Positions 1 to 64,000 of a stretch of 64,000 nucleotides of DNA are shown here, piece by piece. Source of the stretch: an uncultured Gemmatimonadales bacterium (GTDB lineage Bacteria; Gemmatimonadota; Gemmatimonadetes; Gemmatimonadales; GWC2-71-9); contig CAVYSW010000005.1 in NCBI GenBank assembly GCA_963771275.1, forward strand, positions 1 through 64,000. The letters run 5' to 3'. The notes beneath the pieces were generated by a model. That model did no database searches and had not been told where the DNA came from. It worked only from the letters and a program-made list of their open reading frames with translations. How positions within the stretch are numbered: position 1 is the first letter of the stretch; each line of letters begins with the position of its first letter. The position numbers and the translations under genes are program-made.

Positions 1-301
1 GTCTATCACGGACGCGGTTGGGCTGTGGGTCGAGCGGCTGCTCGACATCGTGTAGCGTTCCCAGCCTCGCTCCGGTCGCGGGTCGTGGAGGTGGGAGCGG
101 CGCGGGGGCACGTTCGGGTGACGGGTAGCGCCCCTGAGGTCTTGCGTTTTGCAATACCTGCTACTGGTAGCAGGTTGCGGATGAAAACTGAGACCAGCAC
201 TTTGGATCCGTGCAGCGTCGTCGCGAAAGAGCTTAGGCAGATGGCGTGTTAGGTGGCAGGCCCGCTTGACGCGCTGCACCTGTGGAGTTGCTGCTGGCCG
301 A

Positions 302-341
302 GGGCCGGCAGCGTAAGCGCACAGTCGTTAGGCCGCTCAGG
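302..341 (+). mobile_element. 3' half (L'/R') of an integron attC-like recombination site; crossover core GTTAGGC at 327-333
   Basis: gggccggcagcgtaagcgc-acagtc-GTTAGGCcgctcagg matches the GTTRRRY core. 327-341 is the exact reverse complement of 1267-1281. Confidence 0.65.
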
Positions 342-365
342 TCGGCGGCGTTTGGAGGGACTACG

Positions 366-1271
366 CTGCGCCTGCTAGCTCTAACTGCTGCCACTTCGCT
401 GCTCGCGCCAGCCGAGACCGCGCTGGCACAACGACCCCCCGTTATCGACGTGCACGTTCACTCGGGGCAGGAACCGCGCAGCGTGGTCGCCACGCACGAC
501 TCGTTGCACGTCCGGTTCGCCGTCGTTTCCGTACTCCAATCCGATCTGCGGACGTGGGCCAACGCCGACACGGGCCGCTTCTACCTCGGCTTGCTCTTTC
601 CCTGCGAACGAGGTCGAATGCCCAACACCGGGCTTGCCTGTTTCGACAACGGCGCGGACTTTCCCGACACGACCTGGCTGCGCGCCGAGTTGCGAGCTGG
701 GCGCCTTCGCGTTCTGGGCGAGCTCGTGCCCGAGTACGTAGGTATGACTCCGAACGACCCTCGCCTGGAACCGTACTGGCGTCTCGCAGAGGAGTTTGAC
801 GTGCCGGTCGCCATCCACATGGGACCAGGACCGCCAGCAGCTGCATATGACGTGAGCCCGGTTCCCCACAAGTCGCCCAACTTTCGTATGGCCGCGGGCG
901 ACCCGCTGCTCCTGGAGGAGGTTCTGCTCCGGCACAAGCGCCTCCGGATGTACGTTATGCACGCGGGGTGGCCGCGATTAGAGTCGATGCTGGCGCTCCT
1001 CTACGCGCATCCGAACGTGTATGTCGATGTCGGCGTTCTCCAGTTCGAAGTGGTCATGCCGAAGCCCGCGTACCTCCGTTATTTGCGCGGCTTGGTGGAG
1101 TCCGGCTTCGGCAAGCGCGTCATGTTCGGCTCGGACTTCGCGGATCAGCAGGGTCTGGGCATCGACATCATTCTCGAGGCGGAGTTCCTCACCGCCGAGC
1201 AGAAGTCGGACATCTTATGCAACAACGCCGCCCGCTTCTTTCGCCTCCGGTCTGGCATCTGCAACCCCTGA
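366..1271 (+). CDS. Secreted amidohydrolase_2-family metallohydrolase (probable gene cassette)
   Basis: IDVHVH metal motif, VAIHMG, MHAGWP and MFGSD; signal peptide ending ALA-Q. GGAGG at 354-358 points to an in-frame CTG start at 366. The ORF-track start at 282 runs through the attC-like site. Confidence 0.85.
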   Translation: MRLLALTAATSLLAPAETALAQRPPVIDVHVHSGQEPRSVVATHDSLHVRFAVVSVLQSDLRTWANADTGRFYLGLLFPCERGRMPNTGLACFDNGADFPDTTWLRAELRAGRLRVLGELVPEYVGMTPNDPRLEPYWRLAEEFDVPVAIHMGPGPPAAAYDVSPVPHKSPNFRMAAGDPLLLEEVLLRHKRLRMYVMHAGWPRLESMLALLYAHPNVYVDVGVLQFEVVMPKPAYLRYLRGLVESGFGKRVMFGSDFADQQGLGIDIILEAEFLTAEQKSDILCNNAARFFRLRSGICNP

Positions 1272-1304
1272 GCGGCCTAACCGGCGCTTGAAGCTCGCCG
1301 GCCC
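1267..1304 (+). mobile_element. 5' half (R''/L'') of an attC-like site directly after the amidohydrolase stop; distal half degenerate
   Basis: GCCTAAC (RYYYAAC) at 1275-1281 is followed by gcgcttgaagctcgccggccc, which pairs with 302-320 except for two unpaired bases and one mismatch. Confidence 0.65.
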
Positions 1305-1479
1305 GTACGTTCAGCAGGAACAGGAGTTCGCTGCGTGGCAGATTCGCAGGTACGTTCACTTTGCGTTGCTGCTGGCGAGTTAGAGCTCACGATCGAGGTG
1401 TTGGGGCTCCGGCGCTGGACAATCCAGATGATCGCCGATTCGGCCGCGAAGTACGCCCCTGGCCAAGATCTCGCATCTA

Positions 1480-1768
1480 CTGGGCGCTGGGCACCCCCGG
1501 CCAGGGCAGCTTCGACTTCCTTCCCGCCCCCCGGCGGGACTCCACCGCGCTCGAGATCGCCGCGGAGGGCGCGTGGCGCGGGGTGCGCTACCGCGTGCTG
1601 GATGCCCTGCACGTCGGAAACCCGCGCCGCGCCACGCAGGTGGACGAGGTGCACTACACCCCTCTTGACGAGAACGGGAACCCGGCGTCCCCGAACCCGC
1701 AGTACAAGCAGCCCGTGGCGTACCAGGCCCCGATGGCCGCGCGGCTCGGCCTCGAGATCAGCTTCTGA
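1480..1768 (+). pseudogene. Remnant of a TonB-dependent receptor / outer-membrane beta-barrel gene
   Basis: Ends ...NPQYKQPVAYQAPMAARLGLEISF* with a beta-barrel C-terminal Phe signal. It has no signal peptide or credible start and is far too short for a barrel. Confidence 0.55.
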
Positions 1769-1840
1769 TGCGTCAGCCAAGCGCGGCGGCGGGCGACCGG
1801 AGCTCGGGTCTGTGACCGGCGGACAGATGGTGGAGCGCCC

Positions 1841-4141
1841 GTGACGGACGATGTCGCTCGTCTCACAGCGGCCCTCGCGGACCGCTACACGCTCCAGCGC
1901 GAGCTGGGGCAGGGCGGGATGGCGACGGTCTACCTCGCCGAAGACCTCAAGCACCACCGCCCCGTCGCCCTCAAGGTCTTGAAGCCCGAGCTGGCGGCCG
2001 TCCTCGGCCCCGAGCGGTTCCTGCGCGAGATCGAGGTCGCATCGAAGCTCACGCATCCGCACATCCTGCCCGTATATGACAGCGGGCATACCGCCGGGCG
2101 GGCCGATGAGCCTGCGCAATCATCGGCCATCGGCCATCGGCTATCGGCCGAGTTCCTGTACTACGTGATGCCGTATGTGGAGGGGGAAACCCTGAGGGGG
2201 AGGCTCACCCGCGAAAAGCAGCTCCCGGTAGACGACGCGCTCCAGATTGCCCGCGAGGTAGCGGACGCGCTGTCCTACGCGCACAGCCGTGGAGTGATCC
2301 ACCGCGACATCAAGCCGGAGAACATCCTGCTGGAGAGCGGGCACGCGGTCGTGGCCGATTTCGGGATTGCGCGGGCGCTGACGGTGGCGGGTGGGGAAAA
2401 GCTCACCGAGACGGGGCTCGCGATCGGGACGCCGGCGTACATGAGTCCCGAGCAGGCAGCCGGGAGCCGGGACCTCGACGGCCGGTCTGACCTCTACTCG
2501 CTGGGCTGCGTGCTCTATGAGATGCTCGCCGGGCAGCCGCCGTTCACGGGGCCGACGATCGAGAGCCTCGTCCATCAGCATCTCGCGGCCGAGCCGCCGA
2601 GCATCACCAACATCCGGCCGTCGGTGCCGAGCGGGGTGGCGGCGGCGCTGACGCGGAGCCTCGCGAAGACACCCGCGGACAGATTCGCGACAACCGCCGA
2701 CTTCGCGGTGGCGCTGGCGGCCGCAACGCACCTCCCTCCAGTCCTCACCGTGCCCCGCGCGCCGGATCGGCGTCCCTCCATCGCGGTGCTGCCGTTCACG
2801 AACATGAGCGGCGCCCGTGAGGACGACTACCTCTGCGAGGGCCTGGCCGAAGAGATCATCAACGCACTCGTGCAGATCCCGGAGCTGCGCGTGATTGCCC
2901 GGACTTCCTCATTCGCGGTCGGGCGCCTGGGCCTCGACGTGCGTGAGGCTGGAGCGCGGCTTGGCGTCGAGAGTATGCTCGAGGGCAGCGTGCGTCGGGC
3001 CAGTTCCCGGGTGCGCGTGACGACGCAGCTCGTCTCCGCCCAGGACGGGTCTCATCTGTGGAGCGAGCGCTACGATCGCGAGCTAGCCGACCTGCTGGTC
3101 CTCGAGGACGACGTCGCCGCGGCGGTCGCCGAGCGGCTGCGGGGCGAGTTGGGCCGAGGGGGTGGCGAGTCAAGGCGTCCGGCCGTCGATCGCGAGGCGC
3201 ACGCTGCATTCCTCGAAGGCCGGTACCACTTCGCGAAGGGGACACCGGACGGCCTCGCGCAGGCGCAGGCGTGCTACGCGCGCGCGCTCGAGCGGGATCC
3301 AGCCTTCGCGGTCGCGTACGACTCGATGGCGGAGTTGCACTGGTTCCTCGGGTTCTTCGGCAACGCCCCTCCGCGCGAAGCGTTTTCGGCGAGCACCTGG
3401 TACGCGCTGCGCGCGCTGGAGCTGGATGACACGTCGGCCGAGACCCACGCGCTCCTCGGCATGCTGCGCAAGGAGCTCGACTACGATTGGCCCGAGGTGG
3501 ACCGTGAGCTCCGCCGCGCCCTGGAGCTGAACCACGAGTCGCCGCTCGTGAAGCTGCGCTACGCCATCAGCGGCCTCCTCCCTCACGGCCGCGTCGCGGA
3601 AGCGATGGCGGAGATCGAGGACATCGTGCGGAGCGATCCGCTGTCGGTCCACGCCCGCTGGTGGCTCTCCGTGATGAGCCTCCTGGCCGGCCGCCCGGAT
3701 CGCATGGACGACGAGGCGCAGCACATGATCGCGCTGGATCCCCACCACTTCCTGGGCTACTGGGCGCTCGGCATGCATCGGGATATGGTCGGTGCGGAAA
3801 CGGAGGCCGTTGCCGCGCTGGAAAAGGCGCATGACCTGTCGAGGGGCTCACCGTTCACGCTCGGATTCCTGGCCTTTGTCAACGGGCGGGCGGGCCGCGC
3901 CGACGACGCACGCGCGCTGTTGGAGCGCGCGGCCGAGGCCGCCAAGTCCGCTTACGTTCCCCCCTCGACGTTCGCATTCGGCCATATTGGCCTGGGCGAG
4001 TGGAATGCCGCGTTCGAGCGGCTCGAGCAAGCCATCGAGGTCCGCGACCCCCTCGTCATGCCGATCAAGACCTATCCCTTCCTGGAACCGGTGCGGGGCG
4101 ACGCACGCTATCACGCCCTGCTGCGCAAGATGAACCTCTGA
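1841..4141 (+). CDS. Hanks-type Ser/Thr kinase fused to TolB-N-like and TPR domains (no obvious TM helix)
   Basis: LGQGGMATVY, VALK, HRDIKPEN, DFG and YMSPEQ motifs; SIAVLPFTN TolB-N start; TPR helices; C-terminal ...DARYHALLRKMNL. Confidence 0.95.
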   Translation: MTDDVARLTAALADRYTLQRELGQGGMATVYLAEDLKHHRPVALKVLKPELAAVLGPERFLREIEVASKLTHPHILPVYDSGHTAGRADEPAQSSAIGHRLSAEFLYYVMPYVEGETLRGRLTREKQLPVDDALQIAREVADALSYAHSRGVIHRDIKPENILLESGHAVVADFGIARALTVAGGEKLTETGLAIGTPAYMSPEQAAGSRDLDGRSDLYSLGCVLYEMLAGQPPFTGPTIESLVHQHLAAEPPSITNIRPSVPSGVAAALTRSLAKTPADRFATTADFAVALAAATHLPPVLTVPRAPDRRPSIAVLPFTNMSGAREDDYLCEGLAEEIINALVQIPELRVIARTSSFAVGRLGLDVREAGARLGVESMLEGSVRRASSRVRVTTQLVSAQDGSHLWSERYDRELADLLVLEDDVAAAVAERLRGELGRGGGESRRPAVDREAHAAFLEGRYHFAKGTPDGLAQAQACYARALERDPAFAVAYDSMAELHWFLGFFGNAPPREAFSASTWYALRALELDDTSAETHALLGMLRKELDYDWPEVDRELRRALELNHESPLVKLRYAISGLLPHGRVAEAMAEIEDIVRSDPLSVHARWWLSVMSLLAGRPDRMDDEAQHMIALDPHHFLGYWALGMHRDMVGAETEAVAALEKAHDLSRGSPFTLGFLAFVNGRAGRADDARALLERAAEAAKSAYVPPSTFAFGHIGLGEWNAAFERLEQAIEVRDPLVMPIKTYPFLEPVRGDARYHALLRKMNL
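2101..2148 (+). repeat. Hairpin plus 4x heptamer (YATCGGC) inserted in-frame within the kinase gene
   Basis: ggccgatga (2101-2109) is the reverse complement of tcatcggcc (2120-2128); catcggc x3 plus tatcggc at 2121-2148. Confidence 0.75.
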
Positions 4142-4375
4142 GGTGAAACGCGCGCTGCGGCTGGACTGCGGCGTGAGTCAGGGTTGCTTCCGATTCCCAA
4201 CCAACTGGGCGCTTAGGTAGGGTTATGCGGTATCCCTAACCAGGCTACGCCCTTGGTTCGGGATACCGGATTGCCCCGGGGGCTGGCCGGGCGGCTCCAC
4301 TGGCGCCGCTAGGGCGGGCTCGACGTTGGTCTCGTGGAGAAAAGGCGCAAGTCCGTCCCGCCAGCTAGTTTCCAC

Positions 4376-4422
4376 CCGCCTAGCCGCCTGACCGCCTATC
4401 AGCCTGACCGCTAGCCGCCCAA
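4376..4422 (+). repeat. Degenerate octamer tandem repeat (CCGCCTRN x ~6) upstream of the S9 peptidase
   Basis: ccgcctag ccgcctga ccgcctat cagcctga ccgc-tag ccgcccaa. Confidence 0.7.
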
Positions 4423-4440
4423 CCCTTCCGAGGAACCGCC

Positions 4441-7128
4441 ATGATCCCTCCGCGCCATGCCCGCCCGTCACAGTGGCTCGTCACCGCGAGCCTGCTCCTG
4501 ATGGTGATCGCCGCCCAACCGTCCTCGGCTCGTGCGCAAACCCCGGATCACCACACACCGGCGTTTGTCGGGACCGCCGGCCCCGCCGCCCCCGCCGGCT
4601 CGGGCGATACCGTCCGCATCGCCAACTGGCTGCTCGGCGCCCGGTTTGCGCCCTACAAGTTCAGCAAGCTGATCTACTCGACCACCGTGAGCCCGCGCTG
4701 GATCGAGGGGACCGAGAAGTTCTGGTATTCGTGGGAGTCCGCGGCCGGCACGTCCTACTATCTCGTGGACCCCGCGGCCGCCTCCAAGCGCCCGATCTTC
4801 GACAACGCGCGGATCGCGGCCGAGCTGACGCGCATCACCAAGGACCCGTGGGACGCGCAGCACCTGCCGATCCGCCGGATCCGGTTCGTGGACGCCAACA
4901 CGCTCCAGTTCGACGTGCAATCCTCGCAGGACGACACCACGCAGGACGTGGAGGCCGAGCGGGGGGAGCAGCAGCGGCAAGTGCAGGGGCAGCGGGCGCG
5001 GCGGCCGCGGCCGAAGAAGCAGATGTTCCACTTCACCTACGACGTGCGCACGCAGACCCTGAGCCAGATCCCTGATTGGAAGGCGCCCGACGACCACCCG
5101 GACTGGGCGTCGATCTCGCCCGATGGGAAGACCATCGTGTACGCGCGCCACGACAACCTGTACCTGATGACGCGCGACGACTACCAGAAGATCCTCGACG
5201 CGCGGCGCGGCAAGGACAGCACGCAGGCCGACAGCGCGGAGTGGAAGGTCGAGGTGCCGGAGACCCAGCTCACCACGGACGGCGAGAAGGATTACAGCTA
5301 CGCCGACGCCGACCGCGGGATGACCGACGACGAGGTCGAAAAGAACAAGGACCACAGGAAGCACGCGCCCGTCAGCTGGTCCAGGGACTCCAAGCGGATC
5401 GCGCTGGTGCGCGAGGACGAGCGCAAGTCGGGCGACCTCTGGGTGATCCACTCGACCGGCAACAAGCGCCCGCAGCTCGAGACCTACAAGTACGACATGC
5501 CGGGCGAGAAGCACGTCGCCCAGTCCGAGCTCGAGGTGATCGATCTCGCGGCCAAGACGACGGTCAAGGTCAAGGCGGACCGGTTCACGGACCAGCGGCT
5601 GGGCCTGTTCGACGCCCGGCAGCTCCGCTATCCCGATCGGGAGGCCCCGCAGCCCACGCTGTGGCTCGCCGACAACGCCAATCAGGTCTACTTCTGGCGG
5701 CGCAGCCGGGATCAGCACAGCGTGGACGTGGGTGTGGCCGACGCCGCGACCGGCGACGTCAAGACCCTCATCGAGGAACGGCTCAACACGTACGTCGAGC
5801 ACGAGCCGCTCGAGCTGCTCAAGTCGGGCGACATGCTCTGGTGGTCCGAGCGCGACGGCTGGGGGCACGTCTACCGGTTCGCGCCGGACGGCACCCTCAA
5901 GAACGCGGTCACGTCGGGCCCGTGGCGCACCGAGGGCATCATCGGCGTGGATGAGACGCGCGGCGTGGTCTACCTCTCGGGCAACGCGCGCGAGCCGGGC
6001 GAGGATCCGTACTACCTGCATCAGTACCGGGTGGGGCTCGACGGCGGCGGCCTCACGCTGCTGGACCCGGGCGATTTCGACCATCAGGCGGGCAACCTCA
6101 GGCGGCAGGCGTACAGCGGCTTCGGCGGCCAGGAGGGCCTGAGCCCCGGCACGCGCTACCTGGTGGACAACTACTCGCGGGTGAACGCCGTGCCGGCCTC
6201 GGCGCTGTACGACGGCGCCACGGGACGCAAGGTGATGGACCTCGAGACGGCGGACTTCTCGAAGCTGCTCGCGGCGGGCTACCGGTTCCCGGAGCCGTAC
6301 ACCGTGAAGTCCGCCGACGGCGTCACCGACCTCTCGGGCGTGCTGTACAAGCCGTTCGACTTCGATTCGACCAGGGTGTATCCGGTCATCGCGTACGTCT
6401 ATCCGGGGCCGCAGACGGAGGCCGTGAACCAGTCGTGGGTCACCCGCGTGGCGGAGACCACGTCGTTCGCGCAGCTCGGGTTCATCATCGTCACGGTGGG
6501 GAACCGGGGCGGGCATCCGTCGCGGTCGAAGTGGTACCACAACTACGGCTACGGCAACCTGCGGGACTACGGCCTGGCGGACAAGAAAGCCGCCATCGAG
6601 CAGCTGCACGACCTCCATCCGTACTTGGACCTCGATCGGGTGGGGATCACCGGCCACTCGGGCGGCGGCTTCATGTCCACCGCGGCCATGCTGGTCTATC
6701 CCGACTTCTACAAGGTGGCGGTCTCGGAGTCGGGCAACCACGACAACGACGTCTACAACTGGAACTGGTCGGAGAAGCACCACGGCATCAAGGAGCTGCA
6801 CGACGCGGACAGCACGTGGTTCGAGTACAACATCGAGCGGAACTCGGCCCTGGCCAAGAACCTGAAGGGCCACCTGATGCTCTCGACGGGCGACATCGAC
6901 AACAACGTGCATCCGGCCAACACGTATCGCATGGCCGAGGCGCTGATCAAGGCGAACAAGCGGTTCGACTTCTTCATCCTCCCCGGCCAGCGCCATGCCT
7001 ACGGCAATATGAGCGACTACTGGTACTGGGTCCGCTCCGAGTACTTCATCCGGTGGCTCATGGGCGATCCGCGGTATCCGGGGGTGGATATTGAGCAGTT
7101 GAACGTGGAGAAGGAGCAGGCGAGGTAG
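4441..7128 (+). CDS. Secreted S9B dipeptidyl-peptidase IV-like serine peptidase
   Basis: Signal peptide, DPP-IV N-terminal propeller, VYPGPQ, nucleophile GHSGGG, DNNVH acid motif and terminal QRH His. Confidence 0.93.
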   Translation: MIPPRHARPSQWLVTASLLLMVIAAQPSSARAQTPDHHTPAFVGTAGPAAPAGSGDTVRIANWLLGARFAPYKFSKLIYSTTVSPRWIEGTEKFWYSWESAAGTSYYLVDPAAASKRPIFDNARIAAELTRITKDPWDAQHLPIRRIRFVDANTLQFDVQSSQDDTTQDVEAERGEQQRQVQGQRARRPRPKKQMFHFTYDVRTQTLSQIPDWKAPDDHPDWASISPDGKTIVYARHDNLYLMTRDDYQKILDARRGKDSTQADSAEWKVEVPETQLTTDGEKDYSYADADRGMTDDEVEKNKDHRKHAPVSWSRDSKRIALVREDERKSGDLWVIHSTGNKRPQLETYKYDMPGEKHVAQSELEVIDLAAKTTVKVKADRFTDQRLGLFDARQLRYPDREAPQPTLWLADNANQVYFWRRSRDQHSVDVGVADAATGDVKTLIEERLNTYVEHEPLELLKSGDMLWWSERDGWGHVYRFAPDGTLKNAVTSGPWRTEGIIGVDETRGVVYLSGNAREPGEDPYYLHQYRVGLDGGGLTLLDPGDFDHQAGNLRRQAYSGFGGQEGLSPGTRYLVDNYSRVNAVPASALYDGATGRKVMDLETADFSKLLAAGYRFPEPYTVKSADGVTDLSGVLYKPFDFDSTRVYPVIAYVYPGPQTEAVNQSWVTRVAETTSFAQLGFIIVTVGNRGGHPSRSKWYHNYGYGNLRDYGLADKKAAIEQLHDLHPYLDLDRVGITGHSGGGFMSTAAMLVYPDFYKVAVSESGNHDNDVYNWNWSEKHHGIKELHDADSTWFEYNIERNSALAKNLKGHLMLSTGDIDNNVHPANTYRMAEALIKANKRFDFFILPGQRHAYGNMSDYWYWVRSEYFIRWLMGDPRYPGVDIEQLNVEKEQAR

Positions 7129-7460
7129 ACGGCGGAGCCGGCGGACCCGAGGCGACGAAGGCCGCCGATGAGGGTTGGCTCAGGGTGCGTCGACGGACCG
7201 CCTCAGCGGCCTTCCGGAAAAGCCAACCCTGAGGCGGGCCGTCGCGAGGGCTGCGCGGGAATCGGGACCACCGACTCCTGCCGCTTCCTGCCGACCCCCG
7301 CACGTTACCGGATCGCGCCCTGTTCGAGGTCGCCTGCCAGGCCGGTCTGAAACCGTCGCCAGGCCCAATCGTAGGGGAGTCCCACAGGAACCAGTGCGTG
7401 TGACGACGCGGGTTGATCTCAGCAGCGGGCCGCACGCCGTGCTCATGGAGGGCCACAGCC

Positions 7461-8564
7461 GTGACGCTCAAGCGAATCCTGAAATGGAGTGCGGCCGCCG
7501 TCTCCCTGACCCTGGTGGTGGGGGCGCTCGTCGCCTACTGGACCTCGAGCAACATCTGCGGCGATCCCCATACGTTTGCGCCGAGGAACCCGATGAACGC
7601 GATTGTCTACTGCGAGTATGGATCCCCCGATGTGCTCAGGCTGGCCACCGTCGAAAAGCCCTCTCCCGGTGACGATCTCGTGTTGGTCAGGGTGCGCGCG
7701 GCTGCCATCAATCCGCTCGACTGGCACCTCATGAGGGGCACGCCGTACATCGCTCGCGTCATGATGGGCCTGCGCAAACCCAAGGACATCCAGCTGGGGG
7801 TCGACTTCGCGGGGGTGGTCGAATCGGTCGGCAAGAACGTGACCCGGTTCAAGCCGGGCGACGAGGTCTTGGGGGGCGGCTCCGGGGCCCTCGCCGAGTA
7901 CGTGTCGATGCGCGAGGATGGCACCCTCGTGCTGAAGCCGGCCAACCTGACGTTTGAGCAGGCGGCCGCGGTTCCCGTAGCGGCTCTCACCGCAGTGGAG
8001 GGGCTGCGCGACGGGGGAAAGATCCAGCCCGGGCAGAAGGTCTTGATCAACGGGGCGTCGGGAGGCGTGGGCACGTTCGCGGTGCAAATCGCGAAGGCAT
8101 TCGGCGCCAATGTGACGGGCGTGTGCAGCACGCGGAACGTGGACCTGGTCCGGTCGCTCGGCGCGGATCAGGTCATCGACTACACCAAGGAGGACTTCAC
8201 CACGCGTGGGGAACGGTACGATCTGATCCTCGACAACGTCGGGAACCACTCGTTGTCAGCACTCAGGCGCGTCCTGGAGCCCACGGGGAAATACGTGATG
8301 ATCGGGGGTCCGCCCGGGCGATGGGCTTCCCCTCTGGCTCGGGCGCTCAAGGTGGCTCTGTTGTCACGGTTCGTGAGTCAGGACATGCGTTTCTTCATGG
8401 CGAACCTCAACCCGAAGGATCTGACCGTCCTGGCTGATCTCATGCAGGCCGGCAAGATGACACCGGTCATCGACCGCCGTTACCCTCTGAGCGAGGCGCA
8501 AGAGGCGATGCGCTATCTGGAAGCGGGGCACGCCCGAGGGAAGGTCGTGGTCACGGTGGACTGA
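7461..8564 (+). CDS. NAD(P)-dependent MDR-family oxidoreductase (quinone-reductase-like alcohol dehydrogenase) with N-terminal membrane anchor
   Basis: AAAINPLD, GVDFAGVV, INGASGGVG and GHARGKVV motifs; GGAGG then GTG at 7461. Confidence 0.9.
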   Translation: MTLKRILKWSAAAVSLTLVVGALVAYWTSSNICGDPHTFAPRNPMNAIVYCEYGSPDVLRLATVEKPSPGDDLVLVRVRAAAINPLDWHLMRGTPYIARVMMGLRKPKDIQLGVDFAGVVESVGKNVTRFKPGDEVLGGGSGALAEYVSMREDGTLVLKPANLTFEQAAAVPVAALTAVEGLRDGGKIQPGQKVLINGASGGVGTFAVQIAKAFGANVTGVCSTRNVDLVRSLGADQVIDYTKEDFTTRGERYDLILDNVGNHSLSALRRVLEPTGKYVMIGGPPGRWASPLARALKVALLSRFVSQDMRFFMANLNPKDLTVLADLMQAGKMTPVIDRRYPLSEAQEAMRYLEAGHARGKVVVTVD

Positions 8565-8577
8565 CGACGAGCGCCGG

Positions 8578-9144
8578 TCACGCGATCTCTCGTGCCTTCC
8601 TCCACTCGGCGGTGAGGCCCAGGCGCGCGATCCACTCGTCCAGCGCCGGCCCATCGATGAGCTCCCCGCTGATCCGCCGCATGGCAGCGATGTCCCGCAA
8701 GTGGCGCTCGGAGCCTCCCTCGCGGTAGTAGCGCAGCTTGAGCAGGATCACGTACTCCAGCGGTGCCAGCCACACGGTGCCGTCCGCGATCGGCAGCGCG
8801 CGGCGACGCGCCATGGCCCACGTGCCCAGGGGATCCTCGCCCAGACAGTACACGTCGGCCCGGAGGGACGTCTCCAGGTCGAGGATGTTGAAGTGGCCAT
8901 GCGCCCGACGCCCCGCCTCTTCGCGGATCGTCTCGAGCGGAGGGACGTAGTAGCGCTCGGTGGGAAACGCGGCCGCGAGCCGCTCGGCGTCGGCTGGCGC
9001 GAGTTGGAGCACCAGATCCACGTCGTTCGTGAGCCGAGGCTCGCCATAGATGATGGCGGCGAGCCCACCGGTCACCATGTATGGAACACCGCTCTCGTGG
9101 AGGGGACGAAGGAGTCGTGCGAACAGGTCAGGCGGCGGCGTCAC
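8578..9144 (-). CDS. Nucleotidyltransferase toxin, MenT1-like
   Basis: GGLAAIIYGEPRLTNDVDL (GG..A.....R.T.D.D), ILLKL and RHLRD motifs; overlaps the small upstream ORF. Confidence 0.8.
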   Translation of the reverse strand: MTPPPDLFARLLRPLHESGVPYMVTGGLAAIIYGEPRLTNDVDLVLQLAPADAERLAAAFPTERYYVPPLETIREEAGRRAHGHFNILDLETSLRADVYCLGEDPLGTWAMARRRALPIADGTVWLAPLEYVILLKLRYYREGGSERHLRDIAAMRRISGELIDGPALDEWIARLGLTAEWRKAREIA

Positions 9145-9325
9145 GAAACCACCGCCGGACGGCGTCCTGCACGTCCCCCTCCGGCAGATCCGGGTGTTGG
9201 CTCCGGATCCATGCCGCCTTGAGGTCCCAGGCGGCCCGCCGCAGCGCCTCGCTCGCCCGGATCTTCTCCTCCGGGCTCATCGCGCGGACCAGGCGCTGCT
9301 GCAACTCGAGGGCGGGCGACGACAT
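9128..9325 (-). CDS. Small helical antitoxin, MenA1-like
   Basis: 65 aa, EEKIRASEALRRAAWDLKAAWIRSQHPDLPEGDVQDAVRRW; 17-nt overlap with the NTase gene. Confidence 0.7.
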   Translation of the reverse strand: MSSPALELQQRLVRAMSPEEKIRASEALRRAAWDLKAAWIRSQHPDLPEGDVQDAVRRWFRDAAA

Positions 9326-9385
9326 GCCTCAAAGGTGCGTGCGGCGCATCCCCGCGGCAACTCACTCCCGAGCCCGCTTTGGTGG

Positions 9386-11518
9386 CTAGCGCGTGCTCCC
9401 CGTGCCCCCCTTGAGCCCCCGGTTCTCCAGCAGCGGCCCGATCTCCGGGTCCCGCCCCCGGAAGGCGCGGTACATCACGGCCACGTCGCCGCTCCCCCCG
9501 CGCGACAGGATCATGTCGCGGAAGCGCTGGCCGTTCTCCCGCGTCAGCCCGCCGTGCTCGAGGAACCAGGCGTAGGCGTCGGCGTCGATCACCTCGCTCC
9601 AGATGTACGCGTAGTAGCCCGCGGCGTAGCCGCCGCTCCAGATGTGCGAGAAGTAGCTGGTCCGGTAGCGCGGCGGCACCAGCGGCAGGTCCACCCCGTA
9701 GCGCCCGAGCGCCTGCGTCTCGAACGCGTCCACGTCCGCCGGACGCTCGCCGACCGTCAACGTGTGCCACGCCAGGTCGAGCAGCGCCGCCGCCAGATAC
9801 TCCGTCGTGGCGAAGCCCTGGTCGAACGTCGTCGTGCGCCGGATCTTGGCCTCGAGGTCGGCCGGCATGGGGGCGCCCGTCTGGTAGTGCCGCGCGTAGT
9901 GCGCGAACACCTCGGGGTGCAGGGCCCAGTGCTCGTTGAACTGCGAGGGCACCTCGGTGAAGTCCCGCGGCATGTTGCCCGCGAGCCGCGGGTAGGGCGC
10001 CGCGTTGAACAGGCCGCTCAACGCATGGCCGAACTCGTGGAACATCGTGGTCACGTTGTCCCACGTGAGCAGCGCCGGCTGCCCCGCGGCGGGCTTGGTG
10101 AAGTTGCACGTGTTGGTGAGGACCGGCCGCGTGCCCATGAGCGTCGAGCGGCTCACGAAGCCGCCGGACCAGGCGCCGCCGTTCTTGTTGTCGCGCTTGA
10201 AGTAGTCGGCGTAGAACAGGCCGAGCGACGTGTCCGCGTCGAACACCTCGAACACCCGCACGTCAGGCTGGTAGACCGGCAGGTCGTGCCGCTCGCGGAA
10301 GGTCAGGCCGTAGAGCTGCTGGGCGGCGTAGAAGATGCCGTCCTCGAGTACGCGGTCGAGCTCGAAGTACGGCTTGATCTGCTCCTCGTCGAGCGCGTAC
10401 TGCGCCGCCCGCACCTGCTCGGCGTAGTACTGCCAGTCCCACGGCTGGAGCTGGACGCCGCCGCCCTGCTGGTCGATGAGCTGCTGCATCGCCGCGGCCT
10501 CGGCACGGGCCTTCGCCGTCGCGGGCGCCGCGAGCTGGGTCAGCAGGCCGAGCGCGTTCTCCGGCGTCTTCGCCATCCGCTCCTCGAGGCTGTAGGCGGC
10601 GTACGTCGGGTACCCGAGCAGCTGGGAGCGCTCCGGACGGACCTGGGCGAGCCGCAGGATGATCTGGCGGGTGTCGTTGCTGTCGCCGTGCTCGGCGCGC
10701 GTGGTGGACGCCTCGAAGAGCCGCTGCCGCACCGCGCGATCCCGCAGCGCGCCCTGCGCCGGCTGCTGCGTGGTGTTCTGCAGCGGCAGCAGCCACCGGC
10801 CCGTCAGGCCGCGGCGCGTGGCGGCCCCCGCCGCGGCGGCCAGCTCGCCCGCACTCAGGCCGGCGAGCTCGGTGGAGTCGTCCACGACGAGGCCGCCCGC
10901 CCGCGTGGCCGCGAGCAGCCGCCGCCCGAACTCGTTGGTGAGCGACGCCTGCTCCTGGTTCAGCGCGCGCAGCCGCGCCTTGTCGGCGTCGGACAGGAGG
11001 GCGCCGGCGCGCACGAAGTCGCGGTAGTAGATCTCCACGACGAGGCGCTGCAGCGAGTCGAGGCCGAGGCTGTCGCGCCGGTCGTAGAGCCGCTTGATCC
11101 GCTGGAACAGGGTGTCGTTCAAGGAGATGGCGTCGCGGTGCGCGGCCAGCCGCGGCGCCAGGGCCCGCTGGATGGCCTGGAGCGTGTCGTTGGTGTTGGC
11201 CGAGGTGAGGGCGCCGAACGCCCGCTGCACGCGCGCGAGCAGCTCCCCCGAGCGCTCGAGCGGGAGGATCGTGTTCTCGAACGTCGGCGCGGCCGGGTCG
11301 TGGATGATGGCCGCCACCTCGGCGAGCTGCTGGCGCATCCCTTCTTCGATGGCCGGCTGGAAGTCGGTGTTGCGGATCCGGTCGAAGGCCGGCGCCTGAT
11401 AGAGCAGGGGACTCGGTGCCGCGAAGGGGTTGGTGCTGGGGAGCTGCGCCGACCCGACGCGGCTGCCGGCGAGGAGGGCGAGACCGAGGGGAATCGCGAG
11501 ACGACGGATGCTGGACAT
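9386..11518 (-). CDS. dcp: M3 metallopeptidase, peptidyl-dipeptidase Dcp-like, secreted
   Basis: TMFHEFGH zinc motif, KNGGAW, DFTEVPSQ and YFSHIWSGGYAAGYY; signal peptide. Confidence 0.93.
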   Translation of the reverse strand: MSSIRRLAIPLGLALLAGSRVGSAQLPSTNPFAAPSPLLYQAPAFDRIRNTDFQPAIEEGMRQQLAEVAAIIHDPAAPTFENTILPLERSGELLARVQRAFGALTSANTNDTLQAIQRALAPRLAAHRDAISLNDTLFQRIKRLYDRRDSLGLDSLQRLVVEIYYRDFVRAGALLSDADKARLRALNQEQASLTNEFGRRLLAATRAGGLVVDDSTELAGLSAGELAAAAGAATRRGLTGRWLLPLQNTTQQPAQGALRDRAVRQRLFEASTTRAEHGDSNDTRQIILRLAQVRPERSQLLGYPTYAAYSLEERMAKTPENALGLLTQLAAPATAKARAEAAAMQQLIDQQGGGVQLQPWDWQYYAEQVRAAQYALDEEQIKPYFELDRVLEDGIFYAAQQLYGLTFRERHDLPVYQPDVRVFEVFDADTSLGLFYADYFKRDNKNGGAWSGGFVSRSTLMGTRPVLTNTCNFTKPAAGQPALLTWDNVTTMFHEFGHALSGLFNAAPYPRLAGNMPRDFTEVPSQFNEHWALHPEVFAHYARHYQTGAPMPADLEAKIRRTTTFDQGFATTEYLAAALLDLAWHTLTVGERPADVDAFETQALGRYGVDLPLVPPRYRTSYFSHIWSGGYAAGYYAYIWSEVIDADAYAWFLEHGGLTRENGQRFRDMILSRGGSGDVAVMYRAFRGRDPEIGPLLENRGLKGGTGSTR

Positions 11519-11716
11519 TGGAGCGTCCCGGTGAGCAGGTGAGGACCCAAGACCACCGCGGAAAGATTTCCATCCCGGAGGCGCGGGGCAAGCGGGACAA
11601 TCAGTCTCCCCTTTGTCCCGATTCCAGCCTTTGCAGTCAGACCTCCCAATCTGGCCATCCGTCGGGCTGCACCCTAAGCACGAGCTGAAGCGCCTTGGGT
11701 CTCAACCCGCTCTGCC

Positions 11717-12139
11717 CTAGGGTGCTACCTCCATCCCGAGTGCCCGGGCGTTGTCCCGGATCCGGTCATCGAGCGAGATCATCGTGACGCCGCCGAGCGC
11801 CTCGTGGAACAGGGCCGCGGTGCCGAGATGGAACGCGTCCAGCGTGCGGACCGGCTCGGACGGGAATCGGGCGGCGGCGCGCTCGAGCACCGGGCCCGTC
11901 AGTTCACGCGTCACCCACGATTGCCGGGCTACGTCGAGCAGCCGTAGGGCGACCAACTCGTCGGCGGGCGCCAGCCGGCGGGTTGCGACGCCGCGCGCCA
12001 CCGCCCGCGCACACTCCACGGCCGTGAGCGTCGAGGCGACGACGCGCTCCGCGCTCCGGAGCGCGTCCCGTACCGCGCGGCCATCCGGCTCGCCCAGGAG
12101 CCACGCCAGCACGGCGCTGCTCTCGGCGTAGGCGATCAA
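11717..12139 (-). CDS. vapC: PIN-domain toxin (VapC family)
   Basis: IAYAESSAVLAWLLGEP, VEC, RTLDAFHL and SLDDR; 4-nt overlap with the antitoxin gene. Confidence 0.88.
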   Translation of the reverse strand: MIAYAESSAVLAWLLGEPDGRAVRDALRSAERVVASTLTAVECARAVARGVATRRLAPADELVALRLLDVARQSWVTRELTGPVLERAAARFPSEPVRTLDAFHLGTAALFHEALGGVTMISLDDRIRDNARALGMEVAP

Positions 12140-12432
12140 CGCTCGGCCCGCTCCTCGGCGAGGAGCGTCCGGGCGGTTCCCTTGCGCGCCCGGACGGGCG
12201 AGACGCCGTAGGCGTCCCGATCGTGCGGCTCGCCGACCTTCAGACCGCCCCCTTCAGCCAGGCGTCGCAGGCCCCGGTCGATCCCGGTTTCCGTCGGCGG
12301 GGGGCCGCCCGGCGCGCGCAGCTCCGCCACGACCTCGTGGCGGTCGGTCACGAGGATCACCTCCCCGGCGCGCACCTCGCGCAGGTAGGCGCTCAGCCGC
12401 GCCTTGAGCTCCCGGACGCCAACGGCCTTCAT
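12136..12432 (-). CDS. Phd/YefM-family antitoxin
   Basis: MKAVGVRELKARLSAYLREVRAGEVILVTDRHEVVAEL is a classic Phd N-terminus. Confidence 0.92.
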   Translation of the reverse strand: MKAVGVRELKARLSAYLREVRAGEVILVTDRHEVVAELRAPGGPPPTETGIDRGLRRLAEGGGLKVGEPHDRDAYGVSPVRARKGTARTLLAEERAER

Positions 12433-12599
12433 GGGCTGAAATGTAGTTACCTGTGACTACATTGCCAAGCACGCTGTCGAGGCTCGGCCTGACGGGCGCC
12501 CGCGCCGTGCGGATGCCGAAGCCTCCCTCCGCGCGTCTTCGTCGTGGACGGTCGCGTCTTCCTGCTCGGCCTCGACGACCTCTCCCCGACCGATCTCCT

Positions 12600-13994
12600 C
12601 TACGGGACGCGCGCGCCCCGCTGGTCGCGGCCGTTCTGGTGCAGGATCAGTCCGTTCACCGTGCCATCGGCGCCGCGCGTGAAGCTGAGCTGTGCGTCCA
12701 CCACCCGGAGAAAGAACTCGTCGGGCGCGCTCGCCCAGATCCGGAACGCGGGCTGTCCGGTGGCCTGGAGCGTCAGGTGATCGCCCTCCCGCGTTACGGC
12801 GAGCACGAATGCCGGGGTGAGCGGGTACCGTCCCACGTACTCATCGAGGACAGCCGCCGGGAGGGCGACGGGGGTGCGCACGGCGTCGAGTGGGCGCGTC
12901 GGGTCGAGCAGGTGCAGGCCAATGTCATCGATGTTCTCGGTCGCGTTCGTGAGCACCACGACCCCCACGCGCCGCGCCGGGTCGTACCCCGCCCAGCTGT
13001 GGTAGCCACCCGTGCCGCCGTTATGCCACACGATCCGCGTGCCCGCGGCCCCCTGCCGCACGTGCCAGCCCAGGCCGATGCGCATCGCGCCGCCCGGGCC
13101 GGCGTCGAACTGCGGCTCGGCCGCCAGCCGGAACGCGGAGTCGAGCGGCGTGCGTCGGAGCCCCATCGCGGCGGCGAGAAATGCCGTCATGTCCGCGGCG
13201 GTGGAGCGAAGCGCGCCGGCCCCGGCCAGGGCATCCAGGTCCCAGTTGGCCGCCGGCCGGCCGTCGGCGGACCCCTGGGCGAGGCGCGCGCGCGCCAGGT
13301 CGGTGAGCGTGATCATCGTGCTCGTCATGCCCAGCGGGGCCAGGATGCGGCGGCGGACCAGCTCCTCGTAGCCCATGCCCGCGCGCCGCGCGAGCGCCAG
13401 GCCGAGCAGCCCGACGCCGACGTTCGAGTACTCGTAGGCCGCGCCGGGCGCGCGGGTCAACGTGTAGCCGTTCAGGAACGCGTACAGGCGGGCGGCGTCG
13501 TAGTCGGCGTAGGGATTGCTCGCATCGCGCGGCGCGAAGTTGGCCGGCATGCGCGGCAACCCCGAGCGCTGGACCGAGAGGAGGCGGAGCGTGATGGGTT
13601 GCGAGTCCGAGCCCGGCACGCGCACCGAGTCCGGGAGGTAGCGCTGCACCGGGTCGTCGAGGGCGACCTCGCCCTTCACCGCCATGTCGGCCAGGACCAC
13701 GGCGGTGAAGACCTTGGTGATCGAGCCGATCTCGTAGATGGTGCGCTGGTCGACGGGGGCGCCGCCCTCCACCGCCGCCCTGCCGTACGCGAAGTAGCGG
13801 GCGCCGGCCGAGTCCACCACGCCGATCACGATGCTGGGCGCCCAGCGGGCGTCGACCCGCGCGCGGACATTGGCCAGGACGTCGTCCGGGATCGCGGCCC
13901 GCTGCTGCGCGCCAAGGGTCGCGGTGCCCAGCGCGGTCGCGACCGCGATGGCCGCGGCCAGCCGAGACGGAAACCAGCGATCAGCCACGTGCAT
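12600..13994 (-). CDS. Beta-lactamase-family serine hydrolase with C-terminal DUF3471-like domain
   Basis: GSITK (SxxK), YEYSN and WHNGGTGG; C-terminal LDEYVGRY...; signal peptide. Start uncertain (13994 or 14009). Confidence 0.9.
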   Translation of the reverse strand: MHVADRWFPSRLAAAIAVATALGTATLGAQQRAAIPDDVLANVRARVDARWAPSIVIGVVDSAGARYFAYGRAAVEGGAPVDQRTIYEIGSITKVFTAVVLADMAVKGEVALDDPVQRYLPDSVRVPGSDSQPITLRLLSVQRSGLPRMPANFAPRDASNPYADYDAARLYAFLNGYTLTRAPGAAYEYSNVGVGLLGLALARRAGMGYEELVRRRILAPLGMTSTMITLTDLARARLAQGSADGRPAANWDLDALAGAGALRSTAADMTAFLAAAMGLRRTPLDSAFRLAAEPQFDAGPGGAMRIGLGWHVRQGAAGTRIVWHNGGTGGYHSWAGYDPARRVGVVVLTNATENIDDIGLHLLDPTRPLDAVRTPVALPAAVLDEYVGRYPLTPAFVLAVTREGDHLTLQATGQPAFRIWASAPDEFFLRVVDAQLSFTRGADGTVNGLILHQNGRDQRGARVP

Positions 13995-15208
13995 GCCCCA
14001 ATCTGGCACCCTCGATCGAGACCGGCGCGGCGATCACGCCCGACTCCCCGGGCAGACCGCGCCGGGTTGCCGCCTTGGCGGCATCCCCATCTTGGCGCCT
14101 ACCGCCCGCCCCCGCCCCCGTCAGCAGATACACCGCGAACGACGCCAGCCAGTGCTCTCCCAGGTAGTCGCCGCTCTCGACGTAGGGAAGGCTCGCCTCG
14201 GCGTGGCGGGCGGCCGAGGCGAGCAGCACCGGCCGGGCCGGATCACCCTCCGGCAGCGCCTCAGCGACGGCCCGCATGCACCACGCCCGGCTCAGAGTTG
14301 AGCCCGTCCAGATGCACCAGGCCGGGATCCCCGCGATCCGTCACGATCGCGGGCTCGAGGAGGTTGGCGGGGCGCCCCCGCCCGATGTCCGGCAGGAACG
14401 CGTGGAGCCAGCGCGCGAACGCGGGCGCCGGCAGCACCCGCCGCATCAGATCGGCCTCGACCAGCGAGCGCGAGAGGAAGTCGTCCCCATCCGGCTCCCA
14501 CGCGGCGGGCACGTCGACGTCGCTCTCGAAATAGGTCCGGCTCCGCTCCACCAGCAGCGAATCCAGGTCGGCACGACCCACCGCGCGCGCGTAGTCGAGC
14601 GCCAGCGCCATGCCGAACGCCGTGTTGGGATGCACGCCCCGCCGGATCGGGTACACCTGCTTGGGCAGGAACGCGAGATAGCGCGCGACGATCGCGTCGG
14701 CCAGCGGCTGAAGGTTGGCCGCCCACCGGCGCCCGTCGGGGTCGTCCCAGGCGTGCAGCTCCTCCGCCAGCTTGAGCAGCCAGGCCCAGCCGTACATCCG
14801 CTCGAACGACGCGCTGCCCGGCCGCCCGAGATACGCCGCCTCGGCCGCCAGATGGGCCGCGGACAGGTCGGCGTCCAGCGTGCGGCGGATCTCGGCCGCT
14901 TCCGGCAGGTCGGGAAACACCTCGAGCAGGCGCACCAGCATCCAGTGGCCGTGCACCGCCGAGTGCCAGTCGTAGCTCCCGTAGAAGCTGGGGTGGAGCG
15001 CCCGCGGCGCTTGCACGTCGGCGGGGCCGTTCATCACGTGCTCCAGCTTGTTGGGGTACTCGCGCGTGATGCCTTTGAGGCCGAGTTGGGCGAACCGCGA
15101 CGCGGCAGCGCGGTCCAATGCCGGAAGGGCCGGCGCCGCGGGCGGCCCGGCCCGGTCACAGCCGGCCAGCAGCAGCGCCAGGGCCAGGGCCCGAATGGGA
15201 ATGGTCAT
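13981..15208 (-). pseudogene. DUF2891-family lipoprotein interrupted by a 1-bp insertion (or an assembly error)
   Basis: Lipobox LLAGC, FYGSYDWHSAVHGHW and FERMYGWAW. The minus strand reads CAT CTG GAC GGG CTC AAC [T] CTG AGC CGG GCG TGG; deleting base 14296 restores HLDGLNLSRAWCMRAV...GDYLGEHWLASFAVY. Confidence 0.85.
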
Positions 15209-15379
15209 GAGGAGCCAAGCTACGCGGCGGACACCGCGCGTCCAGCGCGAGCGCCGTCGCGGCCGGGTGACGAAACGAACGAGCCGAACGGCTTTCGCCA
15301 TCCGGCTCGTCAGGCGCAGCGAAGACTGGCTGCGGACTCGCACTCGACACTGACACGATGGAGGGAACGGTGTGCCGAG

Positions 15380-17413
15380 TCAAGAACGCGGCGCCGCGTC
15401 TCGGGCGGCCTTTGTGATGAGGATAGGCGCCGGCTGCAGCGCGGCGGCGCGCGACGCGAGCGGCGGGAGCCCGGACCGCGCCTCCCACATCTGGTAGCGC
15501 GGATCCCGCCGGAGAAAGTCGAACGCCGGGTCCACCCGAATCTGGTGCAGGTAGCTGTCGCGACGCACCAGCATGGAGTCGAGCCAGCGCAGCGTCGCGA
15601 GCGTGTCGCCGAGCGTGGCGAATGCGGACGCGTAGTGCGAGGGCGGCACGCGCTCGCCGGCACGGCTGGCGCGGTCGAGCCGCGCGATCGTCCGCCGCGC
15701 GTCGGCGGCGAGCAGGCGGACGGCCGCGGCGTCCGTCGCGACGGTCGGCAGGGCGGCCACCCCTCCGGAGTCTCCCTCGGCCGCCCTCGCGCGACGCAGC
15801 CACTCCACGGCGTCGCGCGGACGGCCCAAGGCGCGGTAGAGCTCGGCGAAGTCCGCGTATCCCCGCCGCCATCCGGGATCGTCCTGCAGCATCTGCGCGA
15901 ACACCTGCCGGGATTCCTCGTAGCGCCGCGCGAAGTAGAGCTGCTTGGCCACCAGCCGGGCGAACAACAGACTCAGCGGATCGCGCCGATGCGCGCGCCG
16001 CGCCGCCGCGACCGCGCTGTCCATCTCGCCGTGGAAGCGGAACCACACCGACTGCATCCCCGCGACGTCCGGCTCCAGGGAATCGAGCATGCGGGCGCGA
16101 TCGATCCGCTCGCGTGCGCGCGACAGGTCGAGATGCACGAACATGTCCTCGGACGCCAGCGCGAGCCATGCACTGGCTGCCGTGCTGTCGAGCGCGAGCG
16201 CCCGTCGGGCCAGCGCGTCGATCTTCGGCCACGCCTCGTCCGGGTCGGTGAGATCATTGAGGGCCGTGAAGATGTAGGCCTGCGCCAGACCGTAGAGGCC
16301 GGGGACGTACAACGGCTCCCGGTCCACCAGCGAGGCGAACGTGTCGCGCGACGCCGGGAAGGCGAACTGGAACCGGAGCGTGAGGCCGCGGAGATACGAG
16401 CTGTACGCCCCCGTATCCGCCCGATACCACGCCGGCAGGCGCAGCACCGCGCGCTCGGCCTCGGCGGCCGGATCGTGCTCCGCTCCGGTCCGCGGGGGTG
16501 ACGCCGCGGCGGGACGGCGGGCGAGCAACGATCCGGCCCCGAGCGTCGCCACGGTCAGCAGTCCGGCGGCGATCACGCCGCGCAGGCGCCACCACGCCCC
16601 TCCCGTCGCCGCCATCGGCACGGGCGGCGTCAGCGGCGGCGGGAGCGTCGCCGGCGCCGCAGCCGGCGCCCAGGTCACCGCGGTCTGTCGGCCGGTCGCG
16701 GCGGCCGCCCGCAGCCCGTCCGCGAGCGCCCTGGTCTCGGCCGAGGGCTCCGCCTCGAGCTCGCGGGCGAACCAGTCGGCGAGGTCCTGATAGGCTTGGA
16801 GGGCGCCGCCCCGGTCGCCAGCGGCGGCCAGCACGCGCATGAGCCACCGGGCTCCCGCCTCGTTGCCGGGGTCGAGCCGAGCCGCCCGGCGGACCGCATC
16901 CACCTCGGCCTGGCCGGTCCCCTCGAGCTCGCGTGCCCGCTTCCACGCCGCCGCCCGTACCGCCCGCAGCAGCTCCACACGCTGGTCCTCCAGCCAGCGC
17001 TCGAAGTCCGGGGCGCCCGAGACATGGAAGCCGGGCGCCAGATCTCCGGTCCACAGCGCCACGGCCTCGTCCAGCCGACCGGCCGCGAGGTGCGCGCGCA
17101 ACGCGAGCGCATCGCAGCGGACCGCGCCGACGTCGAGACCGACGTAGGCCTCGCCCCGCGTCACGATCGCCTCGCCGCCCAGGGCCTGACGGAGCGCATG
17201 GAGTGCGTTCCTCAGCGAATGCCGGGATGAGCCGTCGGCCGCTTCGGGCCACAGCAGCGCCAGGAGGCGGTCCCGGGCGTGGAGGCCGGCCGGCTCGGCC
17301 AGGGCCAGATAGAGCAGCAGGGCGAGCCGTTTGGGCTGGGTGAGCACGGCTTGCGTGCCGTCCAGATGGCTCGCGCGGACGTCGATGGCGCCGAGCAACT
17401 GCAGATCGATCAT
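15380..17413 (-). CDS. Membrane-anchored SARP/BTAD transcriptional activator with C-terminal TPR domain
   Basis: N-terminal LQLLG...RDRLLALLWPE...SLRNALHALR wHTH, BTAD (F..WLE, DPGNE, LEAEPSAET), TM VIAAGLLTVATLGAGSLLA, then TPRs. Confidence 0.9.
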   Translation of the reverse strand: MIDLQLLGAIDVRASHLDGTQAVLTQPKRLALLLYLALAEPAGLHARDRLLALLWPEAADGSSRHSLRNALHALRQALGGEAIVTRGEAYVGLDVGAVRCDALALRAHLAAGRLDEAVALWTGDLAPGFHVSGAPDFERWLEDQRVELLRAVRAAAWKRARELEGTGQAEVDAVRRAARLDPGNEAGARWLMRVLAAAGDRGGALQAYQDLADWFARELEAEPSAETRALADGLRAAAATGRQTAVTWAPAAAPATLPPPLTPPVPMAATGGAWWRLRGVIAAGLLTVATLGAGSLLARRPAAASPPRTGAEHDPAAEAERAVLRLPAWYRADTGAYSSYLRGLTLRFQFAFPASRDTFASLVDREPLYVPGLYGLAQAYIFTALNDLTDPDEAWPKIDALARRALALDSTAASAWLALASEDMFVHLDLSRARERIDRARMLDSLEPDVAGMQSVWFRFHGEMDSAVAAARRAHRRDPLSLLFARLVAKQLYFARRYEESRQVFAQMLQDDPGWRRGYADFAELYRALGRPRDAVEWLRRARAAEGDSGGVAALPTVATDAAAVRLLAADARRTIARLDRASRAGERVPPSHYASAFATLGDTLATLRWLDSMLVRRDSYLHQIRVDPAFDFLRRDPRYQMWEARSGLPPLASRAAALQPAPILITKAARDAAPRS

Positions 17414-17418
17414 GGGCC

Positions 17419-17469
17419 CACGCTGGGGGACGCCTGGGTGACGGCTCGGGGACACCTAAAACCTAGCAT
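17419..17469 (+). promoter_or_regulatory. Putative SARP-dependent promoter: direct repeats at 11-bp pitch plus -10 box
   Basis: GACGCC 17429, GACGGC 17440 and GACACC 17451 (plus CACGCT 17419); ccTAGCAT at 17464-17469. Confidence 0.6.
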
Positions 17470-17514
17470 TCCCATCCCGATTCCACACTCCCCACTTTCA
17501 GGAGGCATGCACAC

Positions 17515-18978
17515 ATGTCCACCACCTTCGCGCGTCCCTCGGCCCTGGCGGTCTGCCTCGGGGGCGCGCTCCTGGCTTCCTGCACGTCCGACGGGCCGAC
17601 CGCCATGGGCGACGGAAGCCCCGGGCTGTCGCGCACGCGGGGCGCTGGCACGGTCGCGGTCTGCCACCTCCCGGCGGGCGGTCGAATCCTGGAGGTCGCG
17701 ACACCCGCCCTCGCCGGTCACCTGTCGCATGGCGACTACATCGCCAGGCTGTTCGTGAGCCACGCGGCCGGTCAGCCGTCCGACGGCGCGCACTTCGGAA
17801 GCATCGGGGATGCGCTCGCCGCGGCCCGCACCGGCCGGCTGGCCCGGGGCGAGCTGCTCTCCGCCGCCTGCCGCATCACCATCATCGTCTCGGCCGATGT
17901 GTATCAAGGGACCGCCGGCCCGCCATCCGACGGTCTCGAGCGGTTCCCCCTGATCGTGGACGTGCCGGACATCACCCTACGCGGCGCGCTGGAGATGGGG
18001 CTCGACGGCGCCGGACGCGCGACCGGTGCCGGGACGGGGGAGGGTGAAACAACGCTGACCCCGGCCGAGCCGCTTCCCGTCATTGCCGGCGCTTCGACGC
18101 CCATCATCGTCGCGAATGCACACCCCGGCGGCTCCGCTGGGAACGGTCTCACGGTGGAAGGCTTCGTCTTTCAGTCGGGGCACGACCCGGCCGTTGACGC
18201 CGGGGGCCAGGGGGTCTTAAGCGTGCGGGCCGCGGGGCTCACCATCCGGGGGAACCGGTTCGAAGGTGGGTTCACGGAATCGGTGGACCTTCGCGCGAGC
18301 AGCGGTGGCGTCGTGCGGAACCACCTCGCGGGCACCGCCGGGACGTGTGACATCTGTCTGGCAGGGCCGGGGCGCTACCGGGCCACCGGCAACCGGCTGC
18401 TCGCCGGCGGGATCCCGGGGATCGTGGTCTCATCGCCGGTGGGCCTCGCGGTCCCCAGCGGCGTCGAGCCGCTCGAGCTCCCCGCCACGGCCGAAACGTG
18501 GGGGTATATCCGGAACAATGAGGTACGCGATCACCAGCGCACGCCGGTGGGCACCGGCATCCGGTTGGACGCGGTCGGCGTCGGCGCACCCAACGTGCAT
18601 GGCACGATCCACGCCGTCGTCCGCGACAACGCGTTGGTGAACAACCGATTCGGGATGATCGTGCACGCGGCCTTTCCGGTGGCCAACAGCGATCGCAAGG
18701 GCGACGTGGACCTGAGGCTCGGTGGGAACGTGTTCCACCAGAGCTGCCAGACGGACCTCCTGGTGTCGCTGTCCAGGCACACGACCGCCCTCGGACTGAG
18801 CAACAGCCCCTACTTGCTCAACTCGACGTTCACGCTGGCGCTCGGTGGGGACGTGAGCTGGGACCAGGTGTGGTTCAGCCATCCGGCCGGGTTCGGGAAC
18901 ACGCTCGTGGTGGACGGGCAGACGATCGCGAACGGGAGCCGGCAGTTCTACGATGCGGCGGGGTGCCCGGGGCTCTGA
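17515..18978 (+). CDS. Lipoprotein with probable right-handed beta-helix repeats
   Basis: GGAGG RBS, lipobox LLASC, VAVCH...HLSHGD motif, and repeated I.GN.F / RNN / DNALVNN beta-helix rungs. Confidence 0.8.
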   Translation: MSTTFARPSALAVCLGGALLASCTSDGPTAMGDGSPGLSRTRGAGTVAVCHLPAGGRILEVATPALAGHLSHGDYIARLFVSHAAGQPSDGAHFGSIGDALAAARTGRLARGELLSAACRITIIVSADVYQGTAGPPSDGLERFPLIVDVPDITLRGALEMGLDGAGRATGAGTGEGETTLTPAEPLPVIAGASTPIIVANAHPGGSAGNGLTVEGFVFQSGHDPAVDAGGQGVLSVRAAGLTIRGNRFEGGFTESVDLRASSGGVVRNHLAGTAGTCDICLAGPGRYRATGNRLLAGGIPGIVVSSPVGLAVPSGVEPLELPATAETWGYIRNNEVRDHQRTPVGTGIRLDAVGVGAPNVHGTIHAVVRDNALVNNRFGMIVHAAFPVANSDRKGDVDLRLGGNVFHQSCQTDLLVSLSRHTTALGLSNSPYLLNSTFTLALGGDVSWDQVWFSHPAGFGNTLVVDGQTIANGSRQFYDAAGCPGL

Positions 18979-19118
18979 CCCGAGGGCTGAGTTGCTGTGC
19001 CACGCGGCCGGTCGAGTGCGGACTCCTCGACCGGCGGCGCTTCCGCTCCATGCTTGGCTTGGCCTCGCAGGCCATTCACGGCGAGAGGACGAGCCCGCCG
19101 CGACCCTGATAGCGCGCT

Positions 19119-21731
19119 TCACATCCCGGGATTGGCGTACTTGACCAGCAGCGCCTGGAATCGCGCATCGCTCCGGATCGGGTCCCACAGCGGGTCGAGG
19201 CGGAGGGTGTGAGCGCTGACGCGTGACTGCCCGGCCAGAAGCCGCTCGATCGCCGCCAGCGCGGAATCGGTCTCGCCCAGGTGCACCAGGATCAGTGCTC
19301 GCGCCTCCGGCTCGGACGGGCAGCTGTGGTTGTTGCGGTACCCGTCCGACTGCTCCAGCCAGCGCGCCTCGCGCATCGCCGCCGCCCGGCGCCCGAGCGT
19401 CGCCATGATCATGCCACGCGTCATGTGCAGGCGCGCATCGCCGGGGCGTACCCGCAGCGCCGAGTCCAGCTGGGTAGCGGCCGAATCGAAGGCGGCGCGA
19501 CCCGCCGCGGTGTCGCCCGTCAGGTGGTAGGCCGACCCGGCGAGGACCAGACGCGAGGTGAAGCTCTCCCCGCTGGTCCACACATCACCGTGGAGCGTAC
19601 GGAGCAGCGCGAGCGCCGAGTCCGGGTGTCGGTCCCGCATCAGCATGTCCACCTGCTCCAGCCCGACCCGCGGGGCCCCACCGCCCGGCTCGACGTCCGG
19701 CAGCCCGCCGAGGGCGGCCCGGAGCGTGTCGACCTGGCCCTGCCACAGGACGTAGCTCCAGGCCAGGGCGATGTGCGGCTGGATGTAGTCCGGCGCGAGC
19801 ACCAACGCGCGGCGGTATGTCTCGATGGCCTCCGCATAGCGCCGGCGGCAATGGAGCCGGTTGCCTTGGGCCTGGAACAGATCCACGTTGCGGGGGTCGA
19901 GCTGCCTGGCGCGCTCGAACGCCAGGTCCGCGCCGTCCCAGTTCCCGCGCCGAGCCTCAACCACCGCGATGGCCGCCCACAGGGAGGCGTCGTTCGGCGC
20001 GTGGCGCGACGCCGCGGTGAGCTCCTTCAGCTCCCGCTGGTCGCCGTAGCGGCCGCAACAATACGCCAAGGCCATGGCGACATGCGCCTCGGGCAGGTTC
20101 GGCGCGAATCGCAGCGCGGCGTGGGCCTCTCGCAGCTGCAGGTCCGCCCGCGCCGGGGACGCGTCGTACCGGCGCGAGAACAGCCGGGCGTGCACAATCG
20201 AGAGCGCCGCGTGGGCAAGGGCAAAGGTCGAGTCGCGCTCGAGCGCGCGCTCGTACAGGCGCTGCGCGACCGCAAGGTCCTGGGGCAGGTCGCCTGCCCG
20301 CCGGGCGTACTCGCGCCCCTGGAGGTACAGGAGATACGCCTCGGCGTCGGCGGTGGGCGCCGCCGTGATGCCGCCCGCCTCCGCGCGCGAGAGCGTCACT
20401 CCGACCGCGCTCACGATCTGCCGCGCGATGTCGCTCTGCACCGCGAACGCGTCGTCCAGGGGCCGGTCGTAGGTCTCCGCCCAGAGACCCGCCTCGGTGA
20501 CGGGGTCGATGAGCTGCACGATCACCCGCAGCCGGTTCCCGACCACCTGAACACTGCCCTGGACGATGCTGCCGACCGCCAGCTCCTCGGCGATCTGGGC
20601 CGCTGGCGTTGACGTCCGCTGGTAACCGCTGACCGACGCGGGGCCGATGACCCGGAGCGCAGCCACCTGCGCGAGCTGCGCGAGCAGCTCGTCGTGGAGG
20701 CCGACGGCAAAGTAGGCATGCGACGTGTCGGTGGTGAGGTTGTGGAACGGCAGCACGGCGATGGCGGTGCGGGGAGGGCGGACCTCGGCTCCGCGGGTCC
20801 TCGGCCACAGCGCCGTCTGGATCGCCGCCACGACCACCACCACCGCCGCGATCCCCGCCACGCGCTTGAGCCAGCGCGGGACGCGCGCGGGCACCCGCAG
20901 CGCCGCGGCGGGCATCCGACCGGCGGCGGGCGGAGCGAGCGGGTGGCGATCAGGGCGGGCCGGCTCCACGGGCTTGGACCCGGCGGCCACCTCCCCAGCG
21001 GCGAGGCGGGACGCGGGTAGCTCTCCCCTGCGAATCCGCCCGATCGTGGCGGGCACCGAGGGGTCAGGCTCGAGGCCGGACTCCTCGCGGAGACGGTGGA
21101 CGTGAAGCTCCCCAACTTGAATGGCGTTGGCGCGATCGCCGATTGCCGACATCGCCTCCATCTGGCGGAGCACGAAATGCGAGTTCAGCGGATCGTGCTC
21201 CACGGCGCGTCCCCACCAGCGCGCCGCCTCAACCCAGGCCCCCGTGCCTTCCGCGGACGCGGCGAGCGCTTGGAGCGCATCGACGCATTCGCGTTCCAGT
21301 CGGGCGCGCTCGCCGGCCAGCCAATGCTCGAACTCCGGCGCGCCGTCCAGGTGGAACCCCTCGAGCAGCGGACCGCCATACGCCCGCACGGCGTCCGCGA
21401 GTCTGCCGGAAGCCACCGCCTGGGCGAATTCCAACACGTCCGACCCGACCACGGAGGCGTCGAGACGGAGCAAACTGGTGACGGATTGCAGCGATGCCGG
21501 CGTGAGCGCCTGGCGGATGGCGTGGAGGGCATCCCGGAGGCCCTGCCGGGCGTGGGCCTCGTCGCTCTCCGGCCAGAGCAGGGCCAGAAGGCGCTCGCGG
21601 GTGCAGCCGAGGTCGCCGCATACGGCGAGCACGGCGAGGACCGCCCTGGCCCGGCGGTGGGGCGGGGGCGGTAGCGGAGCCCCACCGGACCCCTCCAGCG
21701 CGAAGCCTCCGAGCACACGGAGGTGGAACAT
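19119..21731 (-). CDS. Membrane-anchored SARP/BTAD activator with TolB-N and TPR domains
   Basis: MFHLRVLGG, RERLLALLWPESD, BTAD, TM VAGIAAVVVVVAAIQTALW, AIAVLPF TolB-N, TPRs, LRLDPLWDPIRSDARFQAL tail. Confidence 0.92.
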   Translation of the reverse strand: MFHLRVLGGFALEGSGGAPLPPPPHRRARAVLAVLAVCGDLGCTRERLLALLWPESDEAHARQGLRDALHAIRQALTPASLQSVTSLLRLDASVVGSDVLEFAQAVASGRLADAVRAYGGPLLEGFHLDGAPEFEHWLAGERARLERECVDALQALAASAEGTGAWVEAARWWGRAVEHDPLNSHFVLRQMEAMSAIGDRANAIQVGELHVHRLREESGLEPDPSVPATIGRIRRGELPASRLAAGEVAAGSKPVEPARPDRHPLAPPAAGRMPAAALRVPARVPRWLKRVAGIAAVVVVVAAIQTALWPRTRGAEVRPPRTAIAVLPFHNLTTDTSHAYFAVGLHDELLAQLAQVAALRVIGPASVSGYQRTSTPAAQIAEELAVGSIVQGSVQVVGNRLRVIVQLIDPVTEAGLWAETYDRPLDDAFAVQSDIARQIVSAVGVTLSRAEAGGITAAPTADAEAYLLYLQGREYARRAGDLPQDLAVAQRLYERALERDSTFALAHAALSIVHARLFSRRYDASPARADLQLREAHAALRFAPNLPEAHVAMALAYCCGRYGDQRELKELTAASRHAPNDASLWAAIAVVEARRGNWDGADLAFERARQLDPRNVDLFQAQGNRLHCRRRYAEAIETYRRALVLAPDYIQPHIALAWSYVLWQGQVDTLRAALGGLPDVEPGGGAPRVGLEQVDMLMRDRHPDSALALLRTLHGDVWTSGESFTSRLVLAGSAYHLTGDTAAGRAAFDSAATQLDSALRVRPGDARLHMTRGMIMATLGRRAAAMREARWLEQSDGYRNNHSCPSEPEARALILVHLGETDSALAAIERLLAGQSRVSAHTLRLDPLWDPIRSDARFQALLVKYANPGM

Positions 21732-21858
21732 CGTGGCTGCAGCCGTGATTCCCCACCGCCTTTGTCGCAATTCTGCGATGCTGCGTTATCCTGGCCCCCC
21801 GCCGCTCGGAAGGCAAGAGGCGCGCCACGCCCCCCGTAGCCGTCTTGCAGGCCGCGGC

Positions 21859-21910
21859 CACAGCCAGGCAACGGCGTCACGACGCCCGCCCAACGCCTCG
21901 TTCCTATCGT
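21859..21910 (+). promoter_or_regulatory. Putative SARP-dependent promoter: four repeats at exact 11-bp pitch plus -10 box
   Basis: CACAGC 21859, AACGGC 21870, GACGCC 21881 and AACGCC 21892; ccTATCGT at 21905-21910. Confidence 0.6.
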
Positions 21911-21995
21911 TCCGCGCTCGGAGACCAGCCAAGCACCGGGGTCCCCGGCATCCGGCCGGACCCCGGGCGGGTTATCTCGACTCACGGAGGCGGCA

Positions 21996-22523
21996 ATGAG
22001 AAGGTGCATAGGTGCGATGCGAGTCGTGGGTGGGGTCATGCTGACCGCCATGCTCGCCTGTGAGCAGCCACCGACAGCCACGGACGACGCCGCTGCGGGC
22101 GCGGTCATGCTCGGCCGGTACAATGACAACGGTGCCAGTCTCTGGCTGCCCGATGGCTCCCTGCCTTGCGCCGTGGTCGATGGCACCGGCGCCTTCGTGC
22201 CTGTGCCGTGCACGATGCAGGTCGCGACACCCGCGTCGCACTCGAACGCGATGGTGGTGGTCCGGGCATCGGGCGTCCCCAACCCGACCGGCAAGACCGT
22301 TCACTGGGGCCCGGAGAATCCAGGGTACATGTGGGCCGGGCTCTTCGCTGCGACGTTCGGGCTCACCGCGCCCCCATACCCCTGCGGGGTCAAGGTGGGG
22401 CCTGGCTCCACGTACTTCGTGGATATCCTCTTCACCCTGGATTGGCACGCGACCGTGACACCGAGTGGAGAGGCCACCGTGACGTGTCATTACAGCACCA
22501 AGTCGGCGTGGCTCCCGTCGTAG
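21996..22523 (+). CDS. Hypothetical lipoprotein (beta-rich, several Cys)
   Basis: GGAGG RBS and lipobox MLAC; divergent from the SARP gene. Confidence 0.75.
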   Translation: MRRCIGAMRVVGGVMLTAMLACEQPPTATDDAAAGAVMLGRYNDNGASLWLPDGSLPCAVVDGTGAFVPVPCTMQVATPASHSNAMVVVRASGVPNPTGKTVHWGPENPGYMWAGLFAATFGLTAPPYPCGVKVGPGSTYFVDILFTLDWHATVTPSGEATVTCHYSTKSAWLPS

Positions 22524-22926
22524 GGTAGCCGGCCGGCGACGTCGTGCGGGCGCAGCGGCCTCCGGCAGAGGCCGCTGCGCCCGCCGCGCCACTGGCTGGA
22601 CCGCTCCCCGCGGACGACGACCCGATGCTCGTGTCGCGAGGATAGCCGGAGCACGCAACCGTCGCTACCCTGAAATCTGAGCGTGTATCGCTCATTTTTC
22701 ATCCACGCCGACGCTGCTCGACCGCCCCGCCTGCTTGGCGATCTCCCCCAGGGCCCTGATACCCGAGCGGCTCCCTCCCATTGTCATGCTCTCCGCTTCT
22801 TACCCAAGAGCGCGCTGCGCTGCATGTTGGGGTCACGGAACGGGGGTGCTGCTCGGGGCCGTCCGCGCGACGGACGCCGCGCGTGGCCTCTGTCGCGTCT
22901 CGAACTCATCGACTTGAGGAGGTCGT

Positions 22927-23673
22927 ATGAAACAGCCTCGCGTCGTGATCCTGTGCGCCGTCTTGGTGGTCGGGGCCGTTGCCTGGAGTGCGTGCGGCGA
23001 GAACGAGCCGGTACCGGTGGCGTCGGTGGAAGTCACGCCGCTGGCGGACACGGTGCGGGCTGGCGCGACGATTCAGCTCACGGCGACGCTGAAGGACATG
23101 GACGACAACCCGCTGACCGGACGCACGATCACCTGGGCGAGCGACGACGAGGCGGTTGCGACGGTGGGCAGCGGCACGGGTCTCGTGACGGGCGAGGGCA
23201 GCGGGGCCGCGACGATTACCGCGACGAGCGAGGGTCAGACCGGCACGGCGGACGTCACCGTCTGGGTGGGCGTCACCGGGAGCTGGTCGGGTACCCTGGA
23301 CGTCCCCGGCGGCCCGTGTCAGCTGGACCTGGCAATCACCGAAGCTGGGACCGGTACCATCACCGGGACCAGCCAACTGTTCGCACCCTGTCTTGCCTCA
23401 GCCTTCACTGTCACGGGAACGAACCACACCGGCGGAGTGACGGACAGTGTCGTCATGGCGTTCGCCGCAGGTGGTCCGGCGTTCGAGTTTAGAGGGATGT
23501 TCGACGGCGACGCCACATTGACTGGTGTGGTGGACGCCGGGACCCCCTACCCCGCGACCATCACGCGCCAGAGCTTCTCGCCGGCTCCCCCAGCCCAGGC
23601 TGCGGCACGGGCCGATATCCGCTCGCGGACGGTGACACATCCGTGGCCGCCGCGCACGCCGAGCAGGCGGTAG
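22927..23673 (+). CDS. Ig-like (Big_2) domain lipoprotein
   Basis: GAGGAGG RBS, WSAC lipobox, VASVEVTP...ITWASDDEAVATV...GLVTG...ATITATSEG. Confidence 0.85.
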   Translation: MKQPRVVILCAVLVVGAVAWSACGENEPVPVASVEVTPLADTVRAGATIQLTATLKDMDDNPLTGRTITWASDDEAVATVGSGTGLVTGEGSGAATITATSEGQTGTADVTVWVGVTGSWSGTLDVPGGPCQLDLAITEAGTGTITGTSQLFAPCLASAFTVTGTNHTGGVTDSVVMAFAAGGPAFEFRGMFDGDATLTGVVDAGTPYPATITRQSFSPAPPAQAAARADIRSRTVTHPWPPRTPSRR

Positions 23674-23842
23674 GTCGGCAGAACCGCTGACGACCGTTGC
23701 GGAGAAGGTAGCTGCGGCTGCCCTCGGCGCATCTCCCGCCCGGCCGCACGCCGGGCGGTGCTGTACAGACCCGCCCCGACCTTCGTCCTTGCGTCCACCG
23801 GCCCCGGCGCCGACTCTTGCTCAAGCGAAGAAGGGAGGCCCG

Positions 23843-24835
23843 CTGCCGTACCAACCATCGCCGCGCCGTTACGACGTGATGCCCTACAACCGCTGCGGGA
23901 AGAGCGGGCTCAAGCTGCCGGCCATCTCGCTCGGGCTGTGGCACAACTTCGGTGGGGTGGATGACTACGCGACCGCACGCGCCATGGCCCACCGCGCGTT
24001 CGATCTGGGCATCACCCACTTCGATCTGGCGAACAACTACGGCCCCCCCTACGGATCCGCCGAGCAGACGTTCGGCCGCATCCTCAAGGAGGGCCTGAGG
24101 ATCTATCGCGACGAGCTGATCATCTCGTCCAAGGCGGGATGGGACATGTGGCCGGGGCCGTACGGCGACTGGGGCTCGCGCAAGTATCTGCTTGCCTCGC
24201 TCGACCAGAGCCTCAGCCGCTTGGGGCTCGAGTACGTGGACATCTTCTATCACCACCGCCCCGATCCCGACACCCCGCTCGAGGAGACGATGGGGGCGCT
24301 CGCCGCCGCCGTGCGCCAGGGCAAGGCGCTCTACGTGGGGATCTCGGCCTACTCGCCTGAGCTAACGCGCCGGGCGGCCGCGGTGCTGCGGGACCTTGGG
24401 ACGCCGTGCCTGATCCACCAGCCGCGCTACAGCATGTTCGACCGGTCCGTGGAGCGCGGCTTGCTCGACGTCCTCGACGAGGAAGGCATCGGCTGCGTCG
24501 TGTTCTCACCGCTCGCGCAAGGGCTGCTCACCGGCCGGTATCTCGACGGCGTCCCGGACGATTCGCGCGCGGCCAAGCCGCATGGCTACCTCAAGCGCGG
24601 CGCCGTGACGGACGGCGTGGTCGCGCGCGCGCGGGCGCTCGACGCAATCGCGCGGGCGCGCGGCCAGTCGCTGGCGCAGATGGCGCTGGCGTGGGTGCTG
24701 CGCCACAAGACGGTCACGTCGGCCCTGGTGGGCGCGAGCCGAGTGTCGCAGCTCGAGGACTGTGTCGCGGCGCTCGCCAATCTGCGGTTTGCCGACGGCG
24801 AGCTCGCCGCGATCGACGCGATCCTGAGCGGGTGA
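23843..24835 (+). CDS. mgrA: Aldo/keto reductase, L-glyceraldehyde-3-phosphate reductase (YghZ/MgrA-like)
   Basis: SLGLWHNFG, HFDLANNYGPPYGSAE, SSKAGWDMWPGPYGDWGSRKY and FSPLAQGLL. Start uncertain (CTG 23843 after GGAGG, or ATG 23879). Confidence 0.9.
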   Translation: MPYQPSPRRYDVMPYNRCGKSGLKLPAISLGLWHNFGGVDDYATARAMAHRAFDLGITHFDLANNYGPPYGSAEQTFGRILKEGLRIYRDELIISSKAGWDMWPGPYGDWGSRKYLLASLDQSLSRLGLEYVDIFYHHRPDPDTPLEETMGALAAAVRQGKALYVGISAYSPELTRRAAAVLRDLGTPCLIHQPRYSMFDRSVERGLLDVLDEEGIGCVVFSPLAQGLLTGRYLDGVPDDSRAAKPHGYLKRGAVTDGVVARARALDAIARARGQSLAQMALAWVLRHKTVTSALVGASRVSQLEDCVAALANLRFADGELAAIDAILSG

Positions 24836-25096
24836 CGGCACCCGGGTTCCGATCCTCTTCCGCTGCGGACGGTTTTCCGAGAAGCATGTCGCTCGCACCA
24901 GTCCCCAATGCCGACGGCCGTGCTCGGCATCGCGCAGTTGCGCATCGTGGGCCCGTTCGCAGATTACCCCCGTCGTCAGGTCGTGTTGGTCGCGCGCTGG
25001 TCCGCGGCCGGCTGCCGTGACGGATCGCTTCGACCCGCCCTCCGACAACCTCCCCGGGCTCGGCGTGCACACGCTGTACCTGCGCGAGGAGGAATC

Positions 25097-25459
25097 ATGC
25101 GGCTCATCCGACCGAGCGCGGCGGTCTGCGCGCTCGCGGCGTTCGGGCTGGGGAGTTGCGGGGACGGCGGCACCGCGCCGGAGGACTGCACCGGCACCTG
25201 CATCGAGGTATCCAACATCTCCACCCTCACCGTGGACGAGGTCAAGTTCAGCGCTTGCGGCAACTCCGACTGGGGCAGCGATCGGCTCGGGTCCGGCGCG
25301 ATTGCCCCGGGTGAGCAGCGGGCGTGGGCGGTGACGGCGGGGTGCTGGGACATCTCGGCGGTGGCGCCGTTCAACGGTCAGTTCTGCGGGAACACGGAGT
25401 ACGGCGTGGACGTCGCGGCGGGCTCGACGTACGTGATGGAGTATCACGGCTGCCCATAG
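25097..25459 (+). CDS. Small Cys-rich lipoprotein
   Basis: GAGGAGG RBS, LGSC lipobox, WGSDRLG...IAPGE motif. Confidence 0.75.
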   Translation: MRLIRPSAAVCALAAFGLGSCGDGGTAPEDCTGTCIEVSNISTLTVDEVKFSACGNSDWGSDRLGSGAIAPGEQRAWAVTAGCWDISAVAPFNGQFCGNTEYGVDVAAGSTYVMEYHGCP

Positions 25460-25542
25460 GGAGGAGAGCCTGCCGTATCTGAAGACTGCGCATGGCGGCC
25501 AGGTCGCCCCGGTCGCCCGCGCCACCCACCCTGCGGTGCCTG

Positions 25543-25998
25543 CTACTCGATCTTGACCGTGATCTGCCGCGGCTTCGCTGCCTCGACCTTCGGCAGCAGC
25601 ACCGTCAACAGACCCGACTCGAACTTCGCGACGATCTTGTTCGCGTCAATCGTCGCCGGCAAGGTGAAGGAGCGTTCGAACATGCCATACGTGCGCTCGA
25701 ACCGGTACACCTTGTCGTCCTGCCGCTCCTCTGCCTTCTTCTCGCCCTGGAGCGTGAGCACGTTGTTCTCGAGCGAGATCCGCACGTCCTCCGACTTCAC
25801 GCCCGGCAGCTCGGCCACGAGGCGGATCGTATCCCGCTCTTCGATGACGTCCACCAGCGGCATCCAGTGCCCGAACAGCGAGCTGTTTTCGTCCTGCTGG
25901 AGCCGGGACTCGAGCATGTGCTCGAGCAGCCGGCTGAGTCGGTTCGGATACTGCGTATCCAGAACCGGCCACATGGGGTTGAGCTTCGCGACTTGCAT
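25543..25998 (-). CDS. Hsp20/alpha-crystallin small heat-shock protein
   Basis: WMPLVDV, AELPGV, ERTYGMFERSFTLP and GLLTVLLPK; C-terminal ITV motif. Confidence 0.95.
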   Translation of the reverse strand: MQVAKLNPMWPVLDTQYPNRLSRLLEHMLESRLQQDENSSLFGHWMPLVDVIEERDTIRLVAELPGVKSEDVRISLENNVLTLQGEKKAEERQDDKVYRFERTYGMFERSFTLPATIDANKIVAKFESGLLTVLLPKVEAAKPRQITVKIE

Positions 25999-26025
25999 GG
26001 TGCGACCCTCCCTGGGGGGGACGCG

Positions 26026-26343
26026 CTAGTTGCGCGCGGCCGAGATGTTGTGGAAGGTCGAGTTGGCCACTTCGTAGCCATCGAGCTCGGGCGTTCCCTC
26101 AACGACCTTCGCCATGCTCTTCAGCACCTGGGGATACGTGTCGCGGTTATACGCATCCGCGCTCTCCTTCTTGTCCCACATGCTGATGGCCACCGCTTCG
26201 TTGCGGCTGCCGGCGACGAACGTGATCTCGTCCTTGAAGCCGTTCTGCCTGCGCAGCACCGGCAGGACGTCCTGTTCCACCGTGCGGGTGAACTCGGCAG
26301 CCGTGTTGGCCTTGAGGTGCAACGTGAGGTTCCGTGCGTACAT
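26026..26343 (-). CDS. Small dimeric alpha-beta barrel (ABM-like) protein
   Basis: AAGGAG RBS; VLPVLRRQNGF...AISMWDKKESADAY pattern. Confidence 0.75.
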   Translation of the reverse strand: MYARNLTLHLKANTAAEFTRTVEQDVLPVLRRQNGFKDEITFVAGSRNEAVAISMWDKKESADAYNRDTYPQVLKSMAKVVEGTPELDGYEVANSTFHNISAARN

Positions 26344-26408
26344 GTGCGACTCCTTCATGAAGCGACCGACATGAACCTGCGACAACTGCTGGGAATAGGT
26401 ACTGGCGA

Positions 26409-26437
26409 ACGGTAGCGGACTTTACTATCTTTGTCAA
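26409..26437 (-). promoter_or_regulatory. Sigma70-type promoter for the ABM-hsp20 operon
   Basis: Minus strand TTGACA (26437-26432), 17-bp spacer, TACCGT (26414-26409), in an AT-richer intergenic region. Confidence 0.7.
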
Positions 26438-26510
26438 GTGATGCTCTCTCGTGCTCGCGCAGCTTGACCATTATGTGTTAAGCGCGTTGGCCCCCGCGAG
26501 GAGGAGCCCG

Positions 26511-27365
26511 ATGGACGTGTCGTTCGTGATCCGGCAGCGGCTCGAGCAGCTGGGACTGGAGCAAAAGGACCTCGCCCGAGCCGCCCGCGTGACCGAGTCG
26601 TACATCTCCCAGCTGCTGGCGCGGAAGAAGGCACCGCCCGCGCCGAACCGGACGGACATCTATAACCGGATGGACCGGGTGCTGAAGCTGCCCATCGGGG
26701 GGCTGGCGAAGCTCGCCGCCGCGCAGCGGAAGGACGAGTTGAAGCGGGAGCTGGGGGACGAGCCCGCCCCGCTGTTCCTGGAAGTGCGCGCCTTGATCCT
26801 GCGGAAATGCCGTCGCGCCAAGGAACGGGAGGTCCGCGCGGTGTTCGAGCAGCAGCCCTTCGGCGAGCTCGAGCGCCTGGTCACCCAGAAGCTGCTCGAC
26901 GTCGTGAAGCGGGTGGCCCGCGCGGAGCTGCAGCATGACTACTGGCTCCGCATGGTGGCGCGACTCGGCGGCCGCAGCTTCGAAGAGATGCGGGTGATCG
27001 TGCTGGAGTTCCTCGATACCGACATCTTCCACCTGTCGGCCGAGCACTGCGTGGCGTTCCTGGATCCGCTGATCGCCTCCTGGGACATCGACCTCGCGAC
27101 GTTCGGACTCGAAATCGTCCTGAACCATCAGGTCGCCGCCGAGCACGTGCGACGATTCGAGTTCGTCGAGCGGGGGCCCGAGGGGCCGGCCGAAGAGCCG
27201 GGGCTTCAGGCATTCCTGCAAGACCCGTCCCTCAGCGGCACCGCGACGGCGGAGGAAGTGGAGTTTCTCAGGCAGCTGAGCTTCCGGAAGGAGCGGCCCA
27301 CGGCGCTCTATTACTACCGCGAGCTGCAGAGTCTGAGGGATCCGCTGCACTTCCGCACGGCGTAG
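26511..27365 (+). CDS. XRE-family HTH transcriptional regulator with large C-terminal domain
   Basis: GAGGAG RBS; QKDLARAARVTESYISQL HTH; divergent from ABM-hsp20. Confidence 0.85.
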   Translation: MDVSFVIRQRLEQLGLEQKDLARAARVTESYISQLLARKKAPPAPNRTDIYNRMDRVLKLPIGGLAKLAAAQRKDELKRELGDEPAPLFLEVRALILRKCRRAKEREVRAVFEQQPFGELERLVTQKLLDVVKRVARAELQHDYWLRMVARLGGRSFEEMRVIVLEFLDTDIFHLSAEHCVAFLDPLIASWDIDLATFGLEIVLNHQVAAEHVRRFEFVERGPEGPAEEPGLQAFLQDPSLSGTATAEEVEFLRQLSFRKERPTALYYYRELQSLRDPLHFRTA

Positions 27366-27417
27366 AGGGGTCGCCGCGGAGAGGCTTCAGCCAGGGGCGG
27401 GTCTGGAAGGCCGGAGG

Positions 27418-27822
27418 CTATTCTGCAAAGTACTGTCGGACCTTTGCCGCAATCTGGCGATCCGTCATCTTGTCGACTGCTTCAACAGCGGCGATGCGTT
27501 CGCCCAGCTTGTCTTTTTCAAGACGCTTCTTCAGCTCGCCCTTCGCCTCACCGGGGCCGAATATCAGAATGAATTCCGCATCACGAAGGCACGCGACTAC
27601 CGCCTCGTAGTAGATGTTGAGATGTCCGGTCAACGTCCTCTGGCGGCTATCATCCGCCGGCACTTTCTGCGCTTCATAGCGCCCCTTGAGGGGCGAATCC
27701 CCAGCACGTTGGGGGTGCTTCTCGACCTTCGATACTACCAGGGCCGTCTCTTCCCCTGTGTCCGTAACAGCCACGATAATGGCCTTCCTATGGTCAATCC
27801 ACAGGCCCACTCTGGTTCGCAT
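27418..27822 (-). CDS. Host-attachment / bacterial eRF1-like (baeRF) small protein
   Basis: AAGGAG RBS; VGLWIDHRKAIIV, ILIFGPGEAKGEL and DKMTDRQIAAKVR. The long upstream extension in the ORF track is spurious. Confidence 0.75.
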   Translation of the reverse strand: MRTRVGLWIDHRKAIIVAVTDTGEETALVVSKVEKHPQRAGDSPLKGRYEAQKVPADDSRQRTLTGHLNIYYEAVVACLRDAEFILIFGPGEAKGELKKRLEKDKLGERIAAVEAVDKMTDRQIAAKVRQYFAE

Positions 27823-28088
27823 TCGCGTGCTCCTTCGGTCGACATTGTTGACGTTGAGGAAGTCGGCCGCGCGCTGGTACGGCGCGGCCTCGTTTTCGGC
27901 GATCTCGAAGCGGGACTCGGAGCGCGTACCACATTCGTCGCCTGCGGAGCCCGCGAAGCACGCGATCGCCGGGGCCCCGCGAGGGGACGACAAAGTAGGT
28001 GGCAACCCACTACTGCACCAACATACACGTACAATATACCCGCGAGCGATCCCCTCCCGGGGGTTCGCGCTCAGCGACAGCGCCCCCG

Positions 28089-29189
28089 TCAGGCCGAAGC
28101 TGCCCGCTCCAGCGCGCCGAATCGCTTGAAGGCGAGCAGCGCCCGGTAGGTGATCCAGGGACTGGGCCGCCCGGCGCGGTCCAGCGTCCCATGCATCTTG
28201 CCGTTCAAGCCCCCGCTCATCGTCCACATCCCATCCGCCCCGCACGCCGCGCGCAGGAGCGCGAGTCCGCCCTCGATCGTTTGGTCGCGCCGCGCGCCCG
28301 CCTCGCCAAGCAGGAGCAGCACCTCGAGCAGGTCGGAGTTGTAGCTCCCCGGAAAGCTGAAATTCAGCCAGCCCTGCTTCGGGCGCCGGGGCTCGGCGCG
28401 GCCGGCGGCGATCCAGCGCGGCTTGGCCGCGCGGCGCTCGGCGGGGGTCGCCGTGCGTGCCCAGACGCGCCACGCCGGGGCGTCCCGCGGCACGTACTCG
28501 TACAGCCGGAACTGCTTCAGCACCTGGACCATGCCTTCGATCGTGGCGCGGTCGTCCGCCGTGCGGTGCTCGGGCGGCAGCGCCAGGAGCGCCTTCAGCA
28601 CCTTGGGCACGGTCATGACGCACGCGGGCAGCAGCGAGTCGTCCACCACGTAACAGCCGAAGCCGAGGCCCGGCTGGAAGCGGTGCCGGCAGACGTCGAG
28701 CGCGCCACGCGTGACCGGGTGGCCCGCCAGCCCCGCGCGCGTCAGCACCAGCGCCATGTGCGCGGTGAGGCAGGCGATCGGGTGCTCCCAGTACACGCCG
28801 TCACGCAGCTCGCGAAACGGCAGCGCGCGCTCGCCGGTCATCCGCTCGACCGGACGCGCGGTGTCGATCAGCCGCCGGACGCCGGCCTGGATCGGCGCCA
28901 GATCCATCGGGGCGCCGACCTCGCTCAAGTGGAGCAGCACCCAACACGTACCGTCGTACTTGTGGTAGAAGCCCCGGCCCCAGGTGCCGTCGCCGTGGTG
29001 CGCGGCGAGGGTGGCCTTCACCCAGGGCTGCTCGGGGATGCGTGCGCGCGCCGCCACGACCGCGTGATCGTCCGCCGGCCGATCCAGCAGGTCCGTCAGC
29101 ACGCGCGCCCGCAATGCCGGGTCCGCGGGGCGCAGCAGCCGCTCCAGCAGGTCGCTCTCCAGCACGACGGGGCCCACGCGCGCCTCCAT
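28089..29189 (-). CDS. Prenyltransferase/squalene-cyclase-like alpha/alpha-barrel hypothetical protein
   Basis: HGDGTWG..FYHKY, FSFPGSYNSDLLEVL, ADGMW and PSPWITYRAL repeats. Confidence 0.7.
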   Translation of the reverse strand: MEARVGPVVLESDLLERLLRPADPALRARVLTDLLDRPADDHAVVAARARIPEQPWVKATLAAHHGDGTWGRGFYHKYDGTCWVLLHLSEVGAPMDLAPIQAGVRRLIDTARPVERMTGERALPFRELRDGVYWEHPIACLTAHMALVLTRAGLAGHPVTRGALDVCRHRFQPGLGFGCYVVDDSLLPACVMTVPKVLKALLALPPEHRTADDRATIEGMVQVLKQFRLYEYVPRDAPAWRVWARTATPAERRAAKPRWIAAGRAEPRRPKQGWLNFSFPGSYNSDLLEVLLLLGEAGARRDQTIEGGLALLRAACGADGMWTMSGGLNGKMHGTLDRAGRPSPWITYRALLAFKRFGALERAASA

Positions 29190-29205
29190 TGCGAACGACC
29201 GGCTC

Positions 29206-30126
29206 TCAGGGCGAATAGACCACGTGCGCCCGATACGCGTTGTGATGCTGCGCGTCCGTCTGGAGCGGGAAGATCGGCCGCGGGTCCGTGTTGACCAGGA
29301 TGTCGGGATCGTTGAGGTTCAAGTCCGGGAACTGCCACAGGCCGTGGATCGGGAGCCGCGCGGCCGTGCCCCGCGTGGCCTTGGAGTCGAAGTTGGCCTG
29401 AATCCACGCGTCCATCGTGGCGTCGTCGTCCGCCACAACGTGGCCGTTCTGTGGCTTCCGCTCGTCGTTGACGCCGATGCAGCAATGACACGTCTTCCCG
29501 GCAAACGTCTGGCTGTACGTGTAGGTCGTTCCCTGGTGCGAGCTGGCATGCGAGCCCATGATGCTCGCCCCGGTGCCCACGGGATTCCGCCCGAAGAAGC
29601 TGTGCAGGTTGGGCGCCCCGAAGCTCGCCGCGCCGAAGAACGACCGGAACCGGGCGACGGAGTTGGCGTTCTTCCCCAGGTTGCAGCCGCGGAACTCGAT
29701 CGCCTGGATGTGCTTTCCCCGCACGTCCCCCATCAGGCCGATCAGGCGGTCGATCTCGGCGTCCCGCAGGTCCAGGTCGGTCCGCTCGGTGGCCGTGGCC
29801 TGGGGCGGGGTGCGCCCGGCGATCGTCATCAGCAGCTGGAGCTTGTCGTGCTTGGTGCGCGCGCCGTGGGGTGACTGGCCCCGGTTGGCGAGCGGGAGAT
29901 AGAGGCCGCTCCCGTCCTCGTAGCCGTGCACCACGATCACGAAGCTCGTGGTCGTGGCCGCCTTGATCGCGTTGAGCAGCGTCTCGAAGCTCGCCGGGCC
30001 GCGCGGCGTCACCGTGCTGTTCACCACCAGCGAGCGCGGCGGCAGCACCCGGAACTTGGTGAAGTAGCTGGCGACCGCGCCCGCGAGGTCGACGTTCAGG
30101 CCGATGGTGAAGGCGGTGGCGCTCAT
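29206..30126 (-). CDS. Hypothetical protein with caspase/CHAT/C80-like His-Cys dyad (DUF4347-like)
   Basis: FVIVVHG and IEFRGCNLG motifs; ATG overlaps the upstream TGA (ATGA at 30126-30123). Confidence 0.65.
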   Translation of the reverse strand: MSATAFTIGLNVDLAGAVASYFTKFRVLPPRSLVVNSTVTPRGPASFETLLNAIKAATTTSFVIVVHGYEDGSGLYLPLANRGQSPHGARTKHDKLQLLMTIAGRTPPQATATERTDLDLRDAEIDRLIGLMGDVRGKHIQAIEFRGCNLGKNANSVARFRSFFGAASFGAPNLHSFFGRNPVGTGASIMGSHASSHQGTTYTYSQTFAGKTCHCCIGVNDERKPQNGHVVADDDATMDAWIQANFDSKATRGTAARLPIHGLWQFPDLNLNDPDILVNTDPRPIFPLQTDAQHHNAYRAHVVYSP

Positions 30127-30434
30127 GCGAGCCACATCGGCCCGGGCGGCAGCTGCTCCGCCACGAGCGGCGGCTCGTCGAACTCGTTGAGCTTGGCGAG
30201 CGTCTTGCCACCGGGGTCGACGCGGCCGTCCGGCCACTTGTGCCCCAGCGCCACCTTCTGGAAGTGCTGGATCGCGGCGATCGTCTTCTGCCAGGGAAGA
30301 CCGTCCACCTTGAGGGGCGGCGCGGGACCGCCCTGCTCCGGCGGCACGCCGTTCAACAGCTCCTGCACCGTGACGGAATCGTCCTTGCGGTTGACCGCGC
30401 CCTTGCCGACGGACGCCGAGATCGTCCGAGCCAT
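30123..30434 (-). CDS. Stand-alone peptidoglycan-binding domain protein
   Basis: ISASVGKGAVN..D...VQELLN, VDG...KTIAAIQHFQ and DGRVDPGGKTL; AGGAG RBS. Confidence 0.8.
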   Translation of the reverse strand: MARTISASVGKGAVNRKDDSVTVQELLNGVPPEQGGPAPPLKVDGLPWQKTIAAIQHFQKVALGHKWPDGRVDPGGKTLAKLNEFDEPPLVAEQLPPGPMWLA

Positions 30435-30583
30435 GGGATCACTCCTGCGCGTGCTGGGGAGCTAACGCTGCGTCCCGACCCGAGGGCTTGTCAAGCGCGC
30501 TGGCGGCGGCCGCGACCGGGCGGTAACTCTCCGCTCGATGGGCCTGAAGTGAGAGCGGCGCCCAGGGGCAGCGAGGAGGCGGT

Positions 30584-31843
30584 ATGAGACTCGGGGCGGG
30601 TCACCTGGTGCCCGCGTTGACGGCCGTCTTGGCCGCCGGCTGTGGCGGAGCCCCACGCGCGGGCGGCGGCCCGGATTGGCAAGCCCAGGTCGATACCATC
30701 GGCGACACGATCGTGGTGCGCACCGTGGCCGGCAGCGCCTGGGGCACGGCGGAGCTCGTGCCGGACGTCCGGATCGGCGCCGTCGAGGGCGCCGACTACG
30801 AGATCTTCGGCCAGATCGGGGCCCTCGCGGTCGATACCGCCGGTGACATCTACGTGTACGATCAGCAGGTCCCCGCGCTCCGCAAGTACGCGCCTGACGG
30901 CCGCTATCTGGCGACCCTCGGCCGCAAGGGGCGTGGCCCGGGCGAGTACGCCAACAGCGACGGGGGGCTCGCCGTGCTGCGCGACGGCCGGGTCGTGCTG
31001 CGGGATCCCGGCAACGCCCGCTTCACGGTGTACGCGCCGGACGACACGTACCTCACGAGCTGGCCGATGCGCGGCGGGACGTTCACGTCCGTGCCGATCA
31101 TTCCGGTCGCGGATGGCGGCTTCTACAGCCCCGTGTTCTGGCGCGGCGAGCCGATGCGGCTCGTCCACTACGGGCCCAACGGCACGCCTGGCGACTCCTT
31201 GCTGCCGCCCAACCGGCCGGTGGAGTCAGCGACCGTGACCGCACGAGTGAAGGGCGCGAGCCAGACCTGGACGGTGCCCTTCACGGCGGGCGCGCCATGG
31301 GTCCTCCACCCGGATGGGTACTTCGTGTCGGCCGTTACCGACGTCTACGCCATCGACCTGCTACGCCCCAACGATCGTGTCCTCAGGGTGGCGAAGCAGG
31401 CGGAGCCCGTGCCCGCGACGGCGGACGAGCGCGCCACGGAGGAGCGGCGCGTCACGGACGCGATGCGCCAGCTCGATCCCTCGTGGCGCTGGAACGGGCC
31501 GTCGATCCCGAAGACCAAGCCCCTCATCAGCGCGCTCTATGCCGCCGATGACGGGCGGCTCTGGGTGAAGCTGCACCAGCTCGCCGCGCGCGTGCCGGAC
31601 GAGGAGCGGGAGCCGGGGACGGCGGGTGCCCGGCCCGCGCCGCGGTTCCGGGAGCCCGTGGCCTTCGACGTGTTCGAGCAGGACGGGCGCTACCTCGGCC
31701 GCGTCACGGCACCCGAGCGCTTCGCGACCCGGCCCCGCCCGGTCTTCCGCGGCGATTACGTGTGGAGCACGGAGCGCGACGCGCTCGGCGTGCAGTACGT
31801 GGTCCGCTACCGCATCGTCCGGGCAGGCGGGTCGCCGCGGTAG
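30584..31843 (+). CDS. 6-bladed beta-propeller lipoprotein
   Basis: LAAGC lipobox, GRKGRGPGEY, FDVFEQDGRYLG and ERDALGVQYVVRY. Confidence 0.85.
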   Translation: MRLGAGHLVPALTAVLAAGCGGAPRAGGGPDWQAQVDTIGDTIVVRTVAGSAWGTAELVPDVRIGAVEGADYEIFGQIGALAVDTAGDIYVYDQQVPALRKYAPDGRYLATLGRKGRGPGEYANSDGGLAVLRDGRVVLRDPGNARFTVYAPDDTYLTSWPMRGGTFTSVPIIPVADGGFYSPVFWRGEPMRLVHYGPNGTPGDSLLPPNRPVESATVTARVKGASQTWTVPFTAGAPWVLHPDGYFVSAVTDVYAIDLLRPNDRVLRVAKQAEPVPATADERATEERRVTDAMRQLDPSWRWNGPSIPKTKPLISALYAADDGRLWVKLHQLAARVPDEEREPGTAGARPAPRFREPVAFDVFEQDGRYLGRVTAPERFATRPRPVFRGDYVWSTERDALGVQYVVRYRIVRAGGSPR

Positions 31844-31954
31844 GGAGTCGTGGCGGGGCATCGCGGCGGCGGTGGAAGAGCGGCGCAGCATCCGTTACCC
31901 TGAGCCTGCGCGGCGGCGGCGCGGCAACGGCGACATGTCCTCGAGGAAATCGCC

Positions 31955-33067
31955 ATGGTGAGCACCACCACGCTCAAACCCGGCAAGCGCCCGCTGGTCA
32001 GCTTCGAGACCGGCGACCAGTACCTGATCGACGGCTTGATCGGGAAAGGCGGGTTCGGCGGCGTCTACCGGGCGCGATTCGTCCACGAGGGCGGGGTCGC
32101 CCCGCAACCGGTCTGCGTCAAGACGACCGTGGACGTCGGGAGCTGGCACCGCGAGGCCTACTTCGGCGAGATCCTGCGCGGCCACGCGGGCGCCGTGCAG
32201 ATGCTCGGCAGCTTCGTGGGGCACCAGGGCGCCCGGCGCCCGCTCTACTGCTCGGTGTTCGAGCTGTGCGAGCGGAGCGTGGGCGGCGCCCTCCGGGCGG
32301 GCGCGCTCCGCTGGTCCGAGGCGAAGATCCTGCGGGAGTTCCGCGCCGTCGTGCGCGCGGTGAGCGACCTGCACGCGAGCGGGGCGGTGCACCGCGACAT
32401 CACCCCGCTCAACGTCCTGCTCACGTTCGACGGCCACCTCAAGCTCGCCGACTTCGGGATCGCGACCCACGGCATCGCCCGCCACGTCCGCGCCGATGCG
32501 TTCAACCCGTGGCATGCGCCCGTGACCGTCCTGGTCGGCGGAAAACGGAGCTGGACCCCGCGGGAGGACGTGTGGCAGCTCGGCCAGCTCCTGGCGCGTC
32601 TGCTGGGCGCCGACGTCCCGCAGCGCCTGCACAGCGCCCACGTGCGGAAGCTCAAGTGCTCGGATCGCAGCAAGGCCCTGATCTATCGCTCGATCGCCAG
32701 CCGCGAGCACCGCTTTCCGGACGCGGGTCACCTGCTGGAGGCGATGGCGCGCGATGCGGATCTCGCGTTCTCGCGGATCGGCAGCGTCGCGAACCGCACG
32801 ATCGTGTTCACCGGCCGCGGCACGATGGCGCGCGCGGCGCTGTGGCAGATTGCCCGCCGGGCCGGCGCCCACCCGTCGGCGCGGGTGTCCCGGGACGTTG
32901 ATGTGGTCGTGGTGAGTGGCCGGTCGCCGGTCTGGGCGGCGGGCGCGACCGGCCGGAAGATCATGGCCGCGCTCCGGCTCCGGGACGAGGGCCACGCCAT
33001 CCGCTTCGTCACCGAGTCGCGGTTCGTCGCCGTGGCGCGCGGCCGACCCGGCCCGCGCCGCCGCTGA
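31955..33067 (+). CDS. Ser/Thr kinase fused to a C-terminal BRCT domain
   Basis: [25 protein letters not shown] and DVWQLG; tail TIVFTG...R...GA...[10 protein letters not shown]......GRK...A resembles the LigA BRCT domain. Confidence 0.8.
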
Positions 33068-33099
33068 CCGGCGGCGCCATCACCAGCGCGAGCGCCTGG

Positions 33100-34494
33100 G
33101 TGCCGGACCTCAGCAAGACTGCCTTCGTCGAGGGGTGGCGGTGTCCCAACCGTCTCTGGTGGTACGTCCACGAACCCGACGCACCGGAGCGGGTACCCAC
33201 CGCGAGCGACCTGCTCCGCATGGAGCAGGGTCAGCAGGTCCATGCGCTCGCGCGGTCCTACGTGCCGGGAGCCATCTACAACGCGGCCTTCCGCGCCGAC
33301 GACGTGTTCGTCGAGGTGGACATCCTGGAGAGGGCAGGGAGAGGCTTCAGCCTGGTCGAGGTGAAGTCCGCCACCGCCGTGAAGCCGGAGTACGTCCCGG
33401 ACGTCGCCATTCAGGTGTACGTCGCGCGGGGCGCGGGGGTCCCGGTCACCCGCGCCGAGCTGATGCACCTGAACAAGCACTGCCGGTATCCCGACCTGTC
33501 GGATCTCTTCACTCGCGAAGACGTCACGGCGCAAGTCGAGGCCATCCTGCCAGACATCCCGAGGCAGCTCGCCGAGCAACGACGCGTGATCGGGGGCCCC
33601 AACCCCGGGCTCGCGTTCGGGCCGCAGTGTTTCGACGCGCGCGACTGTCCCTTCACGGATCGCTGCTGGCCCACGATCACGCGGGACCATGTGCTGAGCC
33701 TGGCGCGCGTGAAGCTGAGCAGGGCGTACGAGTGGATGCAGCAGGGCATCCACGCGATCCGGGATCTGCCGCTCGATGCCGGGCTGCCGCTCGTTGCCCA
33801 ACGCCAGGTGCGGGCCGTCAAGCAAGGCGCGATGATCATCGGCCCTGGACTCGCAGACGCGCTTGCCGCCTTCGAGGCTCCGATGGCGTTCCTGGACTTC
33901 GAGACCGTGCAGCCGGCCATCCCCGTGTGGGACGGGTGCTGGCCCTGGCAGCAGGTCCCCGTCCAGTTCAGCTGCCACGTACTCAGTGCCGATGGAGCCC
34001 TGCGGCACCATGCCTGGCTGGCCGAGGGCCCCGGCGATCCCCGGGAGCCTCTCGCGCGTGCGATGATCGCCGCGTGCGCCGGTGCCCGCACGGTCGTCAG
34101 CTACTGGGCGACCTTCGAGCGCAGTCGTATCGCGGAGCTCGCCGACGCGCTGCCGGAGCTGGCGACGGACCTCCTGGACATCAACCGCCGGATGCTGGAC
34201 CTCCATCCGGTCGTCCGGGACCACCTGTACCACCCCGACTTCCTCGGCAGCTTCAGCCTCAAGGCGATCGTCCCGGCCCTGATCCCCGAGCTGGCTTACG
34301 ATGACCTGGAGGTGAAGGAAGGCGGTGAAGCGAGCGCGCTGCTCACGCGGTACCTGTTTGCGCCCGGAGCGCTGGCGCCGGCAGCGACGGTGAACCTGCG
34401 AAGGGACCTCTTGGCGTATTGTGAGCGGGACACGTTCGTCATGGTGGCGCTGCTGGGCCGGTTGCATCAGCTTGCTGTGCGGGCGGGTGGGTGA
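33100..34494 (+). CDS. DUF2779-type nuclease: Cas4/RecB-like PD-(D/E)XK domain plus RNase H-like/DEDD domain
   Basis: LSKT...RCPNRLW, EVDIL..LVEVKS, DVAIQ and C-x5-CPF-x3-C; then FLDFET, QFS, SFSLK and LLAYCERD. Confidence 0.85.
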   Translation: MPDLSKTAFVEGWRCPNRLWWYVHEPDAPERVPTASDLLRMEQGQQVHALARSYVPGAIYNAAFRADDVFVEVDILERAGRGFSLVEVKSATAVKPEYVPDVAIQVYVARGAGVPVTRAELMHLNKHCRYPDLSDLFTREDVTAQVEAILPDIPRQLAEQRRVIGGPNPGLAFGPQCFDARDCPFTDRCWPTITRDHVLSLARVKLSRAYEWMQQGIHAIRDLPLDAGLPLVAQRQVRAVKQGAMIIGPGLADALAAFEAPMAFLDFETVQPAIPVWDGCWPWQQVPVQFSCHVLSADGALRHHAWLAEGPGDPREPLARAMIAACAGARTVVSYWATFERSRIAELADALPELATDLLDINRRMLDLHPVVRDHLYHPDFLGSFSLKAIVPALIPELAYDDLEVKEGGEASALLTRYLFAPGALAPAATVNLRRDLLAYCERDTFVMVALLGRLHQLAVRAGG

Positions 34495-34544
34495 CCGACC
34501 CCTGGGTCGGGCGCCGGTTGGGGTGCGCCACAACGGGAGGGACC

Positions 34545-36563
<2,019 letters not shown>

Positions 36564-36727
36564 CGGTTGCCATTGCTCCCGGCAGACCCCGGCAACGGCG
36601 ACGCTGAAGTCCGGCATCCGACGCTCGGAAGGTCCCTGAGAGAGCGGCACCATGTCGGTCGATCGATGTCCCCTGAGTCGAAAGGGGCTGAGTTCGACCG
36701 CCGATGCGTTGCCAAGCCTCCGACCTC

Positions 36728-36958
36728 GACCGCGACGATGCCCTTTTCGGGCCGATCCTCGCCGAGGACCGAGCGCGAATCCTCGCGGGGATCGGGGATG
36801 CGGATGCGGCACTCGATGGGATCGAGCGGCTGCTGGCCGGACCGTCCTACGTCAGCGTCCACCCGCTGCGCCTCGACCCGCGTTGGGACCTGATCCGCAA
36901 CGACCCGCGGTTCCAGGCGCTGCTGGTGAAGTACGCGGAGCCGCAACCGGTGCGCTGA
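36728..36958 (+). pseudogene. Orphan C-terminal fragment of a TPR sensor protein (paralogous to the 19119-21731 tail)
   Basis: AALDGIERLLAGPSYVSVHPLRLDPRWDLIRNDPRFQALLVKYA versus ALAAIERLLAGQSRVSAHTLRLDPLWDPIRSDARFQALLVKYA. Confidence 0.8.
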
Positions 36959-37045
36959 CGGAGCGGCGCATCCCTCCGACTTGCCTGACCCTGCTCGCCG
37001 TTCAGGGTCGCCCACGCCGATCCGACGCCATATCTTCACCGGTTG

Positions 37046-38460
<1,415 letters not shown>

Positions 38461-38464
<4 letters not shown>

Positions 38465-40464
38465 TGCCCAACATGACTCTCCGGGAACTTGCTCGTGGCG
38501 GTACCGTCTGCGCGCTGGCCGCGCTGGCCGGCTGCGGCGGCGAGCGCCCCGGTACCGCGCGCGTCACGCTGCTCTCGCCTGAAGGCGCGAACCACCAGTA
38601 CGCCCGCTACTCGCCCGACGGGAGGCGCATCGCGTACTGGGCGGCCGCGCCGACCGGCTGGAACCTCACGGTCGCCGCGGCCAACCTGTCCGGCGCGCGC
38701 ACGCTGGACTCGGCACCGTTCCTCGCAACTCCGCCACTGTGGTCGCCGGAGGGGACGGCGGTCGCGTACGACGCGGGGGCGGACGCCGACATCTGGGTCA
38801 CCCCGGTCGACGGGGGGGCGCCTCGGCGACTCACCGCGAGCAAGGGCCTCGAGATACCGCTGCAGTGGCGTCCGGACGGCCGCGCGCTGGCGTACCTCGC
38901 CTCGGTCCAAGGCGGGGTGCGGGTGGGGGTGGTCGGGCTCACGACCGGGGCGACGACTCCGCTGCTCGCCGAAACGCGACCCGCGGTGGGGTTCTGGTCC
39001 CCCGACGGCTCGGAGATCGCCTACATGGTGATCGACGCCGGGAGGTACACGATCTGGCTCGCGGACAGCGCCGGCCGCAACGGCCGGCAGCTCACGACCG
39101 AGGGGTTCGAGAACCTGCCGAGAGCCGGCCCATGGTCGCCCGACGGGTCCGAGCTGCTGTACGAGTCCCGGCGTACCGGCACCGCCGACCTGTGGGTGCT
39201 CTCCGTCGCCAGCGACTCGGCGCGCCAGCTCACCCGCGACGTGCGCAACGACTACGCCCCCGAGTGGTCGCCGGATGGCAGATGGGTGGGGTTCCTGTCC
39301 GAGCGCGGCCGGCAGACCGACATCTGGATCGTCCGGGCCGCCGGGGGCAGGCCGGAGCGCGTCACCGACGACGAGGCGGCGGAAGACGACCTGCAGTGGG
39401 TGCCGGGCACGAGCGAGATCGGGTTCACCACCGGGGTGGTGCAGAGCGGCCTGTGGACGCGCTCGCTCGCGGGCGGCCCCGAACGGCGACTCACACCCGA
39501 CTCGATTCGCGTGGGCGGCTACGATCTCTCACCCGACGGCAGCGCGGTGGTCTATCAGGTCATCCGGGGCGGCGGGGTGAGCGACCTCCAGGTCATCCCC
39601 ATCGCCGGTGGAGCGCCGCGCACCCTGGTCGCGGGCACCACCCAGAACCGGGAGCCCAAGTGGTCGCCCGACGGCCGCATGGTGATGTTCGTCTCCGACC
39701 GCAGCGGCAGCCACGACGTCTGGGTCGTGGACGCGGCGGGTGGTGTGCCGCGCGATCTCACCGGTTGGCCCACCAATGAGCTCCTCGCCGAGTGGTCCGC
39801 GGACGGGGCGTCGGTCTACTTCGTCTCGGCGCGCGACGCCACGCCGCTGTTCGACCTCTGGCAGGTTCCCGCGAGCGGCGGCGAGCCGCGGCGCCTGACG
39901 CGCGTGGGAACGCTGCAGGGAGCAGTCACCAGCCGGTCCTCCGGGGAAGTGTTCCTGATGATGATCGGCGGCAGCGAGGGCCAGATCGTCCTGAGCCGCC
40001 TCCTGCCGGGCGGCAGACTGCAGACGTTGTGGGATCGATCGAGCGTGCTGGATGTGGCGGCGACGGACATCACGCCATCGGGCGACTCGATCGCCGTCCT
40101 GGTGCAGCACCCGGGTGGGGGCGTGGGCACGATGCTGCTTCCCACCCACGGCGGTGAGGGGCGCGCGATGCTCGGCGACAACGAGGGCGTCCTGGATTGG
40201 TCGGCGGACGGCGCCCGGGTCCTCTACTGGTCGGGGGTGCCCAACGCCGACCTGTACGTGATGACCCTGCGTGACGGCACCACGCAACGCGTGACCGACA
40301 CGCCGGACGACGAAAGCAGCGCGCGATGGCTGCCCGACGGGCGGAGCGTCCTGTTCCTCCGCTCGACGGTGCAGCGGCGGATCGCGACGGTGGATGTCGG
40401 GAAGCTGATGGCGGGTGATCACGCGCGCCGCGAGCGGCGCCGCCCGCCTCGGACCGCGCCATGA
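38461..40464 (+). CDS. TolB-like PD40/WD40 beta-propeller lipoprotein
   Basis: LAGC lipobox and roughly a dozen (W/Y)SPDG-type repeats; ATGA overlap with the kinase stop. Confidence 0.88.
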
Positions 40465-40616
40465 TGCGGATCGCGGAGCCGGGCGCGGGTGCCTGCGACC
40501 GTGCCGGCCACGGGCATGTCTAGCGAGAACTCGAGCGTGCGAGGACCTATGCCTACGCGTGCGATTGCGCGCGCGATCGTCGTCGCCCTGGTGACCTCTG
40601 CCCGCGCGGACCGCGG

Positions 40617-41045
40617 CTAGTCCCTCTCGTAACGAGGATGTGGTGTGCTGTCGTCAGCGAGACGGAGCACGTCGACGTGGCCGCTTCGCGTGACCTCGAA
40701 CGGGCGGCACGTCAAGTCGGGCGTGCGCTGCTGGAACAGGCCTTCCGCCCAACCGGAGCCCATCATACAGAGGGTATCACCGCGAAGCGACCACCTGGGG
40801 CGTTCAGCGAGCGTCGTCATCGCGAGCTGGAGCAAGCTATCCGCTTCCGTGGCGCGAGCCGCGTACGCCGAGTCCGACCCGCGGTAGTACGCGTGAAACC
40901 GCAGCACGCCCGAATCCGCAATCACCATGGTGTACGTGACGGAGTCCACGCTGCGCATCACCCATTCCCCCTTGGAGGATGGTGCGGGTGATGAACATGC
41001 GACCGCGACGCCCGCCAAGCCCAGGACGCTGGCCCACCGTTTCAT
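40617..41045 (-). CDS. Hypothetical lipoprotein
   Basis: GAGG RBS, MKRWASVLGLAGVAVAC lipobox, WSLRGDTL lipocalin-like strand. Confidence 0.65.
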   Translation of the reverse strand: MKRWASVLGLAGVAVACSSPAPSSKGEWVMRSVDSVTYTMVIADSGVLRFHAYYRGSDSAYAARATEADSLLQLAMTTLAERPRWSLRGDTLCMMGSGWAEGLFQQRTPDLTCRPFEVTRSGHVDVLRLADDSTPHPRYERD

Positions 41046-41174
41046 GTGCCAACCTCGCAAAGACCGGTCTTCGACCTGCAGTGCCCAGTCCCGAGAAGCT
41101 ACGATTGAGCCGGGGTGTGAGTCCAGTACTGTGCCGCCACAGCCAAACTCGCACAACGCAGCCAAACGGGGCGG

Positions 41175-41407
41175 CCTTGGCAGCCGGGATACCCGTGGAG
41201 GCGGTGCGCCGGGGGGCCTCGCGGTTCACGCCGGGCCGGATCGCCTGGAACATCGTGATCGACGCATTCCTGGGTGCGAGACCGCTGGTCGGCGACGCCT
41301 GCGACGCCGTGTGGAAGGCGAATCTCCGGAACGTTGCCCTGCCGGAACGGCACGCGGCCGTCCCGTTGGAAGCACGCCAGGCAGATCGCCTCTTCGTAGC
41401 CTGTTGA
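41175..41407 (+). pseudogene. Decayed DUF4112-family gene fragment
   Basis: RIAWNIVIDAFLGARPLVGDACDAVWKANLRNVAL.ERH matches the DUF4112 core; the N-terminus is missing and there is an early stop. Confidence 0.65.
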
Positions 41408-41735
41408 GCGGCTCGGTCTTCCTCCTCTGCGGGTCCCTGAACCACCGGTTCGGTCACGTCCGCACTCCCTGTAAGTCCTGATTCGACAACGATCTTCTCG
41501 ATCGGAGCCATGCCCGCCAACGGGCGGGGCCGAGGTCCCCAGCCATGGCCGGCAGGCGGGTGGGGACCGGGGGGCCGAGTGCCCCAGCGTTCCGGGTGTG
41601 GCGTGCGTAATCTCATAGATGTTCCCGTGCCGGCGCGGCCATGTGCTCCGGCCGGGCGAGTTGAGCGAGACCGACCATCCCTTGACCAGGATCGCGTGGC
41701 TCCCTCCGGGCGCGCCGTGCGACGACGACTGATCG

Positions 41736-42884
41736 ATGAGCAGAGTGGCGACGCGGTGCCGTAGCGTTCGGCCGACGATGCCGGTGCGAGCGGTGTATCT
41801 GATCGGGGGTGCCGTGTCGGCGCTCAGCGCCTGCGCCGACCCGCGCGAGGCGCGCGTGGCGACGGTGCCCGTGACGGTGGCCCAGGCCGAGCAGCGGTCG
41901 GTACCGTTCGAGATCACGGCGCCGGGGACCGTCGAGCCGATGCGGGCCGCCGCGGTCACCGCGCAGGTGTCGGGCATGGTGATCAGCGTGAGGTTCCGTG
42001 AGGGTGAAGAGGTGCGCGAGGGCGCCGTGCTGGTGGAGATCGATCCGCGCCCGTACCGCAACGCGCTTGCCCAGGCGCAGGCGACGCTGGCGCGCGACGC
42101 GATCCAGCTGGAAACCGCGCGGCGGCAGGTCGAGCGCTACCAGGGGCTGGCCAAGAACGAGGGCATCGCGGCCGAGCAGTTCGAGTCGCTCCAGGCGACG
42201 GCCCAGGGGCTCGAAGCCACCCTCAAGTCCGACTCGGCGAATCTGGACAACGCGCGGCTCAACCTCGAGTACACCTCCATTCGGGCGCCGATCTCCGGGC
42301 GGACCGGCAGCCTGCTGATCAAAGAGGGCAACGTGGTGCGCGCCGCGGGCTCCCAGGTCCTGGTCACGGTCAACCAGACGCGGCCGATCCTGGTGCGGTT
42401 CGCGGTGCCGGCGCCGAATCTCCCGGTGATCCGGCGCTTCCTGGACGGGAACCTCGCGGTGCGGGTCCAGACGACCGAGGACACGACGTCGCTGGCGGGC
42501 ACGCTGGTGTTCGTCGACAACGCGGTGGACACGACCACCGGCACGATCATGCTCAAGGCCCGGTTCGACAACGCGGACGGCGCGCTGTGGCCGGGTCAGT
42601 TCGTGACCGCGACGCTGGTGCTGTACGAGCAGCGCGACGCCGTGGTGATCCCCATCGCGGCCGTCGTCGAGGCGGAAGGCGGCAGCTACGTGTACGTGGT
42701 GGGTACGGACGAGAAGGCGGTCACGCGACCGGTCGTGGTGGGGCGGTCGCTCGGCGACGACGTGATCGTGACCGACGGACTCGCGGTCGGCGAGACCGTC
42801 GTGACCGACGGGCAGCTCCGGCTGACGCCGGGCGCCCGCGTCCAGATCCGCAACGTCCAGAGCCAGCAGCGCGGTGCCCCATGA
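41736..42884 (+). CDS. RND efflux periplasmic adaptor (MdtA-like)
   Basis: LSAC lipobox, IRAPISGRTG, VDNAVDTTTGTI and LWPGQFV. Start could be 41778. Confidence 0.93.
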   Translation: MSRVATRCRSVRPTMPVRAVYLIGGAVSALSACADPREARVATVPVTVAQAEQRSVPFEITAPGTVEPMRAAAVTAQVSGMVISVRFREGEEVREGAVLVEIDPRPYRNALAQAQATLARDAIQLETARRQVERYQGLAKNEGIAAEQFESLQATAQGLEATLKSDSANLDNARLNLEYTSIRAPISGRTGSLLIKEGNVVRAAGSQVLVTVNQTRPILVRFAVPAPNLPVIRRFLDGNLAVRVQTTEDTTSLAGTLVFVDNAVDTTTGTIMLKARFDNADGALWPGQFVTATLVLYEQRDAVVIPIAAVVEAEGGSYVYVVGTDEKAVTRPVVVGRSLGDDVIVTDGLAVGETVVTDGQLRLTPGARVQIRNVQSQQRGAP

Positions 42885-45800
42885 ACATCGCGGCCCTGTT
42901 CATCCGGCGGCCGATCGCCACGACGCTGGTGATGGTCGGGATCGTCATCTTCGGGTTCGTCGGCTACCGGCAGCTCCCGGTGAGCGACCTGCCGCCGATC
43001 GACTACCCGACGATCAACGTCAATGCCAGCTTCTCGGGGGCAAGCCCCGAGACCATGGCGTCCTCCGTAGCGACGCCGCTGGAGCGGGCCTTCTCCACCA
43101 TTCCCGGCGTGGAGCAGATCACGTCCAGCAGCAACCAGGGCTCGACCAACATCACGCTGCAGTTCGCGCTGTCGCGCGACATCGACGCCGCGGCGCAGGA
43201 CGTGCAGACCGCGCTGTCGCGGGCGCAGCGCGGGCTGCCGGACGACATGCGGGACCCGCCCTCGTACTTCAAGTCCAATCCGTCCGACTTCCCGATCATC
43301 CTCTACTCGGTGGCGTCGCGCACGCTGCCGATCTCCACGGTGAACGAGTACGCCGAGACCGTGCTGGCGCCCCGGATCTCCACCATCGAGGGCGTGGCCC
43401 AGGTCGACATCATGGGCACCCAGCGCTTCGCCGTCCGCGTGCAGGTGGACCCGCGGGCCCTGGCGTACCGGCGCATCGGGATCGACGAGGTCGTGACCGC
43501 GGTCAACGCCAACAACATCGCCACGCCAGCCGGCGCGCTGTGGGGCCGCCACCGGGTGCTCGCCCTCCAGTCCAACGGGCAGCTGCAGGACGCCGACGCG
43601 TTCCGCGACATCGTCATCGCCTACCGCAACGGCTCGCCGGTGCGGCTCGGCGACGTGGGCAACGTGCTGAACGCGGTGTCGAACCCGCGCTCCGGCAACT
43701 GGTACAACGGCGCCCGCACGATCGTGCTGGCGGTACGCCGGCAGCCCGGCTCCAACACGGTGCAGGTGGCCGATGCGGTGAGCGCGCGCATCGAGAGCAT
43801 GCGGGGGCAGCTCCCGCCGGCGGTCGAGGTCAACCTGCTGTACGACCGGTCACAGACCATCCGGGAGTCTGTCGCGGACGTGCGGTTCACCCTGCTGCTC
43901 ACGCTCTGCCTCGTGGTGCTGGTCATCTTCCTGTTCCTGCGCAACGTGCCGGCGACGGCGATCCCGAGTATGGCGCTGCCGATGTCGGTCGTCGGAACGT
44001 TCGCCGTCATGGCCCTGTTCGGGTTGAGCGTGGACAACCTCTCGATGATGGCGCTCACGCTGGCCGTGGGCTTCGTGGTGGACGACGCCATCGTGATGCT
44101 GGAGAACATCCACCGGCACGTCGAAATGGGAAAGCCGGGGCTGCAGGCGGCGCTGGAGGGCTCGAAGGAGGTCGGCTTCACGATCCTGTCGATGACGCTG
44201 TCCCTGGTCGCCGTGTTCATCCCGCTGCTGTTCATGCCGGGGCTGCTGGGACGGCTGTTCCACGAGTTCGCGGTCGTGATCGCCGCGGCGATCCTGATCT
44301 CGGGCTTCGTGTCCCTGACGCTCACGCCGATGATGTGCAGCCTGTTCCTCAAGGGCGAGCACCAGGTGCGGCACGGCTGGTTCTACGACACGGCCGAGAC
44401 CACGTGGAACCGCACGGTCGAGCTGTATCGCCGGTCGCTGCACTGGGTGCTTGGCCACCGGCGCACGGCGATGGCCGGGTCGTTCGCCATTCTCGTGGCT
44501 ACCCTCCTGCTGTTCCTCATCGTGCCCAGGGGGTTCATCCCCAATCAGGACGTGGGCTCGGTCAGCGGCTCGATCGAGGCGGCCGAGGGGACGTCGTGGG
44601 AGCAGATGGTGGAGCACATGACCCGTGTGAGCGACGTGGTGCGGGAGAACCCCAACGTCCAGGGCGTCCAGGTCTCCGGCGGGGGTGGGTTCAGCGGCGG
44701 GCTCACGCGCGCACGGCTCAGCGTCTACCTGAAGCCGCGCAACGAGCGGTCCCTGAGCGCGGACGAGGTGATCCGGAGCCTCCAGCCCGCGCTGGCGCGG
44801 CTGCCCGGCGTGCGGGTGTTTCTCACCAACCCGCCGGCGATTCGCATCGGCGGCCGCGGCAGCCAGAGCCAGTACCAGTTCACGCTGCAGGGCGCGGATC
44901 TCCAGGAGCTGTACCAGCAGGCTCACGTCATGGAGACCCGGATGCGCGATCTCCCCGTGATCCGCGACGTCTCGAGCGACCTCCAGATGCGCAACCCGCA
45001 GCTCCGGATCGACGTGGACCGCGATCGGGCGGCGGCGCTCGGGCTCAACATCAGCCAGGTGCAGAGCGCGCTGTACAACGCGTTCGGGTCGCGCCAGATC
45101 TCGACCATCCTGGGCACCAGCAACGACTACCCGGTGATCCTCGAGCTGCTGCCCGAGTTCCAGCGCGATCCCTCCGCCATCAACCTGCTGCACGTCCGGT
45201 CGCGGACGGGCGCGCTGGTGCCGCTCGGCGCCGTGGCGAAGGTCACGCCGATCCTGGGGCCCCAGTCGATCAATCACTCGGGCCAGCTCCCGTCGGTCAC
45301 GCTGTCGTTCAACCTGGAGGAGGGGGTGTCGCTGGGGGATGGCGTCGGCGCGGTGCAGCGCCTGGCGAACGAGGTGCTGCCCGCCACCGTGACGGGGGGC
45401 TTCTCGGGCACCGCGCAGGCATTCCAGCAGTCCCAGACCGGCCTGCTGTTCCTGCTGATCGTGGCGATCCTGGTGATCTACCTCGTGCTCGGAGTGCTGT
45501 ACGAGAGCTTCATCCACCCGCTGACGATCCTCTCGGCCCTCCCGTTCGCGGTGTTCGGCGCGCTGGTGACGCTGCTGATCTTCCGCACGGACCTGAACCT
45601 CTACTCGTACGTCGGGCTGATCCTGCTCGTGGGCCTGGTGAAGAAGAACGGCATCATGATGATCGACTTCGCGCTCGACGCCCAGCGCAACGAGGGGCTG
45701 GCGCCGGCCGACGCGATCGCCAGCGCCTGCCTGATCCGGTTCCGGCCGATCATGATGACCACGATGTGCGCGCTGATGGCGACCCTGCCGATCGCGATCG

Positions 45801-46009
45801 GCTGGGGCGCGGGCGCCGAGGCGCGCCGCCCGCTGGGCATCGCGGTGGTGGGCGGGCTGTTCGTCTCGCAGCTGGTCACGCTGTACGTGACCCCCGTGAT
45901 CTACACGTACTTGGATTCGTTCCAGGCGTGGCTCGGGAGCCGGGTCTCCCGGCGCGCGCGCGTGCCGGTCGGCGCGGAGCCGGCGCTGGGCCTCCAGGGC
46001 GCGGAGTAG
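42881..46009 (+). CDS. RND efflux permease (MdtB/MdtC-like)
   Basis: MNIAALFIRRPIAT, GFVVDDAIVMLEN, GLVKKNGIM and RFRPIMMT; ATGA coupling to the adaptor gene. Confidence 0.95.
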   Translation: MNIAALFIRRPIATTLVMVGIVIFGFVGYRQLPVSDLPPIDYPTINVNASFSGASPETMASSVATPLERAFSTIPGVEQITSSSNQGSTNITLQFALSRDIDAAAQDVQTALSRAQRGLPDDMRDPPSYFKSNPSDFPIILYSVASRTLPISTVNEYAETVLAPRISTIEGVAQVDIMGTQRFAVRVQVDPRALAYRRIGIDEVVTAVNANNIATPAGALWGRHRVLALQSNGQLQDADAFRDIVIAYRNGSPVRLGDVGNVLNAVSNPRSGNWYNGARTIVLAVRRQPGSNTVQVADAVSARIESMRGQLPPAVEVNLLYDRSQTIRESVADVRFTLLLTLCLVVLVIFLFLRNVPATAIPSMALPMSVVGTFAVMALFGLSVDNLSMMALTLAVGFVVDDAIVMLENIHRHVEMGKPGLQAALEGSKEVGFTILSMTLSLVAVFIPLLFMPGLLGRLFHEFAVVIAAAILISGFVSLTLTPMMCSLFLKGEHQVRHGWFYDTAETTWNRTVELYRRSLHWVLGHRRTAMAGSFAILVATLLLFLIVPRGFIPNQDVGSVSGSIEAAEGTSWEQMVEHMTRVSDVVRENPNVQGVQVSGGGGFSGGLTRARLSVYLKPRNERSLSADEVIRSLQPALARLPGVRVFLTNPPAIRIGGRGSQSQYQFTLQGADLQELYQQAHVMETRMRDLPVIRDVSSDLQMRNPQLRIDVDRDRAAALGLNISQVQSALYNAFGSRQISTILGTSNDYPVILELLPEFQRDPSAINLLHVRSRTGALVPLGAVAKVTPILGPQSINHSGQLPSVTLSFNLEEGVSLGDGVGAVQRLANEVLPATVTGGFSGTAQAFQQSQTGLLFLLIVAILVIYLVLGVLYESFIHPLTILSALPFAVFGALVTLLIFRTDLNLYSYVGLILLVGLVKKNGIMMIDFALDAQRNEGLAPADAIASACLIRFRPIMMTTMCALMATLPIAIGWGAGAEARRPLGIAVVGGLFVSQLVTLYVTPVIYTYLDSFQAWLGSRVSRRARVPVGAEPALGLQGAE

Positions 46010-46164
46010 GCGCCGGAAGCAGTCCTGGGCCAGCGCCCAGGCACGGGGTCTGCGTCCGCTTGGCCGAGCCCGCCCCGCAGTGCGGGCCTGCCCGGGCCTC
46101 CTCCCGCTTTTCCCCCGGCGGTAGTATCCTTTCTGGGGGACGGTCCCAGCCGCCCACCCAGACG

Positions 46165-46797
46165 ATGAATCCAACGGCATCACCACAACTGCGGGCGCAA
46201 GCCGTAGCGGTCCTGGCCATGCTGGCCGCCGTGACGGGGGCGAGCCGCGCCCAGGTGCAAGGCGCTGCCCCCGGTCACGCCTGGACCGCGGCCGACGTCC
46301 ACTTCCTCACCGGGATGATCCCGCATCACGCCCAGGCGATCGAGATGTCCCGCTGGGCGCCCACCCACGGCGCGAGCCCCGCGCTCCGCACCCTGGCGGC
46401 GCGGATCATCAACGCCCAGCAGGACGAGATCGCCCTGATGCAGCAATGGCTGCGCGAGCACGGCCTGCCGGTGCCCGACGCGCGCTCCACCGCCATGCCG
46501 ATGATGATGCACGGCGGCGCGCACGAGATGCTGATGCCCGGGATGCTCACCGCGGAGCAGATGGGGCAGCTGGACCAGGCCCGGGGGGCCGAGTTCGACC
46601 GGTTGTTCCTCATGTTCATGATCCAGCACCACCGCGGCGCCCTCACGATGGTGCAGGAGCTGTTCGCCACCGACGGCGCCGGTCAGGACAACATGGTGTT
46701 CAAGCTCGCGTCCGACATCAACGTCGATCAGACGACCGAGGTGACGCGGATGCAGCAGATGCTTGCGGCGCTGGTGTTCGACGCGCCGTCGCCGTAA
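46165..46797 (+). CDS. DUF305 (CopM-like) His/Met-rich secreted protein
   Basis: DVHFLTGMIPHHAQA, MPGM and FMIQHHRGALTM. Confidence 0.9.
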   Translation: MNPTASPQLRAQAVAVLAMLAAVTGASRAQVQGAAPGHAWTAADVHFLTGMIPHHAQAIEMSRWAPTHGASPALRTLAARIINAQQDEIALMQQWLREHGLPVPDARSTAMPMMMHGGAHEMLMPGMLTAEQMGQLDQARGAEFDRLFLMFMIQHHRGALTMVQELFATDGAGQDNMVFKLASDINVDQTTEVTRMQQMLAALVFDAPSP

Positions 46798-46848
46798 TCA
46801 GCCGCCGACACTCGTTCCCCGACCCTCCGCCCAGCACGAGGATCCACT

Positions 46849-48837
46849 ATGGTCACCGCTTCGCATGTCTCGCTGCCGCTCGCTCTCGGTCTCGTGGCGG
46901 CGGTCGCGTGCGCCCACTCGGGCGCCGCCCCGGCCACCGCGCCGTCACCCATGACGCGATCGGCGGCGGCACCCAGCCCCGATCCGCGGATCGGGCTCAG
47001 GCCCGGACTGATGGACGCCGATGAGGCGGCCTGGAACCTCCGGCTCCTGTCCGCAACGCCGCCGTCGGAGCGGTTCAAGGACGGCGTCAACTCCGACCTG
47101 GCGTTTACCGGCCACTACGCCATCCAGGGCAACTTCAACGGCTTCCAGGTGTGGGACATCACCGATCCCGCCCGGCCCGCGTTGAAGGCGGCGTACTACT
47201 GTCCGGCGTCACAGAGCGACGTGTCGGTCTACCGGAACCTGCTGTTCGTCTCCGGCGAGGGCATGGGCGGCCGGCTCGACTGCGGTGGCGAGGGCGTGCA
47301 GGAGGCCGTGAGCCACGACCGGCTGCGCGGCATCCGCATCTTCGACATCAGCGACATCGCAGCCCCACGCTACCTCGCCAACGTGCAGACGTGCCGCGGG
47401 TCGCACACGCATTCGCTGCTGGTCGACCCGAGGGACCCCGAGAACGTCTACGTTTACGTCTCCGGATCCGCCCCGGTGCGGCCCGACGAGGAGCTGCCGG
47501 GCTGCGTCACGGCGCCACCGGAGCAGGACCCGAGCTCGGCGCTGTTCCGGATCGAGGTCATCAAGGTCCCGCTTGCCCACCCCGAGCAGGCCGCGATCGT
47601 GAGCTCGCCGCGGATCTTCCAGAACCTCACGGCACCGGCGCGGCACGGCGAGGCCCCGGAGGACGTCGCGGCGGCGGCCAAGGCGGCGGCGGCGGCCCGG
47701 GAGCGCGGCGCCTTCACCGCGCCCATCATGGGCCTGGAGCGGGTGATCCCGTCACGGATGGTCGACCCGATGCTCGACAGCCTGGTCCACGCCCGGAACG
47801 GGAGCGGGGCGCCGACCGCCGCCGACAGCGCGGCGCTGCGGGAGGCCCTCCCCGGCATTCTGGCGCGGATGTTCGGCGAGGAGCCGGGAGCCGGCCCGCG
47901 GCCCGGGCCCACCCAGTGCCACGACATCACGCTCTATCCGGCGATCGGGCTGGCCGGCGGCGCGTGCGAGGGCTATGGATTGCTGCTCGACATCGCGAAT
48001 CCGGTGAACCCGGTCCGCCTCGCCGAGGTGGCCGACTCCAACTTCTCGTACTGGCATTCGGCGACGTTCAACAACGACGGCACCAAGGTCCTGTTCAGCG
48101 ACGAATGGGGTGGCGGCGGGGCGCCCAAGTGCCGCGTCACCGACAAGCACGAGTGGGGAGCGGACGCGATCTTCACCGTGGCGGATCGCAAGATGGCGTT
48201 CCGCAGCTACTACAAGCTGCCCGCGCCGCAGACGCCACTCGAGAACTGCGTCGCCCACAACGGCTCGCTCATCCCGATCCCGGGGCGCGACGTCATGGCG
48301 CAGGCGTGGTATCAGGGCGGGATCTCGGTGTTCGACTGGACCGACGCCGCCCATCCGAAGGAGATCGCGTTCTTCGATCGCGGTCCGGTGGACTCCAGCC
48401 GGATGGCCATGGGCGGGTCGTGGTCGGTGTACTGGTACGACGGCGTGCTGGTGAGCTCCGAGATCGCGCGCGGCCTCGACATCTTCGCGCTCGCGCCCAG
48501 CGCGCTGCTGTCGCAGAACGAGATCGACGCCGCCAGGACCGTGCGGCTGGACTACTTCAATACGCAGGGACAGCCCAGGTTCGTCTGGCCGCCGAGCTTC
48601 GCCCTGGCGCGCGCCTACGTCGATCAGCTCGAGCGCTCGCGCGGGCTCGAGACCGGCCGCCTTGCCGCCATCCGGCAGGCGCTGGCCGCCGCCGAGGGCC
48701 GCGCCGGCGCCGCACGACGCGACGCGCTCGGCCGGCTCGCCACCCAGGTGGACGGTGACGCCCGCGGAGCGACCGACGCGGGCAAGGTGCATCGGCTCGC
48801 GGGAGCCGTGCGGGAGCTGGCGACCGCGACCTGGTGA
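46849..48837 (+). CDS. LVIVD-repeat lipoprotein
   Basis: VAC lipobox, NSDLAF, CRGSHTH, CHDI, YWHSATFNNDGTKVLFSDEWGGG and NCVAHN. Confidence 0.88.
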   Translation: MVTASHVSLPLALGLVAAVACAHSGAAPATAPSPMTRSAAAPSPDPRIGLRPGLMDADEAAWNLRLLSATPPSERFKDGVNSDLAFTGHYAIQGNFNGFQVWDITDPARPALKAAYYCPASQSDVSVYRNLLFVSGEGMGGRLDCGGEGVQEAVSHDRLRGIRIFDISDIAAPRYLANVQTCRGSHTHSLLVDPRDPENVYVYVSGSAPVRPDEELPGCVTAPPEQDPSSALFRIEVIKVPLAHPEQAAIVSSPRIFQNLTAPARHGEAPEDVAAAAKAAAAARERGAFTAPIMGLERVIPSRMVDPMLDSLVHARNGSGAPTAADSAALREALPGILARMFGEEPGAGPRPGPTQCHDITLYPAIGLAGGACEGYGLLLDIANPVNPVRLAEVADSNFSYWHSATFNNDGTKVLFSDEWGGGGAPKCRVTDKHEWGADAIFTVADRKMAFRSYYKLPAPQTPLENCVAHNGSLIPIPGRDVMAQAWYQGGISVFDWTDAAHPKEIAFFDRGPVDSSRMAMGGSWSVYWYDGVLVSSEIARGLDIFALAPSALLSQNEIDAARTVRLDYFNTQGQPRFVWPPSFALARAYVDQLERSRGLETGRLAAIRQALAAAEGRAGAARRDALGRLATQVDGDARGATDAGKVHRLAGAVRELATATW

Positions 48838-48859
48838 GGCCGCACCGCGCGCTCGGTCG

Positions 48860-50335
48860 CTAGCGCCCCGGCCGCTCGAGCGCGGCGATGCGGCCGTCTG
48901 CCTGCGCCACGAGCAGCTGCACGCCACGCAGCGCGACGCCGACCGGATGCTCGATCCCCGGTACGGCGTACGCGCCGCGCACGGTCTTCTCCCGGAGATC
49001 GATCATCAGCAAGGTGGAGTACGCCGCGCTGATCGCGTAGAGCACGCCGTCGGCCACCACGGCGCCGGTCACCACGTACTCCGCCGGCGACCGATCCGCG
49101 CCGCTCGGCGCGAGGCCGGCCCCGAGACGCGGCACGAACTCGGACGCCAGCAGGAGATCCGCGCGGGCAAACCGCGACACCACCAGCCGCCGCTGCCGTG
49201 GGGACGGCACGGTCACCGTGACCAGCTCGTCAGCCGCCGGGTCGTACGCCAGCGACAGGACGTACATCTGGCGCGCGCGCACCGTCGCGAAGCGCGACCG
49301 GGCGAGCTCGGTCACGGCGCCGTCGGTCGCCAGGAAGTGGCGCCACTCGCGACCGGCATCGGCCCGGGGGTCGGGCCGCAGCAGCACGTAGCTCTTGTTC
49401 GTCGCCACCACGGCCAGCGTGTCGCCGCCGAGAAACGCGGCGCCGGCGAGCGGCGTGAGATCGATGCTGAACCCGGCGTCGAGCGTCACGTGGTGCTCGA
49501 CGCGCGCCAGCGCGCTGTCCAGCAGGTACACGCCGAACCGGTCGGTGATGGCGAGATACCGGCCGGTCGCCGGGTCGCGCGCGAGGTCGCTCACCGTGCC
49601 GTCGAGCGCCGCGCCAATCCGCTCCCAGCCCAGCACGGGAAGCGACGGCAGGTCCTTGAGCGGCCCGTGCGCGGGATCGGGATCCGCAGCATCCGGGTCC
49701 GGCGACGGGATGGTCCACGAGCCGCGCAGCGAGACGCGCCCGCGCAGCTCTTCCAGCGACCACACCCAGTGCCGTGGGTCGAGCGACAGCCGGACGGGAT
49801 CCCCCTGGCCGATGAACGGCGGCGGCCCCGTCGTGACGAACGCCTGCAGCGCGTTCACGGCCGCCAGCACCACGAAGCACCCCATGGCGAAGCGGCCGAT
49901 ACGGCCGGGCTCGCGGACACCCGGCTCGGCGAACCCCTCGCGCAGGAGCAGCAGCAGCACCCCGATCACGGCGAGCACCGTCCAGTGGATGAACCACGAC
50001 CACGCGTAGGTGTGGACGCCGAAAATCGGGGCGCTGAAACCCTGGCCGACGTCGCGCGCGAGGTGGAGGGCCGAATGCCGCAGCGCCATGAAGACGCCCC
50101 ACGCGCCAAGCAGCACCGCCATGCCGAGGTAGCGGGGGCGCGGCCCGTAGCGCAGCACGAACAGCCCGACCAAGGCGATCAGCAGCATCGACGTGCGCTG
50201 CGCCCAGCAGAGAATGCAGGGCGAGTCGCCGTGCGCCAGGCCAAGCCAGAGCGCCCCGCCGACCGGGACCACGAGCAGCACGATGACGGCCCACGCGAGC
50301 ACGACGCGCAGGCGGTCTTGGGAGAGCGTCGTCAC
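48860..50335 (-). CDS. dsbI: DsbB-family disulfide oxidoreductase with C-terminal beta-propeller (DsbI-like)
   Basis: PCILCWAQR CxxC, five TM segments, GPPPFIGQGDPVR, then a soluble propeller domain. Confidence 0.85.
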   Translation of the reverse strand: MTTLSQDRLRVVLAWAVIVLLVVPVGGALWLGLAHGDSPCILCWAQRTSMLLIALVGLFVLRYGPRPRYLGMAVLLGAWGVFMALRHSALHLARDVGQGFSAPIFGVHTYAWSWFIHWTVLAVIGVLLLLLREGFAEPGVREPGRIGRFAMGCFVVLAAVNALQAFVTTGPPPFIGQGDPVRLSLDPRHWVWSLEELRGRVSLRGSWTIPSPDPDAADPDPAHGPLKDLPSLPVLGWERIGAALDGTVSDLARDPATGRYLAITDRFGVYLLDSALARVEHHVTLDAGFSIDLTPLAGAAFLGGDTLAVVATNKSYVLLRPDPRADAGREWRHFLATDGAVTELARSRFATVRARQMYVLSLAYDPAADELVTVTVPSPRQRRLVVSRFARADLLLASEFVPRLGAGLAPSGADRSPAEYVVTGAVVADGVLYAISAAYSTLLMIDLREKTVRGAYAVPGIEHPVGVALRGVQLLVAQADGRIAALERPGR

Positions 50336-50499
50336 AGGTTCACGCCCGGCACGAGGGACGTGTGCGTGCCGATGAGGAACAGCAGCAGCATCAGGACGCA
50401 GCTCGCGATCAGCAGCCGGAAGGCGAGCCGCTCGCGCTCGGGGCGCCGCCAGACGAGCCAGGCGGCGCAGAGGATGATGAGGAAATCGAGGAATTCCAT
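50332..50499 (-). CDS. dba: 55-aa Dba-like (DsbI accessory) membrane protein, missed by the ORF track
   Basis: MEFLDFLIILCAAWLVWRRPERERLAFRLLIASCVLMLLLFLIGTHTSLVPGVNL*; its TGA overlaps the dsbI GTG (GTGA). Confidence 0.8.
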   Translation of the reverse strand: MEFLDFLIILCAAWLVWRRPERERLAFRLLIASCVLMLLLFLIGTHTSLVPGVNL

Positions 50500-50610
50500 C
50501 GGGCCAACGATGGTGTGCCGCTCAGGGTGCTCGCAAGTGGGCGGCGGCCGGGCGACGCGGTCGGAGCTCGAGGCGCTGGAGCGCGCCCCGAGCCCCGCAC
50601 GCGACCGCCG

Positions 50611-51441
50611 CTACTTGCCGCTGGGCTTCTTCGGCGTCCAGAACGCGGGATCCTGATCCCGCGTCGCCTTGTCCACGTAGCTCATGGCGGGATCGACGCG
50701 GAAATGCTCGGTCTCGATGTTCGCGATCCCGGTCACGGCCTTCTCCATCACCGCCAGCTCGTCGGGCGTCATCCCCGCCCAGATCTTGTCCCCGTCCGCC
50801 GCCAGCCGATCGAGCTCCGCATAGGACTCGAGCGACGTGAAGGTCAGGTACGTGGCGGTCGGCCCCCCCGCCACCGTCGAGTAGGTCCGATAACTCGTGT
50901 TCGGGGCGTTCCGCGTGGCGGACGCCATCCACGTCTTGGACGCCGCCTCGAACGCCTGCTGCTGGCCGAGCCGCACGCGGAACGTGGTCACCTCGTAGTA
51001 GCGCACCTTCGCCAGATTGGGGAACGCCCCCATGCTCAGATCCGGCCGGGCGCGCAGCAGCAGCGTCCGGACCTCGTCGACCGCCTCGGCGTCCGCCCGC
51101 GACAGCCGCTCCAGCTCCGCCGTCAGGGCCGGGTCGGCGTCATTGCGCTTCATGTCCGCTTCCATCGCGGCGTACGACGCGCTCGGGATGAGGAACCAGG
51201 CCTCGTTGCCCCCGGTCATCGCGGTGAGAGCGAGGTAGTTCGTGGGGCTGCCGGCCTTCGCGAACGCCGCCGGCCAGCCGGCCTCGATCTTGGCATGCTC
51301 CGCCCCGCGTCCGGCCTTCACGTACTCGCGGTAGATCGTGAGGTAACCGGGTTGACTGGTCGGCATGCCCTGCGCGAACGCCGTACCGGCAGTGCCCAGC
51401 ATGAGCGCCGCCTGGGTGAGACGGGGAACGATGGACCGCAT
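50611..51441 (-). CDS. Secreted hypothetical protein with tandem ferredoxin-like (NIPSNAP-like) domains
   Basis: AGGAG RBS, signal peptide ending AFA-Q, two internally similar halves (REYVKAGRGAEH / FRVRLGQQQAF). Confidence 0.75.
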   Translation of the reverse strand: MRSIVPRLTQAALMLGTAGTAFAQGMPTSQPGYLTIYREYVKAGRGAEHAKIEAGWPAAFAKAGSPTNYLALTAMTGGNEAWFLIPSASYAAMEADMKRNDADPALTAELERLSRADAEAVDEVRTLLLRARPDLSMGAFPNLAKVRYYEVTTFRVRLGQQQAFEAASKTWMASATRNAPNTSYRTYSTVAGGPTATYLTFTSLESYAELDRLAADGDKIWAGMTPDELAVMEKAVTGIANIETEHFRVDPAMSYVDKATRDQDPAFWTPKKPSGK

Positions 51442-51707
51442 GTCTGCTCCTGTCCGAAGCGCCGGTGAGGCGCTGGGTGAGGCCGCACCGCGTGGTGACA
51501 CGGAGCGGGATGACCGTCCCGGTATGGGACGGGCTGGGACTCGCCAATCAACAGGCGTAACCGGGCATGTCAAGCGCCTGCGCGGTATTCGATGGGCTTC
51601 GGACCCGGGTCACGGCGTGGTGGCGCGCGCCGCCGAGGCGCGTTACCGTGGAGGCGGCCGCTCGGCGGCCGACTCGTGTTCCTTCGATTCCCGCGGGATG
51701 GTGAACC

Positions 51708-52973
51708 ATGAAGCAGCTCTTCCACGACATCTTCTCGCGGGTCGAGGGCATGCCGTTCAGCATCACCTATCCGGACCGGAGCGCCGCCCGCTACGGGGGC
51801 GCGGGACAGCCGCGGTTCAACCTGATCTTCCGGACCGAAAAGGCGATGCGCGCCATCCTGGTGAACGTCGACCTCGGCTTCGGCGAGGCCTACATGGTCG
51901 GGGACATCGACCTCGACGGGTCGATGATCGACCTGATGGTGATGGTCATGACGACCGACCTGCTCGGCGCCTTCCGCAAGGTCATCTACCATCCGCGCAA
52001 CATGCTGCGCCATCTGCCGAGCCAGGCCCGCGTCTTCTGGCAGTACCTGTACCAGCGGCACAGCTACGCGAACGACAAGCGGTTCATCGCGGAGCCCTAC
52101 GATCTGGGCAACGATTTCTACGCCCTGTGGCTCGACAAGGACCTGCAGTACACCTGTGGCTACTTCAAGACGCCGGAGGATACCATCGACCTGGCGCAGG
52201 AGCAGAAGCGCGAGCACGTGTGCCGCAAGCTGCGGCTCCTGCCGGGCCAGAGCCTGCTCGACATCGGCTGCGGCTGGGGCGGCCTGCTGATCTACGCGGC
52301 GCAGCACCACGGCATCAGCGGTGTGGGCGTGACGCTGTCCAAGGAGCAGGCGGAGGAGGCGAACCGGCGGATCGCGCGGGCCGGCCTCCAGGACCGGATC
52401 CACGTGGAGCACGCCGACTACCGGGACCTCCCCGCCCAGGGCCGCGTGTTCGACAAGGTGGTCTCGGTCGGCTGCCTGGAGCACGTGGGCAAGGAGAACC
52501 ACGAGCAGTTCTTCCGGATCGCGCGCCAGTCGCTGAAGCCCGACGGCACCTTCGTGCTCCACACCATCGGCCGGATCAAGCCGGGCATTCCGCTCGCGTT
52601 CGGCAACAAGCACGTGTTCCCGGGCGTCTACACCGCGACGCTGGTGGAAATCAGCCAGTGCCTCGCCGACCTCGGCATGCGGATCCACGACGTGGAGAAC
52701 CTGCGCCTGCACTACTCCTACACGACGCAGCGGTGGCTGGACGCCTTCGAGGCGCACGCGGACCGGATTCGCGCGATGTACGATGAGTCCCTCGTGCGGC
52801 TGTTCCGCCTCTACCTGTCCCACGGCGTCGCCCTGATGCGCTACGGCAAGAACGAGCTGTATCAGCTCATCATCACGCCCGGCATCGACAACGAGCGGCC
52901 GCTGACACGGGACTGGCTCTACGCGGCGGTGGCGGAGCAGCGGGGGCTTGCGAGATCGGCCGTGATTTCCTAG
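51708..52973 (+). CDS. cfa: Cyclopropane-fatty-acyl-phospholipid synthase family methyltransferase
   Basis: YDLGNDFY, YTCGYF, LLDIGCGWG, VSVGCLEHVG and HYSYT. Confidence 0.9.
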   Translation: MKQLFHDIFSRVEGMPFSITYPDRSAARYGGAGQPRFNLIFRTEKAMRAILVNVDLGFGEAYMVGDIDLDGSMIDLMVMVMTTDLLGAFRKVIYHPRNMLRHLPSQARVFWQYLYQRHSYANDKRFIAEPYDLGNDFYALWLDKDLQYTCGYFKTPEDTIDLAQEQKREHVCRKLRLLPGQSLLDIGCGWGGLLIYAAQHHGISGVGVTLSKEQAEEANRRIARAGLQDRIHVEHADYRDLPAQGRVFDKVVSVGCLEHVGKENHEQFFRIARQSLKPDGTFVLHTIGRIKPGIPLAFGNKHVFPGVYTATLVEISQCLADLGMRIHDVENLRLHYSYTTQRWLDAFEAHADRIRAMYDESLVRLFRLYLSHGVALMRYGKNELYQLIITPGIDNERPLTRDWLYAAVAEQRGLARSAVIS

Positions 52974-53071
52974 CATGACACGCTGAGGAAGCCTCAAGTG
53001 TGGATCACTTGTCGCTGGATTGCCGGAAGCGGCTCGCCAGCATGCTACCCATTTCGCCCAGGAGGCCGCTC

Positions 53072-54169
53072 ATGCGCTCACCATTTCTTCCCTTAGTCGG
53101 TGTCCTCCTCACGGCCGTGTCGCTGGGCTGTGGCGAGGGTGTCGCGTCCGTCCAGGTGACACCGAGCCAAGTGCGAATCGTTCCGGAGGATACCGTCCGG
53201 CTCACCGCCAGCGTGCTTGGCGAGGATGGCCACGTCCTGACCGACAAGACCATCAGCTGGACGAGTGCCAACGAGGCCGTGGCGACTGTGAGCACCACGG
53301 GCCTCGTGACTGCCGTGGCGAACGGTGTCGCGGACATCAGCGCGACGGCCGACGGCATCCCCGGTACCGCCGCGGTCACCGTCCTGACCCCCGCGGTGCT
53401 CGTGCTCTCCAATGAGGCTTCGGGGAACGCGGTGATCGCGGACTCGTTCCCCGTACACGAAGCGCACCTGACGTTCGACACGCTCGACGTGAGCTCTCAG
53501 ACCCCCACCGTCGCGTTCCTGAGCCAGTATGACGTGGTCCTGCTCTACGAGGACGGTGTCTTCGCCAACAGTCTGAACGTGGGCGACTCGGTTGGCGCCT
53601 ACGTGTCGGGTGGCGGCAATGTGGTGCTGGGCACGTTCTACTGGCAGGACCGGAGCGACAACACCCAGTACTCTGCTCACGGTTGGGGCCTGCTCGAGAC
53701 GCTCGACCCGTTCACGGCCCCCTACGGGTCGGAGTACCGGCCAGACAGCCTCGATGTCGCCTCGATCGTCCCGCATCCGATCACGGCGGGGGTGGGCCAC
53801 CTCTGGGTGGACGAGTTCCATGGCGGGGTGGCGGCCAAGACCGGGACGACGGTGCTGGCGCGGTGGTCAGACGAGTGCCAGACCTGCACGGCGGGTGTGA
53901 ACGACCCCGCCGTCGGGTACCGCATCGGTTCCAGCGGCCAGCGGATCGTCGGCATCTCGGTGGCGCCGCACTATCCGGGCACCGGCGGGAGCTACACGGG
54001 GGACTTCTATCGTTTGTGGGGCAACGCCCTGCGGTGGGCCGCCCTCGGCGGATCCGGGGCCGCGCTGGCGCGGTCGGCGGTGCCGCTGGTGTCGCGTGCT
54101 TCCCCGGCGAGCACCCCCGCGGCGCGCGGGGTTGTTGGTGGAAGTCGGGGGCGGCGCGGCGCGCGCTGA
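53072..54169 (+). CDS. Lipoprotein with Big_2 Ig domain and a GATase-like/ThuA-like fold domain
   Basis: GGAGG RBS, SLGC lipobox, WTSANEAVATV, then LSQYDVVLL...YVSGGGNVV and HPITAGV. Confidence 0.8.
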   Translation: MRSPFLPLVGVLLTAVSLGCGEGVASVQVTPSQVRIVPEDTVRLTASVLGEDGHVLTDKTISWTSANEAVATVSTTGLVTAVANGVADISATADGIPGTAAVTVLTPAVLVLSNEASGNAVIADSFPVHEAHLTFDTLDVSSQTPTVAFLSQYDVVLLYEDGVFANSLNVGDSVGAYVSGGGNVVLGTFYWQDRSDNTQYSAHGWGLLETLDPFTAPYGSEYRPDSLDVASIVPHPITAGVGHLWVDEFHGGVAAKTGTTVLARWSDECQTCTAGVNDPAVGYRIGSSGQRIVGISVAPHYPGTGGSYTGDFYRLWGNALRWAALGGSGAALARSAVPLVSRASPASTPAARGVVGGSRGRRGAR

Positions 54170-54319
54170 GCCGATCCGGGAAAGCGCCGAGGTCTCGAGC
54201 GGCCGCGACGGCCGTGGGGCCTCGGCGCTCCGCCCAGTGTGGTCTTCGCCGGATGAACTCCCCGCTCCGGCCTGCTCGCGCTCTTCCGCCGAGTCGCGGT
54301 CGAGCGCATCCCTCCCGCA

Positions 54320-56239
54320 ATGCCCATGGATGAGCTGAGGGCGCTCCGCTCGCTCGCCAAGGCCATGGGTGTCCACACCCGCTACACCGACGGCCTCGGC
54401 AAGCGCGTCACGGTGGCTCCTGAGACGCTGGTGCGCGTCTGCGCCGCGCTCGGTGCCCCGATCGGCCGTCCCGCCGATGCCCCGCAGGCGCTGCGCGCCC
54501 AGCGCGCGGCCGGGCGCACCGGCGCCGTGCCGCCCGTCCTCGTCGCCTGGGACGGCGCCCTGCCTCCCCTCACGGTTCCGGACGGTGGCCCCGTGCGGGC
54601 GGAGCTGCTGCTGGAAGGCGGCGACATCGCGCCGCTCGAGATCGCCGACGGCACGCTGCGGGCAACTCACCCCCTTCCCTTCGGCTACCATCGCCTCTCG
54701 GTCGAGGTCCGGGGGCAGAGCGCGACGTGCACGGTCATCGCCGCCCCCGTCCACGCGTGGCGCCGGCCCGGAGCGCACCGGAGCTGGGGTGTCGGGACGC
54801 AGCTCGCTGCCCTCCGCTCGGCGCGCAGCCGCTCCGTGGGCGACCTCAGGGATCTCGAGGCGCTGTGCCGCTGGGTGCGCGACCGGGGCGGCGACCTCGT
54901 CACGGTCCTCCCGCTCAGTCCCACGTTCAACTCGGAGTGGCCGGAGCCCAGCCCGTACTCGCCCGTGAGCCGCCTGTTCTGGTCGGAGCTGATGCTCGAT
55001 CTTGGAGAAGCGCATCATTCGGTTCCGGCGCCCGCGACCCTCGATGTGACCCGGGCCGACGCCGAGGTCCGGGCGGCGCTGCTCGGCCGACCGGTGCCGG
55101 AGCCGTCGCTCCTGGACGAGGAGCTGATCCGCTACGCGCGGTTCCGCGGCGCGCAGGCGCGGCTCGGCAGGAACTGGCGGGACTGGCCGGCGCGGGCCCG
55201 CGCCGGGACGCTCGAGCCCGGCCACGTGGACGCCGCGGAGGAGCGCTTCCACCTCGTGGCCCAGACGCTGGTGCGCCGGCAGCTCCACGACCTCCGCGAG
55301 CGGCTGGACCGGGACGGCTTCCGCCTGGGCCTGGACCTGGCGGTGGGGGTCCATCCCGACGGGTACGATCCCTGGTCGCGACAGACCTTGTTCGGCGACG
55401 GCATGTCGGTGGGGGCACCGCCCGATCGCGGCTTCCCGAGCGGGCAGGACTGGGGCTTCTCGCCCGTGCTGCCCGACGCGTCGCGCCGCGAGGGTCACCG
55501 GTACGTGGCGGCGTCGATCGCCCAGCAGGCGGGGCTCGCCGGCGTGCTCCGGGTGGACCACATGATGGCGTGGACCCGGCTCTACTGGATTCCCCACGGG
55601 TTCGGGCTGCACGAAGGGACCTACGTCTCGTATCCCGCCGAGGAGCTGTTCGCCGTGCTCACGCTCGAGTCGCACCGCAACCGCTGCGAGGTGGTGGGCG
55701 AGAACCTGGGGACCGTGCCGCCCGAGATCGACGAGGCGCTGCCGCGCCACCGGATCTGGGGGATGTACGTGGCGCAGTTCGCGGCCGCGGACGACCCGCA
55801 CGTCGCGCCGCCGAAAGCCACGGACATGGCGCTGCTGAACACGCATGACACCCCCACGTTCGCGGGGTGGCTCGGCGCCACGGACGTCGCCGAGCGGGTG
55901 CGCTACGGCCTCCTGGCGGAGGCGGCGGTCCCGCGCGTCCGGCAGGACCGGTCGCGCGCCGCCCGCCGGCTGGCCAAGCTGCTGGGTCGCGGCGTGAACG
56001 AGCCCGCTGCGCTCCTGGGCGAGTTGCTGGAATGGCTGGGCCGGTCGGACAGCCCGCTGGTGGTCCCGTGGCTCGAGGACCTCTGGCTCGAGGATATCGG
56101 GGTGAACCTCCCCGGGACGCGCTCGTCGGAGCGTGCCAACTGGCAGCGCCCCATGCGGCGGCTGCTCGACGAGATCTTCGGCGACCCCGGGATCGACGGC
56201 CTGGTCCGCGGCCTCGACCGCGCGCGGCGGGGCGGATGA
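54320..56239 (+). CDS. malQ: 4-alpha-glucanotransferase (GH77)
   Basis: PSPYSPVSR, LDLAVGVHPDG, GAPPD, LRVDH, GENLG, NTHD and NLPGT. Start 54320 or 54326. Confidence 0.93.
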   Translation: MPMDELRALRSLAKAMGVHTRYTDGLGKRVTVAPETLVRVCAALGAPIGRPADAPQALRAQRAAGRTGAVPPVLVAWDGALPPLTVPDGGPVRAELLLEGGDIAPLEIADGTLRATHPLPFGYHRLSVEVRGQSATCTVIAAPVHAWRRPGAHRSWGVGTQLAALRSARSRSVGDLRDLEALCRWVRDRGGDLVTVLPLSPTFNSEWPEPSPYSPVSRLFWSELMLDLGEAHHSVPAPATLDVTRADAEVRAALLGRPVPEPSLLDEELIRYARFRGAQARLGRNWRDWPARARAGTLEPGHVDAAEERFHLVAQTLVRRQLHDLRERLDRDGFRLGLDLAVGVHPDGYDPWSRQTLFGDGMSVGAPPDRGFPSGQDWGFSPVLPDASRREGHRYVAASIAQQAGLAGVLRVDHMMAWTRLYWIPHGFGLHEGTYVSYPAEELFAVLTLESHRNRCEVVGENLGTVPPEIDEALPRHRIWGMYVAQFAAADDPHVAPPKATDMALLNTHDTPTFAGWLGATDVAERVRYGLLAEAAVPRVRQDRSRAARRLAKLLGRGVNEPAALLGELLEWLGRSDSPLVVPWLEDLWLEDIGVNLPGTRSSERANWQRPMRRLLDEIFGDPGIDGLVRGLDRARRGG

Positions 56240-56258
56240 GGCGAGATGGCGGGTTGCC

Positions 56259-56293
56259 GATCGAAGATGGAAGATTGAAGATTGAAGACTGAA
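56259..56293 (+). repeat. 5x heptamer tandem repeat (GAYBGAA)
   Basis: gatcgaa gatggaa gattgaa gattgaa gactgaa. Confidence 0.85.
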
Positions 56294-56363
56294 AGTCGGA
56301 GAAGGTAGATCCGAGGCGTAGACGGATCGCAGCGACTCCACCCCTGGAAGGCACAGATCCGCC

Positions 56364-57911
56364 ATGGGTACACCCGCCAATCCCGCGCACGCCGTCCGGC
56401 CCAAGCCGCGGCTCTCGTTCTGGGACATCTGGAACATGAGCTTCGGCTTCCTCGGCATTCAGTTCGGCTTCGCGCTGCAGAATGCGAACGTGAGCCGGAT
56501 CTTCGAGACGCTGGGCGCCGGCGTGGAGAACATCCCGATCCTGTGGATCGCGGCGCCGGTGACCGGGCTCGTGGTCCAGCCCATCGTCGGCTACTTCAGC
56601 GACCGGACCTGGAACCGGCTGGGCCGCCGCCGTCCGTACTTCCTCGGCGGGGCCATTCTCGCGTCGCTGGCTCTGGTTGCCATGCCGAACTCCCCGGTCC
56701 TGTGGGTCGCGGCCGGCATGCTCTGGATCATGGACGCCTCGATCAACATCTCGATGGAGCCGTTCCGCGCCTTCGTGGGCGACAACCTGCCCTCGACGCA
56801 GCGCACCACCGGGTTCGCGATGCAGAGCTTCTTCATCGGGACCGGCGCGGTCGTGGCGTCCGTGCTGCCCTGGCTGCTCACCAAGCAGTTCGGCGTTCGC
56901 AACACGGCACCCGAGGGGATGATCCCCGAGTCCGTGCGGCTCTCGTTCTACCTCGGCGCCGCGGTCTTCTTCGTCGCGGTGCTGTGGACGGTCATCCGGT
57001 CGAAGGAGTACTCGCCCGAGGAGATGGCCTCGTTCGCGGAGAACCGTGAGCGGGAAACCACGGTCAGGGAGCGGCGGACGGCGGCGCAGTACGCCGTGAA
57101 TGGCAGGCGCCAGATCCTCGTGGGCCTGTTCCTGATCGTGGCGGGGGTGCTGCTCAGCCTGTGGCTCGCCTCCGAGCAGGCCGATCAGGTGATCATCTTG
57201 TCGGCCGGGATCGGCGTCGTCGGCGTGCTGCTGATCGTCGGAGGGCTGCTGCAGCGGGGCGGCTGGTACGACAACGGGTTCATCACCATCCTCAACGACT
57301 TCCAGGACATGCCCCGGACCATGAAGCAGCTGGCCGTGGTGCAGTTCTTCTCCTGGTTCGCGCTGTTCGCGATGTGGATCTACACGACGCCGGGGGTGAC
57401 CGCCCACATCTATCACACCACCGACACGAAATCGGCGCTGTTCAACGAGGGAGCCAACTGGGTGGGGGTCGCCTTCGCCGTCTACAACGGCGTCGCCGCG
57501 CTCGTGGCGTTCGCCCTTCCGGTGCTGGCGAGGTGGACGAGCCGGAAGATCACCCACGTGATCTGCCTGGTGCTCGGCGCGCTGGGGTTCCTCTCCATCT
57601 TCGTCATTACCGACCCGCGCTACCTGCTGGGCTCGATGGTAGGGGTGGGGATCGCGTGGGCCAGCATCCTCGCCATGCCCTATGCGATCCTGACCGGGTC
57701 GCTGCCGCCCTCGAAGATGGGCTACTACATGGGGGTCTTCAATTACTTCATCGTGATCCCCCAGATCGTCGCCGCCGCCGTGCTCGGCTTCATCGTGGGG
57801 CGCTTCTTCGGCGGCGAGGCGATCTACGCCCTGCTGATCGGCGGCGCGTCGCTCGTGGTCGCCGCGGCGCTCACGCTGCGCGTGGAGGACAGGGACGAGG
57901 TGGCGGGCTAA
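56364..57911 (+). CDS. MFS sugar transporter (maltose/sucrose type)
   Basis: IWNMSFGFLGIQFGFALQN, SDRTWNRLGRRRPY and WASILAMPY; many TM helices. Confidence 0.92.
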   Translation: MGTPANPAHAVRPKPRLSFWDIWNMSFGFLGIQFGFALQNANVSRIFETLGAGVENIPILWIAAPVTGLVVQPIVGYFSDRTWNRLGRRRPYFLGGAILASLALVAMPNSPVLWVAAGMLWIMDASINISMEPFRAFVGDNLPSTQRTTGFAMQSFFIGTGAVVASVLPWLLTKQFGVRNTAPEGMIPESVRLSFYLGAAVFFVAVLWTVIRSKEYSPEEMASFAENRERETTVRERRTAAQYAVNGRRQILVGLFLIVAGVLLSLWLASEQADQVIILSAGIGVVGVLLIVGGLLQRGGWYDNGFITILNDFQDMPRTMKQLAVVQFFSWFALFAMWIYTTPGVTAHIYHTTDTKSALFNEGANWVGVAFAVYNGVAALVAFALPVLARWTSRKITHVICLVLGALGFLSIFVITDPRYLLGSMVGVGIAWASILAMPYAILTGSLPPSKMGYYMGVFNYFIVIPQIVAAAVLGFIVGRFFGGEAIYALLIGGASLVVAAALTLRVEDRDEVAG

Positions 57912-58071
57912 CCGCAGAGAGCGCAGCGCTCGCAGAGGGGGTGCACGGTCTGACGGCTCTGCGGTCTCCGCGATCTCCGCGGTTTCTTGCTGATGGGCAC
58001 CGCAGAGAGCGCAGAGCTCGCAGAGGGGGTGCACGGTCTTACGGCTCTGCGGTCTCCGCGATCTCCGCGGT
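57911..58071. repeat. Two 73-bp direct repeats, each an imperfect palindrome (REP-like)
   Basis: Copies at 57911-57983 and 57999-58071 differ at 2 positions; arms are accgcagagagcgcagagctcgcagag ... ctctgcggtctccgcgatctccgcggt. Confidence 0.92.
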
Positions 58072-58098
58072 GCATACCTGACGAAAGGGAACCTCAAC

Positions 58099-59781
58099 AT
58101 GAAGCTGATCCGCGCCGCGGCGCTCATCGCCCTGGCCCTCGCCCTCTCGGCGTGCCGCGACAAGGCGCCCGGCTCCAACGCTCAGGCCGGGGCGGTCGCG
58201 GCGGCCGAGGCGACGGCTCCGGCGACATTCTGGAACGGTGCCACCGTCTACTTCCTCCTCACCGATCGGTTCGAGAACGGCGATTCCACCAACGACCGCG
58301 CGCTGGGCCGGGCACACGACGGTGCCGTGCTGCGGAGCTTCGAGGGTGGGGACCTCGCGGGCGTGCTCCGCAAGATCGAGGAGGGCTACTTCGACAGTCT
58401 CGGCGTGGACGCCATCTGGATGACCCCGTTCGAGGAGCAGATCCGCGGGAGCGTGGACGAGGGCACGGGGAAGACCTACGGCTACCACGGCTACTGGACG
58501 CGGGACTGGACCGCCGTCGACCCCGCGCTGGGCACCACGGACGATCTGCGCGCGGTGGTCGACGCGGCCCACCGGCACGGCATCCGCGTGCTGATGGACG
58601 CCGTGATCAACCACACGGGACCGGTGACGCCGCTCGATCCCGGGTGGCCCGCCGACTGGGTGCGCGCGGGCCCCAACTGCACCTATCGGGACTACGCCAC
58701 CACCGTGGACTGCAATCTGGTGGCCACCCTGCCGGACATCCGCACCGACAGCGACCAGCCCGTGGCCCTGCCCCAGTGGCTCACGGAGAAGTGGCGGCAT
58801 GAAGGCCGCCTCGACGGCGAGATGGCGGGTCTCGACGCCTTCTTCCAGCGCACCGGCTACCCGCGCGCGCCGCGCTACTACCTCATCAAGTGGCTCACCA
58901 ACTGGGTGCGCGATTTCGGATTCGACGGCTACCGCATGGACACCGCCAAGCACTTCGAGGAGGCGGTGAGCGCCGAGCTCAAGCGCGAGGCCGACCGGGC
59001 GTTCGCGGACTGGAAGGCGGCACATCCGGACCAGGTGCTGGACAGCCTGCCGTTCTACATGATGGGCGAGGTCTACGGCTGGGACCCGGGCCAGGGGCGG
59101 GCCTTCAACTATGGGGACAGCACCGTTGACTTCTTCGCCTACGGGTACGACGGGCTGATCAACTTCGGCTTCAAGAGCGAGCGGGGGCCGCTGGACGATC
59201 TGTTCACGCGCTACGCCGCGGCGCTCCACGGTCCGCTCGCGGGGGTCGCGTTCCTCAACTACCTCGACTCCCACGACGACGGGTCGCCGTACGACCCGGA
59301 CCGGAAAGATCCGCTCGGCGCGGGCACTCGGCTGCTGTTGGCGCCGGGTGGCGCGGAGATCTACTACGGTGACGAGCTGGCGCGGCCGCTCCGGGTTGCG
59401 GGTGCGCAGGGCGACGCCAACCTGCGCTCGTTCATGAACTGGTCGGATCTGGCGCGCGGCGGCTCCACCGCCCAAATCCTGGAGCACTGGCGGAAGCTGG
59501 GCCGGTTCCGGCACGACCACCCGGCGGTGGGAGCCGGCGAGCACCAGATGCTCCAGGAAAAGCCCTACATCTTCAGCCGCACGCTCGAGCGGGATGGGCG
59601 CGTCGATCGCGTGATCGTGGCGCTGGACCAGGGGGAAGGCGCCAAGACGATTCCCGTGTCTGGCGTATTCCCCGACGGGACCGAGCTGCTGGACGCCTAC
59701 TCGGGCACCGTGGGCACGGTGACGAACGGCGCAATCGCGCTTACGACGCCATTCGGCCTGGTGCTGCTGAGCGAGCGTTAG
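58099..59781 (+). CDS. GH13 alpha-amylase lipoprotein
   Basis: LSAC lipobox, TDRFENGD, YHGYW, DAVINH, DGYRMDTAKH, GEV and DSHD. Confidence 0.93.
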   Translation: MKLIRAAALIALALALSACRDKAPGSNAQAGAVAAAEATAPATFWNGATVYFLLTDRFENGDSTNDRALGRAHDGAVLRSFEGGDLAGVLRKIEEGYFDSLGVDAIWMTPFEEQIRGSVDEGTGKTYGYHGYWTRDWTAVDPALGTTDDLRAVVDAAHRHGIRVLMDAVINHTGPVTPLDPGWPADWVRAGPNCTYRDYATTVDCNLVATLPDIRTDSDQPVALPQWLTEKWRHEGRLDGEMAGLDAFFQRTGYPRAPRYYLIKWLTNWVRDFGFDGYRMDTAKHFEEAVSAELKREADRAFADWKAAHPDQVLDSLPFYMMGEVYGWDPGQGRAFNYGDSTVDFFAYGYDGLINFGFKSERGPLDDLFTRYAAALHGPLAGVAFLNYLDSHDDGSPYDPDRKDPLGAGTRLLLAPGGAEIYYGDELARPLRVAGAQGDANLRSFMNWSDLARGGSTAQILEHWRKLGRFRHDHPAVGAGEHQMLQEKPYIFSRTLERDGRVDRVIVALDQGEGAKTIPVSGVFPDGTELLDAYSGTVGTVTNGAIALTTPFGLVLLSER

Positions 59782-59784
59782 AGG

Positions 59785-61014
59785 CTACGGTTCCCGCCGT
59801 CCGAACAGGAACGTCAGCGGGTCGTCGAGCCGGGCCCGCCACGAGGTTTCGTTGTGCGTGGCGCCCTCGTAGCGCCGGACGACAAAGTCCTTGCCCTCGA
59901 TCAGCCCCTGCCTCAGCAACCAGGCGCGCACGGTGTCATGGGTGGGTCCGTACGTGGAGTCGAGCCCCTGACCACCGTAGTCGAACCAGTAGCGCGCCCC
60001 CTTGGGAACGGTGAGGCCCGCCCGAATGTCGCGGATCACATAGGGCGTCGTGTCCGGGTGGGTCGCGGTCACCGACCCGGGGAAGTACTGAGCGACCATG
60101 GCCTCCGACAGCGGGAAGTGGGTGGACAGGCAGCCGCAGGCGCCGAACACGTCCGGGTGGCGGGTCACGAGGTAGAACGACAGCAGGCCGCCCATGGATG
60201 AGCCCATGACGGCGGTGTGCTCCGGTCCGGTCAGCGTACGGAAGGCACGGTTCACCCGCGGTATCAGCTCCTCGATCAGGAAGCGCGCGTAGTCGGGCGC
60301 CCCCTGCCAGGGCGAGTACTCGCGCCCGCGCTGGGCCGAATTCCACACGCCCACCACGATCACAGGCGGGATCACCCCCCGTTGGACCAGCCGCACGACC
60401 GCCTCGTCCACCCCCCAATCCACGCCCGTGTTGGCGATGCGCGGATCGAACAGGTTCTGCCCGTCGGACATGTAGAGCACGGGATAGGGCGTGGACGGAG
60501 CGTCGTCGTAGCCCGGAGGCAGCCAGATCTCCACGTGCCGCGTGGGGCCGAGGTGCGCCGACGTGACGTCCGTCCAGTAGACCAGCCGGCCCAGGACGCC
60601 CGAGCCCTTCCAGTCGGTGATGTAGTCGCGCGGGTCCTTCTTGAAGCCGGTGATGTCGTGCGTGGCCCGCGCGTCCCGCTCGATCACCAGCCGGTAGTTG
60701 GGCGGGACCTGCCCCACGCCATTCAGGGCTTCACGGTCCCACGAGCCGAGCGTGAACTTGTACTCGATCGTGGTGCCGGCGGCCGCGGTGATCCGCACGC
60801 TGCGCTCGCGGCCGGTGCCCGCCATGGCGCGTCCGTCGGGTCGCCAGGGCCCGAGCTCGGGGAGGCTGCCGGCGAGATAGACCGTGCCTGTGCCATCGGG
60901 CACGTGCACGCGGATCGTCACCGTGCAGCATTGGGCGGCGGTCTGGGAGAGTGCGGTGGCGCCGGGGGAGCACGTGGCGGCGAGCAGGGCGCCGAGCGCG
61001 AGACGCAAGCGCAT
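59785..61014 (-). CDS. Secreted CBM20-like domain plus alpha/beta-hydrolase (esterase)
   Basis: VYLAGSLPELGPW...IEYKFT CBM20-like domain; IWLPPGY, DGQNLFD, GSSMGG and ATHNE. The upstream ORF extension is a shadow. Confidence 0.88.
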   Translation of the reverse strand: MRLRLALGALLAATCSPGATALSQTAAQCCTVTIRVHVPDGTGTVYLAGSLPELGPWRPDGRAMAGTGRERSVRITAAAGTTIEYKFTLGSWDREALNGVGQVPPNYRLVIERDARATHDITGFKKDPRDYITDWKGSGVLGRLVYWTDVTSAHLGPTRHVEIWLPPGYDDAPSTPYPVLYMSDGQNLFDPRIANTGVDWGVDEAVVRLVQRGVIPPVIVVGVWNSAQRGREYSPWQGAPDYARFLIEELIPRVNRAFRTLTGPEHTAVMGSSMGGLLSFYLVTRHPDVFGACGCLSTHFPLSEAMVAQYFPGSVTATHPDTTPYVIRDIRAGLTVPKGARYWFDYGGQGLDSTYGPTHDTVRAWLLRQGLIEGKDFVVRRYEGATHNETSWRARLDDPLTFLFGRREP

Positions 61015-61106
61015 GGGGAATGCTCCGGGAAAGGTGTGGCGTTGCGCGACGCCGGAACCTACGCGACGGCGCCCGGGTTGGCCACGCGGCCGCTGTGGCG
61101 CCCGCC

Positions 61107-63443
61107 CTAGATCCGGTACAGGTAGCTGAGCTTGAGGAAGAACCCGTCGCCCGTGCGCGCGAGACTGCGGAATTGGAACGGGTCCGGCTCGCTGAGGCTG
61201 CTGCCGTAGCCCGCGAAGAAGACGGTGCCGGGTGTGGGGCGGTAGGAGAACAGCCAGTCGATCCGCAGGTCGTTGCGCGCGGTCCGCACGGCCCGCACGT
61301 AGCCGCCCGACGCCGCGTCGAACAGCAGGATCGGCTGGTCGGTACGCGAGTTGTCGCGCAGCGCGTCCCGCAGCTCGGCATCGTACTGGCCCACGAACCG
61401 CAGGACGATCGCGCGCGCGAGCTGGTACTCCAGCTTGAGCCGTGGCACGCGGCGGATGCCCACCGTGCTCCAGTCGTCCGGCCGGATGTACTGCTGGTGA
61501 TTGTAGAGCACGTTGACGCGGAGCTGCTCCGACGGCCGCCACGTGAGATCCACGCTCCCGATCACGATGTTGGCGGGCGCCCACTCGTAGAAGTTCTCGT
61601 CCCGTCCCACGATCAGGTAGGCGTCCGCCGAGAACGTCTGGAACCGCGGTGTCGCCACGTTGAGCGCCAGATCGAGATTGTACAGCCGGTGGGTGCCCGT
61701 GAACGGGACGGTGTCGGTCGCGCCGCCGACGGTGCGCTCGACGGCGTACGTCGTGTACAGCTCCGCCGGATACATGAACGACTCCAGCAGCAGCGACGCG
61801 CCGAGCTCCCAGCCGCCACGCAGCGTGACGCCCGTGTTGAAGTGGAGCCGGGGGTCGTTGGGGATCGTGCCGTCGAAGAACCGCGCGTAGTCCCAGTGGC
61901 CGTCGAGCAGGAGATTGCCGGTCCAGCGCTCCACGCCCGCGCCCGGCCGGCCGTACGTCGTGTAGCTCGGCGAGATGCCGAAGTAGACGATGTCGCCGCG
62001 CGACAAGAACCCGCTCCCGGCCTGGAAGTCGTCCGCGAACCCCCGGAACGAGACGTTGAGGCCGAACGCGCGTCCCGCGCGGTTCAGTGCGAGGTACCAG
62101 AACGGTCCCCAAACGGTCTCCCCCGCCGCGCGGGTGGCGCTTCCCCCGCCCTGGAAGGTCAGGGCGGTGGTCCGTCCCAGCAGCAGCCGCCCGTCCACGG
62201 CGCCGACCCGGTTGAACGCGCCGCCCTCGATGCGATCGGTGTAGGCGAGCCCTACCATGCTCTGGGCGCCGAGGTCGTGCCGCACGCGCACCAGGCTGTA
62301 GACTGGATTGGTTTCGCCGGAGCTGGAGCCGCCGCGGCCGTCCACGCCCGACAGCAGCGCGACCGAGGTGCCCGCGATCTTGCCGCCGAGCTCGACGGCC
62401 GCGACGGGGTCCGCGAGCCGCCGCGTGTAGATCAGCTGGGTGGGCGTGCGGAACAGCTCGAGGCCGTCCAGGAAGAACGGCCGCTTCTCGGGGAAGTAGA
62501 GCGCCTCGCGTGGATCGAACTGCAGCTGGGCCACGTCCGCCTCGACCTGCGAGTAGTCCGGGTTCGCCGTGCCGTTCAGCGTGAGGTTGTTGGTGATCCC
62601 CCAGCGCGCGGTCATCCCGGCGGCCGGCGCGCCCCCGCCGTAGTCCCAGCCATCGGGCGAGGGGGTGCCGGCGATCGTGGAGGTCGCCTCCGGGGTCACG
62701 TCGAGCACGAGCCCGCGGCGCAGCCCGGTGAGCCCCGTGAGGGTGCCGCCCTGGGCGAGGAACGACGCCTCGGCCTGCAGCACGCGCGTCCACGTCTGCT
62801 CGTGGCCGGACGCGTGCACCCGGCGCAGGATGTTGAGCCCCCAGTCCTGCGGGTCGGCCGACTGGTAGCGCAGCGTCTTGAAGGGAATCCGGATTTCCAC
62901 GTCGTAGCCGGTCGCGGTCACGCGGCCGCGCGACTCGAACACGAAGTCCTGGCTCAGGTCGATCGCGTAGGCGCCCGTCGCGGCGGCCGACAGCATGGTC
63001 GCCCCCTGCCGCGCGGCGTCCTGCAGCGTGCCGTCCGCCTGCACGCCGAACGGATTCACGGCGAACAGCAGCGCCTGGCGCCGGTCGTTGAACGTGTCGA
63101 GCAGGATCTGCACGTGATCGTCGCCCGCGATCCGGTCGCGGTCGGCGACCGTCGCGCGCACGCTCGCCGAGTCCTGCCACGCGCGGATCCCGAAGTAGAT
63201 CGCGGTGGGGGAGTACCACACGAGCGCGGTGGTGGAGTCGCCGGCGGGCCGGTCGTCCACGGGGAGATACTGCCAGAATCCGCGGAGCCGGGCCGCCCGC
63301 TGCCACACCGGCTCGTCCAGCACGCCGTCGATCACGGCGCGGGCATCGGGGATGCGCGGAATCGGGATGGCCGCGGTGGAATCGGACGGTGTTGCGGGGG
63401 AGAGGAGTGCCGCGATGCCCACGAGCTCGACAAGCGTCAGCAC
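61107..63443 (-). CDS. CBM9-like plus DUF5916 outer-membrane protein
   Basis: IDGVLDEPVW, LLDTFNDRR, NPDYSQVEAD and FPEKRPFFL; C-terminal FFLKLSYLYRI beta-strand; GGAGG RBS. Confidence 0.88.
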   Translation of the reverse strand: MLTLVELVGIAALLSPATPSDSTAAIPIPRIPDARAVIDGVLDEPVWQRAARLRGFWQYLPVDDRPAGDSTTALVWYSPTAIYFGIRAWQDSASVRATVADRDRIAGDDHVQILLDTFNDRRQALLFAVNPFGVQADGTLQDAARQGATMLSAAATGAYAIDLSQDFVFESRGRVTATGYDVEIRIPFKTLRYQSADPQDWGLNILRRVHASGHEQTWTRVLQAEASFLAQGGTLTGLTGLRRGLVLDVTPEATSTIAGTPSPDGWDYGGGAPAAGMTARWGITNNLTLNGTANPDYSQVEADVAQLQFDPREALYFPEKRPFFLDGLELFRTPTQLIYTRRLADPVAAVELGGKIAGTSVALLSGVDGRGGSSSGETNPVYSLVRVRHDLGAQSMVGLAYTDRIEGGAFNRVGAVDGRLLLGRTTALTFQGGGSATRAAGETVWGPFWYLALNRAGRAFGLNVSFRGFADDFQAGSGFLSRGDIVYFGISPSYTTYGRPGAGVERWTGNLLLDGHWDYARFFDGTIPNDPRLHFNTGVTLRGGWELGASLLLESFMYPAELYTTYAVERTVGGATDTVPFTGTHRLYNLDLALNVATPRFQTFSADAYLIVGRDENFYEWAPANIVIGSVDLTWRPSEQLRVNVLYNHQQYIRPDDWSTVGIRRVPRLKLEYQLARAIVLRFVGQYDAELRDALRDNSRTDQPILLFDAASGGYVRAVRTARNDLRIDWLFSYRPTPGTVFFAGYGSSLSEPDPFQFRSLARTGDGFFLKLSYLYRI

Positions 63444-63556
63444 GCGCCGTCCTCCTGGCAGAGCCGTAAGCTTACCTACGGGGCGCGCGGAGCGGCGGAT
63501 CCAGCTGCCGGCTGGCGGACGGGCGGTGGCGGCGGCAAGATTGTCCGTATTCCATC

Positions 63557-64000
63557 ATGGGCAAACGCGCGCGCTCCGAATACCGACCCAGCCTGCTGGC
63601 GCGGCTGCTGTGGCCGGTCACGGCCTACCTCGTGACCAACCTCAGCGTCGCCCTGCTCTGGCTGCTGTTCTTCGTGCTCAACCGGACCACCGTCCACGGC
63701 CGGCACAACGTCGGCGACCGGCGCAACACGCTGCTGATCGCCAACCACCAGTCCATGATCGACAGCTTCCTGATCGGCATGGGCGTCTACTTCCCGAAGT
63801 CCCTGATCCGGCCCCACCTGCTGCCGTGGAACCCGGCCGCCACGGAGAACTTCTTCCGCGGGTGGCTGCGCGCGTGGCTCGCCTACAACTGGCGCTGCAT
63901 TCCGGTGCGGGAGGGCCGCCGCGACCCGCGGGCGCTGCGGCGCCTGACGGAGGTGTTGCCGAACGGCGTGATGATCCTGTTCCCGGAGGGCACCCGGACG
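63557..64000 (+). CDS. Lysophospholipid acyltransferase (PlsC-like), runs off the window end
   Basis: Manual translation gives ANHQSMID (HxxxxD) and ILFPEGTR. Confidence 0.88.
   Translation, partial: MGKRARSEYRPSLLARLLWPVTAYLVTNLSVALLWLLFFVLNRTTVHGRHNVGDRRNTLLIANHQSMIDSFLIGMGVYFPKSLIRPHLLPWNPAATENFFRGWLRAWLAYNWRCIPVREGRRDPRALRRLTEVLPNGVMILFPEGTRT

Follow-up and report, generated by a model that had tools for sequence, protein, structure and literature searches.

AfsR of Streptomyces coelicolor (8HVR/8K60/8JKE) and EmbR of Mycobacterium (2FEZ) are SARP-family proteins in which a winged helix is followed by a BTAD domain. AfsR is cytoplasmic and carries NOD and TPR domains, and EmbR carries an FHA domain. 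Promoters of the AfsR type harbor direct repeats with a pitch of 11 or 22 bp that cover the -35 position, and the last repeat lies 8 bp from the -10 element (PMC10936776). The AfsR repeat reads CGTT(T/C)ATCGNN and extends from -29 to -19 (PMC10936776, PMC10972967), and a 2024 review describes SARPs as exclusive to actinobacteria. The supplement of a survey of transmembrane regulators lists 213 proteins with a BTAD domain (0.42%), among them one from Gemmatirosa; the main text of the survey does not mention BTAD, SARP, TPR or lipoprotein, and the survey gives no targets or sites (PMC10269533). In VtrA/VtrC and ToxR/ToxS, a membrane-tethered regulator lies beside a fast-changing exported protein; VtrA/VtrC are encoded by overlapping genes of a single operon, and the regulator and its lipocalin-like partner are an obligate heterodimer (PMC9214523).

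The window, that is, the whole stretch of 64,000 nucleotides that was analysed, contains two adjacent pairs in which a SARP regulator gene lies head to head with a predicted lipoprotein gene (Table 1). The regulators resemble AfsR and EmbR over the full winged helix and BTAD; with AfsR they also share the promoter geometry and a target gene that often adjoins the regulator. Unlike AfsR, however, they have a predicted membrane helix between the SARP and TPR domains, and lack the ATPase. The usual context of a SARP (a soluble, actinobacterial protein linked to secondary-metabolite clusters) is absent: the host belongs to the Gemmatimonadota, the membrane segment is conserved, the neighbors are lipoprotein genes and the likely targets are envelope proteins instead of biosynthetic clusters. 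An N-terminal winged helix, one membrane helix and a C-terminal domain predicted outside, all in one polypeptide, recall regulators of the ToxR/CadC type, from which the proteins differ by a BTAD after the winged helix and by SARP-type promoter geometry. In contrast with VtrA/VtrC, the two genes of a pair diverge, and the partner, whose fold is not constant, is the likely target.

We propose that a membrane-tethered, one-component SARP with a periplasmic TPR sensor activates the divergent predicted-lipoprotein gene through repeats of 11-bp pitch, and we give this reading a probability of about 0.68. Its sequence part consists of the SARP domain, the membrane-length segment, the TPR domain, the lipobox of the partner and the phased repeats without a -35 element. 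No paper on a membrane SARP with lipoprotein targets was found in a literature search whose scope did not include most subscription papers and bioRxiv supplements. An earlier note on this DNA knew of no description of such a system; within the scope of that search this holds for the circuit, but not wholly for the architecture, as the BTAD-bearing members of the survey supplement show.

Organization of the locus

Table 1. Coordinates of the genes, predicted helices, repeat arrays and promoter elements in the window.
Feature	Position	Strand	Description
SARP1	15380..17413	-	677 aa; winged helix + BTAD aa 1-244; linker with predicted transmembrane helix aa 280-298; TPR solenoid aa 315-646
Predicted transmembrane helix codons, SARP1	16520..16576	-	Hydropathy 1.97
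Array 1	17427..17455	+	7-bp units GGGACGC, GTGACGG, GGGACAC; 11-bp pitch
Predicted -10 of Lipo1 promoter	17464..17469	+	TAGCAT; 8 bp past last array 1 unit
Lipo1	17515..18978	+	487 aa; predicted lipoprotein, lipobox Cys23
SARP2	19119..21731	-	870 aa; winged helix + BTAD aa 1-236; predicted transmembrane helix aa 291-309; 'TolB-like' domain + TPR solenoid aa 323-865
Predicted transmembrane helix codons, SARP2	20805..20861	-	Hydropathy 2.28
Predicted sigma-70-type promoter, SARP2's own	21788..21816	-	TTGCCT, 17 bp, CAGGAT
Array 2	21857..21896	+	Units GCCACAG (weak), GCAACGG, ACGACGC, CCAACGC; 11-bp pitch
Predicted -10 of Lipo2 promoter	21905..21910	+	TATCGT; 8 bp past last array 2 unit
Lipo2	21996..22523	+	175 aa; predicted lipoprotein, lipobox Cys22; without known family
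Third predicted lipoprotein	22927..23673	+	Big_2 Ig-like domain; behind Lipo2; without own array (score 1.5)

The two neighboring copies of the layout announced by the earlier note are both present, with their domains, membrane-length segments and lipoboxes. The divergent genes are separated by 101 bp (SARP1/Lipo1) and 264 bp (SARP2/Lipo2), and the layout of regulator and partner is found again in many Gemmatimonadota. The third lipoprotein gene is possibly co-transcribed with Lipo2, or else separate; a terminator-like site (22678-22694) lies in the gap between them.

The regulators as SARP proteins

By the domain order read from their sequences, an OmpR-type winged helix and then BTAD, SARP1 and SARP2 are members of the SARP family. 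Pfam detects BTAD at aa 106-234 of SARP1 (E 5.5e-13) and aa 104-233 of SARP2 (E 4e-14), with TPR matches behind it in both proteins. Although Pfam Trans_reg_C matches neither protein, positions 2-239 of a family profile (A1) align with AfsR (8hvr, E 7e-19) and EmbR (2fez, E 1e-18), and the winged helix of both is covered; the SARP2 N-domain as a single sequence found no match among solved structures, whereas the family profile did. Residues R87 and R94, which contact phosphates in AfsR, align with R66 and R73 of SARP2, of which R73 is invariant; in the SARP1 family R68 and R75 are invariant. The base-contacting T88 and R92 align with variable positions. The order of helices and strands of the winged helix and BTAD is visible in the AlphaFold model of SARP1, whose pLDDT is 88 on average and below 50 in the linker and the membrane segment. 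An Atlas search with the SARP2 C-domain yielded generic TPR clusters only. The relatives of these regulators are Gemmatimonadota.

A conserved segment of membrane length

Transmembrane segments were predicted by hydropathy and uncharged runs. In both regulators a DNA-binding domain and a predicted transmembrane helix, a conserved stretch of 17-19 residues without charge, are combined in one protein, and the helices on which the earlier reading depended are thus predicted, with the hydropathy values of Table 1. An uncharged run of at least 17 residues was found in the linker of 81/88 SARP1 homologues and 77/102 SARP2 homologues, and in the N- and C-domains of none. The ToxR/CadC-like interpretation of the earlier note is upheld as regards a conserved segment of membrane length; the TPR domain is a putative sensor.

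EmbR, like AfsR, is switched by Ser/Thr kinase phosphorylation. One may consider that the helix is a mere tether and that the switch is cytoplasmic, either phosphorylation by one of the many Ser/Thr kinases or proteolytic release, with the TPR domain acting as a scaffold or residing in the cytoplasm. We regard this explanation as unlikely. It would fit the occurrence of the TPR module without a membrane segment on some SARPs (the noTM class) and on kinases of the same genome, among which three of six carriers of the 'TolB-like'-TPR module have a membrane segment and three do not; the latter indicate that the module also works in the cytoplasm. Yet in most homologues the length of the segment suffices to cross the membrane, and TMHMM places one helix, at 305-327, in the Gemmatirosa protein of the same domain order (PMC10269533 supplement). 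The charge distribution speaks on both sides, as the SARP1 family displays a positive-inside pattern (3.8 K/R before the helix, 2.2 after) and the SARP2 family has no bias (3.4 before, 3.4 after). The long Pro/Ala-rich linker that precedes the helix would be a poor mechanical coupler, and AfsR is under kinase control (PMC10972967); the enrichment of exported proteins among the targets, however, speaks against a cytoplasmic switch.

Phased repeats in the intergenic regions

The AC dinucleotides of the repeats lie at 17430/17441/17452 (array 1) and 21860/21871/21882/21893 (array 2). Hexamers at 11-bp pitch are hence present as previously indicated, the earlier positions being those of the base before each AC. 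Both TAGCAT and TATCGT begin 12 bp after the last AC; this spacing is as described in the earlier note, but the 'cc' that it placed before the TA is not general. As also claimed there, a -35 consensus is missing, the best match at spacers of 16-19 being 2/6 at both sites, and a consensus promoter scan of 15000-24000 found no sigma-70 site.

Orientation was examined at several loci. The candidate promoter of SARP2 is located 112 bp from the Lipo2 -10 and directed away from array 2, and the motif TTG(C/T)NN-17-CAGGAT is also found at L051, L173, L174, L175, L176, L186 and L198. Tandem loci that lack a divergent gene (C3 SARP, L101, L122 and L126) keep the same array before the lipoprotein gene. 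Together, these observations indicate that the array serves the partner gene. On the opposite strand, inspection by eye reveals a candidate extended -10 (TGC-TAGGTT) for SARP1 that overlaps TAGCAT at 17464..17469.

A strict three-repeat count (2 matches in the 3.86-Mb genome) was dropped as evidence because it had been derived from those two sites; the two-repeat pattern occurs at 32 places in the genome. As the exact two-repeat pattern proved too strict in relatives (5/68), a weight matrix combined with EM was used instead, on 68 divergent regions of other loci and with the loci of the window excluded. Recurrence of 4-mers in these regions peaks at lags of 11 (18.7 per 1000) and 22 (12.8 per 1000), compared with 5.3-7.4 per 1000 at 16 other lags tested, so the pitch is not due to chance. 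The consensus obtained was (T)GACG at 11-bp pitch with the AC 12 bp before the -10. Five EM runs that settled in the register with AC 12 bp before TA gave log-likelihoods of 161-221, as against 42-57 at six other offsets; by pitch, the value was 215 at 11 and 55-69 at 9, 10, 12 and 13. In this register the conserved A falls at -24, the position it has in the AfsR box, on the assumption that the -10 starts at -12. The resemblance to Streptomyces SARP promoters, with 11-bp direct repeats just upstream of the -10, is supported (PMC10936776).

When the held-out loci of the window were scored with this model, whose EM seed and -10 matrix had been chosen by hand after their sites were known, array 1 reached 14.5 (rank 1/2089 among the upstream regions of the genome) and array 2 reached 12.6 (rank 8/2089). 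As proposed earlier, the phased motif is more frequent beside SARP genes: an array was present at 16/24 held-out metagenome SARP loci, against a background of 17/824 divergent regions (2%) and 13/1265 tandem regions of the genome at a score of at least 8.5. Where a SARP gene lies at a distance of 82-136 bp, the Lipo1 homologues all scored 9.0-17.1 (7/7). Among the 68 regions, an in-sample set, the array was on the partner strand in 33/68 and reversed in 5/68 (mean of shuffles, 0.15). Transmembrane SARPs reach 8.5 or more in only 14/34 divergent regions. Arrays are also found at 8/18 divergent SARP-ATPase loci and at 4/4 SARP-kinase loci, so the operator is not special to the transmembrane form. 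In the same genome an array also lies immediately behind a cytoplasmic SARP, others precede non-lipoprotein genes, and scores of 11-13.5 are found before genes without a SARP nearby.

Nor is there one operator shared by both pairs, as the earlier note had it. What we find is a family of clade-specific variants, with the first bases of the unit differing between array 1 (GG/GT-GAC) and array 2 (CG/CA-AC). The variant tracks the regulator clade, and the partners of the SARP2 clade fall into at least eight unrelated groups. Where the recognition helix has residue D, 22/26 units have C at -26, and where it has Q, 54/66 units have T, a link that is not independent of kinship; covariation of residue and base was discarded as independent evidence, since a quick tree left 5 and 3 independent pairs and the sign test was not significant.

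The 11-bp pitch is also used by response regulators of the OmpR/PhoB type. This opens the alternative that such regulators read the repeats, or that the repeats only repress the SARP gene, the proximity of SARP and lipoprotein genes being a by-product of a mobile cassette. We consider it very improbable. The genome does encode five OmpR-type regulators, two of which have sites that score 8.1-8.9 in their vicinity, and PhoP shares the AfsR site in Streptomyces; nonetheless, arrays are far commoner beside SARPs than in the background, and their variants follow the SARP clade while the partner changes. Repression might be suspected at the many loci where the SARP's own -10 overlaps that of the partner (offset +6 in 14/60), but at SARP2 and at the tandem loci the array cannot be part of the leader of the SARP gene.

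Partner genes

The enrichment of divergent lipoprotein neighbors expected by the earlier note was observed, as a lipobox is present in 17/34 divergent partners and in 58/824 divergent genes of the same genome; the other half of the partners have no lipobox by the detector used. The location of the lipoproteins at the surface, which it also stated, is unsupported. Lipo1 is modeled as a right-handed parallel beta-helix with a pectin-lyase-like fold, and not as a barrel like the lipocalin-like partner of VtrA/VtrC; its profile found no relative by sequence among solved structures. Lipo2 has no Pfam or NCBIfam match, its Atlas search gave only leads below 0.8, and a homologue in L051 is 72% identical.

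Conservation of the pairs bears on another explanation that we deem improbable, namely a co-component or feedback pair in which the partner lipoprotein binds the TPR domain as a part of the sensor, at least for SARP1-Lipo1. The two proteins are predicted to reside together in the periplasm, and SARP1 and Lipo1 are kept together in L065 (75%, 74% and 68% identity) and in 7/20 usable Lipo1 loci. However, at 10/20 Lipo1 loci the 1.5 kb upstream contain no SARP-like gene. Five of these ten still carry an array, an observation that does not support the idea that the regulator activates 'its own' lipoprotein. The SARP2 relatives, whose C-domains are 55% identical, adjoin unrelated lipoproteins, and the diversity of their partners argues against a fixed complex of sensor and lipoprotein; the module is also found on a kinase of the same genome at 53% identity. 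In addition, the genes are divergent, unlike VtrA/VtrC, which overlap in one operon (PMC9214523).

A proposed model for activation

If the one-component reading is correct, the DNA-binding end would be cytoplasmic and the spanning helix would place the TPR domain outside the inner membrane, where it would likely detect an envelope signal and thereby elicit activation of the partner gene. By analogy with AfsR, two or three SARP domains might line the repeats next to one another, covering the -35 position, and contact sigma region 4 and core polymerase, rescuing a promoter that would be weak alone. A monomeric SARP domain has no cooperativity, and clustering of TPR domains by the ligand could provide it. 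Since TPR solenoids as a rule bind peptides in extended form and Lipo1 has a polysaccharide-binding fold, a polypeptide or an envelope polymer is the most likely ligand; in the general case the ligand would not be the partner lipoprotein. The variable face of the recognition helix presumably reads the first bases of the unit, and the choice of these bases might keep paralogues mostly on their own promoters; regulation in trans may extend to distant genes that carry the same operator variant. The regulator gene would have an ordinary promoter of its own; in a layout like that of SARP1, where it would fire through the array, binding would also damp expression of the regulator.

A broader and more tentative idea, which we find possible but rather doubtful, is that these proteins are plug-in receptors used throughout the phylum: a periplasmic TPR module would be swapped between SARPs and Ser/Thr kinases, every SARP paralogue would recognize a variant of the 11-bp repeat of its own by a simple helix-to-base code, and unrelated lipoprotein genes would come and go behind that promoter as interchangeable cargo. 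If true, one protein would couple a polypeptide or polysaccharide cue from outside to a changing envelope repertoire.

Activation by SARPs has so far been understood from soluble actinobacterial proteins. Here, a soil phylum that is distant, abundant and hardly cultured has retained the geometry of their promoters, joined to a predicted membrane sensor and aimed at envelope genes; the head-to-head layout would be a means of inducing envelope proteins that has received little study. With the repeat model, testable triples of regulator, site and target can be drawn from an uncharacterised family, and tests are feasible because one listed member, J421_2152, comes from a Gemmatirosa strain in culture. 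The loci are a case for asking how a membrane-tethered protein makes the AfsR-type contact with RNA polymerase, and the repeat model provides an initial regulon map of a phylum in which hardly any transcription-factor sites are known.

Two divergent gene pairs

The window opens contig C5 of a genome that measures 3.86 Mb, with 70% GC; its closest named relatives are Gemmatimonadales and other Gemmatimonadota, and the host is accordingly taken to belong to this phylum. A gap of 101 bp separates the regulator gene SARP1 (677 aa) from the divergent, predicted lipoprotein gene Lipo1 (487 aa); the corresponding gap between SARP2 (870 aa) and Lipo2 (175 aa) is 264 bp. Upstream of Lipo1, the repeats of array 1 read GGGACGC, GTGACGG and GGGACAC, with TAGCAT 8 bp on; in array 2, upstream of Lipo2, GCCACAG, GCAACGG, ACGACGC and CCAACGC are followed 8 bp on by TATCGT. 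All coordinates given in the earlier note for genes, repeats and boxes were confirmed on re-checking, as was its remark that a −35 consensus is missing (best match, 2/6). A strict three-repeat pattern matches these two sites alone genome-wide, which is circular as evidence; a two-repeat pattern has 32 matches.

The layout of the predicted SARP2 promoter (see the table of features) recurs at seven related loci. Elsewhere the −10 of the regulator gene often overlaps that of its partner (offset +6 in 14/60), and transcription of the regulator gene would then run through the array. SARP1 yielded no good −35; reading by eye offers for it a candidate extended −10 on the opposite strand, overlapping TAGCAT.

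The regulators as SARP proteins

A Pfam scan matched BTAD and TPRs in both regulators, and gave no Trans_reg_C match in either. A profile built from 73 N-domains (winged helix plus BTAD) matched both AfsR and EmbR from end to end (E 7e-19 and 1e-18, respectively); above them stood only designed TPR proteins, matched on the TPR-like part. AfsR residues R87 and R94 bind phosphates, and T88 and R92 read bases (PMC10936776, in the part consulted); the former align with conserved arginines of the profile and the latter with variable positions. The predicted SARP1 model (mean pLDDT 88) comprises a winged helix, BTAD helices, a linker without resolved fold (245-308) and a helical solenoid (315-646). 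Domain matches, profile and model bear out the proposed wHTH-BTAD-TPR architecture, and domains and promoter geometry alike place both proteins in the SARP family, as judged from sequence.

A repeat array with SARP geometry

The SARP N-domain was present in 29/30 related genomes. Loci were taken from 100 of 105 matches outside the own genome (one without a match when re-searched) and 33 from named genomes, and four duplicates and three fragments were removed. In 68 divergent intergenic regions, 4-mers recurred 18.7 times per 1000 at lag 11 and 12.8 at lag 22, compared with 5.3-7.4 at other lags. An EM model, with hand-set −10 matrix and seed and trained without the window's loci, yielded three nTGACG(g/c) units spaced 11 bp apart, the last AC standing 12 bp ahead of TA, which is the arrangement that the earlier note had described; other offsets or pitches reached at most one third of the log-likelihood. 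On the regulator strand, the identical procedure returned a plain TTGCC −35 instead. The AfsR repeat lies at −29 to −19, with consensus CGTT(T/C)ATCGNN (PMC10936776 and PMC10972967, parts consulted), and if the −10 is assumed to start at −12, a conserved A falls at −24 in both box and model. The array therefore has textbook SARP geometry and does not constitute a new type of operator.

Scores of at least 8.5, the cut-off for an array, were reached in-sample by 33/68 regions, by 5/68 when reversed and by a mean of 0.15 when shuffled. The window sites, held out, scored 14.5 and 12.6, ranking 1 and 8 among 2089 upstream regions of the own genome (from our own gene calls), where 17/824 divergent and 13/1265 tandem regions reached the cut-off. 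Among 80 metagenome loci, 24 had the N-domain plus 300 bp upstream, and 16 of these 24 reached it. Hence the phased motif is commoner beside SARP genes than genome-wide. Five other arrays of the genome (table of features) have as candidate binder a distant SARP or an OmpR-type protein.

Neighbours and changing cargo

The neighbour census covered 120 loci, five records of other or unnamed phyla having been excluded.

Divergent genes by regulator class (lipobox and array as fractions of divergent genes)
Class	Loci	Divergent gene	Lipobox	Array
Transmembrane	44	34	17/34	14/34
SARP-ATPases	52	18	5/18	8/18
SARP-kinases	5	4	2/4	4/4
No helix	19	10	2/10	6/10

The same lipobox detector, which is simple and misses some lipoproteins, marked 58/824 divergent genes of the own genome. 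The enrichment of divergent lipoprotein neighbours beside transmembrane SARPs is therefore large (50% vs 7%), although related loci do not count as independent. The array, in contrast, is not tied to the transmembrane layout: it belongs to the whole SARP family in these genomes.

Lipo1 occurs in 22/401 genomes of a phylum sample, the own genome counted; one of the 22 is unpublished and is not relied on for any claim. At 7 of 20 usable loci a divergent SARP lies 82-136 bp off, with an array in all seven (scores 9.0-17.1); at two it lies about 1.2 kb off, without an array beside Lipo1; at one, the upstream SARP-like gene stands in tandem, and an array is present. The other ten lack a SARP-like gene in the 1.5 kb upstream, yet five of them have an array all the same.

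Across 66 scored regions, the CGAC unit accompanies the SARP2 clade, whose helix residue is D (22/26 units have C at −26), GGGAC/GTGAC the SARP1 clade, TTGAC the C3-type SARP-ATPases and TTCAC another SARP-ATPase clade. The idea of one operator common to both window pairs was thus not sustained. The SARP2 clade (15 rows) is well supported in a quick tree (SH-aLRT 100), and its partners form at least 8 groups without blastp match outside the signal peptide; a lipobox partner was found at 11/14 metagenome loci with at least 50% identity to the SARP2 N-domain. Since the unit variant tracks the regulator clade and the SARP2-clade partners are unrelated, the site is kept by the regulator while the cargo is exchanged. 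Cargo genes can also be stacked behind one promoter, as at the related locus L051, where a different lipoprotein gene separates the promoter from the Lipo2 homologue. A residue-to-base code between helix and unit is only suggested, since covariation was not significant with 5 and 3 independent pairs.

Separately, the 52-residue peptide genes, whose products had no NCBIfam match, are a candidate regulon driven in trans by a SARP-ATPase. Locus L163 may be what is left of a module, or else a target that SARP2 reaches from afar.

Features with coordinates (G000, own genome)
Feature	Position	Observation
SARP2 promoter, predicted	window 21816 to 21788	TTGCCT-17-CAGGAT; points away from array 2
SARP-less arrays	G000:C3:584007, C5:143973, C9:105862, C10:519124, C3:298756	scores 9.7-13.8; no SARP nearby; mostly TTGACG/TTGACA or TTAAC
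Ser/Thr kinase	G000:C2:8772-11432	helix + 'TolB-like' + TPR module 53% identical to SARP2's
L163	G000:C3:655041-656395	SARP2-like C-terminus remnant (62% identity) before lipoprotein gene; doubled CCGACG array upstream of the latter, score 14.0
SARP remnant	window 36704-36958	C-terminal piece, 68% identical to SARP2
SARP N-domain remnant	G000:C3:679921-680326	two frames, behind lipoprotein gene
L165	G000:C3:1000336-1003519	cytoplasmic SARP-ATPase; TTGACG x2 directly downstream, then 404-aa lipoprotein gene; pair conserved in L101, L122, L126, L151
L166	G000:C9:153790-157650	SARP-ATPase divergent from run of 52-residue peptide genes (ELEERIAP-like end motif), then GAF-domain and export-like genes; TTCACG arrays before 4/5 observed peptide genes, two lying far from regulator
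L167	C3:983690-983872	further peptide-gene site
L168	C10:168523-168666	further peptide-gene site
Lipo2 homologue (72%)	L051:3120-3632	second, behind different lipoprotein gene, facing SARP2 homologue
DUF2891 lipoprotein gene	window 13981-15208 (-)	apparently two overlapping frames; Pfam match ends at position 268 of 325
Small gene pair	window 11717-12432 (-)	resembles antitoxin + PIN-domain toxin, by eye

A predicted membrane helix and a shared, putative sensor module

Sequence conservation of the linker is low among the homologues of the two SARPs. An uncharged run of at least 17 residues was present in the linkers of 81/88 SARP1 and 77/102 SARP2 homologues (those with the anchor motif and sufficient length among 120 listed per family), in agreement with the transmembrane helices proposed before, and in no N- or C-domain of the homologues counted. 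K/R residues average 3.8 before and 2.2 after the helix in the SARP1 family, and 3.4 on either side in the SARP2 family. Spanning of the membrane is well predicted and orientation less well, because the runs are frequent but the K/R bias is seen in the SARP1 family only.

The 'TolB-like'-TPR module of SARP2 is also found on six kinases of the genome with the motif, with a hydrophobic segment in 3 and none in 3. The kinase module listed in the table is as near to that of SARP2 as those of SARP2's own homologues. The putative sensor module is thus common to different output domains, SARP and kinase.

Relation to known systems

The SARP promoter rule and activation mechanism have been described (PMC10936776), and co-component systems have been defined (PMC9214523). 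SARPs are held to be exclusive to actinobacteria in PMC10972967, whose consulted part does not mention membranes. The supplement of PMC10269533 lists 213 transmembrane regulators with BTAD, without discussion in the part consulted; Gemmatirosa J421_2152 is among that paper's BTAD regulators, with one helix (305-327). The earlier note knew of no such system: our literature search likewise found no description of a membrane SARP with a lipoprotein target circuit, but transmembrane BTAD regulators as such had been listed.

Altogether, the SARP/lipoprotein module is real and conserved. We predict, with a probability of about 0.85, that the SARP binds the array and activates the partner gene; if so, periplasmic sensing by the TPRs would quite probably be the switch. 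The module resembles AfsR in its direct-repeat promoter geometry and conserved A, and, as far as sequence can tell, it likely works like a one-component receptor of the ToxR/CadC type with an AfsR-type output.
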